A DNA stretch of 63,995 nucleotides, counting the filler, from Lenisia limosa (Eukaryota > Protista > Breviatea): NCBI GenBank assembly GCA_001655205.1. It is 12 parts of 12 records of this genome, joined end to end, with 100 filler letters (N's around TTAATTAATTAA, not from the genome) between each part and the next. Parts side by side here need not be neighbours in the genome. Positions count along the whole stretch, not along the records: positions 54,072 to 58,902 come from LPNZ01007766.1; 11 more parts are not named here. One strand, given 5' to 3'. Made by a program: the position numbers and the translations under genes. The number at the start of each line of letters is the position of its first letter. The first letter of the stretch is position 1. Positions 1 through 63,995 of this stretch are shown here, piece after piece. Below the pieces are notes generated by a model. That model was not told where the DNA came from and did not search any database. It saw only the letters and a list, made by a program, of their open reading frames with translations.

Positions 1-2363
1 CCCCCCCACCCAATCATTTCCCAATTCTCGGGTATAACTGACCCCTCGTCGGCAGGTTGGGTTTCAGCGTAGAAGTCGGCTGTGAACTTGCGCCCTGATG
101 AAGTGAGTGTTAGGTAGCAGAATACGAATCGTGAGAGTGGAATAATCGATATCTGCATATATATACATATATATACATCATACACAATATTAAGACATCT
201 GTGTACCTTGTATTAATCAGATTGTGTCTCCCTATCAATCAATGCGATTTCTCAGAGTACCCTTATTTTTCACTTCGCCAAATAATTGTGTGGGGAAATA
301 AGTCATTAGAATAATTAATGATAATATACAACAACTACTTTCTTGCAAAATAAAAAAAAAGCAATCTCCTACCCTTCTGGTTAGGCATATGCTCGGGAGG
401 GAACCCGGCCTCCTTCATTTCTTGAACCGTCATTAGTAGGTCCTTAGCTTCAAATGACGTTGGGTTCTTCTGTTGGATCTTCTTCTCCTTCTTAGCCTGG
501 GCTTTTCTGTCGCTCTTGCGGGTGGCACTCGTGAAGAACGCTCTAACAGGAGGAACAGTTCCGTTCAGCGTTCCTACAGAATGAGTTTTTTGAGCAAGAA
601 ATAATATCACATAAAAAATCTAGGGAAACAAATGAGTCCAAAGAGGTCTTTTCAAAAACATGATGGGTTGTATTGGCTCTTCCATTCTATATTAAAATAT
701 AATAAAGAGCTTGAAACAAGTTGATTTATTCTCTCCAACAAACCAGGTGATCTTGTGAGGAGAGGTCCTTGCATTGACATTAAGGTGGGAATACAGTCTG
801 CGTGGTTGACAACATCCTACAAAGTAAAACAACAAAGGGAATAATATAAAACTACGAATAGAAATCCACAAGAATTTTCCAAAAAAAAAACTAGCCAGTG
901 TATATCTGGAACCTTTGAGACTCTTAACTGTCTATATGTGACCTCACCTGGGGCAGAAGAGATGGTATTCCGAGAACCACAATTCTTTTGATGCCAAATT
1001 TGTTACGCATGAGAATCCAATCTAAACACGATTATCGATTTTTTTGGACAGTTTCTCAGCTTATATCAAAACGTAAAAAGAATGAAAAATATTTCAAGAA
1101 TTCAGGAAATAACAAATGCCCCCAACCCGGTGTGATAGTTTCCAGGGATCCAGATGCCATAAGAAGGGCACTTTGCACAGTAACGAGTTTGATAGCTTCA
1201 TGGGGTGGTCTTGAGCATGTGGGTGAGACTGTCACCATTGGAGCTTCCTGGGGGGNNNNNNNNNNNNNNNNNNNNNNNNNNNNNNNNNNNNNNNNNNNNN
1301 NNNNNNNNNNNNNNNNNNNNNNNNNNNNNNNNNNNNNNNNNNNNNNNNNNNNNNNNNNNNNNNNAAAAGACAAAATGGTGAAAACTGGGAATTGTTTTGA
1401 CGGTGTTGGGGCGGAATATGAAAAAGAAAACGGAAAACAAAACAAAACTCCAATTATCAACTCTTCTGGTTAAATACCTACGACAAATACGAATAAATAG
1501 TTCAGTCAATATTGCGCTGAGCTTACACTCTCAGGAACAATGGGGACATGTTCTGGGATTTCTTTGATCTCTTTTTTCTTCTTCTTCTTGTCCTTCTTGT
1601 CCTTCTTCTTGGCCTTCTTCATCAACATTGCATCAGGGGTTGGCAGAAGTCCGTTTTTCTAAACATGTGAGCTTCAGTTAGACATTGCAGAGTAACTAAT
1701 GATTCCCTTCAGTTTTACAAAGTCATACTTATTAGCATTTATCAAGAGGTCTGCATAATAGGAGCGGGAGAGCAAATAAACCAATACCTCACCAAATCTC
1801 ATAATGAAGTATGACAAAAATCCATATCTCATTAATAAAATTGCGAAACCTCACCTCAACTTCAGGGGATGGAAGAAGCCCGTCGTCTCTCTAAATAATC
1901 AAAACTGGGAAAAGGGTTCTACTTCCCTTCCAAAAAAATTGGAATTACATATCCTGATAATAATCGATAGCTCTCTGCGCTTTAAAAATCCCAAGCAGCC
2001 CAGGAAGAAATTAAACCTAAGACTAGCATTATCATCAACATTAGTCGTTCATGGAAGTGCTTGTTGAATCTCTAGTGTCTGAAGGCAAAACCAATAATCA
2101 CAACTACATAAAAACATATAGTGTACAAATTTCCAAGTAAAACCCCCCAAAATGCACGATGATTTCAGCATAAAATACTAGAAGCAAACCTCAGGTGATC
2201 CAGAGTGTGCCCGTTTCAGTGACGCAGTCTCATCCGTCATACTCGCTCGAAATACAATGTCCTGTAGCTAACAAAAGACAGAATACAAAGAGGAGCGAAA
2301 GAGGGCTCTTCTGGGGCTTTTATTCTTTAAACTAAAAAACAGCGCCACTTGCGTCGTCGCCAT
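1..2363 (-). CDS. RNA exonuclease 1 (REX1/RNH70/REXO5-like DEDDh family), N-terminal exons; 3' part runs off the window
   Basis: Spliced exons give IKLVTVQSALLMASGSLETITPGW|ILMRNKFGIKRIVVLGIPSLLPQ (~1130-1250, ~948-1021) and DLLMTVQEMKEAGFP (~372-600). These match recalled REX1/REXO5 N-terminal motifs (W..v.nk..i.kvVvl.vP; llt.eem.e.gyP). Lys-rich exon at ~1526-1658. The start codon at 2363 is tentative and the catalytic domain is not in the window. Confidence 0.7.
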
Positions 2364-2960
2364 GAGCTATTTTTGGCCTCATTTTTGTCTCTTTCAGGCT
2401 AGTGTATCATTTTCACATCATCATTATATAATATAAATACAAAGAAGAAAGAAGAAAGAAACGCAGAAACTCAGAAAAAAATAAGACAGACCATAGAAAG
2501 CAGATCAGGCACTGTTGCCTCTCATAAACCCACCTGCAATCCAGCTAGAGAAGAGTGTTGTCTGCATAGGTCACCCAATCAGGACTCGTAACAGGAAGGA
2601 TATTGGTAGGGCTTTGTGTTTAGTTTCTCTTTCAACGCACTGTATCTCTCATGTTTTTATCCATTTACTAATAACAGTCTAGCAATTAAAAAAAGGAATA
2701 ATTCGGTTTCATAATGACTCCACCAATTACCCATTTATAGGGGAACGACTTTTTGAACGTCCGGTGGGCTCTTCTCTAGCGAGTATGGGGCTACTTTCAA
2801 TATAAAGAGTTTATAACAGTGAAATAATTTTTCAATTGATATTCTTAACAGAGGAACATTGTTTGATATTTTATGTGAGGAAACTATTGGCAGCAAAATG
2901 AATGCTCTACTATTTACATTGTGATGACTTGGTGGTTAAACCTGACTATTACAGGGTGAA

Positions 2961-5900
2961 ATGAGCCTAAATGGCAGCGAAATTGGTAGTGAACCATCAT
3001 CCATCAACGAAGACTCTGATGTGGGCAGCAAGTACTCTACTATCAATACCCTGGGCACTTCAGTAACCCGTGTTGAAATACCGTAGTTATTCTCGATCTT
3101 GCCTTGTGGGATGTGAACGTCTTCGGCCAGATACAAAAGATAAATTATGTCTATTTGGGCAATCCTGCATGAACGTTTATTTTCACATCCCAGGTTCTCC
3201 CTTCCAGCGTGAACGATGATACCGACTTGGCGTCACTTAAAGCTGAGCAAGAAATCGCTCTCCCTCAGGTTGGTTCTCATGTCATAAAGCTCATAATCAT
3301 GCTATCTCTCCCATTATCTTGAGATTATGACACTTGGATATGCTATATTTGATCCAATGAGGACCTGCTAATTGTTTTTTTAAGACCGTTTTGAAGCACC
3401 TCTAATATCGCAGTTGAAGATTTCGGAGTCGCAATATGGATGGACTTCGGAGGATCTGTTCGGCTCCAGCCGCCCCGTGAGTGGACAATTCACGCCAAAT
3501 GACCCGAGTGCCGGTTCGCAAACAATCACTCCCTCCGAGCCGCCACTTTCTTCTTTGCATAAGTCCGAAGCACCACTTCCTCCCACCATAGAGCCTGCCA
3601 AGCTTGAAACAAGGCTTGATGAACAGATATCGCTTGGTAGGGTGGTTCAAGGGTTCAATGTATTTTTTTTTTTCTATTTTTATTACTTTGGTAATGGTAA
3701 TGGTATTTCATTTTCCTCACCTTTGATAGACTCTTTCCCCAGCCTTTACTTTTCTTCAGATGTTCCGCCAACCAGAGAAGTCCGAGGCCTTACGGCGCGA
3801 CTTGCCGAATGCTCAGTGGATATTGTGGAAGCCTCCAATAACGTCGACTTGTCACAGCCGTTACAAGATGTGGGGCAAAGGGGAATTATAATGAGCAAAG
3901 AACGCAGATCAGATTGGCGTATATTTCATATGGATCGATTCTCGTCACTATCCAGGGTGATGACAACGCTCCAGAAACGCCAAAAGCGGAAGCCGAAAGT
4001 AACAAAACTGAATCAAAAACGGAGGTTTGAACAAACCTTTCTTACAGTTTTATATTCCAGAAACCAAGTACTTCCGTACCGTCAACAAAAAAGAAAACCA
4101 AAAGACCACATATTAGGTAGGTGTTAATTAGATTATGTTTCAAGTGTGTTACATCAAATAGTATATCATACCATATCATGGTATATGATATTGTTGCATA
4201 AAGTTGTATGTACTCCTTGTAAGGCAACTGATTGGTTGAATTAGTATTATATATGATATAATATATAACTATAATCCAATATCTCTTATAAGTGTAATGC
4301 TCTGGACGGCTTCGACCTTCTCATCTCTCATATTATAATATCATATTATCATCATATGTTATAGGTAATGATGTTGAGCAAAACTAATAATCATTTCACT
4401 GTGTCACTGGGTTTGGAGAAGAATCCTCGATATACTACATAATCAATTATCAATCTGTGACCCATGCAACTCTCTACTTAATCCTTTCCGACCTTTCAGT
4501 CGTCGACATGTCCGCCAAGCCATCGAGTTTATTCATCGCAATGACAGTGACGAGCTACTTAAAGTACGCGTAGAGGGGTCATAGAGGGGTCATGTTAACG
4601 AAATTCTGTGATCATGAACCAGGAGAGTATTCTTTGGAGGTACACAGATAATTGCTGTACTGCATTTTCGTGTAATATTCAAAGTATCACATCCTTTTGC
4701 CAGTAGTGCACCCAACAGTTATGTCATGGTGATTGAGTAATTCACATTTTGACTATCTAGCTCTTTAAGCGCCACCCACTCACTGTGTTTGGTGAGGTTG
4801 AGGGAAAGGTGAGAGGGCAGGTGATAATAAAACGAAGGAATTGAGGGCTGTGGGGCTTCCGACGATAAGAGAAGCAGTATCTTATTATTTCTCCATGATT
4901 TGTTTAAATAATCTATATATCACATGTAGGCATGTATATATTATAGCTAATTATATTATATAGTATATAACCAGGTAGGGAATGACGGTACTCCATTTTG
5001 GATGCGCCCTGCCACGACCGAACATGCAGATCATCATTATCCTCATCCACTTTGCACGACAGAAGATCGACGTTCGAGACAGAGTGGGTTCTGGTTGAGG
5101 CTAAACGGTTCACTGCGTTTAAAGGGATTTGTCGACAGTGTTATCATGAGGCTCATTTCTGAAATTTTCTGTCTAAAAACAAAGATAACGGTTAACCCTT
5201 TAGGAGGGGCTGACGGCACTATTCCATGCCGTCACGACTGGGCACAAGAAGACGGCGGCACGGCTCGTTGCGGCTGGGGCCTCTTTGACTGCCGAGGACA
5301 AAGTGCGTTAGATATTTACCCATATCGACTTTCGAGTCGAAATGAACAAAGATAACACGAGGTGTCTTCTCGAGTGTATCAGAGTCTCGTTGAGACGTCG
5401 GCAATTATTATACGAGTGGATATGAGGTACCATATCACTTTCTGGCTCTGATGTTGAATTATCTAGTAATATAATAATAATATGTGTATATTATACAATA
5501 TCGATATCTTCTCATTAAACACAGACTGTTTACAGTAATGAGGGTACTTGATTCCGGTATCGTTTATTCGAGTTTGGTGTTGTCTAAATAGTGGGGCTAT
5601 TATCAACCATCTTTGACCCTTCAGCGTGGAAACTGGCCCCTTGACAGTGCTGACGATGAAACAGTTGACTCCATCCTGAAGAGGCTGAACATGCTTGAGG
5701 CTCTGAGGGTATGATTGTTCATCAAGACAAATATTTCAATATTATGCAGTTCAAAGAAACAAACTCAGTTTTTATCTTCACCTTATTTCAGCTTTTCTCT
5801 ATTGTGCTGATTTTATTGTGTAGAATCTGAGCGCACCCCCCTCATGGTCCCAAGACAGGCGGCGAGTGAGTGGGCTCTATTCTTCCGTTTTTGCACACTA

Positions 5901-6169
5901 TCGACGCCATGTAACCATTTGCTGACTGTGATAATATGATCCCCCCCGCGCGCTATTTCTCCACCATATTTTTGTTAATCCAAATGATTACATGTTGGCA
6001 TACTAGTATGTCATATGTCTGCTCGACAAACCCGAGAGGGGCGTGTCATTAGGTGACACAATAACCTCGATTGTGTCACTTCTCCTTATTTCTCTAGGTT
6101 GAACTGATGCTTCGAGAGAAAGACCGTGAAATCGAGAAGCGAGACATGCAGCTTGCTGAAAAAGACGCG
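2961..6169 (+). CDS. Multi-exon ankyrin-repeat / coiled-coil protein, 3'-truncated at contig end
   Basis: Exons with GT-AG boundaries read NMQIIIILIHFARQKIDVRDR (~5000-5085) and EGLTALFHAVTTGHKKTAARLVAAGASLTAEDK (~5204-5302), which are ankyrin repeats. They are preceded by S/P-rich exons (2961-3870) and followed by the coiled coil VELMLREKDREIEKRDMQLAEKDA (~6099-6169). Confidence 0.7.
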
Positions 6170-6206
6170 GTATGTTTGGCACAGTGTCATAATGTAATAT
6201 ATATAT

Positions 6207-6254
6207 AGTCAAAATGCGGATCACTGGACAAAATGCGGATCAGTGGACAAAATG
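6207..6254 (+). mobile_element. Probable terminus of a second pogo/Fot1-like DNA transposon, cut by the contig end
   Basis: After a (TA)n run comes AGTCAAAATGCGGATCACTGGAC, followed by direct 20-bp repeats AAAATGCGGATCA(C/G)TGGAC. This is the same architecture (AGTCA start plus subterminal direct repeats) as the 6755-9535 element. Confidence 0.45.
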
Positions 6255-6439
6255 NNNNNNNNNNNNNNNNNNNNNNNNNNNNNNNNNNNNNNNNNNNNTT
6301 AATTAATTAANNNNNNNNNNNNNNNNNNNNNNNNNNNNNNNNNNNNNNNNNNNNGCACCGAAATATCATAATATAAAAGAGGGGACCCATCAATAACCAG
6401 CAATTCCCCTCTCCACACTGTCAACAAATATCATGTTGA

Positions 6440-6545
6440 ATGAAAGAAGATAAAACAAACAAACAAACAAAACAACTCCAACAGCAGCAACAACAACAAA
6501 CAACAACAACAACAACAAAAAAAAAATTACAACAAGAACAAAAAA
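6440..6545 (+). repeat. (CAA/CAG/AAAC)n low-complexity microsatellite
   Basis: Direct reading of the sequence; it explains the spurious poly-Q/T and poly-V/C ORFs in the track. Confidence 0.9.
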
Positions 6546-6754
6546 CCCTCCTCACCACATCAATATTCAACGACNNNNNNNNNNNNNNNNNNNNNNNNNN
6601 NNNNNNNNNNNNNNNNNNNNNNNNNNNNNNNNNNNNNNNNNNNNNNNNNNNNNNNNNNNNNNNNNNNNNNNNNNNNNNNNNNNNNNNNNNNNNNNNNNNN
6701 NNNNNNNNNNNNNNNNNNNNNNNNNNNNNNNNNNNNNNNNNNNNNNNNNTTGTA

Positions 6755-9535
6755 AGCCATCCCCCCTGACCGCGATAATGAATCTGACCGCGATAATTTG
6801 AAGTTCTATATTTGAAAACCCCCAAGAGAAAAACTGAAAACAACACAATAATCTTCAAATTTTTTCTAGTTTTTATTAAATTAGACCTGTAAAATAGCTA
6901 TGAAACTTTGATTTTTTGATATCAATTCACTGAACTGAACTGAACTGAACTTTTTCTATTTAAGTAGGCTTCCCTTTGCTCAGGATCCTTTTTCAGTTCA
7001 GCTTAATCCAGTGGTGGGCCTGTTGGTTGTTACTTTGTGAAGGCAGGATCGAATCCCGCTCCTCTCCCTTTTTTCCCAATGGTAAGACTCTGTGTTTTTT
7101 TTTTTTTCCTCTCCTTTTTTGGTGCTTTAACTGTTCATTTTAGGTTCAAATTCATGATTACAGCTTGTTGCCAGAATGGGCTCGAGAGTTACAATTCTCC
7201 CAAATGTCTTTGGAAACAATCATTGAGGCGCTCAAATTTCGAAACACTGGTTTGAATGGCATTAACAATATCGAAATATCGAAGATTCTGAAAATTGAAA
7301 AGAAAGAAGTGGATAATAGTGTCTCGTGTATTACTTTGAAGCATCTGCCGGAATGGGCGAAATTAGAAAGAAGAAGATTAATGCAAAATAATTATGCTGA
7401 ACTTGTGCTCTCTGACAAGGTATTTTAATTGTTTTTTAAATAGGTGAAAGTCATTTCTGAAATTCGTGGCGTTGGTGGTGAGAAATTGACGCAAATTCAG
7501 TTGAAAGAATTATTTGGGCTCTCCCAGTCCACTATTAATAAGTATTTGAAACTGGATTATGGCATTCCCCCAAAAAATGAAGGTGGACAACAGTCGTTGT
7601 CTGATGCGGAAGAATTAACTCTTGCTTCGCGGATCCTGACTGAGTTCTACTCCCAAAATGCTCTAATGAAGCATGATTTGATTGCCATGGTTTGTCATTC
7701 AATTTTAAATTTTCAATAATTTTTAGGCTGATTCCTTATTTTGCGAAACTTATCCAGAAACACATCCATCATGTAGACCAAAGTTTACAGAAAGATGGCT
7801 TGATGGTTTTTTTACAAAGACATGAGTATTTGGATTTTAAACTTGGGGTAAGCAAAAAGCAATACATTGTCTTTCTTTCTAACCATTCAGAAACCAAGAT
7901 TTGTAGAATCTTCATATATGTCAGACTCCCTGGCTCCAAAGGTTCAAATGTTTTACAAAAATCTGTTCAAAATTGTCGAAACAAATGATATTCACCCGAA
8001 GCTTATATTTAATGCTGATGAGACTTTTAACGATGCATCAGATGACAAATGTCAAGGTTATGAGACATGGAGATCTTTCAGAAGGTTTTACAAAAACTCA
8101 CGGAAAGGTGGAGCACACAACTCTATGGGCGGCGGATGGTAGGCATGGTGTCAAGTTATTAATATCATCATCCACCTCATATTGTGATGAGTGTCGTCCA
8201 CATAACAAATTACTGTTTACTTTATAGTACTGACGGAAGTCGAATTCCTCCACTGATTATTATTGGTAAGAAAACTGCATCGGAAGCCGAAATTCGCATT
8301 GTTAAGGATCATGGTGGATTCATCGTCTATGGCCCTAAGGTGTGGATGGTAAGTACATAGCTGTGTTGATACCTTACACTCTTCAGGGGACTGATACCTT
8401 ACTGGGTCGAACATGTTCTGATCCCATTTGTTCATGAGACTCGAGAAAAATGGGGGCTCAGTCACTCAGATACAGCCTTGTATCTCTTTGATGGTCATAG
8501 TTCTCGAATTAACGCAGCTGCTCAAAATCTTCTTTGTGATGCTAATATCAAATGTCAACTTTTGGCCTCTCATTCTTCGTATATTTCTCAAATGATGGAC
8601 GTTGGTCCTTATGGGCCTTACAAGAAAAAGATGCAAAAGTATATTCGATCTGGAAGGAAAAAAATCCCTGACAATGTGAAAAATAAGGCTGCAGCTGTAA
8701 GAGAATGTGTTATTGATGCTTCATTGAAATCTTATATTGAGTCTACGTATCCTGAAACAATCAGGTCAGCTTTTAAAAATGTTGGTATTCACGTTACTGG
8801 CTCAGATTTGAAGTTGGAGCCAAATGCTGTTCTCAAGCGTACAAATAATCCTGAGTCAATGACTACACCATTGACGCCACCCAGACCATCTTCTTTGGAA
8901 TATTTGGAATTGACAAGTCCCAGGTGTCTGAAGTTTATTGAGAAAATCAAACACTGTGATGATGCTGTTAAAGTAGCCACAATCAAAGATTTTGCCGACC
9001 TCAAACACACCGAATCCATGGATGAATTTGAAAAACAGAAAGCATCTAATGAATTACCTTGGGTAGAGGGAGTAAGTTATTATATTCTGATGATCCAACT
9101 ACTAACTTGGACGATGATACAAAAAGGACACAAATTGTTCCAATGACAGAAAAGGAGGCGTTTGGTGCTCAGCTGATTGAGAGAAAGAAGAAAGAAGCCA
9201 GAGCACGCCAAGAAAAGAGAAGGAAGAAGGCTGTCGAAGATGCTGACATTATCAGAAAGGGCACACTCCGTGCACTTGAGGTGGTTCAACCTGGTCGTGG
9301 CGCGGTCGTGGTCGTGGTCGCGGTAAACGTCAGTAATATGATTTAGGGAGTCAATATACTTGTTGAAATTATCAAGGGTCTTTTTCACTGATTATTAATT
9401 AAGCTTAAAAGGGGGGAATTTCAAATTAAAAAGATTTTTTCCAAAATAAAACTTTCAAATTATCGCGGTCAGATTCATTATCGCGGTCAGATTCATTATC
9501 GCGGTCAGATTCATTCGCGGTCAGGGGGGATGACT
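6755..9535 (+). mobile_element. Full-length Fot1/pogo-like (Tc1/mariner superfamily) DNA transposon, 2781 bp, TA target-site duplication
   Basis: TIRs are AG(C/T)CATCCCCCCTGACCGCGATAATGAATCTGACCGCGATAATTTGAA at both ends, with 18-bp subterminal direct repeats (2 left, ~4 right). TA flanks lie at 6753-6754 and 9536-9537. It sits antisense, ~60 bp downstream of a donor of the AFG2 gene. Confidence 0.93.
7208..9346 (+). pseudogene. pogo-type (CENP-B HTH + DDE_1) transposase with short introns and at least 3 frameshifts
   Basis: Motifs ERWLDGF/LQRHE (CENP-B-type HTH), IFNADET, RIPPLIIIGKK, LYLFDGHSSR and QMMDVGPYGPYK. GT-AG introns at 7420-7443, 7690-7726, 7848-7890, ~8139-8226 and ~8351-8388. 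Frame breaks near 7810, 8030 and 9058. Confidence 0.88.
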
Positions 9536-9594
9536 TATATCATCTAAACAATCTGGGGAGGGAGAGGGAGTAAGAAGTTCTATTTGTCACCGAC

Positions 9595-10443
9595 CATTTC
9601 TGCCAGTTGGTTAATATCCATGTCATCATCGGTCGGCATTTTCCTCGTGTGAATCGTGAAAATGGACACCCGTGACGGAAGGTCCGGCAAGCGCACGTGC
9701 ACAATTCGGTCAAGTCGGCCCGGCCGCATGAGGGCCTTGTCCTAATATGGTAAGGATAGACCGCCTAATATGCCGAATATGGTAAGTCAATACCCCCCCC
9801 CCCCAACCATTNNNNNNNNNNNNNNNNNNNNNNNNNNNNNNNNNNNNNNNNNNNNNNNNNNNNNNNNNNCACCATTTCCACGCCATCAAGCTCTGTAAGT
9901 AGTTGGGCAATGACACGATCTCCCACTCCGGAGCTGGGGGAGTAAAACAAAGGAAATTTCGATGAAGAACAGCGTAAAAGTTTAATTACGAACCGAATAA
10001 TCTGAAACTCCAACAAACAAAAAACAAACAAAAAAACAAGCAATAACAAACACGAGCAACCAACGCTAAAATGGAGCTGGGGGTAAATCGAAGATAAAAT
10101 ATCAGAGAATAGTATGGTATAGTTATATCATATGATGGCTGCGGGGGTATGAATAGCCATGTATACACAGTATATGCGATGTATTAGAGAGGACAATCAT
10201 CATATGAGGAGGGGAGGTGAATACGATGCCAACAATCTGAATTTGTATGTATGTATATAGAGATACAAAGGGTGTGGTTAAACTTAAAAAGCCGCATGTC
10301 CACACCCTGGGGAGAACTTAGAAAATGTATGAAACATAAAAGGCCCAAATTCAAGGGTTACAAATAACAAAGTAAGTAACGAGACCACCAACCTGCCTGA
10401 GCCATCCGAGCCTCGGGCTGAGGCCAGAGCATCAATTTCATCC
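9595..10443 (-). CDS. AFG2: AFG2/SPATA5 (Drg1)-like AAA+ ATPase, D2 domain exons (fragment)
   Basis: Exons give DEIDALASARGSDGSG|SSGVGDRVIAQLLTELDGVEM...DKALMRPGRLDRIVHVRLPDLPSRVSIFTIHTRKMPTDDDMDINQLAEM, which covers Walker B, the SRH/arginine finger and the SPATA5-type DRVxAQLLTE motif. Confidence 0.85.
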
Positions 10444-11473
10444 TGAGGGTGAATAAAAATGGGGAGGGAGGGGGGTAAAACGAAGGAAATTTCTTTGAAG
10501 AATATTGGAAAAGGNNNNNNNNNNNNNNNNNNNNNNNNNNNNNNNNNNNNNNNNNNNNTTAATTAATTAANNNNNNNNNNNNNNNNNNNNNNNNNNNNNN
10601 NNNNNNNNNNNNNNTATATAAAATATAGCTTACCTAACAATACCTTCTGCCTGTCTTGTTAAGTAGTTAGTCAAGCTCTGCCATGCACCATGCATGCACG
10701 GGCCTCTGAGTTGAACTGGACAACCACCTCTTCTTTCCTTTTTTCTGTTTATCAGTTGTTTAATAATCCAAGGAGGGTGGGTTTTGTTGTGAGGTGTAGT
10801 GCTGTGAGGACGCCCCCGCGTTCCGCTTCCCTGACGCCGGCGGGTATATTCTCGGAAAAGTAGCCTTCCTCATTTCATGAGACCCGGGGTGCCCCGGGAA
10901 CGTTCCGCTTTTTCACAAAATTAAAAAAATTAAACCCGGGGTAACGTTTCGGGAATATAAAATCACATGTGCATGTGCTATGTATGTGTTCTTTCCGCCG
11001 CTCTTCCACTCTCTCTCACTCTCACAAAAGTAAAAGCAGAAAAGTAGCAGAATTGCAAAAAATTTACCAACCAAGTGAAATCATCCTTGGAGGAATATCC
11101 TCCTAGATCAGTCTCAGCTTTACCAATGCCAGGTAAGATATGGAATTGCAACATGTACAGAATGTGTATTATTTGTATCTTAATTTATTGATACATTACA
11201 TTCGTGTTTTTAAAACATAGTTAGAATGCCAAATGTTGCTTATTTCTCACCTTCCTTCTCCGATGCTGTTTCCAAAGTTCGTTAATTTTTCCCAACATCG
11301 ACTCGAATTTCATTATTTCTGACTTATGAATTGGAGTAAGGTATTTGTGTTAACGGTTGTGAGGTAACCCTCGGAAAACTCCTTGTAACAAATCAGGAAA
11401 CACTCCCAGGATATTATAGGATGAACGTAGCGGCTTTGATTTACAATATACCGACATTCACCCTTTAGCAGCC

Positions 11474-14080
11474 ATGGAGGCGCTGAAAGGCCGAGTTTTG
11501 TCCATACAGTCCCATGTTGTTCACGGAGCTGTCGGGAACAAGTGTGCTGTTTTTCCTTTACAGTGGGCGTGGTGCACCAAGCTATGCGCATATTCCATGA
11601 CCTCTACTCTACCCTTTTTTTTTGTTATTATTCAAGGAGTTCTTAGACATGTCCCTTAACTGAGTAATTCAGGTTGTTAGGCTACGAGGTAGACCCAATT
11701 AACGTGGTGCAGTTCTGCAATCATACTGGTGCGTTTGATGTTCCGTAAATACCTGCTGTATAATGTATCCACATATAACCCCCAAAAAAACCATACCCAA
11801 GATCTATGCTTTTCACCCCTCAGGGTACCCCACTTTTTCAGGGCAGGTCCTGGAAGGAGATGACGTTACCAAACTGGTGGCCGGCATGGACAAGAATGGT
11901 CTTGTTCAAGGAATCACACACATCCTCACTGGTAGGAAATTCTGTCTTTCTAAGACCTTTGAAGACATGTTCATATGAGCTCATGTGCATAAGAGCTAGT
12001 TGGAGGTGAAGACATGTGCATATAAGCTAGTTGGGGGTGAAGACATGTGCATATGAGCTAGTTGGGGTTTTTTACTCATCCAATTACCTCTCTCCGACTA
12101 ACCCGCACATAATTTATCATTTGATATTTCACACATTTAGGGCTTCCCTACGGTCCGAAAAAGACCATTTAGATATTGACATTTATCGAGGATTTATCGA
12201 GATATTTGGTCTATTTTGGGCCGTAAAGAACCCCTATACACATCACCAATACTACCCATATACCCCTCCCCCCAGTTTGTTATTGCTTGTTTGTTGTTTG
12301 TTGTTTTTTTGTTTGGAGTTCCAGATTATTCGGTTCGTGATTAGTACCTTTACGCTAATATTCCTTCGTTTTACTNNNNNNNNNNNNNNNNNNNNNNNNN
12401 NNNNNNNNNNNNNNNNNNNNNNNNNNNNNNNNNNNNNNNNNNNNNNNNNNNNNNNNNNNNNNNNNNNNNNNNNNNNNNNNNNNNNNNNNNNNNNNNNNNN
12501 NNNNNNNNNNNNNNNNNNNNNNNNNNNNNNNNNNNNNNNNNNNNNNNNNNNNNNNNNNNNNNNNNNNNNNNNNNNNNNNNNNNNNNNNNTACTCAGAACC
12601 CCGATATGCACTTCAGTGGGGGGAGTGGAGGGTAAACGAAGGAAAATGATGAACCGGTGTAAGGTATGAGTTGAGATTAGCACAGGGGGTACCTTGCTTC
12701 TCAAAACAATATTAAGATACAATACCATGTAAACTATGTAAATTGAACCAGTTTGTTGTATTGACCAGACCAGTCTGCGACCCGGTTTTAGGAGACAACG
12801 GTGCCATGTATGTTCCAAAAGAGAACGTTCAAATTTATAAGGGTGGGGAGGATGGCGTTTTTGACCAATCCTGGGGTTCCATTTGGGAACTGAAAGGATG
12901 CGCCTTAACAAGGGTGGATTGAGCAACATCGTATCACCTTTGACTTCCTGTATACTTCCTCTTGTCATAACTCTTCTAGAAAACCTTCTTCCTCTGTGTT
13001 ACGCTACAACCCCAAACCAATTTGAGGCTGAGTAAGCTTACAATATGCTCTACTCTTTTCTTTGATGAATCTGTACTTCATTTGAGGCTCAACTTCGGGA
13101 TCAAAATTCTCTGTCTATTCTACTTCTACATTCTGTCTGATTAATGGTCCATCCTGACCATATAGACTCCTTGTTGGACGACCGATCACTGACCGACCAA
13201 CTGCCCTGAGTGCTTTGAAGGAGTAGGCCCGGATGTGTTTTTTTTGTTGCAGTAAAGTCTCTAATCATTGAGATCCGGCGGTTGAAACTGTACACAANNN
13301 NNNNNNNNNNNNNNNNNNNNNNNNNNNNNNNNNNNNNNNNNNNNNNNNNNNNNNNNNNNNNNNNNNNNNNNNNNNNNNNNNNNNNNNNNNNNNNNNNNNN
13401 NNNNNNNNNNNNNNNNNNNNNNNTCGGCACCCCGAATTCTCTGTCCCTCTTTGCGGCAATTAAGGATAATGGTTAATGGGTGGCGATAGCCTTATTTAAC
13501 TGTGAAATTGTTTATTCTGATAAAAGTGTCCTCAAGGAAGTCCCCATAATGCTGCGTTCTCTACAATTATTGTCATAACCTCTTAGATGCTGAGGCGATA
13601 TACTATGAAATTTCTTTCGACAAACTGGAGGGTAACTGGACTGGAACTGGTGGGTGGGCTTTTTGGACTTTAGGAGGCTTTGAGCCTTCCACACCACATA
13701 ATAAAATAACATCGGATAAGACAACTCCATATGATATACAGTTTTCTAGGTGGCTTCCTATCCCTATGATGCAAAACCCTGATAATCTAGGTGACCTCTT
13801 TGCGGCTCTTTTCACTGCCCACGCACTGGACCTGACATCCCAGGTTTGTGACCCCGGATTAGGGCTATATTTCCGGGTACCCAGATCTGGAATATAGTCC
13901 TACCCAGGATACAAGTTACCAAATTATCTTGGAGGTTTGGCCAAGTCACCTCATATGTATCTACTATTTATGTATACTTCTCTATACTTTAGTGAAAACA
14001 GAGTTTGAATATGTGTCACTGATAGGTTAGCGAAGACACCGCCAACTGTCAGCCATGAAGAATATTGTAGAAAACATCTT
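11474..14080 (+). CDS. PDXK: Pyridoxal kinase
   Basis: Exons read [24 protein letters not shown]|[19 protein letters not shown]|[40 protein letters not shown] and GNWTGTG|DLFAALF, all diagnostic PdxK motifs. The 3' end is approximate. Confidence 0.95.
11960..12065 (+). repeat. ~31-bp intronic tandem repeat (about 3 copies)
   Basis: Unit GAAGACATGTGCATAT(G/A)AGCTAGTTGG(A/G)GGT. Confidence 0.85.
13860..13902. mobile_element. 43-bp minimal hAT-like foldback element in a PDXK intron
   Basis: TAGGGCTATATTTCC...GGAATATAGTCCTA, flanked by CCCCGGAT / CCCAGGAT (7/8 match). Confidence 0.65.
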
Positions 14081-14592
14081 GTTGCTCTCTATATGTTTTC
14101 TTTGCCACATCAAACACTACCATTACTGTAAAACTGTTAGACTTTCATAAAGGCTATAATAATGATGAGGTGATGAAATCAAAAGAGATCTTGTCAAAGA
14201 ATAAGATAATTTGCTTAACCCAGCTCATTTGTTTATAATAAAGCTGAAATTGAACCGAAGCTTTATAGTCAGTCTCTAATTTTATGTTTTCTTCAAAGGA
14301 ACCTCGGATATCTTGGCTGTACCATTTTGGGGGTTGGCCACCCCAACATTTTAAACTCCAAGATATGATAAATCTNNNNNNNNNNNNNNNNNNNNNNNNN
14401 NNNNNNNNNNNNNNNNNNNNNNNNNNNNNNNNNNNNNNNNNNNNNNNNNNNNNNNNNNNNNNNNNNNNNNNNNNNNNNNNNNACTTCGATTCTGGAAAAT
14501 ATCGATGGTTTTCGAGGATTTATCGAGAAATTCAGTGTTTTTTCGAACCGAAGTGAAGCCCTAATTATAAGTCACCGAATTTGACTGGTTTA

Positions 14593-17500
14593 GGAGTCAT
14601 TGGAGAGGCGAGTGGTGAGTGCCTCTGAAAAGGCAGTTTCAACATTGAAAGGTTTGCGGGTGAAGTAGCTAATTACAATTGTATGAAGAAAGCCCAGCCT
14701 GCAGTGAGTGAATCAGCTTATAGATTCCTGTTGGTGTTTTAAAAATCCCTAAAGACCTATTTAATGATGTCCAGAGATCCTTGGACTGACGCAATGTGCT
14801 GAGTTGCCCCTTGTTGCCTGTCGTGGCATCATCAGCAACCCCAAAGTCTCCGTGGAGGCGGTCAAGGTATAAATTCCCCTTAGATGGTATGGTGTTGTAC
14901 GAGTGGTGCAAATGGATTGGAAATGGCTCGGTGAACGGTTTCCATTCTCTCTCCTTTACCGAATGGAGTATAAGCGGAGGATTGCTGTTAGTCGTTATTC
15001 TATTAAAATGCTATGTCTAAATACATTAATAACAGGGGGGGGGGGGGGGNNNNNNNNNNNNNNNNNNNNNNNNNNNNNNNNNNNNNNNNNNNNNNNNNNN
15101 NNNNNNNNNNNNNNNNNNNNNNNNNNNNNNNNNNNNNNNNNNNNNNNNNNNNNNNNNATTACAAACATAAAATGATACCTGTTCACTGCACAATTCTACT
15201 CCTCTACGAAAAGCATCTCGTCCTGAAAGGTCACTGAATATAAAGCAAAAAAAAAAATACTTTATTGTCTGAACTGAAACAGAGTATCCTATTCACCAAA
15301 TCCAACAAAACGACACCCCCCCCCCCGNNNNNNNNNNNNNNNNNNNNNNNNNNNNNNNNNNNNNNNNNNNNNNNNNNNNNNNNNNNNTCGTCCTTGAGGC
15401 GACCCATGAAGTCAGAAGGACAGTCTCCCCACTTTTGCCTTGGAAGGTTGCTGAGCTGCGTGGTGATATCCGCTGAATGATACTGAAAGAAACAAGTTCA
15501 AGGAATTCGAAGAAAATAGACAATATTTATATTGTGAAATCTAGTTTTGTTTCAACTGGAATCAGCTATCCTACTGGTTCTTGTTTGTGAAGTAAAATAG
15601 GGTCATCATCGTGGTCATCTTCTTCTAAGCTGTAAAAGAAACTTTAATGGGTGTATTTGACAAGCAATAATTGATAACGACTTGGATATGCTATACAAAT
15701 ATCATACCAGGTTCTGGCCGGGGTTCTACGGGACTGGGAGTAAAAGTTGATGGGATTTTGATTGCAGATGTCGTTGGCACACGGGTCTCAAATTTTCTGG
15801 ACATTTTCAATGGTTTTGAAGAGGATGGTAGGATTTTGGACTGCGATGGACTCGGGAGCTTTTGTGGGGACGGCGTGAAGGAGAGGGGTGATTTCATCTT
15901 CTGAAATATATTGGCAGAACCTCGTGTGGACATTCTTGGGAACATGGGGGGCTTGGAGGGCTTCTTGCTGGGGGATTGAGAGGACTGTCCTGCCGGGGAT
16001 TTTACAGACCTTAGGGACGGGGTGGCTTTGGGAGATTTGGGTGATTTGGGAGAGGGCTTGGTGATAGGCGATGAAGGTTTTCTGAGAGTTGACGGAGAAG
16101 AAGTTGGTACTGCTGTTTTGTTGGTGGCGATCTTATGAACTGGCTTCCGAGTATTGGCAACTTTCTGGATCCTAACTGGCTGAGATTTGGTGGTAGCCCG
16201 ACCAGGCTCAGGCTGGGGGTTGGCAAACTCGTTATCAGTGCTGCTGTCTTCCTCCTTTTTGGAAGGGGACATCGGGGGATCAGAGGGCCTGGGGTAGGGT
16301 TCCTTGTCATCGGCAAGAGACACGTCACAGTCGGAGTCAGCAGGAAGGTCTGGGGAGCCGCTGGGTTGCGGCATTGTGTCATCTCGGGATGCAGCACTCG
16401 TTCCATTTGGCGCGGCAGGGGGACTGTCAGCACTGTTTTCGTGGGTGTCAGCTTCGGATAAAACGTCTTTTAAGGAGACTGAAGGTTCTTTCTTGTCATT
16501 TAGAATTTCCAGGGGGAGCTGGACTTTAAACGTCGATGGAGACGGCACTTTGAGGCGGGCCTTTATTGCAGCTGGTGGGGGGATATTATAACAATGAATA
16601 AGCTCAAGTCCAAACAGAAAACATCAAAGTTCCAGATGTTTCTACTATTGGAAACAAATTGGAGAGTGAGAAATGAATCCCACAGCAGTAAACTGTAAAT
16701 GCGAATTACTTAAATCGAGTATTCTATGAATCTTTATGTCATCAGTTTTTTGTATTGCCCTACCACTATAAACGTTATGAACAGCTTGACGCGCCAATTT
16801 CTGGACCTCTCTTTGGTTGTGAATCGCACGCAACACAGCCTATGAGGTAAACAGAAATGGTGGGGTCTGGAAAAGGGGAAGCCTGCTGGTGAAGGTTTTA
16901 TTAGATTATCAATGGGTATCTCAACAGGAAATTCGACTTTTTTCGAATGTTCTAGAAGCTTTTGGACTTTTTGATGGTCCCCCCCCCCAAAGTTTCAACT
17001 ATTGAAAGTATCCAAAAACTTCTAGAATATTCGAAAAAAAGTTCAAAAAAAAACATCCCCTTATGCTTGAGGTATACATTGAATCGACAATCAAACAGCA
17101 CCCTTGCCCACAATGTCATCTGTAGCAGTACGTGGGATTTCCTCGGAAGACTCCGGAAGTGTGGGGCCTGAATGGGTAAAAGGTACGACTCCGTGCAATC
17201 AAATATTTGAAGAAAATAGTAAAGTTTGAAATTAAAGTGTCTGAAACGAGGTTCCTATGACAATCTGCCTCACTTCAAATTTTGAAATTATTTTTTCAAT
17301 GAATGATACGGAGCACTAGTAAAAGGTAATGAGTTCAAAATCTACAAGGAATTGGTGGGCTGTGTATAATATCAATATCGCTTAAAAGAGTGACAGTGTG
17401 AACCACTTCGATCAGTATATCCCAGTTTTATTTTCCATTTCTACCCCCCCCCCCCACCAANNNNNNNNNNNNNNNNNNNNNNNNNNNNNNNNNNNNNNNN

Positions 17501-20500
17501 NNNNNNNNNNNNNNNNNNNNNNNNNNNNNNNNNNNNNNNNNNNNNNNNNNNNNNNGGTAACCTTTTCGGATTTTTGGGGCTTATTTCTGGCAAAAGCGGT
17601 GCTGATGTAGTTTTTGGCCTTTTCTATTAGCTCATCTTGCCTCTTTCTAATGGACGCTTCTCTTTGTTCATTTTGAGTCTTGTTATCTTTTTCTTCCTTA
17701 CCTTCCTTCTCTTGGGTCACGTCATCCTTATCTTGTTCTAATAACTCTGCTTTCTGTTCTGATGGCGCATTCACCAACTGAGCTGCAACGCTGCCGAAAA
17801 GCCCGGATGATTCTGAATCTAACTCCTCCGAAGGGACACGGGCACTGGAAGGCGGAACATTAGCTACACTAGGGGCAGATGTAGTGGATGTCATTTCGGT
17901 CTCCAAGAGCAGCTGGCGCTTCTCTTCCATGATTCGAGCCTTACGGTCCTCCCAGTAGTTCTGGTTCTGCATCATCTGTGCCTGCTGTAAATACGGCGTG
18001 ATGACACTCGTATTGTCAACGGGGCTTTCCAACAGGTCGCCAGTACGACGCAGACTGCGCAATGTGCGCTGCCGCTTTTTGGCGTGAGGGTCGTTGTAGG
18101 AGAGGGCCAGGTTCTCTTGGGGCTGCGACACGGCTTTCTCGGGAGATGGTACGTATTCATCCGGCTCAGGTTTTGGGTTGTCTGGACGGTTATTTCCAGT
18201 GGGTGTGCCTGTGAATTACTTAACAACGGTGAAAGTTGAATATATATATGATAACATATTTATGATGTTCCAAAAAGCCTACAAAGATGTACACTTTTAA
18301 ACATTGGGGTTGTTTTTTGCCATTATTTATATTGCAGATTTTACTCAAGGAAATATTACTCTCCCAATATCCTATGTACATAGAAAAGATGCAATTCTGG
18401 CCATCAAATCAAAGGATGTACTCTACACCCCATCGTACTCTTGACATACTCCCTTTTGATGCTTTCTTCTGGATAAGAAACATTGAGGAAAGCAAAGTTC
18501 TTCCTCTTGGCCCTCCGTCTAAGCAATATGAAAGGGTGGAACAAGAAACAATGCCACTTCGGTTCAACAACAACAAACGATCAAATCATTATTATTCCAT
18601 TGTATTACTTCTTTTTAGTTGTCTTGCTCTATTTCACTGGAAAAGACAAGAGAAAAAAAGATATGCCAACACAATGTAAGGCAAGAAACGTGAACTCATT
18701 CAGCTTTCAAAACGACAAATGTGGCAATTTTAAAGCTGGAAAGAACATATTCCTTTCATTGAATCCGAATGAGCAGAAATCTGAAGCGGTGTCAAACCTG
18801 ATGGTTGGCACAACGGTCTCTGTCGTCAAAGGCGCATACAGCCATCCGCTGCAATTCTCAAGCCCCCCACAGAAGCATGGAATCTCAAGGTACTCGGGTT
18901 TATCTAGAGAGAGGGGATTATATTGAGCTAATACCTAATCAGATCCACTAATTGAAGATCCAGTCCCTCCTCCCACCAGAAGTCCAATGATAGTTGACAT
19001 GAAGCCCCTCCTCCCACCAGAAGTCCAATGATAGTTGACATGAAGAGGAGTACCTGGCTCAATCGTTTTAATGGCCATAATTAACACGGTAACTTGCTCA
19101 TCCACAAGACCATATTCAAATCTGGGGTGTGATTGAAAAAAGACTATAAAAAGGGACCTCAAAATCCGTTGACCTTTTTACTCCAGCCCCCCCCCCCCAA
19201 ACTTGCAGTTNNNNNNNNNNNNNNNNNNNNNNNNNNNNNNNNNNNNNNNNNNNNNNNNNNNNNNNNNNNNNNNNNNNNNAGCAACGCCTGGTTTTGTTCC
19301 TTGGAGAACCATCCACAACCAGGTCGTTTCGGCCTAAACTGTCAATCTAACCAAGGATCCACTTCCGCTTCAAAAAGACATCCACCATCATACTACAATG
19401 ATAATAACAATCTCATTTCTTTGTATTTAAAAGTTTTAAACCAAAGCTACCTGGGAGATCAATCATCCAATTTTGTGTGGAGTTCTTGGTTGATGAATTT
19501 TGGGACATAACTTCTCCCCAGTAACCTGTGATGATCTATTGCGTTATTGCACTGTTCAAAGTGTATTGGAGGTTGTGTGCAATATGAATGAAAACTAAAC
19601 GCATTGATCGGATCGGTCTTTCCTGATAAAAACAAAATTGATCCAAGTCTCTTATGCCATAACCTGTTAGTATCAAAATATAGCACCGTTTCCCAATTCA
19701 ATCACCACCCTACCTGCCCTGCTTTCACAACTGGTGATGTAGCACTGAGCTTGACTCCCCACTCCGCACTAAAAGCGTGAATTCAGATGTGGAGAAAAGC
19801 GAATCAAATGAGAAGGGATACATTTAGTGCTTCACTTCGGTTCGTGAATTTCTCGATAAATCTCGAAAACTGTCGATTTTTCCTGAACCGAAGTGAAACC
19901 ATAGTGACTCAGGGAGGCGCCAACTTTGCGATATCATCAGCGGTCACTGTTTCAGCCTCGATCTTAAGCTGCTCCTCCAGGGTTCCGAGGGTGACATAGG
20001 CGGGGTCAACATACCTAATTTTTTAGTGCCAAAGCTTCAAATGGTGTGGTGGACAGCTTCGGTCAGATACAAGGTTTATGTAAATAAATTTACATACGCT
20101 ATGCTGTTCATTGTAATTTCATAGTTCAAAATGGTTTATCTTACCACAAAACAGCTACTAGACCCTTATTTATTGGTCATCATCACCACCAATTACAATC
20201 AACTCCCCTCTCATCACCAATCGTATTCTCACCACCAAAACACCACATACCTTACGTTTTTTGCACTAAAGTCTCTATTGAAGGATCATAGAGATCCTCA
20301 ACTCACCACACACAGCTACTGGAATCTTTACTGCCCATCATCACCACGCCACTTAATATCACCACGGCTGGGGGTGGCCACATGTACTGCATGGTCTGCC
20401 CCCCCCCCCNNNNNNNNNNNNNNNNNNNNNNNNNNNNNNNNNNNNNNNNNNNNNNNNNNNNNNNNNNNNNNNNNNNNNNNNNNNNNNNNTCCAAATGTCC

Positions 20501-22247
20501 GTCTCCTAGGAACTGTTTTCGGTCGTAAGTGCGAACAAGACTGCCAGCTGCGGTGTGGTCATTGGAATTGTTTTAAAATTTCCCTTAGTTCTACGCGTCG
20601 TTGGAAAGAAGGTAACCCCCCATTATATTGTTGAAAGGCACTCATAATGGCTATCAATAAGAATAGCGACCCCCCCAATTTCATAAAATTATAGAGGTCT
20701 TAAATGTATGATTCCACTAGTTGCTACTTGCTTCTTCCTACCAACCTTTATTGCGAACTTGCGTGTAAGTGTTCTTCCTTTTCAGCTCTTCGTCAGCATA
20801 AAAAATAGTGGACCGATGTTCTGGGTGGGGGGTAACAAGGATGTAGAGTTTATCGTGTTTCATTGTACGATTCTTGCACTGAATCAGTGATACACTAAAA
20901 CGTACCAGAAGGGGGGTCGGACTCTTTAGGCTGTGGTGGAGGGGGAGTGCGATATCTCACGGGGGCTGCGGACTTCCTCGGCTTCCAATCCCAAGATACA
21001 TAATCATCTTCACGGGGCTATGAGGGTCATTAACATATTGTGAAAGAACCAAAGCAGTCGATACCATCAAAGGGGTACATCTCCCCACAGCTTTCTTGTT
21101 AGACCCCCCCACATCTTTCTTGTAAGATGGTATAATCTGCGGTTGTGGCGCGACTTGGTTAACCTAAACCAGCAATTAACGGTGACTACTTTTCATGTAA
21201 ACAAAGACAAATACTCGGTATTGTTTACAGCCATCCGTACCTGCTTTGGTAATGGCTTAAAGCGCGGTTCTGGGGCTTGGCTTGTGGTGTTGTCCTGAAT
21301 AATATTGTTGGCCTGGATAATTATGTTGCCCTGATTAATAAGTATATTATCATCAATAAGGGGCTATGGTAAATGAATGACGTGAGGAAGGCCACACTAC
21401 CTGTTTAGTGGAAGGCATGGAATGAGTGATATCTCTACCCTTTAAACAGTCAATAGAGTAGCTTACGTAATGCCACAATCCAAATGCTGTCCATGTGAAC
21501 CAGTTCACCTATCCCCATCATCACCCCACGGCTACCTGGGCGACATAGAAATTCCTGGGGATAACCGGCAACGTTTGTACCGGCTGCGGGGGCGCGGCAA
21601 AAAACGATCTCGATGACACACTCTGATTCGGAATGTGGGGCAACGGCGTTTGTTGGGCAAAGGAATATGGGTTCTGGATGAGCGGAATTGGAGGTAGCGA
21701 AGACAGTGATGACGGGATTAGGGGGACTTGGCCGAGGGGGAGCTTGACCCCATTGAGATGCTGGAAGTGGTTGTGGGCAAATTGGTGGGAGGCCACTCGG
21801 GGTGCCAAGGGCTGTTGGAATGTCCGTGGTCTGATGGTGGGTTGCGGCGCTGTAGTGGGCCTAGGGGGTGAGAGAAAAAAANNNNNNNNNNNNNNNNNNN
21901 NNNNNNNNNNNNNNNNNNNNNNNNNNNNNNNNNNNNNNNNNNNNNNNNNNNGTTGAAGATTATGGTTTTACAAATTTGTATTCTGCATCCCTCATGAACA
22001 CCACCGCACCTGGAAGTTGCCATGGGCACAAAGTTTCGCTGATGGGATGACTGATTGTACGGGGCAATCGTGACATGTTGCTGCGATGAGGGGAGAAGGG
22101 GTGTGTGTGACGGCGGGAGCACTGCGTTGGGTGATTTTGGCAGAATGCTCGCGGATTGAGACTGTAAATTCGAGGAAGCTTCTACGGCTTGAACATGTGA
22201 GACTTCATTGAGCTTCTGCGATTTTGTTGGGGGAAGTATCTGTTTAC
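14593..22247 (-). CDS. Large SET + post-SET domain protein with long P/S/Q-rich low-complexity regions (may be two genes); 5' end beyond the contig
   Basis: SET exons AEWGVKLSATSPVVKAGQ (~19715-19770), YWGEVMSQ..WMIDLP (~19450-19525), LVVDGSPRNKTRRC (~19280-19340) and VLIMAIKTIEPGTPLHVNYHW (~19020-19135). Post-SET YLEIPCFCGGLENCSGWL (~18830-18895). Long open exons at 17575-18200 and 15700-16560. Confidence 0.7.
16936..17046. repeat. ~110-bp intronic foldback (imperfect palindrome)
   Basis: TTTTTTCGAATGTTCTAGAAG..TTTTGGA pairs with TCCAAAAACTTCTAGAATATTCGAAAAAA around a central C-run. Confidence 0.7.
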
Positions 22248-22347
22248 NNNNNNNNNNNNNNNNNNNNNNNNNNNNNNNNNNNNNNNNNNNNTTAATTAAT
22301 TAANNNNNNNNNNNNNNNNNNNNNNNNNNNNNNNNNNNNNNNNNNNN

Positions 22348-25300
22348 TACTGTAAGGCTTGGCCCGAGAGTCGAAGAGCTGTGAAGCGCGTATCCGGACT
22401 AAATCATCAAAAGCAGATTTTCACTTTTGGTTCCACAAGACTGACAAAGTATTGATATTTATGGACGGTCTATTTTGGAACTGAAAGTATTGATATTTGT
22501 GGACGGTCTATTTTGGAACTGAAAGGAAAACTCTGATCAAAATAGCTCTAGAGTTTCCTTTTGAGCAATTATTAGGTAGAAATTGGCAGCAAAAAAAGGC
22601 TGTATCTGGCCGAAGCCGTCCACAACATCACGCTTATAAGAGATATTGGTTTAGAGTATCTGGCCATAGCTGTCCACAACATCACACTTATAAGGGAACA
22701 GAAATCATGGAGTTTCTTCGATTAACACTTGCATATAAAAACGCCGCCCGAATAATATACATTACCCCACATTACCCCATATTACCCCCAGCCTTCAGAG
22801 TTATTTTGGGCTTTTTTGTTTCATAAATTTTCTATTTTACCCCCCCCCCCCCCAACCTCGTTCCTGATGAAGCTAGTCGTAGAAGTGCGGGTATCAGGAC
22901 CATGGTGACGGTTTTGCCATTCTGAGCAAGGACTGGCCCTGGCTGGGGGATTAAGTAAGGTCATGATTAGGGCTCTTCACTTCATTCACATTGACAAAAT
23001 CCTCGAAAAATTTCAGAAAAAAGTGTAAAGCGGTATCCCAGAAGTATTTATTTGGATGGCTTCGTTTATAAGATTTATTAAAGAGCTTCACTTTCTGTTC
23101 CACCGAGGATTTATAATTCAGCGTGAAGCCCCAAATTGTACCCAAAAGCTAGATAGCTTTGTCCACCCACATTAACAACGGCTTCGGTGACATTAAGCAC
23201 AGGGTCCCTGAAATCGCCTGCTGAAATGTCGCCAACGTGAGTACTGTCAATTTGTCCAATGAAACCAGCCTTTACGGTCAGTTCTCATTTTGGGTGATAT
23301 AATTTACTTCCTTCCCCAATGTCATATGACCCCCCCCCCCCNNNNNNNNNNNNNNNNNNNNNNNNNNNNNNNNNNNNNNNNNNNNNNNNNNNNNNNNNNN
23401 NNNNNNNNNNNNNNNNNTTACCCCGTACCAGGCTATTGATAACGTTGCCATTGATGGTGGTGACTCTAAGGCGTTTCGACGCGGCAACGTGCACGATCAG
23501 CGCCAAACACGGCAATTGCGCTTTCAGCGTCCGCAGCCGCTGGGGGTGTAAAATGGGGTGGCTATTAGGAATAAGGGGGTGGGGTATATCATATTAATTA
23601 ATGAGCACGACCGAGGGGTATAATGGTACATAAAATTAATGGGCAGGAATGGGGTAAAAGGAATCGGTAAGTTCATTTTGAGAGACAATTGGATGACGGA
23701 GTGATCATACGTATATGATTGAACATTGATATAATATCATATTATACTACGATATATCATATGGCTCTAAAAAAAAAAAAAAAAATTTCGCGANNNNNNN
23801 NNNNNNNNNNNNNNNNNNNNNNNNNNNNNNNNNNNNNNNNNNNNNNNNNNNNNNNNNNNNNNNNNNNNNNNNNNNNNNNNNNNNNNNNNNNNNNNNNNNN
23901 NNNNNNNNNNNNNNNNNNNNNNNNNNNNNNNNNNNNNNNNNNNNNNNNNNNNNNNNNNNNNNNNNNAAGCATAATAATTATGATATATTGGGCTTCCCTA
24001 AATTCAGAAAAAGACCGGTAAAATATCGTTACTCATCGAGGAGTTATTGAGGAATTATCGAGGAGTTATTGAGGAATTATCGAGGATTTATTGATCAATT
24101 AGGTCTTTTTTACCGTAGGGAAGCCTTAATGATAAAAATATAATACCCGTTATTGAAGCTATTTGGAGCACATACCTGAGGAGGGGGGTTTCGTCTGCCA
24201 ACAACGGCCTTCATGTCTCGATGAATCCTTGGAGGTTAGAGCGAAATGAGGTGATGGATGGTTAGGGCTTCACTTTGGTTCTGAATTTATCGATATATTC
24301 TCGAAAGCTTCGATATTAATGGGGCTGGAGCGAATGAGATGGTGATGGTACAGAAAGTCATATCGATATTAATGATAGAAATTCCGTTTTATTTTGGTTC
24401 AAACCGAAGTGAAGCCCATAATATCATTTTACCACGTCAGTCCCCCCCTACGCCTCTGCCACCGCCGGCACAAGTTGGGTGATTGCGCGTTGGGCCGCGC
24501 GTGCGCATTGTGACACGTATTCCAACGCAGGCGAAGTGTGTGAGGGGGAGACTCCTGGGGTAGGCAACATCTNNNNNNNNNNNNNNNNNNNNNNNNNNNN
24601 NNNNNNNNNNNNNNNNNNNNNNNNNNNNNNNNNNNNNNNNNNNNNNNNNNNNNNNNNNNNNNNNNNNNNNNNNNNNNNNNNNNNNNNNNNNNNNNNNNNN
24701 NNNNNNNNNNNNNNNNNNNNNNNNNNNNNNNNNNNNNNNNNNNNNNNNNNNNNNNNNNNNNNNNNNNNNNNNNNNNNNNNNNNNNNNNNNNNNNNNNNNN
24801 NNNNNNNNNNCAAAAATAAAAGAGCTAAATCATCAACTCTGTTGGCTGATAACACAAGAGTGTTGAGAACAACGAACAACTGCCACCTCATCCCATCACC
24901 CCAGTGTATGAAATGTTAATAAAAAAAACACAAAATAACTCTCCTGGGTAAGACTTTGAGTGACACGTGAAGATTGAAAATAATATTAAAGCGTTAGGCA
25001 GGGGGGGGGGGGGGTANNNNNNNNNNNNNNNNNNNNNNNNNNNNNNNNNNNNNNNNNNNNNNNNNNNNNNNNNNNNNNNNNNNNNNNNNNNNNNNNNNNN
25101 NNNNNNNNNNNNNNNNNNNNNNNNNNNNNNNNNNNNNNNNNNNNNNNNNNNNNNNNNNNNNNNNNCCGATTAGCTATGTGATTTCCCAAGGAAAATGTCA
25201 CTGTATGTGATATACTAATAGTATTGGTGAAATAAACTCATCTTAGCGACAAAGCCGCTGAAGGAGTAAAACAAAGGGCATTTCAAGTATGAATACGTGG

Positions 25301-28300
25301 GGCTTCACCTCGGTATAAAAAAGACTGGTAAAATATCAATAGTTTTCTACGATTTATCGAGAAATTCAATCTTTTTTCGAACAGAAGTGGAGCCCTATGA
25401 ATACGGCAGCATGAAGTCGGCGAGGGGTGGGGGNNNNNNNNNNNNNNNNNNNNNNNNNNNNNNNNNNNNNNNNNNNNNNNNNNNNNNNNNNNNNNNNNNN
25501 NNNNTTGTGGTTACAAGCTTGTGCGAGGGCAGAGGCGGCCAATTGTCCGATCCCGTCTCCTCCAAGAGATGACAAGCCAATACTTGCCAGCAAACCCATG
25601 ACTATGAAGGCCTTGGCTCGGAGAACATGTGAGAAGGACTGAAATCGTCAAACGTGTTACCCCCCTCATGGCTTTATTTCATCCTATGTCCACTTTTATA
25701 ACTCCTATCATTCTAATGTCCAAAATCACTCCTATTACTCTTTTCTCTTATATTCAGAATCACCCCTATCACACTCCATTTACGACATGATCATATGATC
25801 AATTTTCAAGTTGAAATGATGAATGCTGAAAGCGAGGGTTTACCCCTAGTATATCAACCTTTTTTATTTCTCATGTCTTATATCAGAGTACTATTGAGAC
25901 TTTTCAGGCCATATACAAAATATGTAGAGTATAAAATATAGAATGAGAAATAAAACAAGGCTGTATTTGGCCATATTGGAATATACAGAAAAATAATGAA
26001 AACTGTTCTTTTCGAGCCTTTTGGGACCCGAAGACAAGGCCTACCTGGTTGGCCATTGACGAAATGATTGTTGCAAATCCCTTTTCGGAGATCAGGATTT
26101 TGGCAAGTCGCGTGTCAGGCTGCGACAGAATCGTGGCAATGAGCCCGATGTAGCTCTGGACAATCTGCGGGGGGGGGGGGGGGGNNNNNNNNNNNNNNNN
26201 NNNNNNNNNNNNNNNNNNNNNNNNNNNNNNNNNNNNNNNNNNNNNNNNNNNNNNNNNNNNNNNNNNNNNNNNNNNNNNNNNNNNNNNNNNNNNNNNNNNN
26301 NNNNNNNNNNNNNNNNNNNNNNNNNNNNNNNNNNNNNNNNNNNCAACCGGACTGCTCCACTACGGTTTGCTGCGGATAATGTGTTAATAGTATTGCTGAT
26401 GATGATAATAACAGGTAATAAGTACTCATTGTTTTTATTACAGATGATAATAGGTACTGATTGTTTGTATTACAGATATATATGTATAAGTAGTACTTGT
26501 TTATATTACAGCTAATAAGTACCTCTTTATACTACAGATAATGGTATTGTTTTTATTGCAGACAATTAAGTAAAGAGAGAGAAGGACTTGTGTGTGAGAA
26601 GTAAAAAATGTGGGTGGAGATCATCATAAATGGACAACAACAAGACATGGATGTAGGCAACATACAGCGATAGGCTTGGGGAACAACTTGGCCAATCGGC
26701 AGAGTGCAATGGCAGCTACCTACACTGGTCAAACACTAAGGACGTTCAGTGTGGAATGCAACATTTCGTTTTAATAATAAAAGCCATAAACTATCAACTC
26801 CTACTAGCAGCTCCACATAAAAAGGGACCATTATGTTTATAAAAGGACATGCTGCCGAAAACATGCTTATCAAGACTGGCAAAGACGGACCTCTCTGTAT
26901 TCGTCCACTGAGGACTTCAAAGCCATGTGGTGTAGTGCCAAGGCTAAGTCACTGCTCACAAGCTGGGGGTGGGGGGTGGAGTAATATTTTTATTAAAAAA
27001 AAATATTGTGAATATACCGATGGTAAATTTCGATAGTTTACCGCTTTTTTTTACTTGCATGACTCCTACCTTTTTGAGGTGGTTCTTGGAGAGAGTGGCC
27101 GTCATGTTGGAAAGCCCTATAGAGACGATGGCTAGTTGCGGTTCGTTTGTGGTAGTGACGCTAAAAAGGCGGCATATGGCTGCTATTGTACTGTCTGGGA
27201 CCTGCGGGANNNNNNNNNNNNNNNNNNNNNNNNNNNNNNNNNNNNNNNNNNNNNNNNNNNNNNNNNNNNNNNNNNNNNNNNNNNNNNNNNNNNNNNNNNN
27301 NNNNNNNNNNNNNNNNNNNNNNNNNNNNNNNNNNNNCAAAGCTTGAAGACCCTCCCCCCACAGCCCAAGCCTCCTTGTCCGATTCGCCGGTTGCTGGCTG
27401 TGAGTAGCTGTAGTGAACAGCCTCGATGAGTGTTGCTGTTGCCCTTCTTCTCACCTAGGGGTGATAAATGAAAAATTTATGAGAAAAAAAAACCCAGAAT
27501 CAGCTCTTACACAGGTTAGAACAAAAAAAAAAAAAAAAAAANNNNNNNNNNNNNNNNNNNNNNNNNNNNNNNNNNNNNNNNNNNNNNNNNNNNNNNNNNN
27601 NNNNNNNNNNNNNNNNNNNNNNNNNNNNNNNNNNNNNNNNNNNNNNNNNNNNNNNNNNNNNNNNNNNNNNNNNNNNNNNNNNNNNNNNNNNNNNNNCATG
27701 TTCAGGGAGCTGAGGCCCAAGCTACATCTTGGTCAGCTGGGGAAATAATTAATGACCGCAAGGGCGGCTCTATCGGTTTAATTTAGGGCTTTCATTCAAA
27801 ATAATGCCTTTATCACATCCAAACCATCACAGATCTTGGAGTATAGTATTGATTCACCCCTGACAACTCCCCGCACACAGCTTTCTAAGTACCTCCCCAT
27901 TATATAACAATGAGAAATAAAAAAACAAGGATGTATCTGGCCGAAGCCGTTCACACCATCACGCTAATAGAGGTATTGGATTATAGTATGATATTAATTC
28001 ACCCAATCATTTGCCCGGTATACTAATATCATCATTATAATACTTTTCTACTGCCTGGACAAATAAGATAACTTGTAATATTAGTATTTATCAGTAATAT
28101 GGTCCCCCCCCCCACTAAGTCCGAGCTCGAAATGATAAGACCTAAGATGGTTGCTGCCTGTTAGGTGAGATCCAAAATGGCAAGGAGAAGGGGCTGTTTT
28201 ATGATGAGAAAGAACTTCAAAAGAAGTGCTTATCGGGATAAAGGGGCTTCAGAAGAAGCGGTTATGGGGATAAAATAAAAGGGCGTAAGACGGATAAAAA

Positions 28301-29050
28301 TGGGTAAGATGGATATATTGTTTCATTGAAAAGATTCCTCAAACCTGATTCTACATTGCTCAATGAATAACGAACAAGCCCAATAATCTCGCTGAGACCC
28401 CCCCTCCCATACCGAAGCCCTGGTAGCAGCTGACTTGTTCTTGCAGAGTCTGAGGAAGAACGAGGCTAAAGACGACCTTCCAATGTCCACTGCATTTGGA
28501 CCGTGGGTCACGCTTTGTTCCTGTGTTGGGTGGGGATAAGAGCGTCACTTTTGGTTCCAAAAAAGACTAAATTCTCGAAAAATCCTTCATAAATATCGAT
28601 ATTTTACAGGTGTCCCGAACCGAAAGTGAAGCTCAAGAATAAGGAAGCAAAATTAACCAAAAAAATAAAATTACGATGTATTTGTTCCAATAGATTGGAG
28701 AAAGTAAAAATGATCCATACAAGGAGAGGGCAATTTGAGAGCTATTTATTTCCAAAACAAAAGACCCACCAAATAGCCCAGAATGTCAGCCTTGTGTGTT
28801 GAGGGGTTTGAGAGCTCGTTTTGAATCAGGGTGAGGAAGACTATCAGCGAATCCTGAGCAGTAAAAAGTGACCCAATGCACCACGCGGGCGTTAACAAAA
28901 AATAACTACTAAATAAGGCAACTGCCAAACCCACATTGTCCTTGGCTGAAATATCTTCAGGAGCCTCAGGGTGAAATGCCAGTTTTTTTGGATCAAAACG
29001 GCCAAAACCTCCACCGTCATCCATAGCTCGTTTGACTGACACAATATCCT
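22348..29050 (-). CDS. ULK4: ULK4/RUNKEL-like kinase, C-terminal HEAT/ARM region (fragment; kinase domain not in the contig)
   Basis: Exons give VRRRATATLIEAVHY..KEAWA|VPDSTIAAICRLF, LVSSDLALALHHMALKSSVDEYRE|VAAIALCRLAKLFP..QTVVEQSG and SFSHVLRAKAFIVMGLL. These parallel recalled ULK4/RUK motifs (WAVP, ALCR, vlRaKA). Confidence 0.7.
27908..28015 (+). repeat. Representative copy of a ~110-bp interspersed repeat with core GTATCTGGCCGAAGCCGTCCACACCATCACGC (about 11 copies in the window)
   Basis: Copies at ~4268-4333(-), ~20040-20075(-), ~22585-22695, ~25940-25985, 27908-28015, ~31025-31110, ~35095-35185(-), ~45415-45450, ~46470-46505(-), ~55898-56000 and ~61105-61232. No terminal inverted repeats are evident. 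Confidence 0.85.
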
Positions 29051-29603
29051 AAAGGAATTATGAATAAAAAAAGGGAGGGGGGGGGTTGCAGTCAAGTCTC
29101 TATTGAAACTAAGATCATAGAGANNNNNNNNNNNNNNNNNNNNNNNNNNNNNNNNNNNNNNNNNNNNTTAATTAATTAANNNNNNNNNNNNNNNNNNNNN
29201 NNNNNNNNNNNNNNNNNNNNNNNAAAATGAAATAAATCCCGTTTAAATGGCCACCCCATCATTTGCATTGAAACTCCTTGCATGTATTGAATGATATGAT
29301 TTAGAATAATAAAACACGCTTTTGTATAGAACTGAGTCAATGTTCCCCTCTGTCCTTAATAACTCATATGACATTTATTTGGGCTGTCATATGTTGAGGT
29401 ACACACAGGACATGCGTCAAAATTTTCACATGAAAGAGAATCCAAATATACACAATATATAGCAGCAACACTGTATCCAAACTCACACTCTGTCAGTAAG
29501 ATGGATGAGGCAATATATTTTATTGTATGTTGAAATAGTCCAATTCACCATCCAATGGGTCAGAGTAATAATATCATGTTGAAAAGAGTATCCAAACCCA
29601 CAC

Positions 29604-29706
29604 TGTCCATAAGATGCATGATGGCATCCGCGGTGTGGCTGTGAACCGAAGCAGAGAAGTGAGTCAGGTGTTTGATCGCTTCATACGTCCACTGATCGTT
29701 AGGCAT
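29604..29706 (-). CDS. Putative first exon of an unidentified gene divergent from LMBRD1
   Basis: ATG-initiated MPNDQWTYEAIKHLTHFSASVHSHTADAIMHLMD ending at a GTGTGG donor, with GC-richer composition than its flanks. No family recognised. Confidence 0.4.
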
Positions 29707-30083
29707 CGTGGTGACAACGGAAGGCTCTTCGGAATATGATAGAAGGGCTCTTTGGTGAGGTGATTAGAAGGAGGATGGGGTGGTTATGACTTTAAGAAGA
29801 GGTATATACAAGGCAAAAGTTGGTCAGTCATTCCTCAAACATCAAATTCTCAAATTCATTTTTATTTTTGTGTGTTGTGTTAACTATTGAAGTGCAGTTG
29901 TGTTTGATATGGGTGTTTTTTTCGATCCAATTTTCTCAACTTACAAGGACCAACTTCCGGCCGTTACCCCAGTATAATTTTGTATTTAATATTTTTTCTG
30001 TTTTCAAAATTTCACAACAACATCAAGAAGAAGAAGAATAAGAGTCACATATTGAATTAGGAAAATCAAAAAAGAAGTTTAAA

Positions 30084-32945
30084 ATGGAGGAGCTTCTAGC
30101 TTATATCATTTTTATCTTGGTTTCGGCCGGCATTTCGTTCATTTGTTACGGTGTTGTGCACTACTACAACGACAAGCACGAAAGCGAGAAGCTGACAACA
30201 TGTGTTTGCGGAAACTACCCTATCCTGTCCTCCTTAACCCTTTTAGACCACTATTGCAGCTATGATTGCCGCTTTGGTCTGCTTGATGGTCATTCCTGTT
30301 GATATCTACAGTATCTCGCAAGTCAAGGACGATGATGGTTTGCTTTGGGTTGACGTTCTATTTTCGTTTTGTTGAAGGGGAAGGGCTAATTTGGTTACCT
30401 TGGGGCTTCTCTTAAGATGCCCTTCTTTGACAGAATAGTCTTAAAAGTTCAATAGTTCGTTGCTATGAAATCTGTGTCCTGATGGATCAACCTTCTTTAT
30501 GACTTCCTTTTTTGAGTGTTGTCTCCCAGAAAGGAAGAGGTTCTTGGCCACTGAGGGTTGGAAACCCAAAAATTCGACGACTTTTCTCATAAATCCCCCA
30601 AAATCAGTACAATTAGCCTCCTTTTAACCTTGTCCTGAGGCAAAGTCGTCCAACATTTCAAGTGCCAAGGAAGGCTTTAGTGAGGTGCATCTTTCTTCTT
30701 CCCTCTCATTTTAAAGACTTGATTCAATAATCTTTCTCTGATTGGTTTTGAGTGACAATCATAGCCATAATTAAGGATAGTTGAGACTGTTTAGTATCAT
30801 GTTTACATTAAGGGAGTATGACAAGGGCTCCATTTCGCTTCCATTAAAAACGAGTAGAGAATGATATTTTTCATCATATATGAGTAGGTCTTTTTTGATG
30901 AAGGGTCAGTTGAACAAAAACATTTTTAATTCTTATTGCTTCAAATTGTGGCATCATTTACCTTCGTTATTTTGTGAATCTTGTATCTTTGTACACTGTA
31001 GTTGTCTATCTATATATAGATGATATAGCAATGAGATTAAAAAATAAGGTTGTATCTGGCTGAAGCCGTCCGCACCATCACGTTTATAAGAGATATTGGA
31101 TTACAGTTATCTATAGTTTATCAAATTGATATTTTATCCAGCCAAAAGGACAGTGTTACAACAAATGAGATTGTTTTTTGAAATATAAATCGTGGGGGGT
31201 ATATGACAACATTGGGATTCTTAGAATTATACCGGTAAGAGAGGGGAAATTCACATCGAGGCTTCGGCTATAAACTCAATCAGCCTCAATCCCCCTACCC
31301 CAGATAATTTCCCCATTTTCACTTTTTATTTTATTTTTTTCGTTTCTAAGCTGAGCTTTGTTTCTTTTGTTGTTATCAACCCTTGTGTGTTGTCAGCCAA
31401 CAGAGTTTGTGTTTTTTTTTGTTTAAATTTTCTAATTTTACCCCCCCCCCCTCACCCCAGGTAAAACATTGATGAATGTTGACGATGTGGACGCCATGAG
31501 CTCGCGCGTCAAAACGCTGTACTACATCTTCTTTGTCATCATCTCGCTGTTCATCTTCATTGCCATCCCCTTTGCCTACTGCTTCTACGAGGCAATGGTG
31601 AGGGCATGGATCAGCAAATGGATTCTTTGGATCCCCGTTTTAGGATGATGATAATCAAAAATATTTTAAAAGATGTGTTATTTTAATAGGGCTCCGTGCA
31701 ATTAATTGGCTGACCATCGCAAATAATTGGCAATTAGTTGCAATTAGTTGCGTAATAAAGAGAAATAAACTTCTGGGCACAAGTATATTCTTCAGTATTT
31801 TTATTAAAATGAAAACGGTTAAAACCTTTGTATTTTTGAAAGCTTCCAACAACCACTCAATAATTAGCTTCATTTCAAATTAATGTGTTGTAGATAACAT
31901 GATTTTCGACAAGAGATTGCAATTAGTTTCTTCGAAAAAAAAAAAAAAAATTTTTTTCAAGGTGCACTTGTTATTTATAATAGTATCTGTAAGATGAACT
32001 GTAGTAGTCTCTTAACATACTTATGATATTACAGTTGGATACCTGTGTAGATTCTATTGTCCACGTCCCTCTTTCACTGAAATAAAACTACCATAAAATG
32101 TGCTCTGCATTTAAGATATCTTCAATCACTCTTTTAGGACGAAGACACTACCAATGGACAACGCGCGGCCTCGGCCTGTCACTACACCGTTTTCTTCGTT
32201 CTGGCTATGATCGCTTTCATGGTGGGTATCATGGTATATCGTACTAACATATGATATTTCTCATTTACATTTCCTTCGTTCTGGTTATGATCGCTTTCAT
32301 AGTGGCTATATATCGATATGTGATGGTACACTATCATATCTGAAATAAGAGGATGTGTTAGGCATATCATCGTTATACTATGAAAATGATAAGTCCTGAC
32401 TCAATATCTATGTCATGACTTGGGCTTCCTTGCGGTCCCAAAATATGACAGAATTTCGATAAGTCCCCGATAAATATCGATATTTTTGGATTATGCTTCT
32501 CTTACGTTTTGTGTTTTATGTTTGTTTGGAGTTTCAGATTATTAGATTCGTAATTAGTACCTTTTCACCAATATTCTTTTCCTTCGTTTACCCCCCCCCC
32601 CCCNNNNNNNNNNNNNNNNNNNNNNNNNNNNNNNNNNNNNNNNNNNNNNNNNNNNNNNNNNNNNNNNNNNNNNNNNNNNNNNNNNNNNNNNNNNNNNNNN
32701 NNNNNNNNNNNNNNNNNNNNNNNNNNNNNNNNNNNNNNNNNNNNNNNNNNNNNNNNNNNNNNNNNNNNNNNNNNNNNNNNNNNNNNNNNCAAGGACCAGT
32801 GGAAAGAAACAGTTTTCGATAATGAGCACAAGGGTTGGGGGGAGGGGTGTATGATGACCCGTGTTTTTCGAATCATCCTATTTTTATCCTCACAGGCGAC
32901 GCGAGTATCGGCCTCACCTTGGCCGTTCTCTCAACCGTCGGAATG
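30084..32945 (+). CDS. LMBRD1: LMBR1-family membrane protein, LMBRD1-like (lysosomal cobalamin transport escort), 3'-truncated
   Basis: Exons MEELLAYIIF..HYYNDKHESEKLTTC, MIAALVCLMVIPVDIYSIS, LYYIFFVIISLFIFIAIPFAYCFYEAM|DEDTT..AASACHYTVFF and GDASIGLTLAVLSTVGM match the LMBRD1 transmembrane pattern (LlPvDi, YY..l..f..iPF.Yf.yE..deD). Confidence 0.85.
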
Positions 32946-33634
32946 NNNNNNNNNNNNNNNNNNNNNNNNNNNNNNNNNNNNNNNNNNNNTTAATTAATTA
33001 ANNNNNNNNNNNNNNNNNNNNNNNNNNNNNNNNNNNNNNNNNNNNAAAAAAAAAAAAAAAAATACAAAAAAAAAACAAATACAAATGAACGCAAGTACTC
33101 AATGTCACAGATATATGACAAATTCACATCACACTGACTTGTTAAATTTTGAGCGTGATCTTAAGCAGAGATGCTGATGATATTAAAGGAAAGATAATAG
33201 GTTTGTTGCCTTTAAAAGGAATTGATGGACTTAGGGCCTCTCAATCAGGTAAACGTAGTTAGCCTAATCTTTTTATCGGATAATTATAGTAGAAATAATA
33301 TTGTTGTTTTTCATCTATCATAAAAGAGGCGGCTTGCCTGGGTTTGAAGAATCAGGACCCGCCGGCAAGGCTAATAATTTCCTCCATAATTATTATATTA
33401 TTATCGTGTTTTGAAGAAACTTCTTATCTTTTTTTTAGTTTGAGGAGAGAGGAGTGTCTGTGAAACAAAAAGTTCAAAGGTTCACTTGAACAGGGGGGGA
33501 AACGGGGCAAATGAGTACATTCCATAACCCAATCCACTTCTTTTGCAGTAATTTCAGTCTGTAAACTTATTTGTGACAACTTTTAGTGACTTAATACCAA
33601 GTATACCTTCTCTACACACAGCTTTTTCCAGATC

Positions 33635-36600
33635 ATGATGATTACCCGGATCATCGTATTGCTGACCTTGTGGCACCACTGTTGGGCCACTCCAATACAA
33701 CCAGGGTATGCTTAGGGTCTGTGGCGGTATGACAAGGATGGTGGGCAATGTTGTAGATGTGCTTTTAATTAAGCCGCCTTCCCCGATATTTGTCCGTCAC
33801 TGCATTTTGTTGTGTTGTGCAAACTTCGGTCCAAATATCGGCTCACCCCGATCAAAAGTGACTCAGTTGAATCCTTGGCTGAACATTTAGCAATGCGGAA
33901 TGCTGTGTCGAATCGCCATCAATGGTTGGTTTTTCATTTTGGACATTTGGGCGACTTTGAATTGAAGTACAAATTCAAAAATATATTATATATATCTATA
34001 TTGATCAATGCTTCATTTCAGATTTGAAACACGGGAAAATGTCCAAGAAAATCAGGGTGTATTCAAGATGATATCGAGATTGAATGGTTTAGCTCAAGGG
34101 GTTGCTCTTTTTGACCCATGACCGAGGATTCCGTGCACTCATTCTAGAAATAAATTGGCAATTTTTTGAAATATAATTTGTACAATAACAAACAAACAGT
34201 TACTGGAATTTTTACCAAATAAGTGATTTCAAATAACTGTCAATTACTTGCACAATTAGTTTGAGCTTATTTACAAAGGTCTACGTTATTTATCGCTTTG
34301 AATACGAAATATGCAAATCACTCTATATCTTGCCGCAGGTTGGACTGGACGCAATTTCGGCCTTCAAGCTCACCCCATGTACCGACTCCTCCCTCATCAT
34401 CCCCGGGTGCAAGTACCATATTTGTGGGGCGAATAATGGTTTAATTTTACACGATGAATCGTTGGTTAAAATTGCTCCAAAATGTTGGGATGCACCTGAC
34501 TTCCAAAACTAATTACTGTTCATATTGTAGAGAATCAAACAATTAAATTGAGGGATTTTTGCATATAACTTGGATTCAGAAAGTTGAAGCACAAGAAAAC
34601 CTCTTACTCCGTAGCACTGGAGGAGTACAGAGAGACCGAAGTGGCCTATAACTTCAATCTCGAAGTGGCTGATAGTAACACGTTCTCTTCAATCAGTGTG
34701 GCGTCACCTTCTTATTCGGTGGGATGGCATGTATGACGTGTAGTAAAGTCCCCCAAGGTTATCGAAGAATTTCCGTCAGTTGTTTTTGCCCTCTGCCTCA
34801 GTCTTTTCATCGATACTATGGTCACCCTGCAGTCCCCCGTGGCAAGTCTCAGCGCGGGCGTTCTGACGGTTACCAATCTCAATGAAAACGTCGACGGGAT
34901 TCTGGAAGTTTCTCTCAAGCAAGGTGACGTCAGCATATCTCTTGAGTAAGCCACTCTAGTAATGTGTCAAATTCTGGATAATGATGCAGCAATTATGAAT
35001 TTTACTAATCATTCCATAGTTTTTTTACCAGATCATAGCATTTAGCAAAATATGTTATACAGAGTTAGGCATATGACTGGGTGATTTACTTTATACTATA
35101 ATCTAATGTCCATTATAAGCGTGATGGTGTGGAAAGCTTCGGCGAGATACATCCTTGTTACATTTCTCATCTCTCTATAATATGTATCTATGATATTGTT
35201 CTCAAAGGTTCACTTTCAGTTCAAAATGACGTTAATTTTCTAAGGTTATCGAATTTTTTTGATAATTCAGTTGAAAGTTAAGCATATTCACTGTCTAGTG
35301 GCCCATCTAGGCCCAGCATGACTTATTCAGACTTTCGGTACGCAAATGTGCGTCGACGTGCGAGACCTGCTCTGACGACTCCTGTATCCAGTGCAAAAGC
35401 CCGAACTATTTATCCGGCACGACATGTCTCCCCTGCAGCGCCCAGAAGAGATCACAGGGATCTTTGATTAATGTCTGCGGCCCGTGTCTCAGCAACTTCT
35501 ACCATTTATCCGAGGGCAATCTCAACGCCAACTCTCTTTGTGCTGGTTGGAGGGGGGGGGTTCCTCTTGATGCATTGGAAAACATAGTTGCTTTTCTTCA
35601 TTAACGTTCGCTGGAGGGATGCGGTGCTGTAGAAGCGACTGNNNNNNNNNNNNNNNNNNNNNNNNNNNNNNNNNNNNNNNNNNNNNNNNNNNNNNNNNNN
35701 NNNNNNNNNNNNNNNNNNNNNNNNNNNNNNNNNNNNNNNNNNNNNNNNNNNNNNNNNNNNNNNNNNNNNNNNNNNNNNNNNNNNNNNNNNNNNNNNNNNN
35801 NNNNNNNNNNNNNNNNNNNNNNNNNNNNNNNATCCAAAACCTCCGACGCCATTTGTGGCTCTTGCGCCACTCAGAAGAGATCCGGCAAGGTCGGCGACAC
35901 CTGTCACACGTGTCTGTCAGGATACTACAGGCCAGGAGACGGCGGCGTTAGTTCCACTTCACAATGCTCGCGTGAGTGTGGCGGTTGTATCTTGGGCTCC
36001 CCTGTCATCCAAAAGACCGGTAAAATATCGATATTTATCGAAGAGTTATCGAGATATTCAGTCCTTTTGAGAATTGTAGGGAAGCCCTAGCTGTATAATG
36101 CTACTTCACCAAAATTAACAATATGTTCTCGGCTATAATCATCATATCATCTTAAAATTGCACAATCATATCATATGATATGTAATATGAAAGGCTTTTT
36201 GTTTTCTTGCAGTCACCCCCCTCCCACTCAGCCCACACGACTTGCGACTCATCCACACTGTTCACCTCCACCGCCGGCACCAAGACAGCCAACGCCGTCT
36301 GCGCTACGTGTGGGGCCAATTCCAGGGAGAACCAGGCTGGGGATACGTGTGGCCCATGCAAGGCTGGCTACTACAACTCGGCAAGTGGCAGCATGGCAGG
36401 CACGGCGAAGTGCTATGGTGGGCGGCCTCTATTTGGTCTTGGAATTCCTTCATGATTAGGGCTTCCTTACTATCCGAAAAAGACCAGGAAGTTATTGATA
36501 TTTATCGAGGATTTATCGAAAAATTCTGTCTCGCCCTATTCATTTTAAATACCCTCTTTTCAACTTTCTTCTGACTATACAGCCCACAGATCATGCACGC

Positions 36601-39600
36601 TGTCAAATGAATACACTTCAAGTGTCGGCACTCTTACCAGTAACCGGGTATGCGGCTCATGTTCGGGTCGGAATCGAAACGGAAGAAGCGCCGACGGATG
36701 CGGTACTTGCAAGGACGGCTACTACAATTTATCAACTGGAGACAGCTATTCAACTGGAACTTGCAGTGGTATGTGGCTGTGATAATGGATACGGCAATAT
36801 CGTAATACTGGGGAGCTTTCTTAGTTTGCCAACATATAATACTCGCCAGGATCGTAATTTTTATCTTAAAATCTCAACAATATGACGATTTGGTTTGAGT
36901 AAAGTTATCAATGATTAACCTGTTCTCAATACCATTGCATGAAACTGGTGAAACAGCATATTGACCCTTCCAGCAATACGAACATGCAACCTGTCAAACG
37001 AATACACCTCAACTGCAGCCACCCTCACCACTAATGCTGTTTGCGGCTCATGTTTGGGTCAGAATCGGAACGGAAGAAGTGCCGACGGATGCGGCACGTG
37101 CAAGGACGGCTACTTCCGAGCCATTTCGGGACACAGTTACTCCTCTACGCTCTGTTCAGGTGAAGGGTTATTGAATCGCTGTTTCTATTCACAATAGTTT
37201 TTAAGATATGATTATCAGTAGGGCTTCACATCGGTTCGAAAAAGACCAGTAAAATATCGATGGTTTTCGAGGATTTATCGGGAAATCAGTCTTTTTACGA
37301 ACCGAAGTGAAGCCCAAATTATCAGACAGATTGAAAAGGTTACTTGGCTTCTGGGGGCACTTTTTCTCAATGATTGGTTCTGCGGTGCCAATACCCATAA
37401 CAGAACTCATCTACATTAGTATTTCTCACGCCTGACAAACTCAGCGCACCAAACATGTACTTCGTCATCAGTCTTCACAAGTATGCCGGGAACTAAGGTG
37501 GCGGACACTGTGTGTGCAACCTGTCTTTCGCGCAACCGTAACACGCGATCCGGCGATACGTGTGGCACGTGTCGCTCCGGTTACTTTAATACGGCGACCG
37601 GAGCAGGCTACAACATCGACCATTGCGATCGTTTGCGGGGTTAAGGGATGCATATTGAAATTGAGCAGCATATTTGAATTTGCATTATTGTGTTGTTGGC
37701 TTGTTTTCTTGGGGTCTGAGCCAGTTAACCAGCGTGACAATTCCATTAATTTACCATGCAGTTCATAGCACTTGCACGGGACCAATGTACGTTGAAACAG
37801 GAGGCAGTGCCAACAAAGACACATTTTGTTCCCCCTGTAGTTTCCTTTACAGAAATCCCGATAGCGGGCCTGAATGCGGAACCTGTGTTAGCGGTCACTT
37901 TAATGTTATTAACGGAGGCACCACTGGCATCTTACCCTGCGCACGTGGGCTGGTCAAGCTTGTACTAATTATTTCTATTGATAATCCCTTGATAAAATTC
38001 ACCTTATTTCATATCCTCTTGAGCATTTCACCTGTCTGCTCTTTGGACCACAATGGAGTCATGATATTTGATCGAACCCTTATCACAAAAGATTCACTTT
38101 GTTCCAATAGGATTTCTGCGGATTTTTCAGGACCGAACTTTGCACTGACCACTGCAGCCCATCGGACTTGCGCAATGGACAGTTTTGTGGCGAGCTTAGG
38201 AAGCAGCTTCCTCGATACGGAATGTGCTGAGTGCTTCACCATCAATCGGATGAGCGGTGATGGTACTTTGTGCGACGTTTGTTATGGCGGCTTCTTCAAC
38301 ACTGCGAATGGCGACCAGTATTCTGTTGCTCCTTGCACGCGTAGGACGGGGGGTTAATGAACTCATGTAAAGTGACCTGGATAAGTCTTGACCGATTTTC
38401 CTTGGAATTCACAAGCAAAACGGTCAAAACTTATCCCGGTCACTGTGTATAAGTGGTCCCTTCGAATGATATCATTGGTGAAATGATATGAATATAAGGG
38501 ATGGTAATGTTTCATATGATATTCTCTTCAATATACTTGAAAATTCGTGATTACATTCACATTGATTGCGTTTTTTTTGTGGATATCGTATTCATATTAA
38601 ATGCAGTATCCTTGTGGGATTCTTCTTTTGCTGTGGTTTTATGATGGGCCTATTTTTCTTTTGTTGTGAATTTAAAAGCAGAAGTCTATTAGCACCATTC
38701 TATTGTGACGATAACCTGGTTCATTTTGACCTTTCAGAGCATCGCACATGTCAAACGCTCGAGTACCCCCTGACCGCCGGTACCCGCACACAAGACGTGG
38801 CTTGCGNNNNNNNNNNNNNNNNNNNNNNNNNNNNNNNNNNNNNNNNNNNNNNNNNNNNNNNNNNNNNNNNNNNNNNNNNNNNNNTAGGAAAGGTCACTCG
38901 ATAAACTGTGGCACGTGCCTTCCGAACTACTACCACACAACGACGGGAGCAAGTGTCGGTGTCGTGGACGTCTGCTTAGGTTGGATGGATACACTGACTG
39001 AATCTCAACCTTGTGTTTGCCAACGAGCCCAAGGCGGGAATCAAGTTCTCTTGAATGTTGTTGTTGTTGTTGATGATGATGATGATGGTTTTGTTGGTGA
39101 TGGTGGATTTGTTGTACTTTGATTATGAAATATGATACGATAGATATTGTGTACAATTAGCTCAGTTGCGTTTTGTGCATTCCACGATGCCTTTCTCTAC
39201 AATTGATCAGGAATCATTACTGAGGTGGCGTCTAACAACTAGTGGCAAAGACATGCGAGACTCAGCCCGAATTCCTTTTCGAATTTAGCACGTTGACAAC
39301 GGATGCAATATGCATGCCATGTAGCTCGTTGAAACGAGGTGGATCCATCGGCCCCTTCTGTGGCCCCTGTTTGTTTGACTTCTACAATGAAGAGGATGGT
39401 CATCAAACTTCCACCACAAAATGCATTCGTGAGTGGTTGATGTGGCAAAGATGGGTTATGGCAACCTTTTCTGTATTTACCAGACTTTGGCTTACTATTT
39501 TGAAACTTTTTGCTAGGAAATTCTTATACCTTAATTCTATTCAGTCCGCCTGTTCACTCCTTTTTCCCATTATTGCGCAAGCAGTGGGTTTTGTCTCTCA

Positions 39601-41277
39601 CTAACTTAGATTGCGATTATTGCCCATTCAGAGACACGTTTTGCGGTCCACAGGATCCTGGTACCTGCAATGGTACGTCTGGACATTACCTCACGGAATA
39701 TATATATAATTATATATAGCTATATTATAGTATAGGAAATATTTTGCAACAAGTTTTGGGAGAGAATGTGAAGATATTAGCAGGCTAGTCAGTCCCTCAT
39801 TTAATATGAACAGTATTGTGTAGTTCAGTTTGAATCAATTCCCAAGGGATACTTTAAATGACCAAAAAGACTGTTGAATGTTGTTTGATATTAACACGTC
39901 TCACTGTCTCTTATTGAAACTTGACCTCTGGCATAACCAACACGTCTCACTGTCTCTTATTGAAACTTGGCCTCTGGCATAACCAACACATCACTATCGA
40001 TTATTAAAACTTGGCCTCTGACTTGCAGATTGCGCGCCTTTCAACCCAGGAACTCGCTGCATTGGTCCACAAATCGACAGCAAGTATCAGTGGGTTGGAG
40101 AATCGCACTGAATGCTGCGTACACGATGATCAAACCAAGTATTGTGTTCTAAGGGCCAGGTACAACCTTATTTTTTATTTATCATTGCTATATATGCCTG
40201 ATAATCATAGTGTGGACAGCTTGAGAGTGAGTTTGTTGGTTTCCTTGACCGCTCCCCAAGGCATAATTTTGAATATGGCTGAAACGCGAGCTACTTATTA
40301 TTAATACTGAATCCTTTTGAACTGGCATTGGCTCGGGTAATCAAAATGGACTACTCAGTTTCCCATTCTGCAGCGTTGTTTACTTGTTCAGGGAGGGAAT
40401 TACTCAAAGCGCCTGTGTGACTTTCTGCGCAGGAACCACGTCTCCTTCTGAGTGTATTACAATCGAAAGTTCAGGTTGGGGGGGGGGGGNNNNNNNNNNN
40501 NNNNNNNNNNNNNNNNNNNNNNNNNNNNNNNNNNNNNNNNNNNNNNNNNNNNNNNNNNNNNNNNNNNNNNNNNNNNNNNNNNNNNNNNNNNNNNNNNNNN
40601 NNNNNNNNNNNNNNNNNNNNNNNGGAACCGACAGGTGTACATGTCACATGGGCACTATGACTGAGAGCCGTTCCAGCGCAATGAGCAGTGTTTGTGAAAT
40701 GCTGATACCGTGATGGAGGGGGACATTTGGAGTTTTTATATGTATAATATTTATTATTTTTATTATTTTTGGAGAACTTTGTGTGTTGGTTTGAATGTTA
40801 TTCCCTCAATATAGTTTATTGTTATTGAACAAGTGGATATCACCATAGAATTGAATATTTCGTATAAGGCCTGAAGTAATTACAATACATTTTATTGTGA
40901 TTTTCCTTGGTNNNNNNNNNNNNNNNNNNNNNNNNNNNNNNNNNNNNNNNNNNNNNNNNNNNNNNNNNNNNNNNNNNNNNNNNNNNNNNNNNNNNNNNNN
41001 NNNNNNNNNNNNNNNNNNNNNNNNNNNNNNNNNNNNNNNNNNNNTGATCGTGACGGTGGTTTATGGAGGTACTCTGAGGCAATATCGATCAGCCGGGCTG
41101 AAGGAGGGTCCTAAGTTAGACATAAGTAGAAAACCGGTCCGAAATTGGTGAGAACGTTCTGCAGAATGACAATGGCATTCTCGAAGCCTTCCTGTGTGTT
41201 ACTCCATAGGCTCTGTGAAAGTGAGCGATCTGAGGCGCGATGGCAGCAAAAGATTCAGAACTGTTGTATCGGACTGA
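33635..41277 (+). CDS. Secreted/single-pass surface protein with a furin-like Cys-rich segment and ~9 tandem ~62-aa six-Cys repeats (TNFR/ephrin-receptor-like)
   Basis: Signal peptide MMITRIIVLLTLWHHCWA. Repeat exons of ~185-195 nt (e.g. 36230-36416, 36584-36770, 36974-37160, 37446-37630, 37761-37944, 38159-38340, 39243-39429) have the consensus H..C....Y....gT.t.d.vC..C....R.g...d.Cg.C..gy.n...G......C. A TM-like piece lies near 41045 and the stop is at 41275-41277. Confidence 0.8.
38370..38445. mobile_element. 76-bp Tc1/mariner-type MITE ((C)AGTGACC.GGATAAG...CTTATCCCGGTCACTG); partial copies at ~25188-25203 and ~43078-43123
   Basis: Terminal inverted repeats end in CACTG. TA follows the right end in the 43123 and 25203 copies and precedes the left end here. 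Confidence 0.65.
39895..40025 (+). repeat. ~46-bp intronic tandem repeat (2 full copies plus 1 degenerate)
   Basis: Unit AACACGTCTCACTGTCTCTTATTGAAACTTG(A/G)CCTCTGGCATAACC. Confidence 0.85.
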
Positions 41278-41362
41278 AGCCTTCCACATCATCATGCTTA
41301 TAAAGAGATATTACATGCACATGAAATACTATATCTGTATGATCCGTATATTCAAAGACAGT

Positions 41363-44300
41363 TCAGATTTGGGTTGTTCTAAACAACTGTGCAATTTGGA
41401 CTATTCTGGGAAAACGATTCAAAGACCCGGAAACATTCAGAGCGTCATGGTAAAAGTTGGCTTTGATCAAATCGTCGGATTCAAACGCAGCAACGGCTAA
41501 ATCCACTGCTCGTTTGACTGCAATGTAAGAGAATTCTGTAGCAATGATTACAAGTGCGAGGTTATTGATGGAAAGAATCATGAATATCATAACACCTCAT
41601 TACAGCCCTATGGCGCATCGACTTGGGACTCTTGTGAAAACGTTGGAATTCCCATATTTTGGAATCCCATTGAATTTGATGGAAATTTGAAGTAATTTGT
41701 GGAATTACCAAATAAGACAAGTGTATCACAAGTGGATGTGCCGAAGTGAGCAACATGACTATTACAATTCGCAGTGATACAGTAAAAATGGGTGGGAAGT
41801 TATGTAAATTTGAATACCAATACGCACTTGGAGTTGACACATGTGACGAAGGTTGTGAGTTAGACCTAGAGTGAATCAAATAAAACAAGCGTGTACTTGG
41901 CCAACTCATGAAATGCCCAGTTTAACTATTTTATGACAATTGTAGCAATTCATGTTTCGGAGATTACCAACTCAGTCAGCGGGGTAAAGACTTTTTTCTG
42001 GCCGAAATCAAAGGGGTCCTTTTTGGGCGGTCTGAGAAGCTCAAAAAGAAATGTGGGAGTATTGCGTCCCTCAACCTGGAACAGTAACTGTCATTCGGAT
42101 ATATAATTTACACTTTTGTGTATGTGGACTCATTACCAATTCAGTTTTTGAACATTTTATTCATCTCATGGCAAACCAACAAATCTTACATTGTGGCCCC
42201 AAATATGAACTAAGAAATCTTATCGACAAATCTCGAATGTATTAGACCCCAATTGTCTATCACCACATACTCGAACACAATCCAAAAGCCTGAAATGGAA
42301 GTACTCCCTCACTGACTCGAAGACACTGTCTGACACGATAGTCTTAACCTGCGATTTCAGACCCTTATTTAATAACCCGAATAGTTGGAGGGACAACCTT
42401 TCAATGGCATTCCAATTATGTTGCAGTGGTTTGTAAATTGATAATTGTTTCAAACACAGTCCCTATTGACTTACGCCAAACTCCTGGCAAAGGGACTCGC
42501 ATCTCGAGGCTAGGTTCACGCTATCTCCAATAAGGCCATATTTCATGCGTTTATTCGAACCTATTGTGTCAGAAGTTCGTTTATAAACAATCCTAGTCAC
42601 ATCAAAGAACTGCATTGAAAGAAAGGCAAAACGAAATTGCTCGTCAGCAAGAACAATTCTATCCCGTATTTGACATTCCTCAATATTACACGAAATCACC
42701 GAAACCCAAACTACCGATATTGCCACAGAGCGCACTTCCCGTTACTACGCCGCATCGGATGGATATCGACTGGAGCCCGAAATCCTAAACCGTCATGGCA
42801 ACTAGATATGATGCCTGTGCAACTAGATATGATGCCTGTGTACCCTATAGGATTCATCTTATCAGGTCTAGTTCCAGCTTACTCTGAGCACCAAATTCAG
42901 CAGTTGGACAGCTTTGTGCATTTTAGTAGTTGTCAAACAGGCTTTGAAGACATGGTTTTCCACAAAAGATGGTGCATTCCAAAAGCACAGAATTGTTCTA
43001 AATGTCACATGACGTATCCATTGATTGTAAACATTATGAATTTACAGATTTTTTTTGGCTTATACAAGCCTTGACTATGTGATTTCCCAAGGAAAATCTA
43101 TCAATACTTATCCCGGTCACTGTAGAGTAGTATACATATGTAGGGTTTCACTTTGGCTCTAAAAGTATCGGTAAAATATCGACAGTTTTCGAGGATTTAT
43201 CGAGAAATTCAGTCTTTTTTTGACCGAAGTGAAGCCCTCATGATGTTATTTCTTGCCAAACAACACTTGAAGCATCATTTCGTATAACAAATTGCCAACA
43301 ATATTGATAATTATGAAGGTAAAATGCAGACACCTCCCCATCACACTCTCCTTGGAACTCGCCAAACGTTCCGTCCATCATTGAAATAATCTCAGTCATC
43401 TCAGTGACATACATTGAAAGAAACTGGTAAGAAAAAAACATGGAAACTTTCATGAACATCTTCGGATCAACGTCAACCATATCGTTGAATTGATCAATTG
43501 ATGAGAAACAAATGGTCACAATTCGAGGCTCAACCCCGACTGTTGCAACCTGGCATCTATCGTTCAGCAAAGACATCAACGTCTCAGGAATGTACCTAGA
43601 TTTCGAGTAAACTACTGAGTCCGCACTTTGAAAACGAAAAAAGGCTTCGGTGCATTTCTTCGTAAGTGTTTTGTAAGATGTTCACTTCTTTCAACCGAGT
43701 TTTGTCGAATGATCTGCAAGTAAAAACACAACAGTGGGTTACTTTTCATTGCGAGAGGAAAAATTGAACTGGGAAAGCTAGGTAAAAGAAACAAATCACC
43801 TTTTGTAGCTTCTGTGATAACTGACTCAATGGTTGCGTAATACTTAGTGTTGTGTATGAAATGGCAAACATGCAACTTAACCTGTCATTAACTAGGAAAA
43901 CTTACACAGTCATAATGATGAAAGTCACCAGAATTGATATCAAGATATTATGACGTTGGTGCGACCGAATGTTATCGGAGATCTCACGAATCTACAACCT
44001 TATTGAAATCAATACTCTTACGACAGCATCATGTGAAGACAACGGTGAAAGTACCGCCACAATAAACTGCAGGCTATATCCAATGTTCTGGCCGCTGAGC
44101 TGAAATATAATTTTTTTTCTTTGGTGAAAGAGCTTAATGTAGGACTACTATTTTGTAGAAAATTGAAGCCCTCAGGAACCCCCACCGTGTACACGTAGTC
44201 GTTTTGTACAACAGATATAGAATGACTCAATAAATAATCTCGGTTAATACTCTTGTCCAAATCGACTCGAGTAATGTTTGGGCTGAATGTAATAGCAGAA

Positions 44301-47300
44301 AAAGTGCCAACTTTGGTTCTTCCTGTGGAAATAATGAATGCATTAGTCCCGCCAAAATTGGATTATTAATGTTTGATTCAGTGTACTACAGAATAAGTCA
44401 AATTGAGCATACATAGACTGGCCTGGGCTTGACATTTGATATTGTGTCCGAAGCAACAACAACCCCTTCATTATGGATCAAGCAAACAAGACCATTTTCA
44501 GAGAAGTTATAACGCTAAATAATTGTCATAAAAGACTGTGAAGTAATTTTGAATATTTTCTATTGAAACAGAGATATCGAGCAGAATGCTATTATTTAGG
44601 GAGGTACCAGGAACATAAAAAGACTCTTGTTCAAGATAACCAGTTTGGTTATGCGATATCACCAAAGTGGCGTCGATTCCAATGACACCAGAGAGCCAAC
44701 GATAAAACTGACCTTGATATTGCTGGATAGTTATAAAGGAAACCAGCGTACAACTCGGCCATTTGCAACTTCAAAACCTTCATCGATCCAAAAGTAGTTG
44801 GGATAGGTTTTATTTTGAACCACAACATTCGGTAATCCGAGGTCTGTGGCCTCAATGATGTATAAATAGTTTTTCTAAAGAATAAATTAAAAATGTATAG
44901 ACTAGAGATGATTTAAAATATGATATACAATGTGTGATAGCTATATATTCATGATATGATATTTCTAATATACTATAAGAGTAATATGGTATGTTACAAT
45001 GTATAATAGCTACGTAAATACTACTCAACAAAAAATTTTCTAACCATGTCATACCGCTGGATAAAAGTCACAAAATGAACACGTCTTCCATGGTTCACCA
45101 TACTGACTAAGTAGCCACAAATACATCTTGTTTTGATACCTTTCATAGCCCAAGAGTATTCCAAAATTACAGCGAATACTCAAACCTGCGTTGTATGAAC
45201 CAACCCAATTTGTGACATTGCTTAGCGTAATTGTTTTCCAGTAAAATTCCCTTCTTTGGTCGATTGTTGTACTGAAGTTCTGAATAAAAAAGCAACATTA
45301 ACATCGATAACTTCAGGCATGGCAATGTTTTGAACTATATTCACAGGCTCCTAAAAGTCACTTTGAATTTTCAAAATACAATAGCATTATATGATATGAG
45401 ATAAAATATATGATAGTCAAAAGCAAGCTGCTGTCCACACCATCATATAATGGATGATTGGAAATGGAACAATGAATTTTCTCTCAATCATTTTATTACT
45501 CCCTTTACTGCTTTCTCTCTCGTTGATATCAAAGTGTACTTGATATCTGAAAATGCATACCCTGAAAAAGTCGGACAGCAGGATTCCAATAACCTTTCCT
45601 GCTTCTTCATTTAGCTACACAATTATTATTCAAATAATTGCTTACAAACCTGCTGAATGTTTGAGATGATAGACTCGCTGAAAATGTCTCTTGTTTCAGC
45701 GCTGATCTTGTTTGACAGCATTGTTGTGGACAAAATGATAAGAAACATCAAAATAATGAAAGCTAACGAAAAGCTAATAAGTAAAATTATGAATTATTAG
45801 ATAATAGTTTTTACAATCCATTGAACGCCTACGCTGCGGCTAATATTGTTCGAATTGACCATTGTCGAACGTTTTGTTCTTGGGCGACTTCATCAGTTGC
45901 CTGTTGATTAGAAGGAATCAGATTGGACATTCCAATCTAATCTATTACAAGCTTATTTGTGTCTAATAGTGAATTACAACAGTAGTGTATTATTTCATAT
46001 TATATTATATTATAATATATTACATATGTAGCCGTTCAAAATTCTGGGTTTTTTCGCTAATTCTGGTTTTTTTTTATGTTTTGAAGTGGAGTATTTTTTG
46101 TTCAAGTATTATATCTCCTTAGAATTCCTATTAGTCAACGAATAGGCTTCAAAAGGGATTCAAAGTTTTAAATTTGGGCTTCTTATTTAGAGCTCTATGT
46201 ATCCCATATATTGTACTTTGACAAGAATATGAAACCAACTTGTGAAATGAAGTAGAAAAAAAATCACCCCAAAAATGAAGGGTAACCAAAGTCATTTTAC
46301 TTCTAATTTGGCGAAATAAACATATGTACCTATTTTAGACTAGTTTGTCTCAAAAAGAGTGAATATTGTAAAAAAGAGAAAAATAGCAGTAATACTTGAG
46401 AACACAAGAATTAGCGAAAAACCAGAATTTTGAACGGCCGCATACACTATACATAGACCGCAGATACAACCTTATTTTATATTTCTCATTGCTATATCTC
46501 ATACATGTANNNNNNNNNNNNNNNNNNNNNNNNNNNNNNNNNNNNNNNNNNNNNTGAAAAAAATGTGTACGAGCGTAGCGCTAAAACAATTAAATTTTCG
46601 CGATATAGTTTTCTGATCTTGCAAAAAAAAGAAGATTTTTGAAAGGTTATTGTTTCCCTTCATAAATAAATAAAGTGTGTATATCTCAGAAATATATTAG
46701 TTTTGAAGAAGAATAGCTGATTTGGCGACAGCAAATAATTGACGACATTAATTCGAATTAACGACATAATTTTGGACCTTAAGCATATGAATACATACAT
46801 ACATTTTCATGTATTATGTTGTGTTATATGTATATAATATATAGTAAATAATGAATGTATGTAAAAACTATGAATACGATCATAAGCCTGCCATTGAATA
46901 ATAAGAATGTGAGCAAACCACCCTACAAAGAAACACGAAAGTGGCTGAATAGCCTGGACAGATGAGTCTTTCAAACTGGTCGTCTAGGCATGGTAATTTG
47001 TTTATATTTATTTGTTTCTCTAGATTTCTAATGTATATTATTTCTCTTAAAACAATCGTCTAGGTGATGAGGTAACACAAATAATACACCTCTAAACAGT
47101 ATTATTTACCTGTCAATATGAATTACATTTTTTCAGTATGTTCTGAAACATATCGATAGTATATATGCATATATATGATAAAAATTTCATTGTCTTGTAA
47201 TGATAGATGAAAAAGAAGTATTTCAGGTTTTTTGAACTTTCTCCACCCATATGTCAATACAAAACATACTGAAAGACTTTCCTGTAAAAAATGGCGTTGG

Positions 47301-47863
47301 TGGTAGTCCTTGTTGATTTGTTCGTTATAGAGCTGTAAGGATGAGCCTCTGTTTTTATGCTCCTCACACACAGCAAGACATGATAAATATAGATATTTAT
47401 AAACACCGCAACGAAGCCCTCATTATAAATATNNNNNNNNNNNNNNNNNNNNNNNNNNNNNNNNNNNNNNNNNNNNTATAGTATATATGTATATGACATG
47501 TATTGGTTATTGTTTGACTGCTCATTTGATGGTTTTGCAATAACATCATATTGTGATTAGCAACTGCTCTGTTTTGTATTGTTCAAAGAAATGCAAGATA
47601 TGACAAGTAGAAAGAGACAGCTAAGTATTGATATTAAATAATTTGGCTCTTCATGTACTCCTTTCATCAAGTTAAAAAAGTGATAAAGATAAATATAATT
47701 CATCTGCAACCTACCCATGTCCACATTTCATCCCAATGACCCCATTTTCATCACGTCATGTAATACGGTAACAAACGAAATTGATATAGATTTACCCCAA
47801 ACAGAAGAAGTCAACATGCTCTTGTTTTTTGGATGAACTTGCAAGACTTCCCAGCAGCGTCAT
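41363..47863 (-). CDS. Receptor-type class III nucleotidyl cyclase: TM - extracellular (Cache-like) - TM - HAMP - cyclase; catalytically degenerate
   Basis: Exons give RLKEVNILQNTYEEMHRSLFSFSK|YIPE (HAMP/linker), VEPRIVTICFSSIDQFN, IISMMDGTFGEFQGE|TILCFWNAP, IRCGVVTGSALCGNIG|SNKRMKYGLIGDSVNLASRCESL, TIVSDSVF..RLLDCVRV|EGRNTPTFLFEL. TM exons lie at ~45660-45770 and ~43920-43990. Exons upstream of 46000 and the start at 47863 are tentative. Confidence 0.85.
46031..46438. mobile_element. ~408-bp non-autonomous TIR element in a cyclase intron (superfamily unassigned)
   Basis: GCCGTTCAAAATTCTGGGTTTTTCGCTAATTCT at the left end and its reverse complement at ~46406-46438. No clear TSD. Confidence 0.75.
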
Positions 47864-48174
47864 AGAAGCCAGCCCTTGGGTGTTTGAGTCATAGCATTGC
47901 GCTTGGCATGATGTATTCGGCGGTAATATGCAATGTAATATGTAAACTTCTTCAATTCTGAACCCGATATACAATATGAAATCATACAAAGCATACAAAA
48001 AGCACTTTTTTCAACGAAATAAAATTGTATTCGTGAAACATGGGAAAATACAAATGCGGAAGTTGATGACTGACACCACGGCGGCGGCGTTTCTTTCTTT
48101 CTTTCTTCCGTTCTTCCACTTCCTTTTCTTAGGACCATATAAAGGAGAAGAGCTTCTATTTTTGTAGCGCAAAG

Positions 48175-48672
48175 ATGGACGTCAATGTCCCCTACAGTAG
48201 CGGGAACGTTTCTAAGCCATTTGACAAGCTTGTTCTCTTCACTGCTGTCTTCCTCTGCTCGTTGTCTCTGATCCTGGTCTTCCCATCACGGTGCTGGAAC
48301 CCTCCCGCCTTCCCCCCTCCTCCCGAAGTCTTTATTGACGATCAAGGCAATGTAAGTCGGACTATTACGATCGGAATGGATTTCCACTCAGTCAAAGAAA
48401 TCTTCTTTGATATGCTCTTTTATGACACGGGGTCAATAACCGTCAAAAGAGAACTTTGATACTCCTCCCACAAGGTTGTATATTTATATGCGATTGAGGA
48501 GGAACGTAAAACCGAACGATAAATAGTGATTAAGGGTCAATGATGCAGCTGATGATTAAAGGGTTAATAAATAGTGTATTTTGTAGATAACCAGGCATGG
48601 AAGTTCTTTATTGAAGGGCAGTGAAGAATATAAACCAGATTCTTCACCCAAACAACAAAAAAATATAGCCCA
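48175..48672 (+). CDS. Hypothetical membrane protein, first exons (head-to-head with the cyclase)
   Basis: ATG ORF with the hydrophobic stretch LVLFTAVFLCSLSLILVF, a Pro-rich linker and a GTAAG donor at ~48352. No family recognised. Confidence 0.5.
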
Positions 48673-49030
48673 GGTTAGTCGCTTCCGAAGCAAACCCCAC
48701 CACTCCAGAGTGGGTGAGAATAAAATAATATAATTACGTTGTTCTGCAATCATGGGAATATGTTGAACCCTTTTTTTTATATATATTTCCCAAATGCTTA
48801 ACCAATAGAGTTGGTTTTGGGTTTTTTTTGTTTGTTTGGAGTTTGGAGTTACAGATTATCCGTTTGTATCAACCCCTGTGTTATCAGNNNNNNNNNNNNN
48901 NNNNNNNNNNNNNNNNNNNNNNNNNNNNNNNTTAATTAATTAANNNNNNNNNNNNNNNNNNNNNNNNNNNNNNNNNNNNNNNNNNNNGGGGGGGGGGGAG
49001 ATTTTGGAGTTTTTCATTTCATGCACCGCA

Positions 49031-51674
49031 GCCATTCTCTATGACGACACTCCTGCGGCAATCCAAACAGCCATATCCCATTTGGTCTCGTCAGAGGCAA
49101 TTGTAAGCAGCTCTCTAACTACATTGTCTCATCAAGGTCAAGAACTGAAAATTGGTATTTTACATAGTCTAATCCGAGTTACATCAAAGCGATGGAATAA
49201 ATCAATATACTATTTAGAGGGGTCAAGATGCATTGATATTTTTCTTGTTTTTCAGGAAGCCTCGTTTTTTTCCCCACACTAGAGGGAAACGTTATGAATA
49301 TCGATATTCTCTCATACTGTTGCTGGTATAGTTTTGGAATTTCTTCATGGTTACACTCTTTAGGATGACGTCAACACTGCCATTGCCAACAACAAAACCG
49401 ACTTTATCTTCTGCGGTCCTAACGCGAATCGAGATGGCTTTACCCTGGTTAGAGGGGTTGATGAAAGGAGTTCTCTTAATTTTTCTTTGCTATTATTTCT
49501 ACTTTTTTGATGAGTTGAGCCACGGCGATTTTGAATTCATTAGTTGTTAGGGGTTGGTTCCCTACGGTCCCAAAAAAGACCGAATCTCTCGATAAATCCT
49601 CGATAAATGTCGATATTTATACGGTCTATTTCGGACCGTAGGGAAACCCTATTAGTTGTCCATTCTCCAATATTCATATTTATTTCCCTGTCCCTAGGCG
49701 GCTGACGAGTGTTTACCTGAGGAAACGCTGACCACTTCCGTCAGCCTATTGGAGGCAGTTCTGGACACTTCTTTGGTGGGGGTGGGGATTTCGTTGGAGA
49801 TTACCGGTGAGAGAGAAAAAAAAAAGGAGGGGTGATAACAGGAAATTACGATAAAGAGTATTAGAAGAGGGGAAGATGATAATTAATCTTGACTCCAAAG
49901 TGTTCTCATTTTCCAAGACTAAACCTTTATGATTTAAATACCACCAAAGCTGACCCCTTAGATCAAGGGATTTTCACTGGAGTCAAACTGTACCGTGCAT
50001 CTCTCGGAAACAGGGGCCTTGGAAATGACAGGTGAATGGCGATACCCCCATGTCTTCATAAATACCAGTATCAAAAACTGTGTTATCATACATACTTACT
50101 ATGCATATAATATGTACTAGCATATCATATCATATCTTAGGATAAATATGCTTGTCTCGTAGGTGTCCTCAATGAGGATTCCACACAGAGTCTCACATCT
50201 GTAGTGATAAACACTAACTGAACCAATAACTCTTAAAACTTATTGTATTCCCCCACTGCTGTAGAATATTGTGCTCACAGAGTTGACTTTGTGACTTTTT
50301 TTTAGATCAAAAAATTACATTGCTCCCTTTTTTAATATCCCTGACCCCCCAGCAATCACTTTCTCTTGTACCGCGACCGCCTCCATCACCTCCACCGCGT
50401 CTTTTACCATCAACATGCCGAGCCGGATTGTAATGAGCCGAGTCGAGCCGATTGTGGTCGCGTCCGGTATTGACGGCTCCGTTACGGTTGCTGCTTCTGG
50501 CCAAACCTTGACAATTGACAGGGATGCGAGTAGGGGGGGGGGGCAGCTCTGGTTCATATAATTACACAAATATATATCATATCCATTTTGAGATCTCTCC
50601 CTATAAATATTTATTCTATATAACTTCAGAAACATAAAAGAGATGATAATAAGTCATACTCGTAGTATGTAATGACTAACACAGCTTCCATTAAAATTGA
50701 TTCACACAGATTCCTTAAACTAATTCGCCTTCTAGACGGACATGACATCAGCGGACCCTTCCTCCTGACGGTTTCAAACGTCTACTTGTCTCCATATGCT
50801 GGCAAACTTGGTAGGGTGGAATGCGTGGGAGACTCAGAAGAAAGTTGTATGCATAGAGTATGCTCTGTTCTTTCATAAATTTTCCAATTTTACCCCCCCC
50901 CCCNNNNNNNNNNNNNNNNNNNNNNNNNNNNNNNNNNNNNNNNNNNNNNNNNNNNNNNNNNNNNNNNNNNNNNNNNNNGCTCATGGTTATGCTACCTCGG
51001 ATATTACCATCGTTTGCATGGGTGAATCAAAGAATTATCACCCGTTTTGCTCGGAATTCTGTGGCAAATGGCTAAACATGTCCCCATAGCATATTTGGTA
51101 TTTTTTTTTTCGCAAACCTGCTTTTTTACCTGTTCTGCTTTTTTACCGTCATAGTCTGCTGTGGTGCCGGAAACGTTTACTGCCATCACCTCGGTGGGGG
51201 TATTAGTTGATATTGGTGATGGGATTGGAGGTCAAACGAAGGACATTTTCATGAATAATATTGGCCATACGGTTTTTTCTGAACAAGAAAAAAACAAACA
51301 GCAGTACTCCCCACATAATTCATTGCCAACCTACAACTCCAAATGAACTTCAACCCACAATTTCAGACAACCTCGTCAGACGTAACGGATGTGGAGTGGA
51401 AGCTGCAGACCTTCATGCCCTATGTGCCGCAGCTGGTGGAGGTTCAGATCGTATATCCCGTGGGGGGGTAGAGAATATATCATTTATATATCTTGTGGCT
51501 GGGTTGGAAGTGCAGATGATTATCTTATGATCATCTTGTATTGTGATCATCTTTTCTTATTCTCTTGTCTATCCTCATCTGATATCTGTAGACAGGTTCT
51601 CATGGAGTTAATACGTACGCGAGCCGTCTGAGTACCTTTACTGCGGGCGAAGTGTCTACTACCGCTGATACGTG
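49031..51674 (+). CDS. Internal fragment of a large S/T/V-rich, beta-strand-rich extracellular protein (~12 exons)
   Basis: Consecutive GT-AG exons, e.g. AILYDDTPAAIQTAI, DDVNTAIANNKTDFIFCGP, ITFSCTATASITSTASFTINMPSRIV.. and TTSSDVTDVEWKLQTFMP. Family not recognised. Confidence 0.7.
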
Positions 51675-52109
51675 NNNNNNNNNNNNNNNNNNNNNNNNNN
51701 NNNNNNNNNNNNNNNNNNTTAATTAATTAANNNNNNNNNNNNNNNNNNNNNNNNNNNNNNNNNNNNNNNNNNNNTGTATCCAATCTAAAAGGATTAAAAG
51801 GCAATAATAATCATGAACCAACCTTTTTCGATTGCTTGAACGCATCTTTTGCCTTGTTCACAGATAAACCCATTTTGAGAGGGAAACCACGAAAAATATA
51901 CATAAAAGGGGACTTCCAATCATTAAAAAGCAAAGAATAATAATTATTTTTTAAAATATAGGGTTTATAGGGTTTAGCCGGTCCTGCATATGTAAATATG
52001 ATTGTTAGCTACTTTCACCAGTTGCTCACTTCTCTAGCTCCAAACAGTTCATTTGAAGGTGATTCGTTTAAAAAGTTGGTGGACTCCCCCCACTCTTCAG
52101 GATTTATTA

Positions 52110-52307
52110 GGTAGTGATGAAATTGAAGATGCTGCTGAGGAGGTGGAGGAAGTGGACTTGGATGAGGCTGAAGCCCTTCAGGTCGAGGCAAGCTTGCGCG
52201 ACCACAGCCAAACAAGCACGCTATCGAATCACGGCTATGTTGAGGATATTGATGGCAGCAAGTCTTCCGAGTTCAGTTTGGAGGACGATGATGACGACTT
52301 GTTCTAA
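52110..52307 (+). CDS. Acidic terminal exon of an unidentified gene
   Basis: TTAG acceptor, then SDEIEDAAEEVEEVDLDEAE...LEDDDDDLF-stop. Confidence 0.6.
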   Translation, partial: GSDEIEDAAEEVEEVDLDEAEALQVEASLRDHSQTSTLSNHGYVEDIDGSKSSEFSLEDDDDDLF

Positions 52308-52671
52308 TGGGTTTGATGGTTTTATGTGCATTTCTTGGCTTAAATTAAGATGTTTCACTTCCTTGAAAGTGTTTTGAACAAAATGCAATGGTCTTGTCCC
52401 ATATACAACTCCAAGCACACAGATTCCTTATTTTTTGAAAACATGTCAATAAGAAAGGTCAATTTTTTTTCATTAGTTTCAAAAAAATAACACTACCTAA
52501 TATAATATGATATGATATGTATACTCAATGTTGGCTGAAGATAGCCAACATGGAGCGATAATAAGAAACGATACTCTATGATTAAACATACAAATATATC
52601 GCTACATTTAAATATAACAAATGAAAACAAATGCTCACAACTTTCCCTTTAAAGTACACCATACTCCTCAC

Positions 52672-52881
52672 CTGTCTGGGCTGAAGTTTCAATAAAAAGG
52701 GTTTTTAGTTCAATTGCCCTTTGTTGGCCCTCTTCAACGCTTACTTGCCAACGTAAATTAGAAGCAGAAAACCTTTGATTTAGGTCATTCTTGTTGCCAA
52801 CAATAATAATACAAATATTTGAATCTCTTTCTGCACGTATTTCATCAATCCAACGCTTCAAACTTAGAAAAGACTCACGGC
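52672..52881 (-). CDS. Rab6-like small GTPase, G4/G5 region only
   Basis: RESFLSLKRWIDEIRAERDSNICIIIVGNKNDL..QVSVEEGQQRAIELKTLFIETSAQTG matches the Rab6 pattern (W..dvr.ERg.dv.i.lVGNK.DL; FIETSAK). P-loop and switch exons were not found in this contig. Confidence 0.65.
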
Positions 52882-53140
52882 CTAATATTTACTTAGTCCC
52901 AAAAGAGAGGTCGTTAACAGTTTTCCATTTCCTCAAATATTCAATATTTGGAAGTACTTCGACCCTCAAAAATAAATACCCTGACCGGTGATAGATCAAT
53001 ACCGCAGTCGGAAAAAAACAACACACATACCTCTCATATGTATTCAATATGATATGATATATAGTATCATATTATGTATTGTTTCAACAAGAAAAACGGA
53101 CTTTGCGGCTTGGATAAATTACGTAATGAATCTGGCCATG

Positions 53141-53900
53141 CTTTAAGATGGTTCAGTCCTTTTTTTTGATTTTTGGAAAATAGTAATGAAAGTGTGGTAA
53201 GTAATTACAATGAGCCTCCAGGAAAATTCCGCAGGGTAGTAAATTCCGCAGGGTAGTTTTTCGCCCTGACATGGAAATTCTGAAAATGGGTGAAAACTGC
53301 CTAACCAAGGCCATATGCGGCAAATACTGCAATATATCGACAATGAGTAGGTGCTGGTTTTGGGTAGTTTGAAATAGCTTCGGGTAGAAAAACGTAAAAA
53401 TGCCCATTTTCCCGACTTGCGAGGTTGTTCCAATTTAAGATGTTTTTCAGCTTCCCCTTTTTTTTCACCTATTTTGGGGTTTAAACACGATATTTGAGGG
53501 ATTTGAATATTTATGTGCAAACGAAAAATTTCCCTGCCCACACTTTCATTACTATTTTTTCCAAAATCAAAAAAAGGACTGAAGGACCTAAGGACCTCAT
53601 TTAAAAACGCTACCCGAATTACCAGTTCCCCCATTGCTAAGGGAATTTGAACACTTTACCACATTTTACAAAACCACAATTATTATGGTGGATCGTCCTT
53701 TTTTGTATTTCACAAAAAAGAAAAAAATTGGTAAGTAATTAAAATGACCCATCGGGATAATTTCTCGGGTTAGTATTCAAATAAAATAAACATGAAAATC
53801 TTAAAAATGGGTAAAAAAAATGGTCTGGAATATGACTAACCGAGGCTAAAATTGCAATATATCATATGCTGCTCCGCATAAACCTTGTGATTAATTAAAA
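53141..53900. mobile_element. Nest of TE-derived sequence: ~45-bp inverted repeats (53152-53197 / 53538-53584) plus a diverged direct repeat (~53195-53345 vs ~53725-53870)
   Basis: TTCAGTCCTTTTTTTGATTTTTGGAAAATAGTAATGAAAGTGTGG and its reverse complement. GGTAAGTAATTA..AAAATGGGT..CTAACC.AGGC..TGCAATATATC is shared by the two direct copies. Confidence 0.65.
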
Positions 53901-54099
53901 ACCTTCTGATTAATTAATATTTTCAAAATTTGCTTCTTTTTATTTACTTAAACCTCTTTGTTGTCCTTCTGNNNNNNNNNNNNNNNNNNNNNNNNNNNNN
54001 NNNNNNNNNNNNNNNTTAATTAATTAANNNNNNNNNNNNNNNNNNNNNNNNNNNNNNNNNNNNNNNNNNNNCCCTCCCCCACATTCATCGGTTACTATC

Positions 54100-57013
54100 C
54101 CCTCACATTCATCTTCTCAGTTCTCTTGTTCAGCGTATTGATAGCCTTGCTGTCATTGCCTGGAGAATGGTTAGGTTGGTTCATGGTGTCCCTATGTACT
54201 AATTTATTCGTAGATTATATCGAATGAATGTATCCGTTCCAGACAAATAATGGAATTAATGGACTAATCATCAAGATATATCGACATTTGCCAATATTTT
54301 TCGGACCAGAGTGAAACCCTCCTTGTGACCAAAAAAGAAAAGTTGTTTTGGTCCTGAGTTTCTAGGCAACTACTGGGTCACAAAACCCGTGAAAAATTCG
54401 TAAACTGATCAACCGTCCTCCCCAATTCCCTACGGATATACTGGCCCATAATGCCTCCCTTCTGCTCCTTCTTTGTTAAGCGGCTGGAGTAGTAGTCTTT
54501 CGCATCAGTTTGGATCGTACCAACCTGGGGGAGTAAAAGAAACAAAAAAAAAGTGCCCACAATCCACTCTGTTGGCTAGGGGGAGTAAAACGAAGGAATT
54601 TTCGATGAAGAATATTGAAAAAAAATGGAAATTTATTCTCTCTCTTTTGCCTATTGATTCAAAAACAGTATTTTACCCCCAACAGAGCTGATTTGGGGTT
54701 TTTTTTATTCATAAATTTTCCAATTTTACCCCCCCTCCCACATTAATTACATTCTACCCTCCACCCCAAAGACCTATCATTAATTATTTAAATTTTCCAA
54801 TTTTACTCCCCCCTCAGACAGAGAAGTATTTGCCGATATTTTGGCCTCCACGTTTGACGAAGCGCTTCTGATCCAAATAGCGACTGAAAGGATGATTATC
54901 ATAGTATATGATCTAGTAGTAGGAATTCAAACGGTCCCAAAAATGACTGAATTTCTCGATAAATCCTCGAGTAATATCGATATGTCACCGGTCTTTTTCG
55001 GACCGTAGCGAATCCCTAATCATGCATGTGTGGAAAATGATGGTTCACGTGTAAAACGACAAATGACCCAAAAGTGACATTATGTTAATGGAGGGGGGGG
55101 GGGGNNNNNNNNNNNNNNNNNNNNNNNNNNNNNNNNNNNNNNNNNNNNNNNNNNNNNNNNNNNNNNNNNNNNNNNNNNNNNNNNNNNNNNNNNNNNNNNN
55201 NNNNNNNNNNNNNNNNNNNNNNNNNNNNNNNNNNNNNNNNNNNNNNNNNNNNNNNNNNNNNNNNNNNNNNNNNNNNNNNNNNNNNNGCCCAAAATCTTGA
55301 ATATGGAGGGGGGGGATAATACTTTTATTGGTCAATTGGGGTGAAGGAGGAATAATGAGCGTAAGTAAAGACAACGGGGAAACTTTGAAACAGCAAACAG
55401 GGGCAAGCTTTAGTATAGGCAACTTCCAGTTACGGGAAGCTTGTTAGATAATGTTAAGAGTTCCCGTGGTACCTCATCTCAATTGCCTTGAGGTCTCTTT
55501 CCATTTCTGACGTCATTTCGGGGGCCGTCATCTTGAACCTGGGGGGGGGGGGNNNNNNNNNNNNNNNNNNNNNNNNNNNNNNNNNNNNNNNNNNNNNNNN
55601 NNNNNNNNNNNNNNNNNNNNNNNNNNNNNNNNNNNNNNNNNNNNNNNAAACCCCCCAAAAAATCAAGTTCTTTTCTCCACAACAACAACATGATTCAATT
55701 AAGAACTCTGTTGGCTTAAAAAAGGGAAATATTTGCGAGAAATGGTGAAAATAGAGAAAGGTTGATTGACCCATGCCCCTCCCACTCCCAGGTTCCAAAT
55801 TAATGTCCTTATCCCCCCATCTCCACCCCAGGTTATGTCCTCGATCTTACCATCTGTTATCCAGTCGATCAACTGTGTCCTAAAATAATTAAGTAAAGAT
55901 GAGAAATAAAAATAAGGTTGTATCTGGACGAAGCCGTCCACATCATCACGCTAATAAGAGATATTGGATTATACAATATTAATTCACCCAATCATTTGAC
56001 TTACAATTCTATGCACACAGCTTCCTGCGTGCCTCCCCAGCATATGAAAAAGAAAAAACCGAATAAAACAATAATCAAAGAGAATAAAACAAACTAATCA
56101 TAATCTCCCCNNNNNNNNNNNNNNNNNNNNNNNNNNNNNNNNNNNNNNNNNNNNNNNNNNNNNNNNNNNNNNNNNNNNNNNNNNNNNNNNNNNNNNNNNN
56201 NNNNNCAACAAGCTCTGGAAGATTCAATTCCATATCCCTAAAGTGTAAGTAGTTGTAATCCATCTCCCAAAACATATAAGTGGTAGGGCTTCTTTGGTGA
56301 CAAAAAAAGAGGTGTCTTTTTGGACCTGAGTAAGGCCCTAGTAAGTATTTATCAATTTCATATCCATAAACATTAATCAATCCCTTATCCATAGTTATCA
56401 TGAGATTCTAAAAAAACCTAACTTTTGATATTCACAACAAGGCCGAAACAGCAGAATAAGCATATCGATATTATATGTATATCACGAGGGTTTACAACGG
56501 TCCAAAAAAGAATGGTTACAATATCCATGTTTATCAGGGCTTCATTTTGATCCGAAAAAGAACAGTAAAATATCGAAGACGCAAAAAAGCTGGGAGAAGC
56601 ACATGCAAGCATACAAAGACAGACAGAAAAGAGACTGAACAGTATCAAAACCAAAAGAAATCCAAGATCAAACACAACAGGAACTGAAAGTTAAGCCCCG
56701 CGAAGCATGCAAAAACCATGCGTACTTTTTGTAATTCTCGCTCTGCTGGAGAACAGGACCTGATTTCTTCTCGAGATATTCATCCCGTTGTTGATTTCTG
56801 GAGATCGTGTGAGCATGAAGATAGCGTTGGTGAATCCGTGTTTCAAGTTCCAATTATGGCTATTAAACCTGATTCCAGCCAAGCAAACTTGATGCGCTTC
56901 ATGGTTGAATCAAACTTATCGTCAAGAGACGACAATAATGCCGCCACGTCTTTTGCCTCACTCTTATGCTTCTCTTCGCTGATTTCACCAGCAAAGGACT
57001 GGTGAAAGGACAT
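54100..57013 (-). CDS. FCF2: FCF2/DNTTIP2-like pre-rRNA processing protein
   Basis: Spliced DNRW|FKMTAPEMTSEMERDLKAIEMR|RYLDQKRFVKRGGQNIGKYFS|VGTIQTDAKDYYSSRLTKKEQK is the Fcf2 domain (WF.M...T.E...DL..l..R...DpKRFyK; YFqvGT; fyssRLtKKe). ATG at 57013 (MSFHQSFAGE). Confidence 0.88.
54525..54819 (-). mobile_element. Type example of a putative Introner-like element occupying a whole FCF2 intron
   Basis: The intron begins GT-CTGAGGGGGGAGTAAAATTGGAAAATTT and ends CCTTCGTTTTACTCCCCTAG..TTTTACTCCCCCAG, so its ends are inverted repeats. The internal pair CTCTGTTGG/CCAACAGAG is also inverted. Homologous ends occur at splice sites of at least 7 other genes. Confidence 0.6.
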
Positions 57014-57669
57014 ATTGAAGGTTTAGTTTGTTGGTAAATGAAAAGAAATTCAGCCAGATGAATGAAAAGAGAAACAGGACTGCTATTAATTTAACGTTCC
57101 TAAATAGTACTAAATTTACGTCAAGAAAGAGGGAAACCCGTCTCCAAAAACAAAACAAAGCAGTCCTATTTACGAATTTAGTCTCTTTGGCTGGTTTAGT
57201 TGCTCCCTACTTTGAAACAATACGTTAATATCTTTCCTAAATTATAATATTAATGTAATTTAAATTGCTGTAATCATGATATCTCCTTTTACTATTCTCC
57301 CCCCAGAGAATGTTCGGGAATGATTTGGCTCGGAAGACTTTTGTTCTGGATTGATTGAGATTGTTCCTTTTAAATAGGATCAAAATGGAACTTACCTTCA
57401 AATATTTCAAGACTAATCTACATTTTTCTACAAGTAACCAGACTTCACTAGGCTATTCGTTAGTTTTATCACTATGGGTGACATTGAAGACATAGCTCTC
57501 CCCGTTGAGCGCGGAAGTGGATGCGCTGAGACTGAAATTGCTAAGAAGACATATTCCCTTGCTACTGCTCCCGACCCAAGGTCTGTGTTTGAATGTCAGT
57601 CACTTTTGAAAGCCTCCGTCACTTTTCTCCTGCTTTGGTAATTTAATCTTTGACCCTTTTCTTATTATA

Positions 57670-58828
57670 GGCGAAAATACGCGATTTCACCCTCCTCAGA
57701 TGGAACCGCGTTACCGAGAAGGTCCAACTTTCAGAAAACATTGTCGAGCTCAAAATATTCCTCCCCGTCATTGCTGCTAGCTGCCTTGCCGGTCAGTTTG
57801 TTATTGTTCGTGTCCGTGAAGGAGCCGAGCGTATCCCCTTGACCATCGCCGACTACAAGTAAGCTCCAATCTCCTCCAAACCTTTTTTTTTTACATTCCT
57901 TTGCCGTCTTCTTTTGCTTATTTTCCTTCAGTCGTGAGGAAGGATGGTTTACCATGGTCATTCAGAAGATTGGCCGTTCATCAGAGCTTATTTGCGGTGT
58001 CAAGGTTGGTTGGGTTTCCCCTTTTTTCTTCGGATATTAAACTTCTTCAAGCATATCGACCTGTCTCACACGCATGTCATCATAACATCATTGCTCCTAT
58101 TGTAATACGTTTGTGATCTTGCTTAGCAAGGCGAGGCTTTCCTTGATATTGCTGGTCCGCTCGGAGACTGCAGTGAAATCGAACTCTTCACCACCCCCGC
58201 ATCAGAGAAGGCTGGCCGTAAGGGTAAGCTGATTGTCATCTTTTGATTTTTTTTGTTTTGTTTCATCATCAGATGATGGGTGGTAATATTGTATCCTTTG
58301 ATGATGATTAGAGCTACTTCCTCTCGACATATCTTGAAATATCGACTATGTTCATAATCTTTTCGGACCGCTTGAAAGTACCACAAGTTAATAAATGATG
58401 AGCTTTTGGTAACAATATTCAGCTGTCGTGATTTGCGTCTCCGGCGGCGTCGGTGTCGCCCCTGTCCACCCCATCCAGGTTTGCGCACGTGCTTGCCCTT
58501 CTTTTCCATTTCCTTATATGTGCACTTGCTTGTGACATGATACTCATTGTTATCATATGTTTTTGTTCCAATAATTTCCATCGTTTTACCGCAAAAACAA
58601 GGCTAACCGCAGTGTTTTGGGTTCTTTGTTTTTCATATTTCCCTCGACAGAGTTGATTGAATTATTTCATGCAATTTTCCATAACAGAGTTGTTTCTTAT
58701 TGTGTCATACATTTTTCAATCTTCACCCCCCCCCCCTCAGCGTGCCCTCCATGAAGCCGGCAACCACGTCGTCTCTATCTGCGGTGCCCGTAACAAGGAA
58801 CTCGTGTTCTGGGAAGACAAAATGAAGG
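57670..58828 (+). CDS. NfnA/SudB-like FAD/NAD-binding subunit (ferredoxin-NADP+ reductase / PyrK superfamily), intron-containing, 3'-truncated; N-terminus unresolved (possible ATG at ~57386 or ~57475)
   Basis: Exons 57670-57858, 57932-58004, 58127-58217, 58423-58478 and 58741-58828 splice in consistent phase to NRVTEKVQLSENIVELKIFLPVIAASCLAGQFVIVRVREGAERIPLTIADYNREEGWFTMVIQKIGRSSELICGVKQGEAFLDIAGPLG..VICVSGGVGVAPVHPIQRALHEAGNHVVSICGARNKELVFWEDKMK. Confidence 0.9.
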
Positions 58829-59790
58829 GTGAGCAGCAGTTGCGTAGATTAGATATGAAGAACTCTTCTTCTTGTTTCTTGGTTTCTCTCATTGTTGGCT
58901 AGNNNNNNNNNNNNNNNNNNNNNNNNNNNNNNNNNNNNNNNNNNNNTTAATTAATTAANNNNNNNNNNNNNNNNNNNNNNNNNNNNNNNNNNNNNNNNNN
59001 NNCATATCATGACAAATATATCTAACTGATAAACATTTTGCAACTTTTTGGGTTGTTCCTATATTCAAAATCCCTTAAAAACCTCACAGCCTGACACTCA
59101 AATCTATGCCCTATAACATACTATCTTTGAAAACATAGTGTAGTATTCAATAAACAAAATCCCAAACATTTGCCAACATAGCATACTGCTAACATATTTT
59201 GCACCAAACTTCAAATGGAGACGTTAAAGCCAAACACACCAACCTGCACTGAAGGTATCATCGCTTCTGAGCTCTAGAGCAAAACAATGAACCAATAGCA
59301 GACACAGAAGCGTCAGGAGCCTCGTATTCACCATGATTGATGGCGAATGGAAGATGGGGAAAAGGGATCGCTAACAACAACTCAAATCTCAGCAGTGGTC
59401 CAAGATGATGATATAACTCTCTTTTCTGAAAACAAAGCGCAAGAAGGGGCGAAAAAAGGCCAAATTTTGACTAAAACAGTAAACTGGGTATCAACTGGGT
59501 GACTCTCTTGCCTTTTTCAGCGAAATTTCCCACCCCCTTCTTCCTCTCTCCATCTTAATTCAAAGAGAAAACCAAGGATATCATAGAGAGGCAGGGAAAA
59601 ACGTGAGAAAAAAGCTTCACTCCAGAGATCCACTCCCCTCACTTCCTAACCCCTCTCGGCAGACCCCTGGCAGTCAGCCTTCTTTGAATATAACACGGAT
59701 AGATCTCTTTAAAAGCCGGGTAAGTAGGATGAATTAGGTTATCATACTGACCTACTGACCTCGTCAAAGTTTGAGTTTTGCGTGGTGATA

Positions 59791-60033
59791 AATGTCCTTC
59801 TTCTCTCTTACTTATTTCATGTCCTTCTTCTCTCTTACTTATTTCATGTCTTTCTTCTCTCTTACTTATTATCAATGTCCTCGTTCTCTCTTACTTATTC
59901 AATGTCCTCCTTCTCTCTTACTTATTCAATGTCCTCGTTCTCTTTTACTTATTCAATGTCTCGTTCTCTCTTACTTATTCAATGTCCTCGTTCTCTGTTA
60001 CTTATTCAATGTCCTCCTTCTCTCTTACTTATT
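59791..60033 (+). repeat. 27-bp minisatellite, ~9 copies
   Basis: Unit (A)ATGTCCT(T/C)(C/G)TTCTCTCTTACTTATT(T/C). Confidence 0.92.
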
Positions 60034-60494
60034 TTGTGCTATTGGAGCTCTTTTCCTCAATTACTACTGAATATAAGAAACATTTTCATTTTTTATTCTT
60101 CAATCGCTTGAGCCAACATAATTGATTTTGTTTTGTTTCATGTAACTGTCCCTATTTACTCGTTGGCTGTTTTTTTGTTTTTTCATAAAAATGGCCCGTT
60201 TTAACTTGCCAGAAAATACTGGTTGCTTTNNNNNNNNNNNNNNNNNNNNNNNNNNNNNNNNNNNNNNNNNNNNTTAATTAATTAANNNNNNNNNNNNNNN
60301 NNNNNNNNNNNNNNNNNNNNNNNNNNNNNTGAACAAAAAAACCTGGAATCAACTCTGTTGGCGAGTTGTATACCGCAAGTAAAATTTAGATGAATAGATG
60401 AATAGAAAGGGTACTAATCACGAACCGAATAATAACACGGGGGTGATTTCTATGAGGATAGGAGGGAGGGGTGAAGGAGAAATTTTGATTCTGT

Positions 60495-62075
60495 ATTGAT
60501 AACACCAGGACAGCTTTTCTCCCTACTTCTAAGGGGCAAAAGTGGAGGACGATGTCGGTGGAGGCGCCCTTAGGCAGAATGACTGGAACAACCGAGGACG
60601 GTGACCACATTGCCGGGGGGTGTGACACTGAGGGGGCTACTTGGGTCAAAATGGGGAGAAAATCATAAACATGTTTAGTATGTACAATTAGGGCTTCACC
60701 TCGGTTCGAAAAAATACCTGAAAATGGAAGATTTGTTGAGAAATTCAGTCTTTTTTCGAACTCTAAGTACAGCTTACCCCCACCCCCCGCACCGGAGTAC
60801 TTTGGAAGGCGGCGCCGAACCTTCTTGCCCTCCACCTTCCGAACCTCATGGTCTTTCTCTGATATGCAAACCTGGGTTATAAATAAAAACCTGGGGGAGG
60901 GGGGGGNNNNNNNNNNNNNNNNNNNNNNNNNNNNNNNNNNNNNNNNNNNNNNNNNNNNNNNNNNNNNNNNNNNNNNNNNNNNNNNNNNNNNNNNNNNNNN
61001 NNNNNNNNNNNNNNNATAACAATGAATGAAAGGTGAGGGAGGTGTTCCTGACAGTGACACAACATAATCCAACTCAGTCTCGTAATCTCACGCATAGTGA
61101 TAGAAATGGAAAAAAACAAGGTAATATCTGGCCGAAGGACTAGGGTGTATAGAGAGATGACGACTAAAACAAGGTTATATCTGATCGAAGCCGTCCATTC
61201 CATCACACTTATACACAACCACCCAATCATTCACACGACACCACCGAGTACAACCAAGCCCACCTCCTGAGTGATGTTCACTGAGAAGCTGCCGTCGGCT
61301 TGGAACCTGAACCAGTTGAGCTCGGAATCGCAAAAAATATTTGAACGGGAGAAAAAGCGGAAAATGGAAAATTTATGAAGCACCACCAAAAAAACAAAAC
61401 AAAAAAACACAACCAAAAAATCAACTTCAAATCAGGCCAAAGCCAACCACCATCCAGCTTATAAGATATTTTAGATTATATGGAATAATGTCAACCTCAA
61501 CATACCCATTGGTGAAGGGAATGGTGATGGTGGAGGAGCTGTAGATGGGTGCGGAGTGGGTGATGGGCGGCGTAGTGCTGCTAACGAGTAGTTGACCCTC
61601 GCCCTGGAAGAGGAAGACAGTCGTGGAGCCCTGGCCTGGGGGTGGGGGAGGGTAAATTGGAAGTGAAGGGGGATCATGGAAAAGTAAGCAACAACAAAAA
61701 CAAATAATCTACTATTTGTTGAGGCGATAAATACTATTATATAGCTAATACTAGAATATAAAAATACATGATATACCAGAGGGATATAGAGAAATTAGGT
61801 GGTCACTGCACTACGGCGCATCGACTTGGGATTCTTGTGAAAACGTTGGAATTCCCATATTTTACATGGGAGTCCCAGAGAATTTTATGGGATTTCCAAA
61901 AATACGATGCGGCGCAGTGTGTTTAGTGTAAAATTCCGATATTATGGTCCTAAATTATCTATCCAGAGTGGAGAAATAAAAATTGAAACAATCCCGTACC
62001 TGTGGGTGTTGGAAGGCTGCTATCTGACTGGCTCGGGTCCTATATGGTCATTGGTAAGATGATAGAGATCGAGCA
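60495..62075 (-). CDS. Fragment of a beta-rich extracellular protein (possibly Ig/filamin-like)
   Basis: Phase-consistent exons GQGSTTVFLFQGEGQLLVSSTTPPITHSAPIYSSSTITIPFTNG|FQADGSFSVNITQE. Frames of the exons at 60500-60870 are ambiguous. Confidence 0.5.
61804..61919. mobile_element. 116-bp TIR element (CACTGC...GCAGTG); second, degenerate copy at ~41605-41695
   Basis: The two loci share GGCGCATCGACTTGGGA(T/C)TCTTGTGAAAACGTTGGAATTCCCATATTTT. The terminal repeat CACTGC..GGCGCATCG pairs with CGATGCGGCGCAGTG. Confidence 0.7.
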
Positions 62076-62329
62076 GGTGTCAATGGTAATACCCACATTG
62101 TTGCCAGTAATTAGNNNNNNNNNNNNNNNNNNNNNNNNNNNNNNNNNNNNNNNNNNNNTTAATTAATTAANNNNNNNNNNNNNNNNNNNNNNNNNNNNNN
62201 NNNNNNNNNNNNNNAAATGCATTTAGTGCATCTATCGTGTATCCAAGCGGCGCTTCACTACGGTCGGTAAGACCGAAAAGCTATCCGTGTTTATCGATGT
62301 TTATCAGGCATGTCTCAAGAAATTAAGTC

Positions 62330-63995
62330 TTTGCGGCCGAAATGATTGTGTATCAAATCACGTCCCTTCCCACCATCGCCGGCATTGATATAGGTCGCGT
62401 TGACTAGGTGGGGGTTGAACGTTCCACATTCTTTGGCTTCAGGTACCTGGTGGAGGGGCGTGAACAGTGGAAAATATTGGCGAAGAGGTCCAATCACAAA
62501 ATTGAATAATCTGAGCCCAATAACATAACGGCAGAAGCCCTCCCTCCCACCTCAGCTATGCAGTCCACAAGGCCACCAAAATGGTCGTAAGTGTCCATAA
62601 CCGTCGTGATGCCGAAAACTGTAGAATAAGGCGAAAATGCGCACAAGATTGAATGTTTATGACGGGGGAGAGAGTTCCGGGTTGAATGCTGACAAAACAC
62701 TTACCATAATCAGCATCAGTGTTGAGGTTGGAGAATTGGTCATATGCGTGAATTGAGAAAGTCAGTTCAGAGCCCATGAGGTTCGAAGAGGGAAGGCCTN
62801 NNNNNNNNNNNNNNNNNNNNNNNNNNNNNNNNNNNNNNNNNNNNNNNNNNNNNNNNNNNNNNNNNNNNNNNNNNNNNNNNNNNNNNNNNNNNNNNNNNNN
62901 NNNNNNNNNNNNNNNNNNNNNNNNNNNNNNNNNNNNNNNNNNNNNNNNNNNNNNNNNNNNGAGTGGGTGCATGTAACAATCGAGGACTATCCGATATCTA
63001 TCGAGACTTGTCCTGCATTTATCGAGAACTCTATGATGAACATACCAGTGACATAGCTCATAGTTGCAACGGGGAGGTCAGGATGGATGTCGACGTACAG
63101 CTAATCCGAGTTAATAACAGGTAACTAGATCCGAGCTGAATAGATTACACAAAAAAATACAAACTACTACCCCCCCCCCCCNNNNNNNNNNNNNNNNNNN
63201 NNNNNNNNNNNNNNNNNNGTTTTTTGTTTTTATGTTTGTGGTCTGTGTGCTTTGTTTTGTTTTGTGCTTTGTGTTTGCCCAGCCAACCCTTTGTTTTGTA
63301 CCATTACTACTTTTTTGCTCAGCATCAGTAGGACTCTTCAAAGGCTGGCTCGGGCTTGTTTTTGTGTTTGTGTTTTTGTCATCTGGCTTTTGTCAAGTTT
63401 TAGCGTTGGTTGCTCATGTTTGTTATNNNNNNNNNNNNNNNNNNNNNNNNNNNNNNNNNNNNNNNNNNNNNNNNNNNNNNNNNNNNNNNNNNNNNNNNNN
63501 NNNNNNNNNNNNNNNNNNNNNNNNNNNNNNNNNNNNNNNNNNNNNNNNNNNNNNNNNNNNNNNNNNNNNNNNNNNNNNNTCCCACTCTTGCTGAACTGCA
63601 GATCGGCCGTGAATCGTCCAAACGACTCGGCAATGTGTGCCATGACTTGTTGCGTGCCAGCGTCCTGTCCCATGGCTGCATGGAGGTTAGGGAATTGGTC
63701 TCCCTGCAATTAATTGAAAAAATAACAACAAAATTTAAAGTGGGATAGTGTAACCAGAACCCCATTTCAGACACTTTCATTTCTAATTTTGTCAATTAAT
63801 TTCTTCAAAAAATTAATTGCACGGAGCCCTAGGGATGATGGCTGCTTTAAATAGTTGAGAACCACTAAAAGAAGCTCCCATGCCAAGAACATACGGAGAG
63901 TTGGCAGTGTTGAGATCTTGAACACGTCATCATTGGACCTTCGGATGTCCCCCAGAACGTTAATGGCCTGGAAGACTACCGGGAAGACCACACCG
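62330..63995 (-). CDS. Fragment of a protein with filamin/Big-type Ig-like repeats
   Basis: Exons FPVVFQAINVLGDIRRSNDDVFKISTL, LYVDIHPDLPVATMSYVT and GSELTFSIHAYDQFSNL resemble filamin-type repeats (F.i.a.D..gN; v.v.p...s.v.G). Confidence 0.55.

Follow-up and report, generated by a model that had tools for sequence, protein, structure and literature searches.

How introns are acquired in intron-rich genomes is a long-standing question, to which introners, mobile elements that make introns, are the best-supported answer so far, with reports from about 5% of the genomes surveyed. One intron of the FCF2 gene of Lenisia limosa (positions 54525-54819, minus strand) raises this question directly: was it created by an element inserted into coding sequence, or is it an older intron later occupied by repeats? 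Here we describe the repeat modules of this intron and of the neighbouring NfnA-like gene, which probably belong to a family of introner-like repeats of MITE/foldback type that serves as a portable 3' splice-site cassette.

Materials and methods

The window is a joined stretch of 63,995 nucleotides, of which the piece analysed corresponds to positions 54072-58902 (LPNZ01007766.1, 4.8 kb), together with contig L004; two genes, FCF2 and the NfnA-like gene, therefore stand behind the module survey. Splice evidence was taken from the polyA RNA contigs of run X2, whose RNA library is labelled metatranscriptomic, and depth and copy evidence from the DNA contigs of run X1 from the same sample, the DNA contig being filed as an ENA analysis record (ERZ accession). 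The criteria for introners followed PMC12130899 and PMC9860276.

Results

An RNA-confirmed intron between inverted modules

The RNA contigs confirm six introns in FCF2 and five in the NfnA-like gene, with GT..AG borders in 11 of 11; in total, the FCF2 mRNA is interrupted by at least 8 introns in less than 900 nt, and the NfnA-like gene by at least 6. U12-type introns were considered and rejected, the donors being GTCTGA, GTAGGG, GTGAGG, GTAAGA and similar, with the [GA]TATCYTT donor in none of them. The assembly is interrupted at every long G/C run.

The FCF2 intron in question, hereafter F6, measures 295 nt, lies in phase 0 between KYFS and VGTI, and on the minus strand begins with GT at 54819 and ends with AG at 54525. 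An 896-nt RNA contig links 54818/54820 straight to 54522/54524 (joint 54522->54818), with an ambiguity of two letters that corresponds to the GT present on both sides. The same contig supports the upstream exon (54820..54883, minus strand), ending in RYLDQKRFVKRGGQNIGKYFS, and the downstream exon (54434..54524, minus strand), VGTIQTDAKDYYSSRLTKKEQKGGIMGQYI; once spliced, they read ...RYLDQKRFVKRGGQNIGKYFS|VGTIQTDAKDYYSSRLTKKEQK, and the match to the Pfam domain Fcf2 (PF08698; E 4.5e-11) continues across the junction. The limits that a first-pass annotation had given for this intron are thus exact.

That annotation had also described the whole intron as bounded by terminal inverted repeats and spliced out, which the inverted ends and the RNA joint bear out, the interior consisting nearly entirely of module copies. 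Overall, the ends read GT-CTGAGGGGGGAGTAAAA ... TTTTACTCCCCCAG: the 5' CTG(A)GGGGGGAGTAAAA matches CTGGGGGAGTAAAAG, the 3' end when reverse-complemented, and CTG(A)GGGGGGAGTAAAA against TTTTACTCCCCCAG forms a terminal inverted repeat, as in a DNA transposon or MITE, in which, allowing one indel, 14-15 of the 15-17 nt match. Further inside, the arms 54545-54575 and 54679-54709 are inverted and 74% complementary. Leaving aside its initial GT and 54 nt at the centre, F6 is made only of modules arranged as inverted arms, in the manner of a foldback element or MITE. Since GT alone separates the upstream exon from the inverted module, and the 3' module adjoins the downstream exon directly, an older splice site has no space left in which to lie. 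The candidate element termini are written as CTGAGGGG.../CTAGGGGG....

Module types and their distribution in the piece

Type-A modules, of 55-65 nt, follow the plan CCAACAGAG-Gn-Tn-TTTCATAAATTTTCCAATTTTAC-Cn-(TC)AG. On the minus strand, F6 ends in a short type-A variant, module f (54525..54575; CCAACAGAG...TTTTTTTTTGTTTCTTTTACTCCCCCAG), whose AG is the acceptor, preceded on the transcript by the type-B module g (54576..54617; CAATATTCTTCATCGAAAATTCCTTCGTTTTACTCCCCCTAG), which is internal and whose TAG is unused. On the plus strand, antisense to FCF2, lies a full type-A module, b (54679..54735), followed by a type-C module (54733..54764; CCCTCCCACATTAATTACATTCTACCCTCCAC) that reads GTGGAGGGTAG...GTGGGAGGG on the transcript strand, and by the type-A core c (54780..54817; TAAATTTTCCAATTTTACTCCCCCCTCAG), whose reverse complement comes immediately after the donor GT (54819-54818). 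Core c is 96% identical to 54712-54735, and loose ends at 54789 indicate many copies of it. A type-C module also begins at the GT of the donor of the last visible FCF2 intron (54072..54106, minus strand; GTGAGGGGATAGTAACCGATGAATGTGGGGGAGGG), within whose G/C run the piece terminates, with the RNA contig exiting at 54107 as a loose end; the type-C likeness to 54072-54106 and to 55775-55835 is a by-eye judgement. Type-B is high-copy elsewhere, where its copies run on as GCGTAAAGG and then diverge (loose ends at 54617). The longer shared module that had been listed for other parts of the window is absent from positions 54072-58902; a one-mismatch variant of its last 23 letters continues type-B copies elsewhere, as seen in an RNA-contig loose end at 54617.

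The core TTTTACYCCCC occurs five times in the piece, always within F6, with 0.29 occurrences expected and none of 100 shuffles reaching five. The proposal that modules are anchored at splice sites holds for the four acceptors described below, but three of the five cores are internal to F6, and a degenerate module-like copy (TTTTACTATTCTCCCCCCAG; 57283..57308, plus strand), recognized by eye only and aligning poorly with the family, is intergenic, in the approximately 300 nt between two divergent genes and outside both RNA contigs.

Acceptors formed by type-A modules in two genes

In 4 of the 13 known acceptors, the AG coincides exactly with the end of a type-A module, namely in those of introns F4 and F6 of FCF2 and G5 and G6 of the NfnA-like gene; the first three are RNA-confirmed, and that of G6 was read from L004, beyond the cover of the RNA contigs. 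The acceptor of F4 (55539..55552, minus strand; C12-AG; RNA joint 55536->55849) borders an N gap that a DNA contig fills (55552-55648), revealing TTTTTGTTTCATAAAAAGTTCCATTTTCAC-C12-AG, a type-A module. Intron G5 (58479..58740, plus strand; 262 nt; RNA joint 58475->58738) splits the conserved block GGVGVAPVHPIQ|RALHEAGN at a junction where the alignment to bacterial homologues shows no indel, and closes with type-A modules in tandem, d2 and d, amounting to about 1.7 copies (58643..58740, plus strand). Its acceptor at 58740 had been attributed to the family: the site is RNA-confirmed and shows homology to the modules over its last ~50 nt, but it reads CTTCAC-C11-TCAG instead of carrying TTTTAC. 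The local score of this acceptor against the FCF2 modules is 40, whereas 200 dinucleotide shuffles reached at most 37, and z is about 9 against mononucleotide shuffles. Intron G6 starts at 58829..58902 (plus strand; GTGAGCAG...) and extends past the end of the piece; on L004 (97-160, minus strand of L004) its 3' end is a full type-A module, CAACACAGTTGAATTTGGGCTTTTTTTGCGTTATAAATTGTCCAATTTAC-C13-AG, followed by the exon ACCTEYIQCTDDGSYGRKGWVTQALDD (frame read by hand), which agrees with the homologues, with no indel at the junction. A same-sense collinearity between F6 and G5, including a putative type-B copy in G5, was discarded as insignificant (score 25 versus a null of 21.8).

Module similarity extends 50-64 nt upstream of the AG, with 81% identity over 64 nt between b and the G6 module (E 2.6e-10), 75% over 49 nt between G6 and G5, and z values against shuffles of 9.4 for b-f, 9.3 for b-d and about 9 for b-c. 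Because the similarity reaches ~64 nt upstream, the likeness among these acceptors is not that of a generic pyrimidine tract, and the central claim, that homologous modules form acceptors in unrelated genes rather than mere C-rich tracts, is upheld for these four acceptors in two genes. The non-module acceptors of the piece likewise carry TTCAC or CTTAC, pyrimidines and AG, so that selection could have moulded the last ~20 nt. The BLAST alignment of G5 and G6 overruns the AG by five exon letters, four of them matching, which we read as a coincidence. All four sense-oriented type-A copies with an intact core are acceptors, and we estimate the chance of each copy falling at an acceptor at ~0.004 by random placement in ~3,200 intronic bases. 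Boundary similarity involves the 3' boundary in four introns of two genes, and the 5' boundary only in F6, through the inverted 3' module.

In their 5' parts, G5 and G6 are single-copy (at 95% likeness) and do not resemble the modules, so a repeat origin is demonstrable for the 3' ends of these introns only. The best-scoring 120 homologues of the NfnA-like gene are all bacterial or from metagenome assemblies (41-54% identity), so its introns are probably gains, and G5 and G6, judging from the intact alignments at their junctions, are probably precisely placed. For FCF2, a word-indexed protein search found no orthologues.

Donors, target sites and folding

The suggestion that the modules are spliced in either orientation finds agreement in the inverted copy adjoining the donor GT of F6, but this is the one such donor here. 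Donors with G-rich modules depart from the usual exonic AG in three of four cases (TCT|, TCC|, AAT|), the fourth being AAG|; six of the ten remaining donors end in AG or GG. The letters common to both intron ends are GT in F6, G|GT in F4, CAG in G5 and G in G6; hence a fixed-length target-site duplication is absent at these four introns, which share microhomologies of 1-3 nt only. This inconsistency counts against the reading as a terminal-inverted-repeat transposon, and the shared letters are explicable by ordinary splice-site consensus or by microhomology. In the piece and L004, no autonomous partner encoding a transposase was seen. Nor is the idea that the ends fold donor onto acceptor or form G-quadruplexes sustained: the whole intron folds with a z of -1.39 versus shuffled sequences, and six aligned modules yield no consensus structure. 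The terminal helix predicted for F6, of 11 bp, is trivial.

Copy number and neighbours of the modules

On the piece, 1,784 DNA contigs were placed, most of them 95-99% alike. In the two bins that cover most of F6, summed depth reaches 28,500 (bin 54558-54719) and 8,200, versus ~34 for single-copy sequence; summed contig depth is inexact as a copy number, with contigs piling up 200-1000x above single-copy depth on parts of F6. The modules are thus high-copy in the sample DNA. For module f, at the F6 acceptor, the terminal 33 nt fall in a bin of single-copy depth. Elsewhere the modules join in many orders, and their loose ends part beyond about 50 nt (agreement about 0.55); such varied neighbours look like those of mosaic repeats rather than of a single discrete element. 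Unrelated high-copy repeats also occupy FCF2 introns (bins 54882-55043 and 55854-56177). Baiting with module translations returned no candidate for further copies, and of two metagenome DNA scans one gave 0 matches and the other 3 chance matches whose flanks are unrelated. Five other ORFs of the piece, looked up as exact proteins, led to no further sequence, L004 being the sole recovery. No relevant match came from the Rfam, tRNA and tandem-repeat scans, leaving a SINE or tRNA origin without support.

Discussion

Origin of the module-bearing introns

We consider it somewhat probable that the modules constitute a high-copy, modular repeat family serving as a portable 3' splice-site cassette, and that F6 represents one or more of its elements inserted in coding sequence and spliced out. 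On the sense strand, the last ~20 nt of type-A would provide a branch-point-like TTYAC, a C-homopolymer as pyrimidine tract, and AG; on the opposite strand, the module end reads CTGAGGGGGG... and may have served, once beside GT, as donor region. F6 would then be an element, or nested elements, inserted at the coding sequence ...TTCTCT^GTTGGT..., which the spliceosome would remove by means of a target-derived GT and the AG of the element, restoring the reading frame exactly. Accordingly to this proposal, insertion would have created these introns, the element would be a DNA transposon, and TTYAC would act as the branch point. A variant that seems unlikely to us holds that the spreading unit is not a classical transposon but the splice-site cassette itself, of 50-65 nt and bounded by unstable G/T/C homopolymers, copied into coding DNA with no target-site duplication, for example by template switching or break repair at the homopolymers. 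Either orientation would then work, one strand offering branch point, C tract and AG, and the other a G-run donor context; if true, this would represent a mass intron gain at the level of modules, free of target-site duplication, in a lineage without described introners.

The main competing view, which we regard as doubtful, is that an abundant interspersed repeat colonised older introns, its ends coinciding with splice sites through selection, since sense copies are strong acceptors and only those at true boundaries would survive, or through an insertion preference for existing pyrimidine-tract/AG sites whose homopolymers expanded later. This would agree with the unrelated high-copy repeats that also fill FCF2 introns, with the cores internal to F6 and the degenerate intergenic copy, with the unique 5' parts of G5 and G6, and with the motif pattern of the ordinary acceptors. 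However, an insertion inside an intron should leave the old tract and AG before the exon, and none is seen in four of four cases, the junctions being seamless; moreover, in F6 there is only GT between exon and inverted module, and the homologues of the NfnA-like gene argue against ancient eukaryotic introns there. It is rather improbable that double-strand-break repair captured abundant repeat DNA as filler and that the captures with usable splice signals persisted. The microhomologies in place of a fixed duplication would fit, as would the mosaic content, G5 and G6 each combining a unique 5' part with a 3' module and F6 being a patchwork of modules; in Daphnia, short direct repeats have reportedly been found at new introns. 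Random capture would nevertheless not bring one and the same module end to four acceptors in a single register, and a terminal inverted repeat of 15-17 nt is not expected from it.

A spread of intron 3' ends through RNA, by reverse splicing and reverse transcription, or through gene conversion between introns appears very improbable: the four acceptor modules are indeed all in sense and end at AG, but the module is also found antisense in F6, donor included, as well as in the degenerate intergenic copy, intron 5' ends are mutually unrelated, and hundreds of DNA copies have varied neighbours. Scarcely credible is an artefact by which collapsed or chimeric repeats were scaffolded between two exons. 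The assembly does break at each long G/C run, what follows the C14 run at 56109 differs between two assemblies, and F6 is tiled from several short contigs; against this, a single-copy 494-nt DNA contig (54115-54608) links the exon with both module f and module g, L004 holds G5 and G6 contiguous with their exons, and the RNA joints coincide exactly with the predicted GT..AG ends.

RNA-validated introns with acceptors made from one repeat module are found here in a very intron-dense microbial eukaryote. If genome-wide, the phenomenon would add a new lineage with an unusual design, a homopolymer-bounded module with a complete 3' splice site, and would account for assemblies shattering at the G/C runs of intron ends. 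In practical terms, annotation loses exons to N gaps, FCF2 exon 3 being one of them.

Comparison with known systems

In teleosts, there are introns whose ends are complementary, (AC)n against (GT)n, and in the non-conventional introns of euglenids complementary ends could likewise juxtapose donor and acceptor, as the predicted helix of F6 might. Borders here are canonical, with complementary ends in one intron only and, as reported above, whole-intron folding no better than in shuffled sequences. To our knowledge, the introner-like elements of fungi have no inverted termini and a single orientation. They are, like the introns studied here, multicopy spliceosomal introns in unrelated genes, with a stable structure predicted there (PMC3609843; for euglenids, PMC11282704); their similarity spans the whole length, whereas here it is confined to the 3' module. 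In the Physarum genome paper, the assembly and the introns are described in terms strikingly close to ours, whereas Monocercomonoides, with 1.9 introns per gene and an intron GC of 25-28% (PMC8767320), looks an unlikely match. A published proposal of elements with rtatctt...aagATAT ends likewise concerns an intron-dense genome breaking at homopolymers and an element carrying splice signals, although it involves a TA duplication and the minor spliceosome, whose [GA]TATCYTT donor is missing from our introns.

The MITE introns of Fritillaria borealis and the elements of Amoebophrya are also multicopy and bounded by inverted repeats, with a transposon origin there (PMC11282704; PMC7789003), but are mostly non-canonical (AG-AC and others) and dependent on altered spliceosomes, in contrast to the GT..AG borders of all our RNA-confirmed introns. 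IE1 of Micromonas pusilla, present in very many introns (PMC11282704), shares with our modules a short, MITE-like form, inverted termini and the supply of one splice site; there, the 5' GT/GC comes from the element and the AG from a 3-nt duplication, and copies are near full-length and uniform, whereas here the element would give branch point, tract and AG, and the copies differ. The introners of Aureococcus anophagefferens, Symbiodinium and Polarella glacialis, some classes of which make introns in either orientation (bioRxiv 10.1101/2020.10.14.339549; PMC11282704; PMC9860276), show a fixed target-site duplication of 3, 4, 5 or 8 nt and whole-intron similarity, in contrast to the 1-3 shared nt, the 50-65 nt 3' module, the mosaic arrangement and the long G/C homopolymer termini found here. 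In common with them, our introns resemble non-autonomous elements with inverted termini that are spliced as introns, taking one splice site from the element end and the other from the target, and the modules therefore look like a new family of these already known intron-making mobile elements.

Gene models of the analysed piece

The analysed piece (54072-58902; 4,831 bases, ~41% G+C, three N gaps) carries two divergent genes, whose models are backed by polyA RNA contigs (run X2); the DNA and RNA come from one study. The minus-strand gene encodes FCF2 (Pfam PF08698, E 4.5e-11), with exons at 57115-56889, 56797-56726, 56237-56206 (exon 3, plus 44 nt within an N gap), 55879-55851, 55538-55473, 54883-54820, 54524-54434 and 54159-54107, the last followed by a donor at 54106. 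The plus-strand gene encodes an NfnA-like FAD/NAD-binding protein, its exons lying at 57417-57580 (ATG at 57474), 57700-57858, 57932-58004, 58127-58223, 58423-58478 and 58741-58828. GT..AG borders were found in all 11 RNA-confirmed introns, and exon lengths of 29-160 nt indicate an extremely intron-dense genome. The RNA contig ends of both genes are separated by ~300 nt (57116-57416), probably a common promoter region, within which a degenerate module copy is located (57287-57306).

All of the best 120 homologues of the NfnA-like protein come from bacteria or metagenome assemblies (41-54% identity), and despite this the gene (sulfide/dihydroorotate dehydrogenase-like; 57474-58828 plus positions 1-96 of L004) contains at least six spliceosomal introns, which together suggests that it was laterally acquired and gained its introns afterwards. 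L004 is an overlapping DNA contig (ENA analysis record ERZ3820729, 2,958 nt) reaching 160 nt beyond 58902. Immediately before intron G4 of this gene, the protein displays an 11-residue insertion relative to its bacterial counterparts.

Splicing and anatomy of FCF2 intron F6

Intron F6 (54525-54819, minus strand) had been delimited exactly by the first-pass annotation, as an RNA contig connects 54818/54820 with 54522/54524, skipping 295 nt, with two letters (GT) assignable to either side of the junction. Its proposed inverted-repeat boundaries were also recovered (15-17 nt at the ends, one indel), as was the interruption of a YFS/VGT motif: the Fcf2 profile aligns as one stretch across the junction of the spliced protein (...GKYFS|VGTIQTD...). 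The intron reads GT-CTGAGGGGGGAGTAAAATTGGAAAATTT ... TTTTTTTTTGTTTCTTTTACTCCCCCAG, and all five occurrences of the core TTTTACYCCCC in the piece (0.29 expected) fall inside it. In transcript order, GT is followed by an inverted core of the type-A repeat module (c', 54817-54780), a G-rich type-C module (54764-54733), an inverted full type-A module with another inverted stub (b', 54735-54679), a 54-nt centre, a type-B module ending in TTTTACTCCCCCTAG (g, 54617-54576), and a short type-A module whose AG is the acceptor (f, 54575-54525); this order of direct and inverted modules is foldback-like. The module map of the whole intron revealed no residual sequence as a candidate for an older splice site. 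The TAG of module g at 54576 would, as an alternative acceptor, keep the reading frame and add 17 codons (PTEWIVGTFFLFLLLPQ) with no stop; the RNA contig uses 54525 only.

In the minimum-free-energy structure, the G run/AGUAAAA near the 5' end of F6 pairs with the UUUUACU/C run at its 3' end, giving a predicted 11-bp terminal helix. The suggestion that the donor folds onto the acceptor was not sustained, since the predicted stability of F6 does not exceed that of dinucleotide shuffles (z -1.39; 15 of 200 fold equally well), and no consensus structure was found among the aligned modules.

Modules at acceptors and donors

Three acceptors besides that of F6 coincide exactly with the AG of a type-A module. 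One, at 58740 in the NfnA-like gene (intron G5), had been listed previously and is RNA-confirmed, the intron ending in ~1.7 tandem type-A copies. The acceptor of FCF2 intron F4 (55539), also RNA-confirmed, ends in C12-AG; the N gap upstream is just 26 nt in a DNA contig, and the gap-filled end is TTTTTGTTTCATAAAAAGTTCCATTTTCAC-C12-AG. Intron G6 of the NfnA-like gene starts at 58829, and its putative acceptor, just outside the piece, is placed from L004, where the intron ends in CAACACAGTTGAATTTGGGCTTTTTTTGCGTTATAAATTGTCCAATTTAC-C13-AG, and from a by-eye match of the predicted following exon (ACCTEYIQCTDDGSYGRKGWVTQALDD) to homologues (...TDDGSYGRK...VT...). Over 64 nt, the G6 module is 81% identical to FCF2 module b (E 2.6e-10); its identity with the G5 module is 75% across 49 nt, and module alignment A2 yields the consensus CTAG-CCAACAGAG-YTGAT-Gn-Tn-GTTTCATAAATTTTCCAATTTTAC-Cn-(TC)AG. 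A reduction to generic C-rich tracts, set beforehand as one refuting outcome, does not apply because the similarity spans 50-64 nt.

Each of the four sense-oriented type-A copies whose core is intact forms an acceptor, and the probability of chance placement is negligible (~0.004 per copy by our estimate, given 13 acceptors in ~3,200 intronic bases). Modules are also found mid-intron, and one degenerate copy is intergenic. The AG is preceded, 9-16 nt upstream, by a conserved TTYAC compatible with a yUnAy branch site, so that the module may be a complete 3' splice-site cassette.

Mirror-image modules had likewise been proposed at donors. An inverted type-A end immediately 3' of GT was found in the piece at the F6 donor only, and the claim is therefore thinly supported here beyond this intron. 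The remaining donors listed have G-rich sequence of a related kind: a type-C module at 54106 (GTGAGGGGATAG...GTGGGGGAGGG), GTAGGGAATTGGGGAGG at 54433, GT then G14 within an N gap at ~56109, and a type-C-like stretch 15-20 nt into the intron at 55850. Exon flanks are non-consensus at three of the four module donors (TCT|, TCC|, AAT|). Nine of 10 G runs of at least 4 nt occupy the 5' half of their intron, and C runs are unbiased (6:5).

Copy number, other repeats and assembly

From run X1, 1,784 DNA contigs align to the piece, mostly 95-99% alike. Summed DNA depth, which is not equivalent to copy number, reaches 28,500 (54558-54719) and 8,200 (54720-54881) against ~34 for single-copy sequence; single-copy depth is seen over the final 33 nt of F6, within module f, which is a deletion variant. 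Module-matching contigs part from one another ~50 nt away (loose-end agreement ~0.55 at 54617, 54708 and 54789), indicating short conserved units attached to varied neighbours.

A second, unrelated repeat family (core TTTTCGGACC / GGTCCAAAAA) is present in both orientations in introns F7, F5, F2 and probably G4 (54226-54320, 54923-55017, 56297-56331, 56488-56576, ~58324-58380), with a summed depth of 20,800 in bin 54882-55043 against the same single-copy ~34. DNA contigs from elsewhere link a third high-copy stretch, located in FCF2 intron F3 (55854-56177; summed depth 37,100 and 7,000), to type-A modules at their C-run ends, and these families thus co-occur in composite repeats.

Every N gap lies beside a G/C homopolymer of at least 12 nt (55093-55104, 55541-55552, 56106-56109; C14 in L004). 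The gaps are in fact smaller than drawn, measuring 26 nt and 56 nt where the sequence has 95 N, and one of them conceals the donor of FCF2 exon 3 together with 44 nt of that exon. Beyond the C14 run, the window and an X1 contig (56060-56109) read AATCATAATCT-C..., and L004 (2858-2958) reads AAAAAAAATAT-C14; the repeat placed on the far side of the homopolymer thus differs between the assemblies, and the interior of F3 is therefore uncertain.

Origin of the introns

The observation underlying the introner reading (mobile elements spliced out as introns) was confirmed, and its interpretation was borne out in part; we modestly favor an introner-like origin of the MITE or foldback type (non-autonomous inverted-repeat elements). 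Insertion is supported by seamless junctions inside conserved protein blocks, with G5 splitting GGVGVAPVHPIQ|RALHEAGN at its Q/R boundary without indel relative to bacterial homologues, and also by the bacterial or metagenomic affinity of the NfnA-like gene, the lack of older splice-site remnants in F6 and the non-consensus donor flanks. Against it, no fixed target-site duplication was found in four introns, whose ends have in common GT, G|GT, CAG and G; G5 and G6 have unique 5' parts, the modules are used in a mosaic manner, TTCAC/CTTAC, pyrimidines and AG are also seen at ordinary acceptors of the piece, and the mid-intron copies and the degenerate intergenic one count here as well. Of the main alternatives, the colonization of older introns by the repeat, together with selection, is unlikely, and the capture of repeat DNA during break repair somewhat more so.

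Regarding the introner-like origin, both the pairing of a target GT with an element AG and the making of introns in either orientation are known for introner-like elements of Aureococcus, Symbiodinium and Polarella (10.1101/2020.10.14.339549; PMC11282704), and our literature search found no introners in slime moulds, besides a U12-type proposal for Physarum. Unlike the elements of those three genera, the introns of the piece lack a fixed duplication, have only the 3' module in common, and contain modules ending in homopolymers; this modular, homopolymer-bounded design is unusual.

Follow-up and report, generated by a model that had tools for sequence, protein, structure and literature searches.

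A transcribed, intron-rich NfnA-like gene in the breviate Lenisia limosa

Background

Flavin-based electron bifurcation is viewed as belonging to anaerobic bacteria and archaea. In the NfnAB enzymes of these organisms, NfnA receives, by way of a [2Fe-2S] cluster, the high-potential electron that leaves the bifurcating FAD of NfnB and delivers it to NAD+; the flow can also run the other way. To our knowledge, eukaryotic homologues of Nfn are known only as unannotated genes or as "sulfide dehydrogenase" genes in a few protists. The "sulfide dehydrogenase" of diplomonads (the Sud of Spironucleus salmonicida and of Giardia) has a bacterial Nfn ancestry, which is attributed to lateral transfer (PMC6405883, PMC3916229). 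The S. salmonicida Nfn is the fused form called "pattern D", the Giardia homologue has no [2Fe-2S] domain, and electron-bifurcating activity has not been demonstrated for any eukaryotic Nfn homologue (PMC6405883). Judging by the Giardia copy, a eukaryotic homologue need not be a true Nfn enzyme. The genomes of diplomonads are nearly intronless, with 3 and 8 introns per genome (PMC5874029).

We analysed a window of 63,995 nucleotides of the breviate Lenisia limosa, that is, the whole stretch made of twelve parts of the assembly GCA_001655205.1. The part which comes from LPNZ01007766.1 (positions 54072-58902; G+C 40.7%, hence AT-leaning) carries, on the + strand from 57474 onward, a gene whose product resembles NfnA. 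Given the diplomonad precedent, this gene belongs to an already known kind: it and the diplomonad Sud genes are both eukaryotic and of bacterial Nfn ancestry, a likeness drawn here from published descriptions. As far as its sequence tells, it is set apart from them by its intron density (at least six introns within 676 coding bases, against 3 and 8 in entire diplomonad genomes), by an N-terminal extension of bacterial type and by an insertion.

Results

Structure, splicing and surroundings of the gene

We used two public runs from one study, X1 (DNA-type) and X2 (a polyA-selected metatranscriptome), whose contigs were aligned to positions 56206-58902. An RNA contig of X2 (record 7, 567 nt), which starts at 57417, joins the positions 57580|57700, 57858|57932, 58004|58127, 58223|58423 and 58478|58741. 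All five pieces skipped by the RNA begin with GT and end with AG; they are removed precisely from polyA RNA and their removal leaves the frame open. RNA depth is zero in all introns and in the flanking intergenic DNA, and the X2 signal is therefore not due to carry-over of DNA. The exact removal of the introns from polyA RNA means that the NfnA-type gene is transcribed and spliced as a eukaryotic gene.

The first exon consists of an untranslated part (57417-57473, from the start of the RNA contig, with an in-frame TAA at 57435 ahead of the ATG) and of a coding part (57474-57580) which encodes the initial Met and a 35-residue acidic extension with a conserved Cys. Its donor, after 57580, is in phase 2. 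Intron 1 (57581-57699, 119 nt, GTCTGT..CTCAG) ends at the acceptor ..cctcctcAG|ATGG (57699/57700). Exon 2 (57700-57858) encodes the FAD-binding barrel with GQFVIVRV and ERIPLTIAD, and is sufficient to match the NCBIfam model NF004862 on its own (3.9e-14). It is followed by intron 2 (57859-57931, 73 nt, GTAAGC..TTCAG), exon 3 (57932-58004), intron 3 (58005-58126, 122 nt, GTTGGT..CTTAG) and exon 4 (58127-58223). The latter carries the GPLG motif and an insertion of 11 residues, which appears as a gap in alignments with PDB chains and which the RNA keeps. An earlier donor in exon 4, whose use would drop this insertion, was considered and is ruled out by the RNA. Intron 4 (58224-58422, 199 nt, GTAAGC..TTCAG) precedes exon 5 (58423-58478), where PDB alignment places the NAD-binding glycine motif SGGVGVAP. 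Intron 5 (58479-58740, 262 nt, GTTTGC..CTCAG) is spanned by the RNA with a short side of 21 nt, and leads to exon 6 (58741-58828), which encodes GNHVVSICGARNKELVFWEDKMK and is supported by both RNA and PDB alignment.

Only the first 74 nt of intron 6 (58829-58902) lie in the piece. An exact look-up with a mechanical open reading frame of the opposite strand led us to a contig of an ENA assembly, L165 (2958 nt), which shares 2601 identical nt with the window and extends 160 nt past 58902. On L165, intron 6 is 138 nt long (GTGAGC..CCCAG), and exon 7, of at least 96 nt, translates as ..TDDGSYGRKGWVT.., which fits the next conserved block of NfnA (TDDGSYGxKGFVT); intron 6 is placed by homology only, and exon 7 by frame and homology rather than by RNA. 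One open frame is thus kept across seven exons and six introns, five of which are proven by RNA to be spliced. The protein in hand amounts to 225 residues, about 80% of the length of NfnA; both assemblies end in exon 7, some 70 residues before the position of the C-terminal Asp(Cys)3 [2Fe-2S] motif. An exact DNA search with exon 6 across JGI metagenome contigs gave no match, and did not yield the continuation of the locus.

An earlier note on this DNA, made from the sequence, had described five phase-consistent GT-AG exons beginning at 57670. The RNA contig splices at the predicted places and bears out the exon model, with the exception of its beginning: the first of those exons starts at 57700, 30 nt further, and the stretch 57671-57699, from which ten residues had been read, is intron. 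The motifs quoted there (GQFVIVRV..GAERIPLTIAD, DIAGPLG, GGVGVAP and GNHVVSICGARNK) do lie in one frame of the + strand within GT-AG exons. The same note had pointed to extra coding-like sequence at 57386-57590, which turns out to be the real exon 1.

A second expressed gene lies on the - strand (56206-57115), head-to-head with the NfnA-type gene, whose 5' end is some 300 nt away. The second gene has its ATG at 57013 and continues below 56206, and its product begins MSFHQSFAGEISEEK... An RNA contig of 896 nt removes from it the introns 56798-56888 and 56237-56724 (CT..AC on the + strand). The runs of N in this part of the piece, at 55106-55286, 55553-55647 and 56111-56205, are flanked by homopolymers of G or C, and L165 reads across the last of them as a run of about 14 G. 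Each gap is therefore a place where the assembly broke at a homopolymer, a frequent feature in this genome.

Introns 5 and 6 end in copies of a dispersed repeat

The last 60 nt or so of intron 5 are a copy of a module ended by a poly-C run, and the last 62 nt or so of intron 6 are again such a copy. The module also occurs in intergenic DNA, where local alignment finds one copy at 54679-54740 (+ strand; CAACAGAG..ATTTGGG..T-run..AAATTTTCCAATTTTAC, then poly-C) and a second, shorter one at 54789-54818 (+ strand; ending in poly-C, then TCAG). The end of the module reads AAATT.TCCAATTTTAC, then a run of C, then (T)CAG. In introns 5 and 6 this C run and the CAG which follows serve as polypyrimidine tract and acceptor. 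Pairwise local scores between module copies range from 24 to 37, against maxima of 12-15 for shuffled sequences; the intron 6 module reaches 37 against a shuffle maximum of 12, and the short copy at 54789-54818 scores 15-18 with introns 5 and 6 (shuffle maxima 12-15). Another DNA contig of X1 shares 58700-58738, which belongs to the module part of intron 5.

The earlier note had remarked that one intron ends in an introner-like module. This observation holds and can be extended, as two adjacent introns end in copies of the same dispersed element. In their 5' parts, introns 5 and 6 have no relation to each other. What the alignments show are apparently repeat-derived acceptor ends, and not introners making up whole introns. 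Since a bacterial ancestor had no introns, all six introns count as gains: all would have been gained after the transfer of the gene, two of them with 3' ends supplied by the dispersed repeat.

A second family of dispersed repeats (TTTTCGGACC..) is built around ATATCGA..TTTTTCGGACC..GAA.CCCT. Its copies lie in intergenic DNA at 54297-54320, 54994-55017, 56316-56339 and 56533-56576 (inverted), and a weak one is found in intron 4 at about 58322-58377, with a score of 19-22 against a shuffle maximum of 16-18. Other DNA contigs of X1 match 56536-56576.

The product is of NfnA/SudB type

When compared to the PDB, the peptide of the five exons gives an E-value of 6e-31 with NfnA of Thermotoga maritima (4ylf_A) and of 3e-30 with the small subunit of NfnI of Pyrococcus furiosus (5jca_S). 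The PyrK chain 1ep3_B gives 7e-5, some 26 orders of magnitude worse than NfnA; PyrK shares the FAD/NAD(P)-binding ferredoxin-reductase-like fold family, and its match is far weaker. Among NCBIfam models, the peptide matches NF004862, the model of sulfide/dihydroorotate dehydrogenase-like FAD/NAD-binding proteins, with 163 bits (E 7.7e-48, profile positions 2-146 of 281); like the match to T. maritima NfnA, this lies far outside what chance would give. The score is below the full-length cut-off of 220, because the query covers only half of the profile, and does not amount to formal membership. The model of the fused NfnA-NfnB (PRK12778) gives 160 bits. The competing models stay far behind: 69 bits for the best PyrK model, about 94 fewer than NF004862, then 39 for hydrogenase gamma and 31 for AsrB. 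In Pfam one can notice only weak signals of FAD_binding_6 and NAD_binding_1; a weak Pfam signal is usual for the NfnA-type family. The assignment to NfnA/SudB rather than to PyrK, as proposed in the earlier note, is upheld by both the profile scores and the E-values.

Over the part seen, the order of domains is the same as in T. maritima NfnA (4YLF/4YRY) and P. furiosus SudB (5JCA). The motifs ERIPLTIAD (R-x-P-L-T), DIAGPLG and SGGVGVAP are in register with those of 4ylf_A and 5jca_S, and the common set comprises GQFV.VR, ERIPLT.AD, GPLG, GGVG.AP and GN.V.S..GAR.K.L.FWED. Judged from these alignments, the 225 residues are an FAD-binding barrel and most of an NAD-binding Rossmann domain of NfnA/SudB type.

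The gene differs from the two prokaryotic proteins in several respects: identity is about 45%, an N-terminal extension of 36 residues is present, a Cys stands before GQF, and the gene holds at least six spliceosomal introns. A Ser replaces the first Gly of the NAD-binding motif, as it does also in P0127 (see below) and in L045/L046. Finally, the 11-residue insertion kept in the RNA, which is located just ahead of the NAD-binding glycine motif, is absent from bacterial NfnA. Either the insertion or the Ser could alter function. A bacterial NfnA-like protein, P0198 (MCX5714766.1, 632 aa), has a long insertion at the same spot; its C-terminal half (about 300 residues) is not NfnB-like.

The N-terminal extension

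The 36 residues of the extension include 7 acidic and 4 basic ones. They align with the extensions of five bacterial relatives (P0239, P0129, P0132, P0124 and P0199), along a shared pattern made of a Cys, then [FY]-S/T-[IL]-x-x-[TA]-P-D, then N-x-[IV]-x-[EK]-K. The homology makes the extension of bacterial origin. Together with the acidic composition, it argues against a presequence of mitochondrial type, and so leaves the cytosol as the default location: the protein probably works there. The organellar targeting extension that had been suggested for the sequence of exon 1 is thus not what this exon encodes.

The bacterial subgroup resembles the present gene in the extension pattern, in the Cys before GQF and in an EGW block, and differs from it by an identity of only 40-48% and by showing no introns. 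Its sources are one contig with ParB and a GGDEF protein, one metagenome-assembled genome and three short metagenome contigs. Across this subgroup (loci L002, L003 and L004), the Cys of the extension is invariant, often after His-rich stretches, and a second Cys precedes GQF. Some members of the subgroup have such His-rich stretches before the Cys; the present gene has none. The two Cys, that of the extension and that before GQF, might form an additional metal or redox site.

Relatives and a second eukaryotic copy

Among 5.8 billion clustered proteins, a search limited to a range of lengths was topped by bacterial NfnA proteins some 280 residues long, with identities of 43-53%. A filter-free search of 1.84 billion representatives with exon 2 gave, among the matches listed, identities of at most 67%, mostly with fragments, and revealed no close eukaryotic family. 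A protein-guided scan of JGI metagenome contigs with the same exon gave at most 71% (at most 63% over nearly the full exon), and here too the continuation of the locus did not turn up. Among GTDB genomes, a bacterial query found only bacterial and archaeal nfnA, with at most 59% identity to the query, and the ESM Atlas gave bacterial clusters only. The nearest relatives, 50-58% identical, are bacterial nfnA genes placed beside nfnB or fused to it, and one eukaryotic contig with a fused nfnAB.

This eukaryotic contig, L001 (3 kb, from Logan, in a separate public run), encodes the protein P0127, 58% identical to ours over 178 columns, which is the highest identity found. Positions 261-2725 form a fused NfnA-NfnB of 783 codons once three introns are removed (40, 35 and 38 nt: GTATGA..CACAG, GTATGT..CGTAG and GTATTG..TATAG), and the changes of frame match the contiguous segments that tblastn aligns to bacterial fusions. 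To judge by these introns and this frame, L001 is from a second eukaryote carrying an Nfn-type gene. Like the present gene, it has one Cys ahead of GQF, another within the N-terminal extension and a glycine motif in its VSGG form, and in trees P0127 is the nearest to our gene by path, or tied for nearest. Unlike it, L001 has introns in the NfnB part only, none being in the NfnA part, and lacks the 11-residue insertion.

We built a maximum-likelihood tree from 55 rows and 209 columns. The spliced peptide falls among bacterial nfnA sequences, on a long branch (0.7), in a clade with P0127, P0003, P0239, P0129 and P0132 whose support (91/75) is suggestive but not decisive. This position fits a transfer followed by a gain of introns, in line with the lateral acquisition proposed earlier and with its claim of spliceosomal introns in a bacterial-type gene, which polyA RNA has directly confirmed. 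The best tree pairs the eukaryotic P0127 with the bacterial P0003 (support 96/82), but a clade made of the two eukaryotic sequences is not rejected by the AU test (p 0.3). One transfer and two transfers are thus both possible, and the two genes may have been acquired separately.

The neighbours in the tree are all linked to nfnB and not to pyrD. A gltA/NfnB-type gene begins 2 nt after P0003 and gives 420 bits with TIGR01316 (NADPH-dependent glutamate synthase/NfnB). P0132 is the frameshifted head of an nfnA-nfnB fusion, on a bacterial contig of 105 kb with ParB, a GGDEF protein and TsaD; P0239 comes from a metagenome-assembled genome; L003 and L001 are nfnA-nfnB fusions. We rejected the idea of deducing the fused or split state of the present gene from its relatives, as the clade contains both states. 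The EhNO1/2 proteins of Entamoeba were dropped as comparators: they are described with FAD and 2[4Fe-4S] domains, and are NfnB-like, not NfnA-like.

Discussion

The reading which we favour, and in which we have fair though far from complete confidence, is that of a genuine expressed nuclear eukaryotic gene of bacterial nfnA or nfnAB descent, the product of which is likely the NAD(H)-side module of an Nfn-type NADH/ferredoxin:NADP+ oxidoreductase. Its role, as predicted from the family, would be the transfer of electrons on the NAD(H) side, as in bacterial and archaeal NfnAB, and it may take part in the anaerobic ferredoxin/NADPH coupling implied by the earlier note. The product would either stand alone as a subunit or make up the N-terminal half of an NfnA-NfnB fusion such as that of L001. 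That the gene was transferred laterally, and in which direction, is inferred, as are an NfnB partner, electron bifurcation by the enzyme and its place in the cell.

The most serious competitor, which we regard as possible though rather doubtful, is that the NfnA-like fold is used without bifurcation. The product would then be a simple reductase module that passes electrons from NAD(P)H to an acceptor, working by itself or together with a GltD-like protein; the acceptor might be polysulfide, oxygen, iron or ferredoxin. This is modelled on the role proposed for the diplomonad "sulfide dehydrogenase" and on non-bifurcating paralogues of Nfn. No Nfn activity has been demonstrated for the eukaryotic homologues so far described and that of Giardia is devoid of the [2Fe-2S] domain (PMC6405883), the Sud of S. 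salmonicida has been proposed to oxidise NADPH in sulfur metabolism (PMC3916229), and the 11-residue insertion and the long branch of the present gene point the same way. However, among bacteria the genes closest to it are nfnA-nfnB pairs or fusions of the canonical kind, and both its FAD and its NAD motifs are intact.

We find it improbable that the transfer left only a relic, a decaying or truncated gene which is transcribed without giving a working protein. Such a relic would agree with a protein seen only as far as exon 7, with the long branch and with a low RNA depth (5.6 on the NfnA-type gene, 30 on the neighbouring gene), but not with seven exons in one open frame, with conserved motifs which are all kept, with six introns precisely placed, five of them proven spliced, or with a coding GC3 (0.56) that exceeds the GC of the introns (0.37). 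Still less probable is a PyrK-type subunit of a class 1B dihydroorotate dehydrogenase, acting in pyrimidine synthesis: the fold superfamily is the same and PyrK models and structures do match weakly, but at no more than 69 bits against 163 and with an E-value of 7e-5 against 6e-31, while every neighbour in the tree is tied to nfnB. Finally, bacterial contamination or an assembly chimera could be feared, since the assembly is of metagenome type, the same run contains bacterial contigs and the longest record reaches 177 kb, but it is effectively refuted by the five introns cut exactly at GT..AG in polyA RNA, and also opposed by the splicing of the divergent neighbour gene, by the identity of the DNA in two independent assemblies and by the fact that no bacterial sequence is more than 58% identical.

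Returning to the Nfn-type module of bacterial descent, one can go further and suppose that an intron-rich eukaryote which is not a diplomonad possesses a complete bifurcating NfnAB transhydrogenase, in whose gene every intron is a datable gain and at least two introns owe their existence, or their acceptor, to a mobile element of about 60 nt ended by poly-C. This fuller picture we can put forward only as a tentative and rather unlikely one.

The present locus and L001 suggest that more eukaryotes possess the enzyme than published work indicates, with an expressed copy in an intron-dense genome quite different from those of diplomonads. Current views are thereby extended and not overturned. The gene also offers a clean case of intron gain, as its bacterial ancestor was intronless and its adjacent introns 5 and 6 share a repeat-derived acceptor end. 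If the reading in terms of a mobile element is true, it would be a natural record of the creation of introns, driven by a repeat, in a transferred gene.
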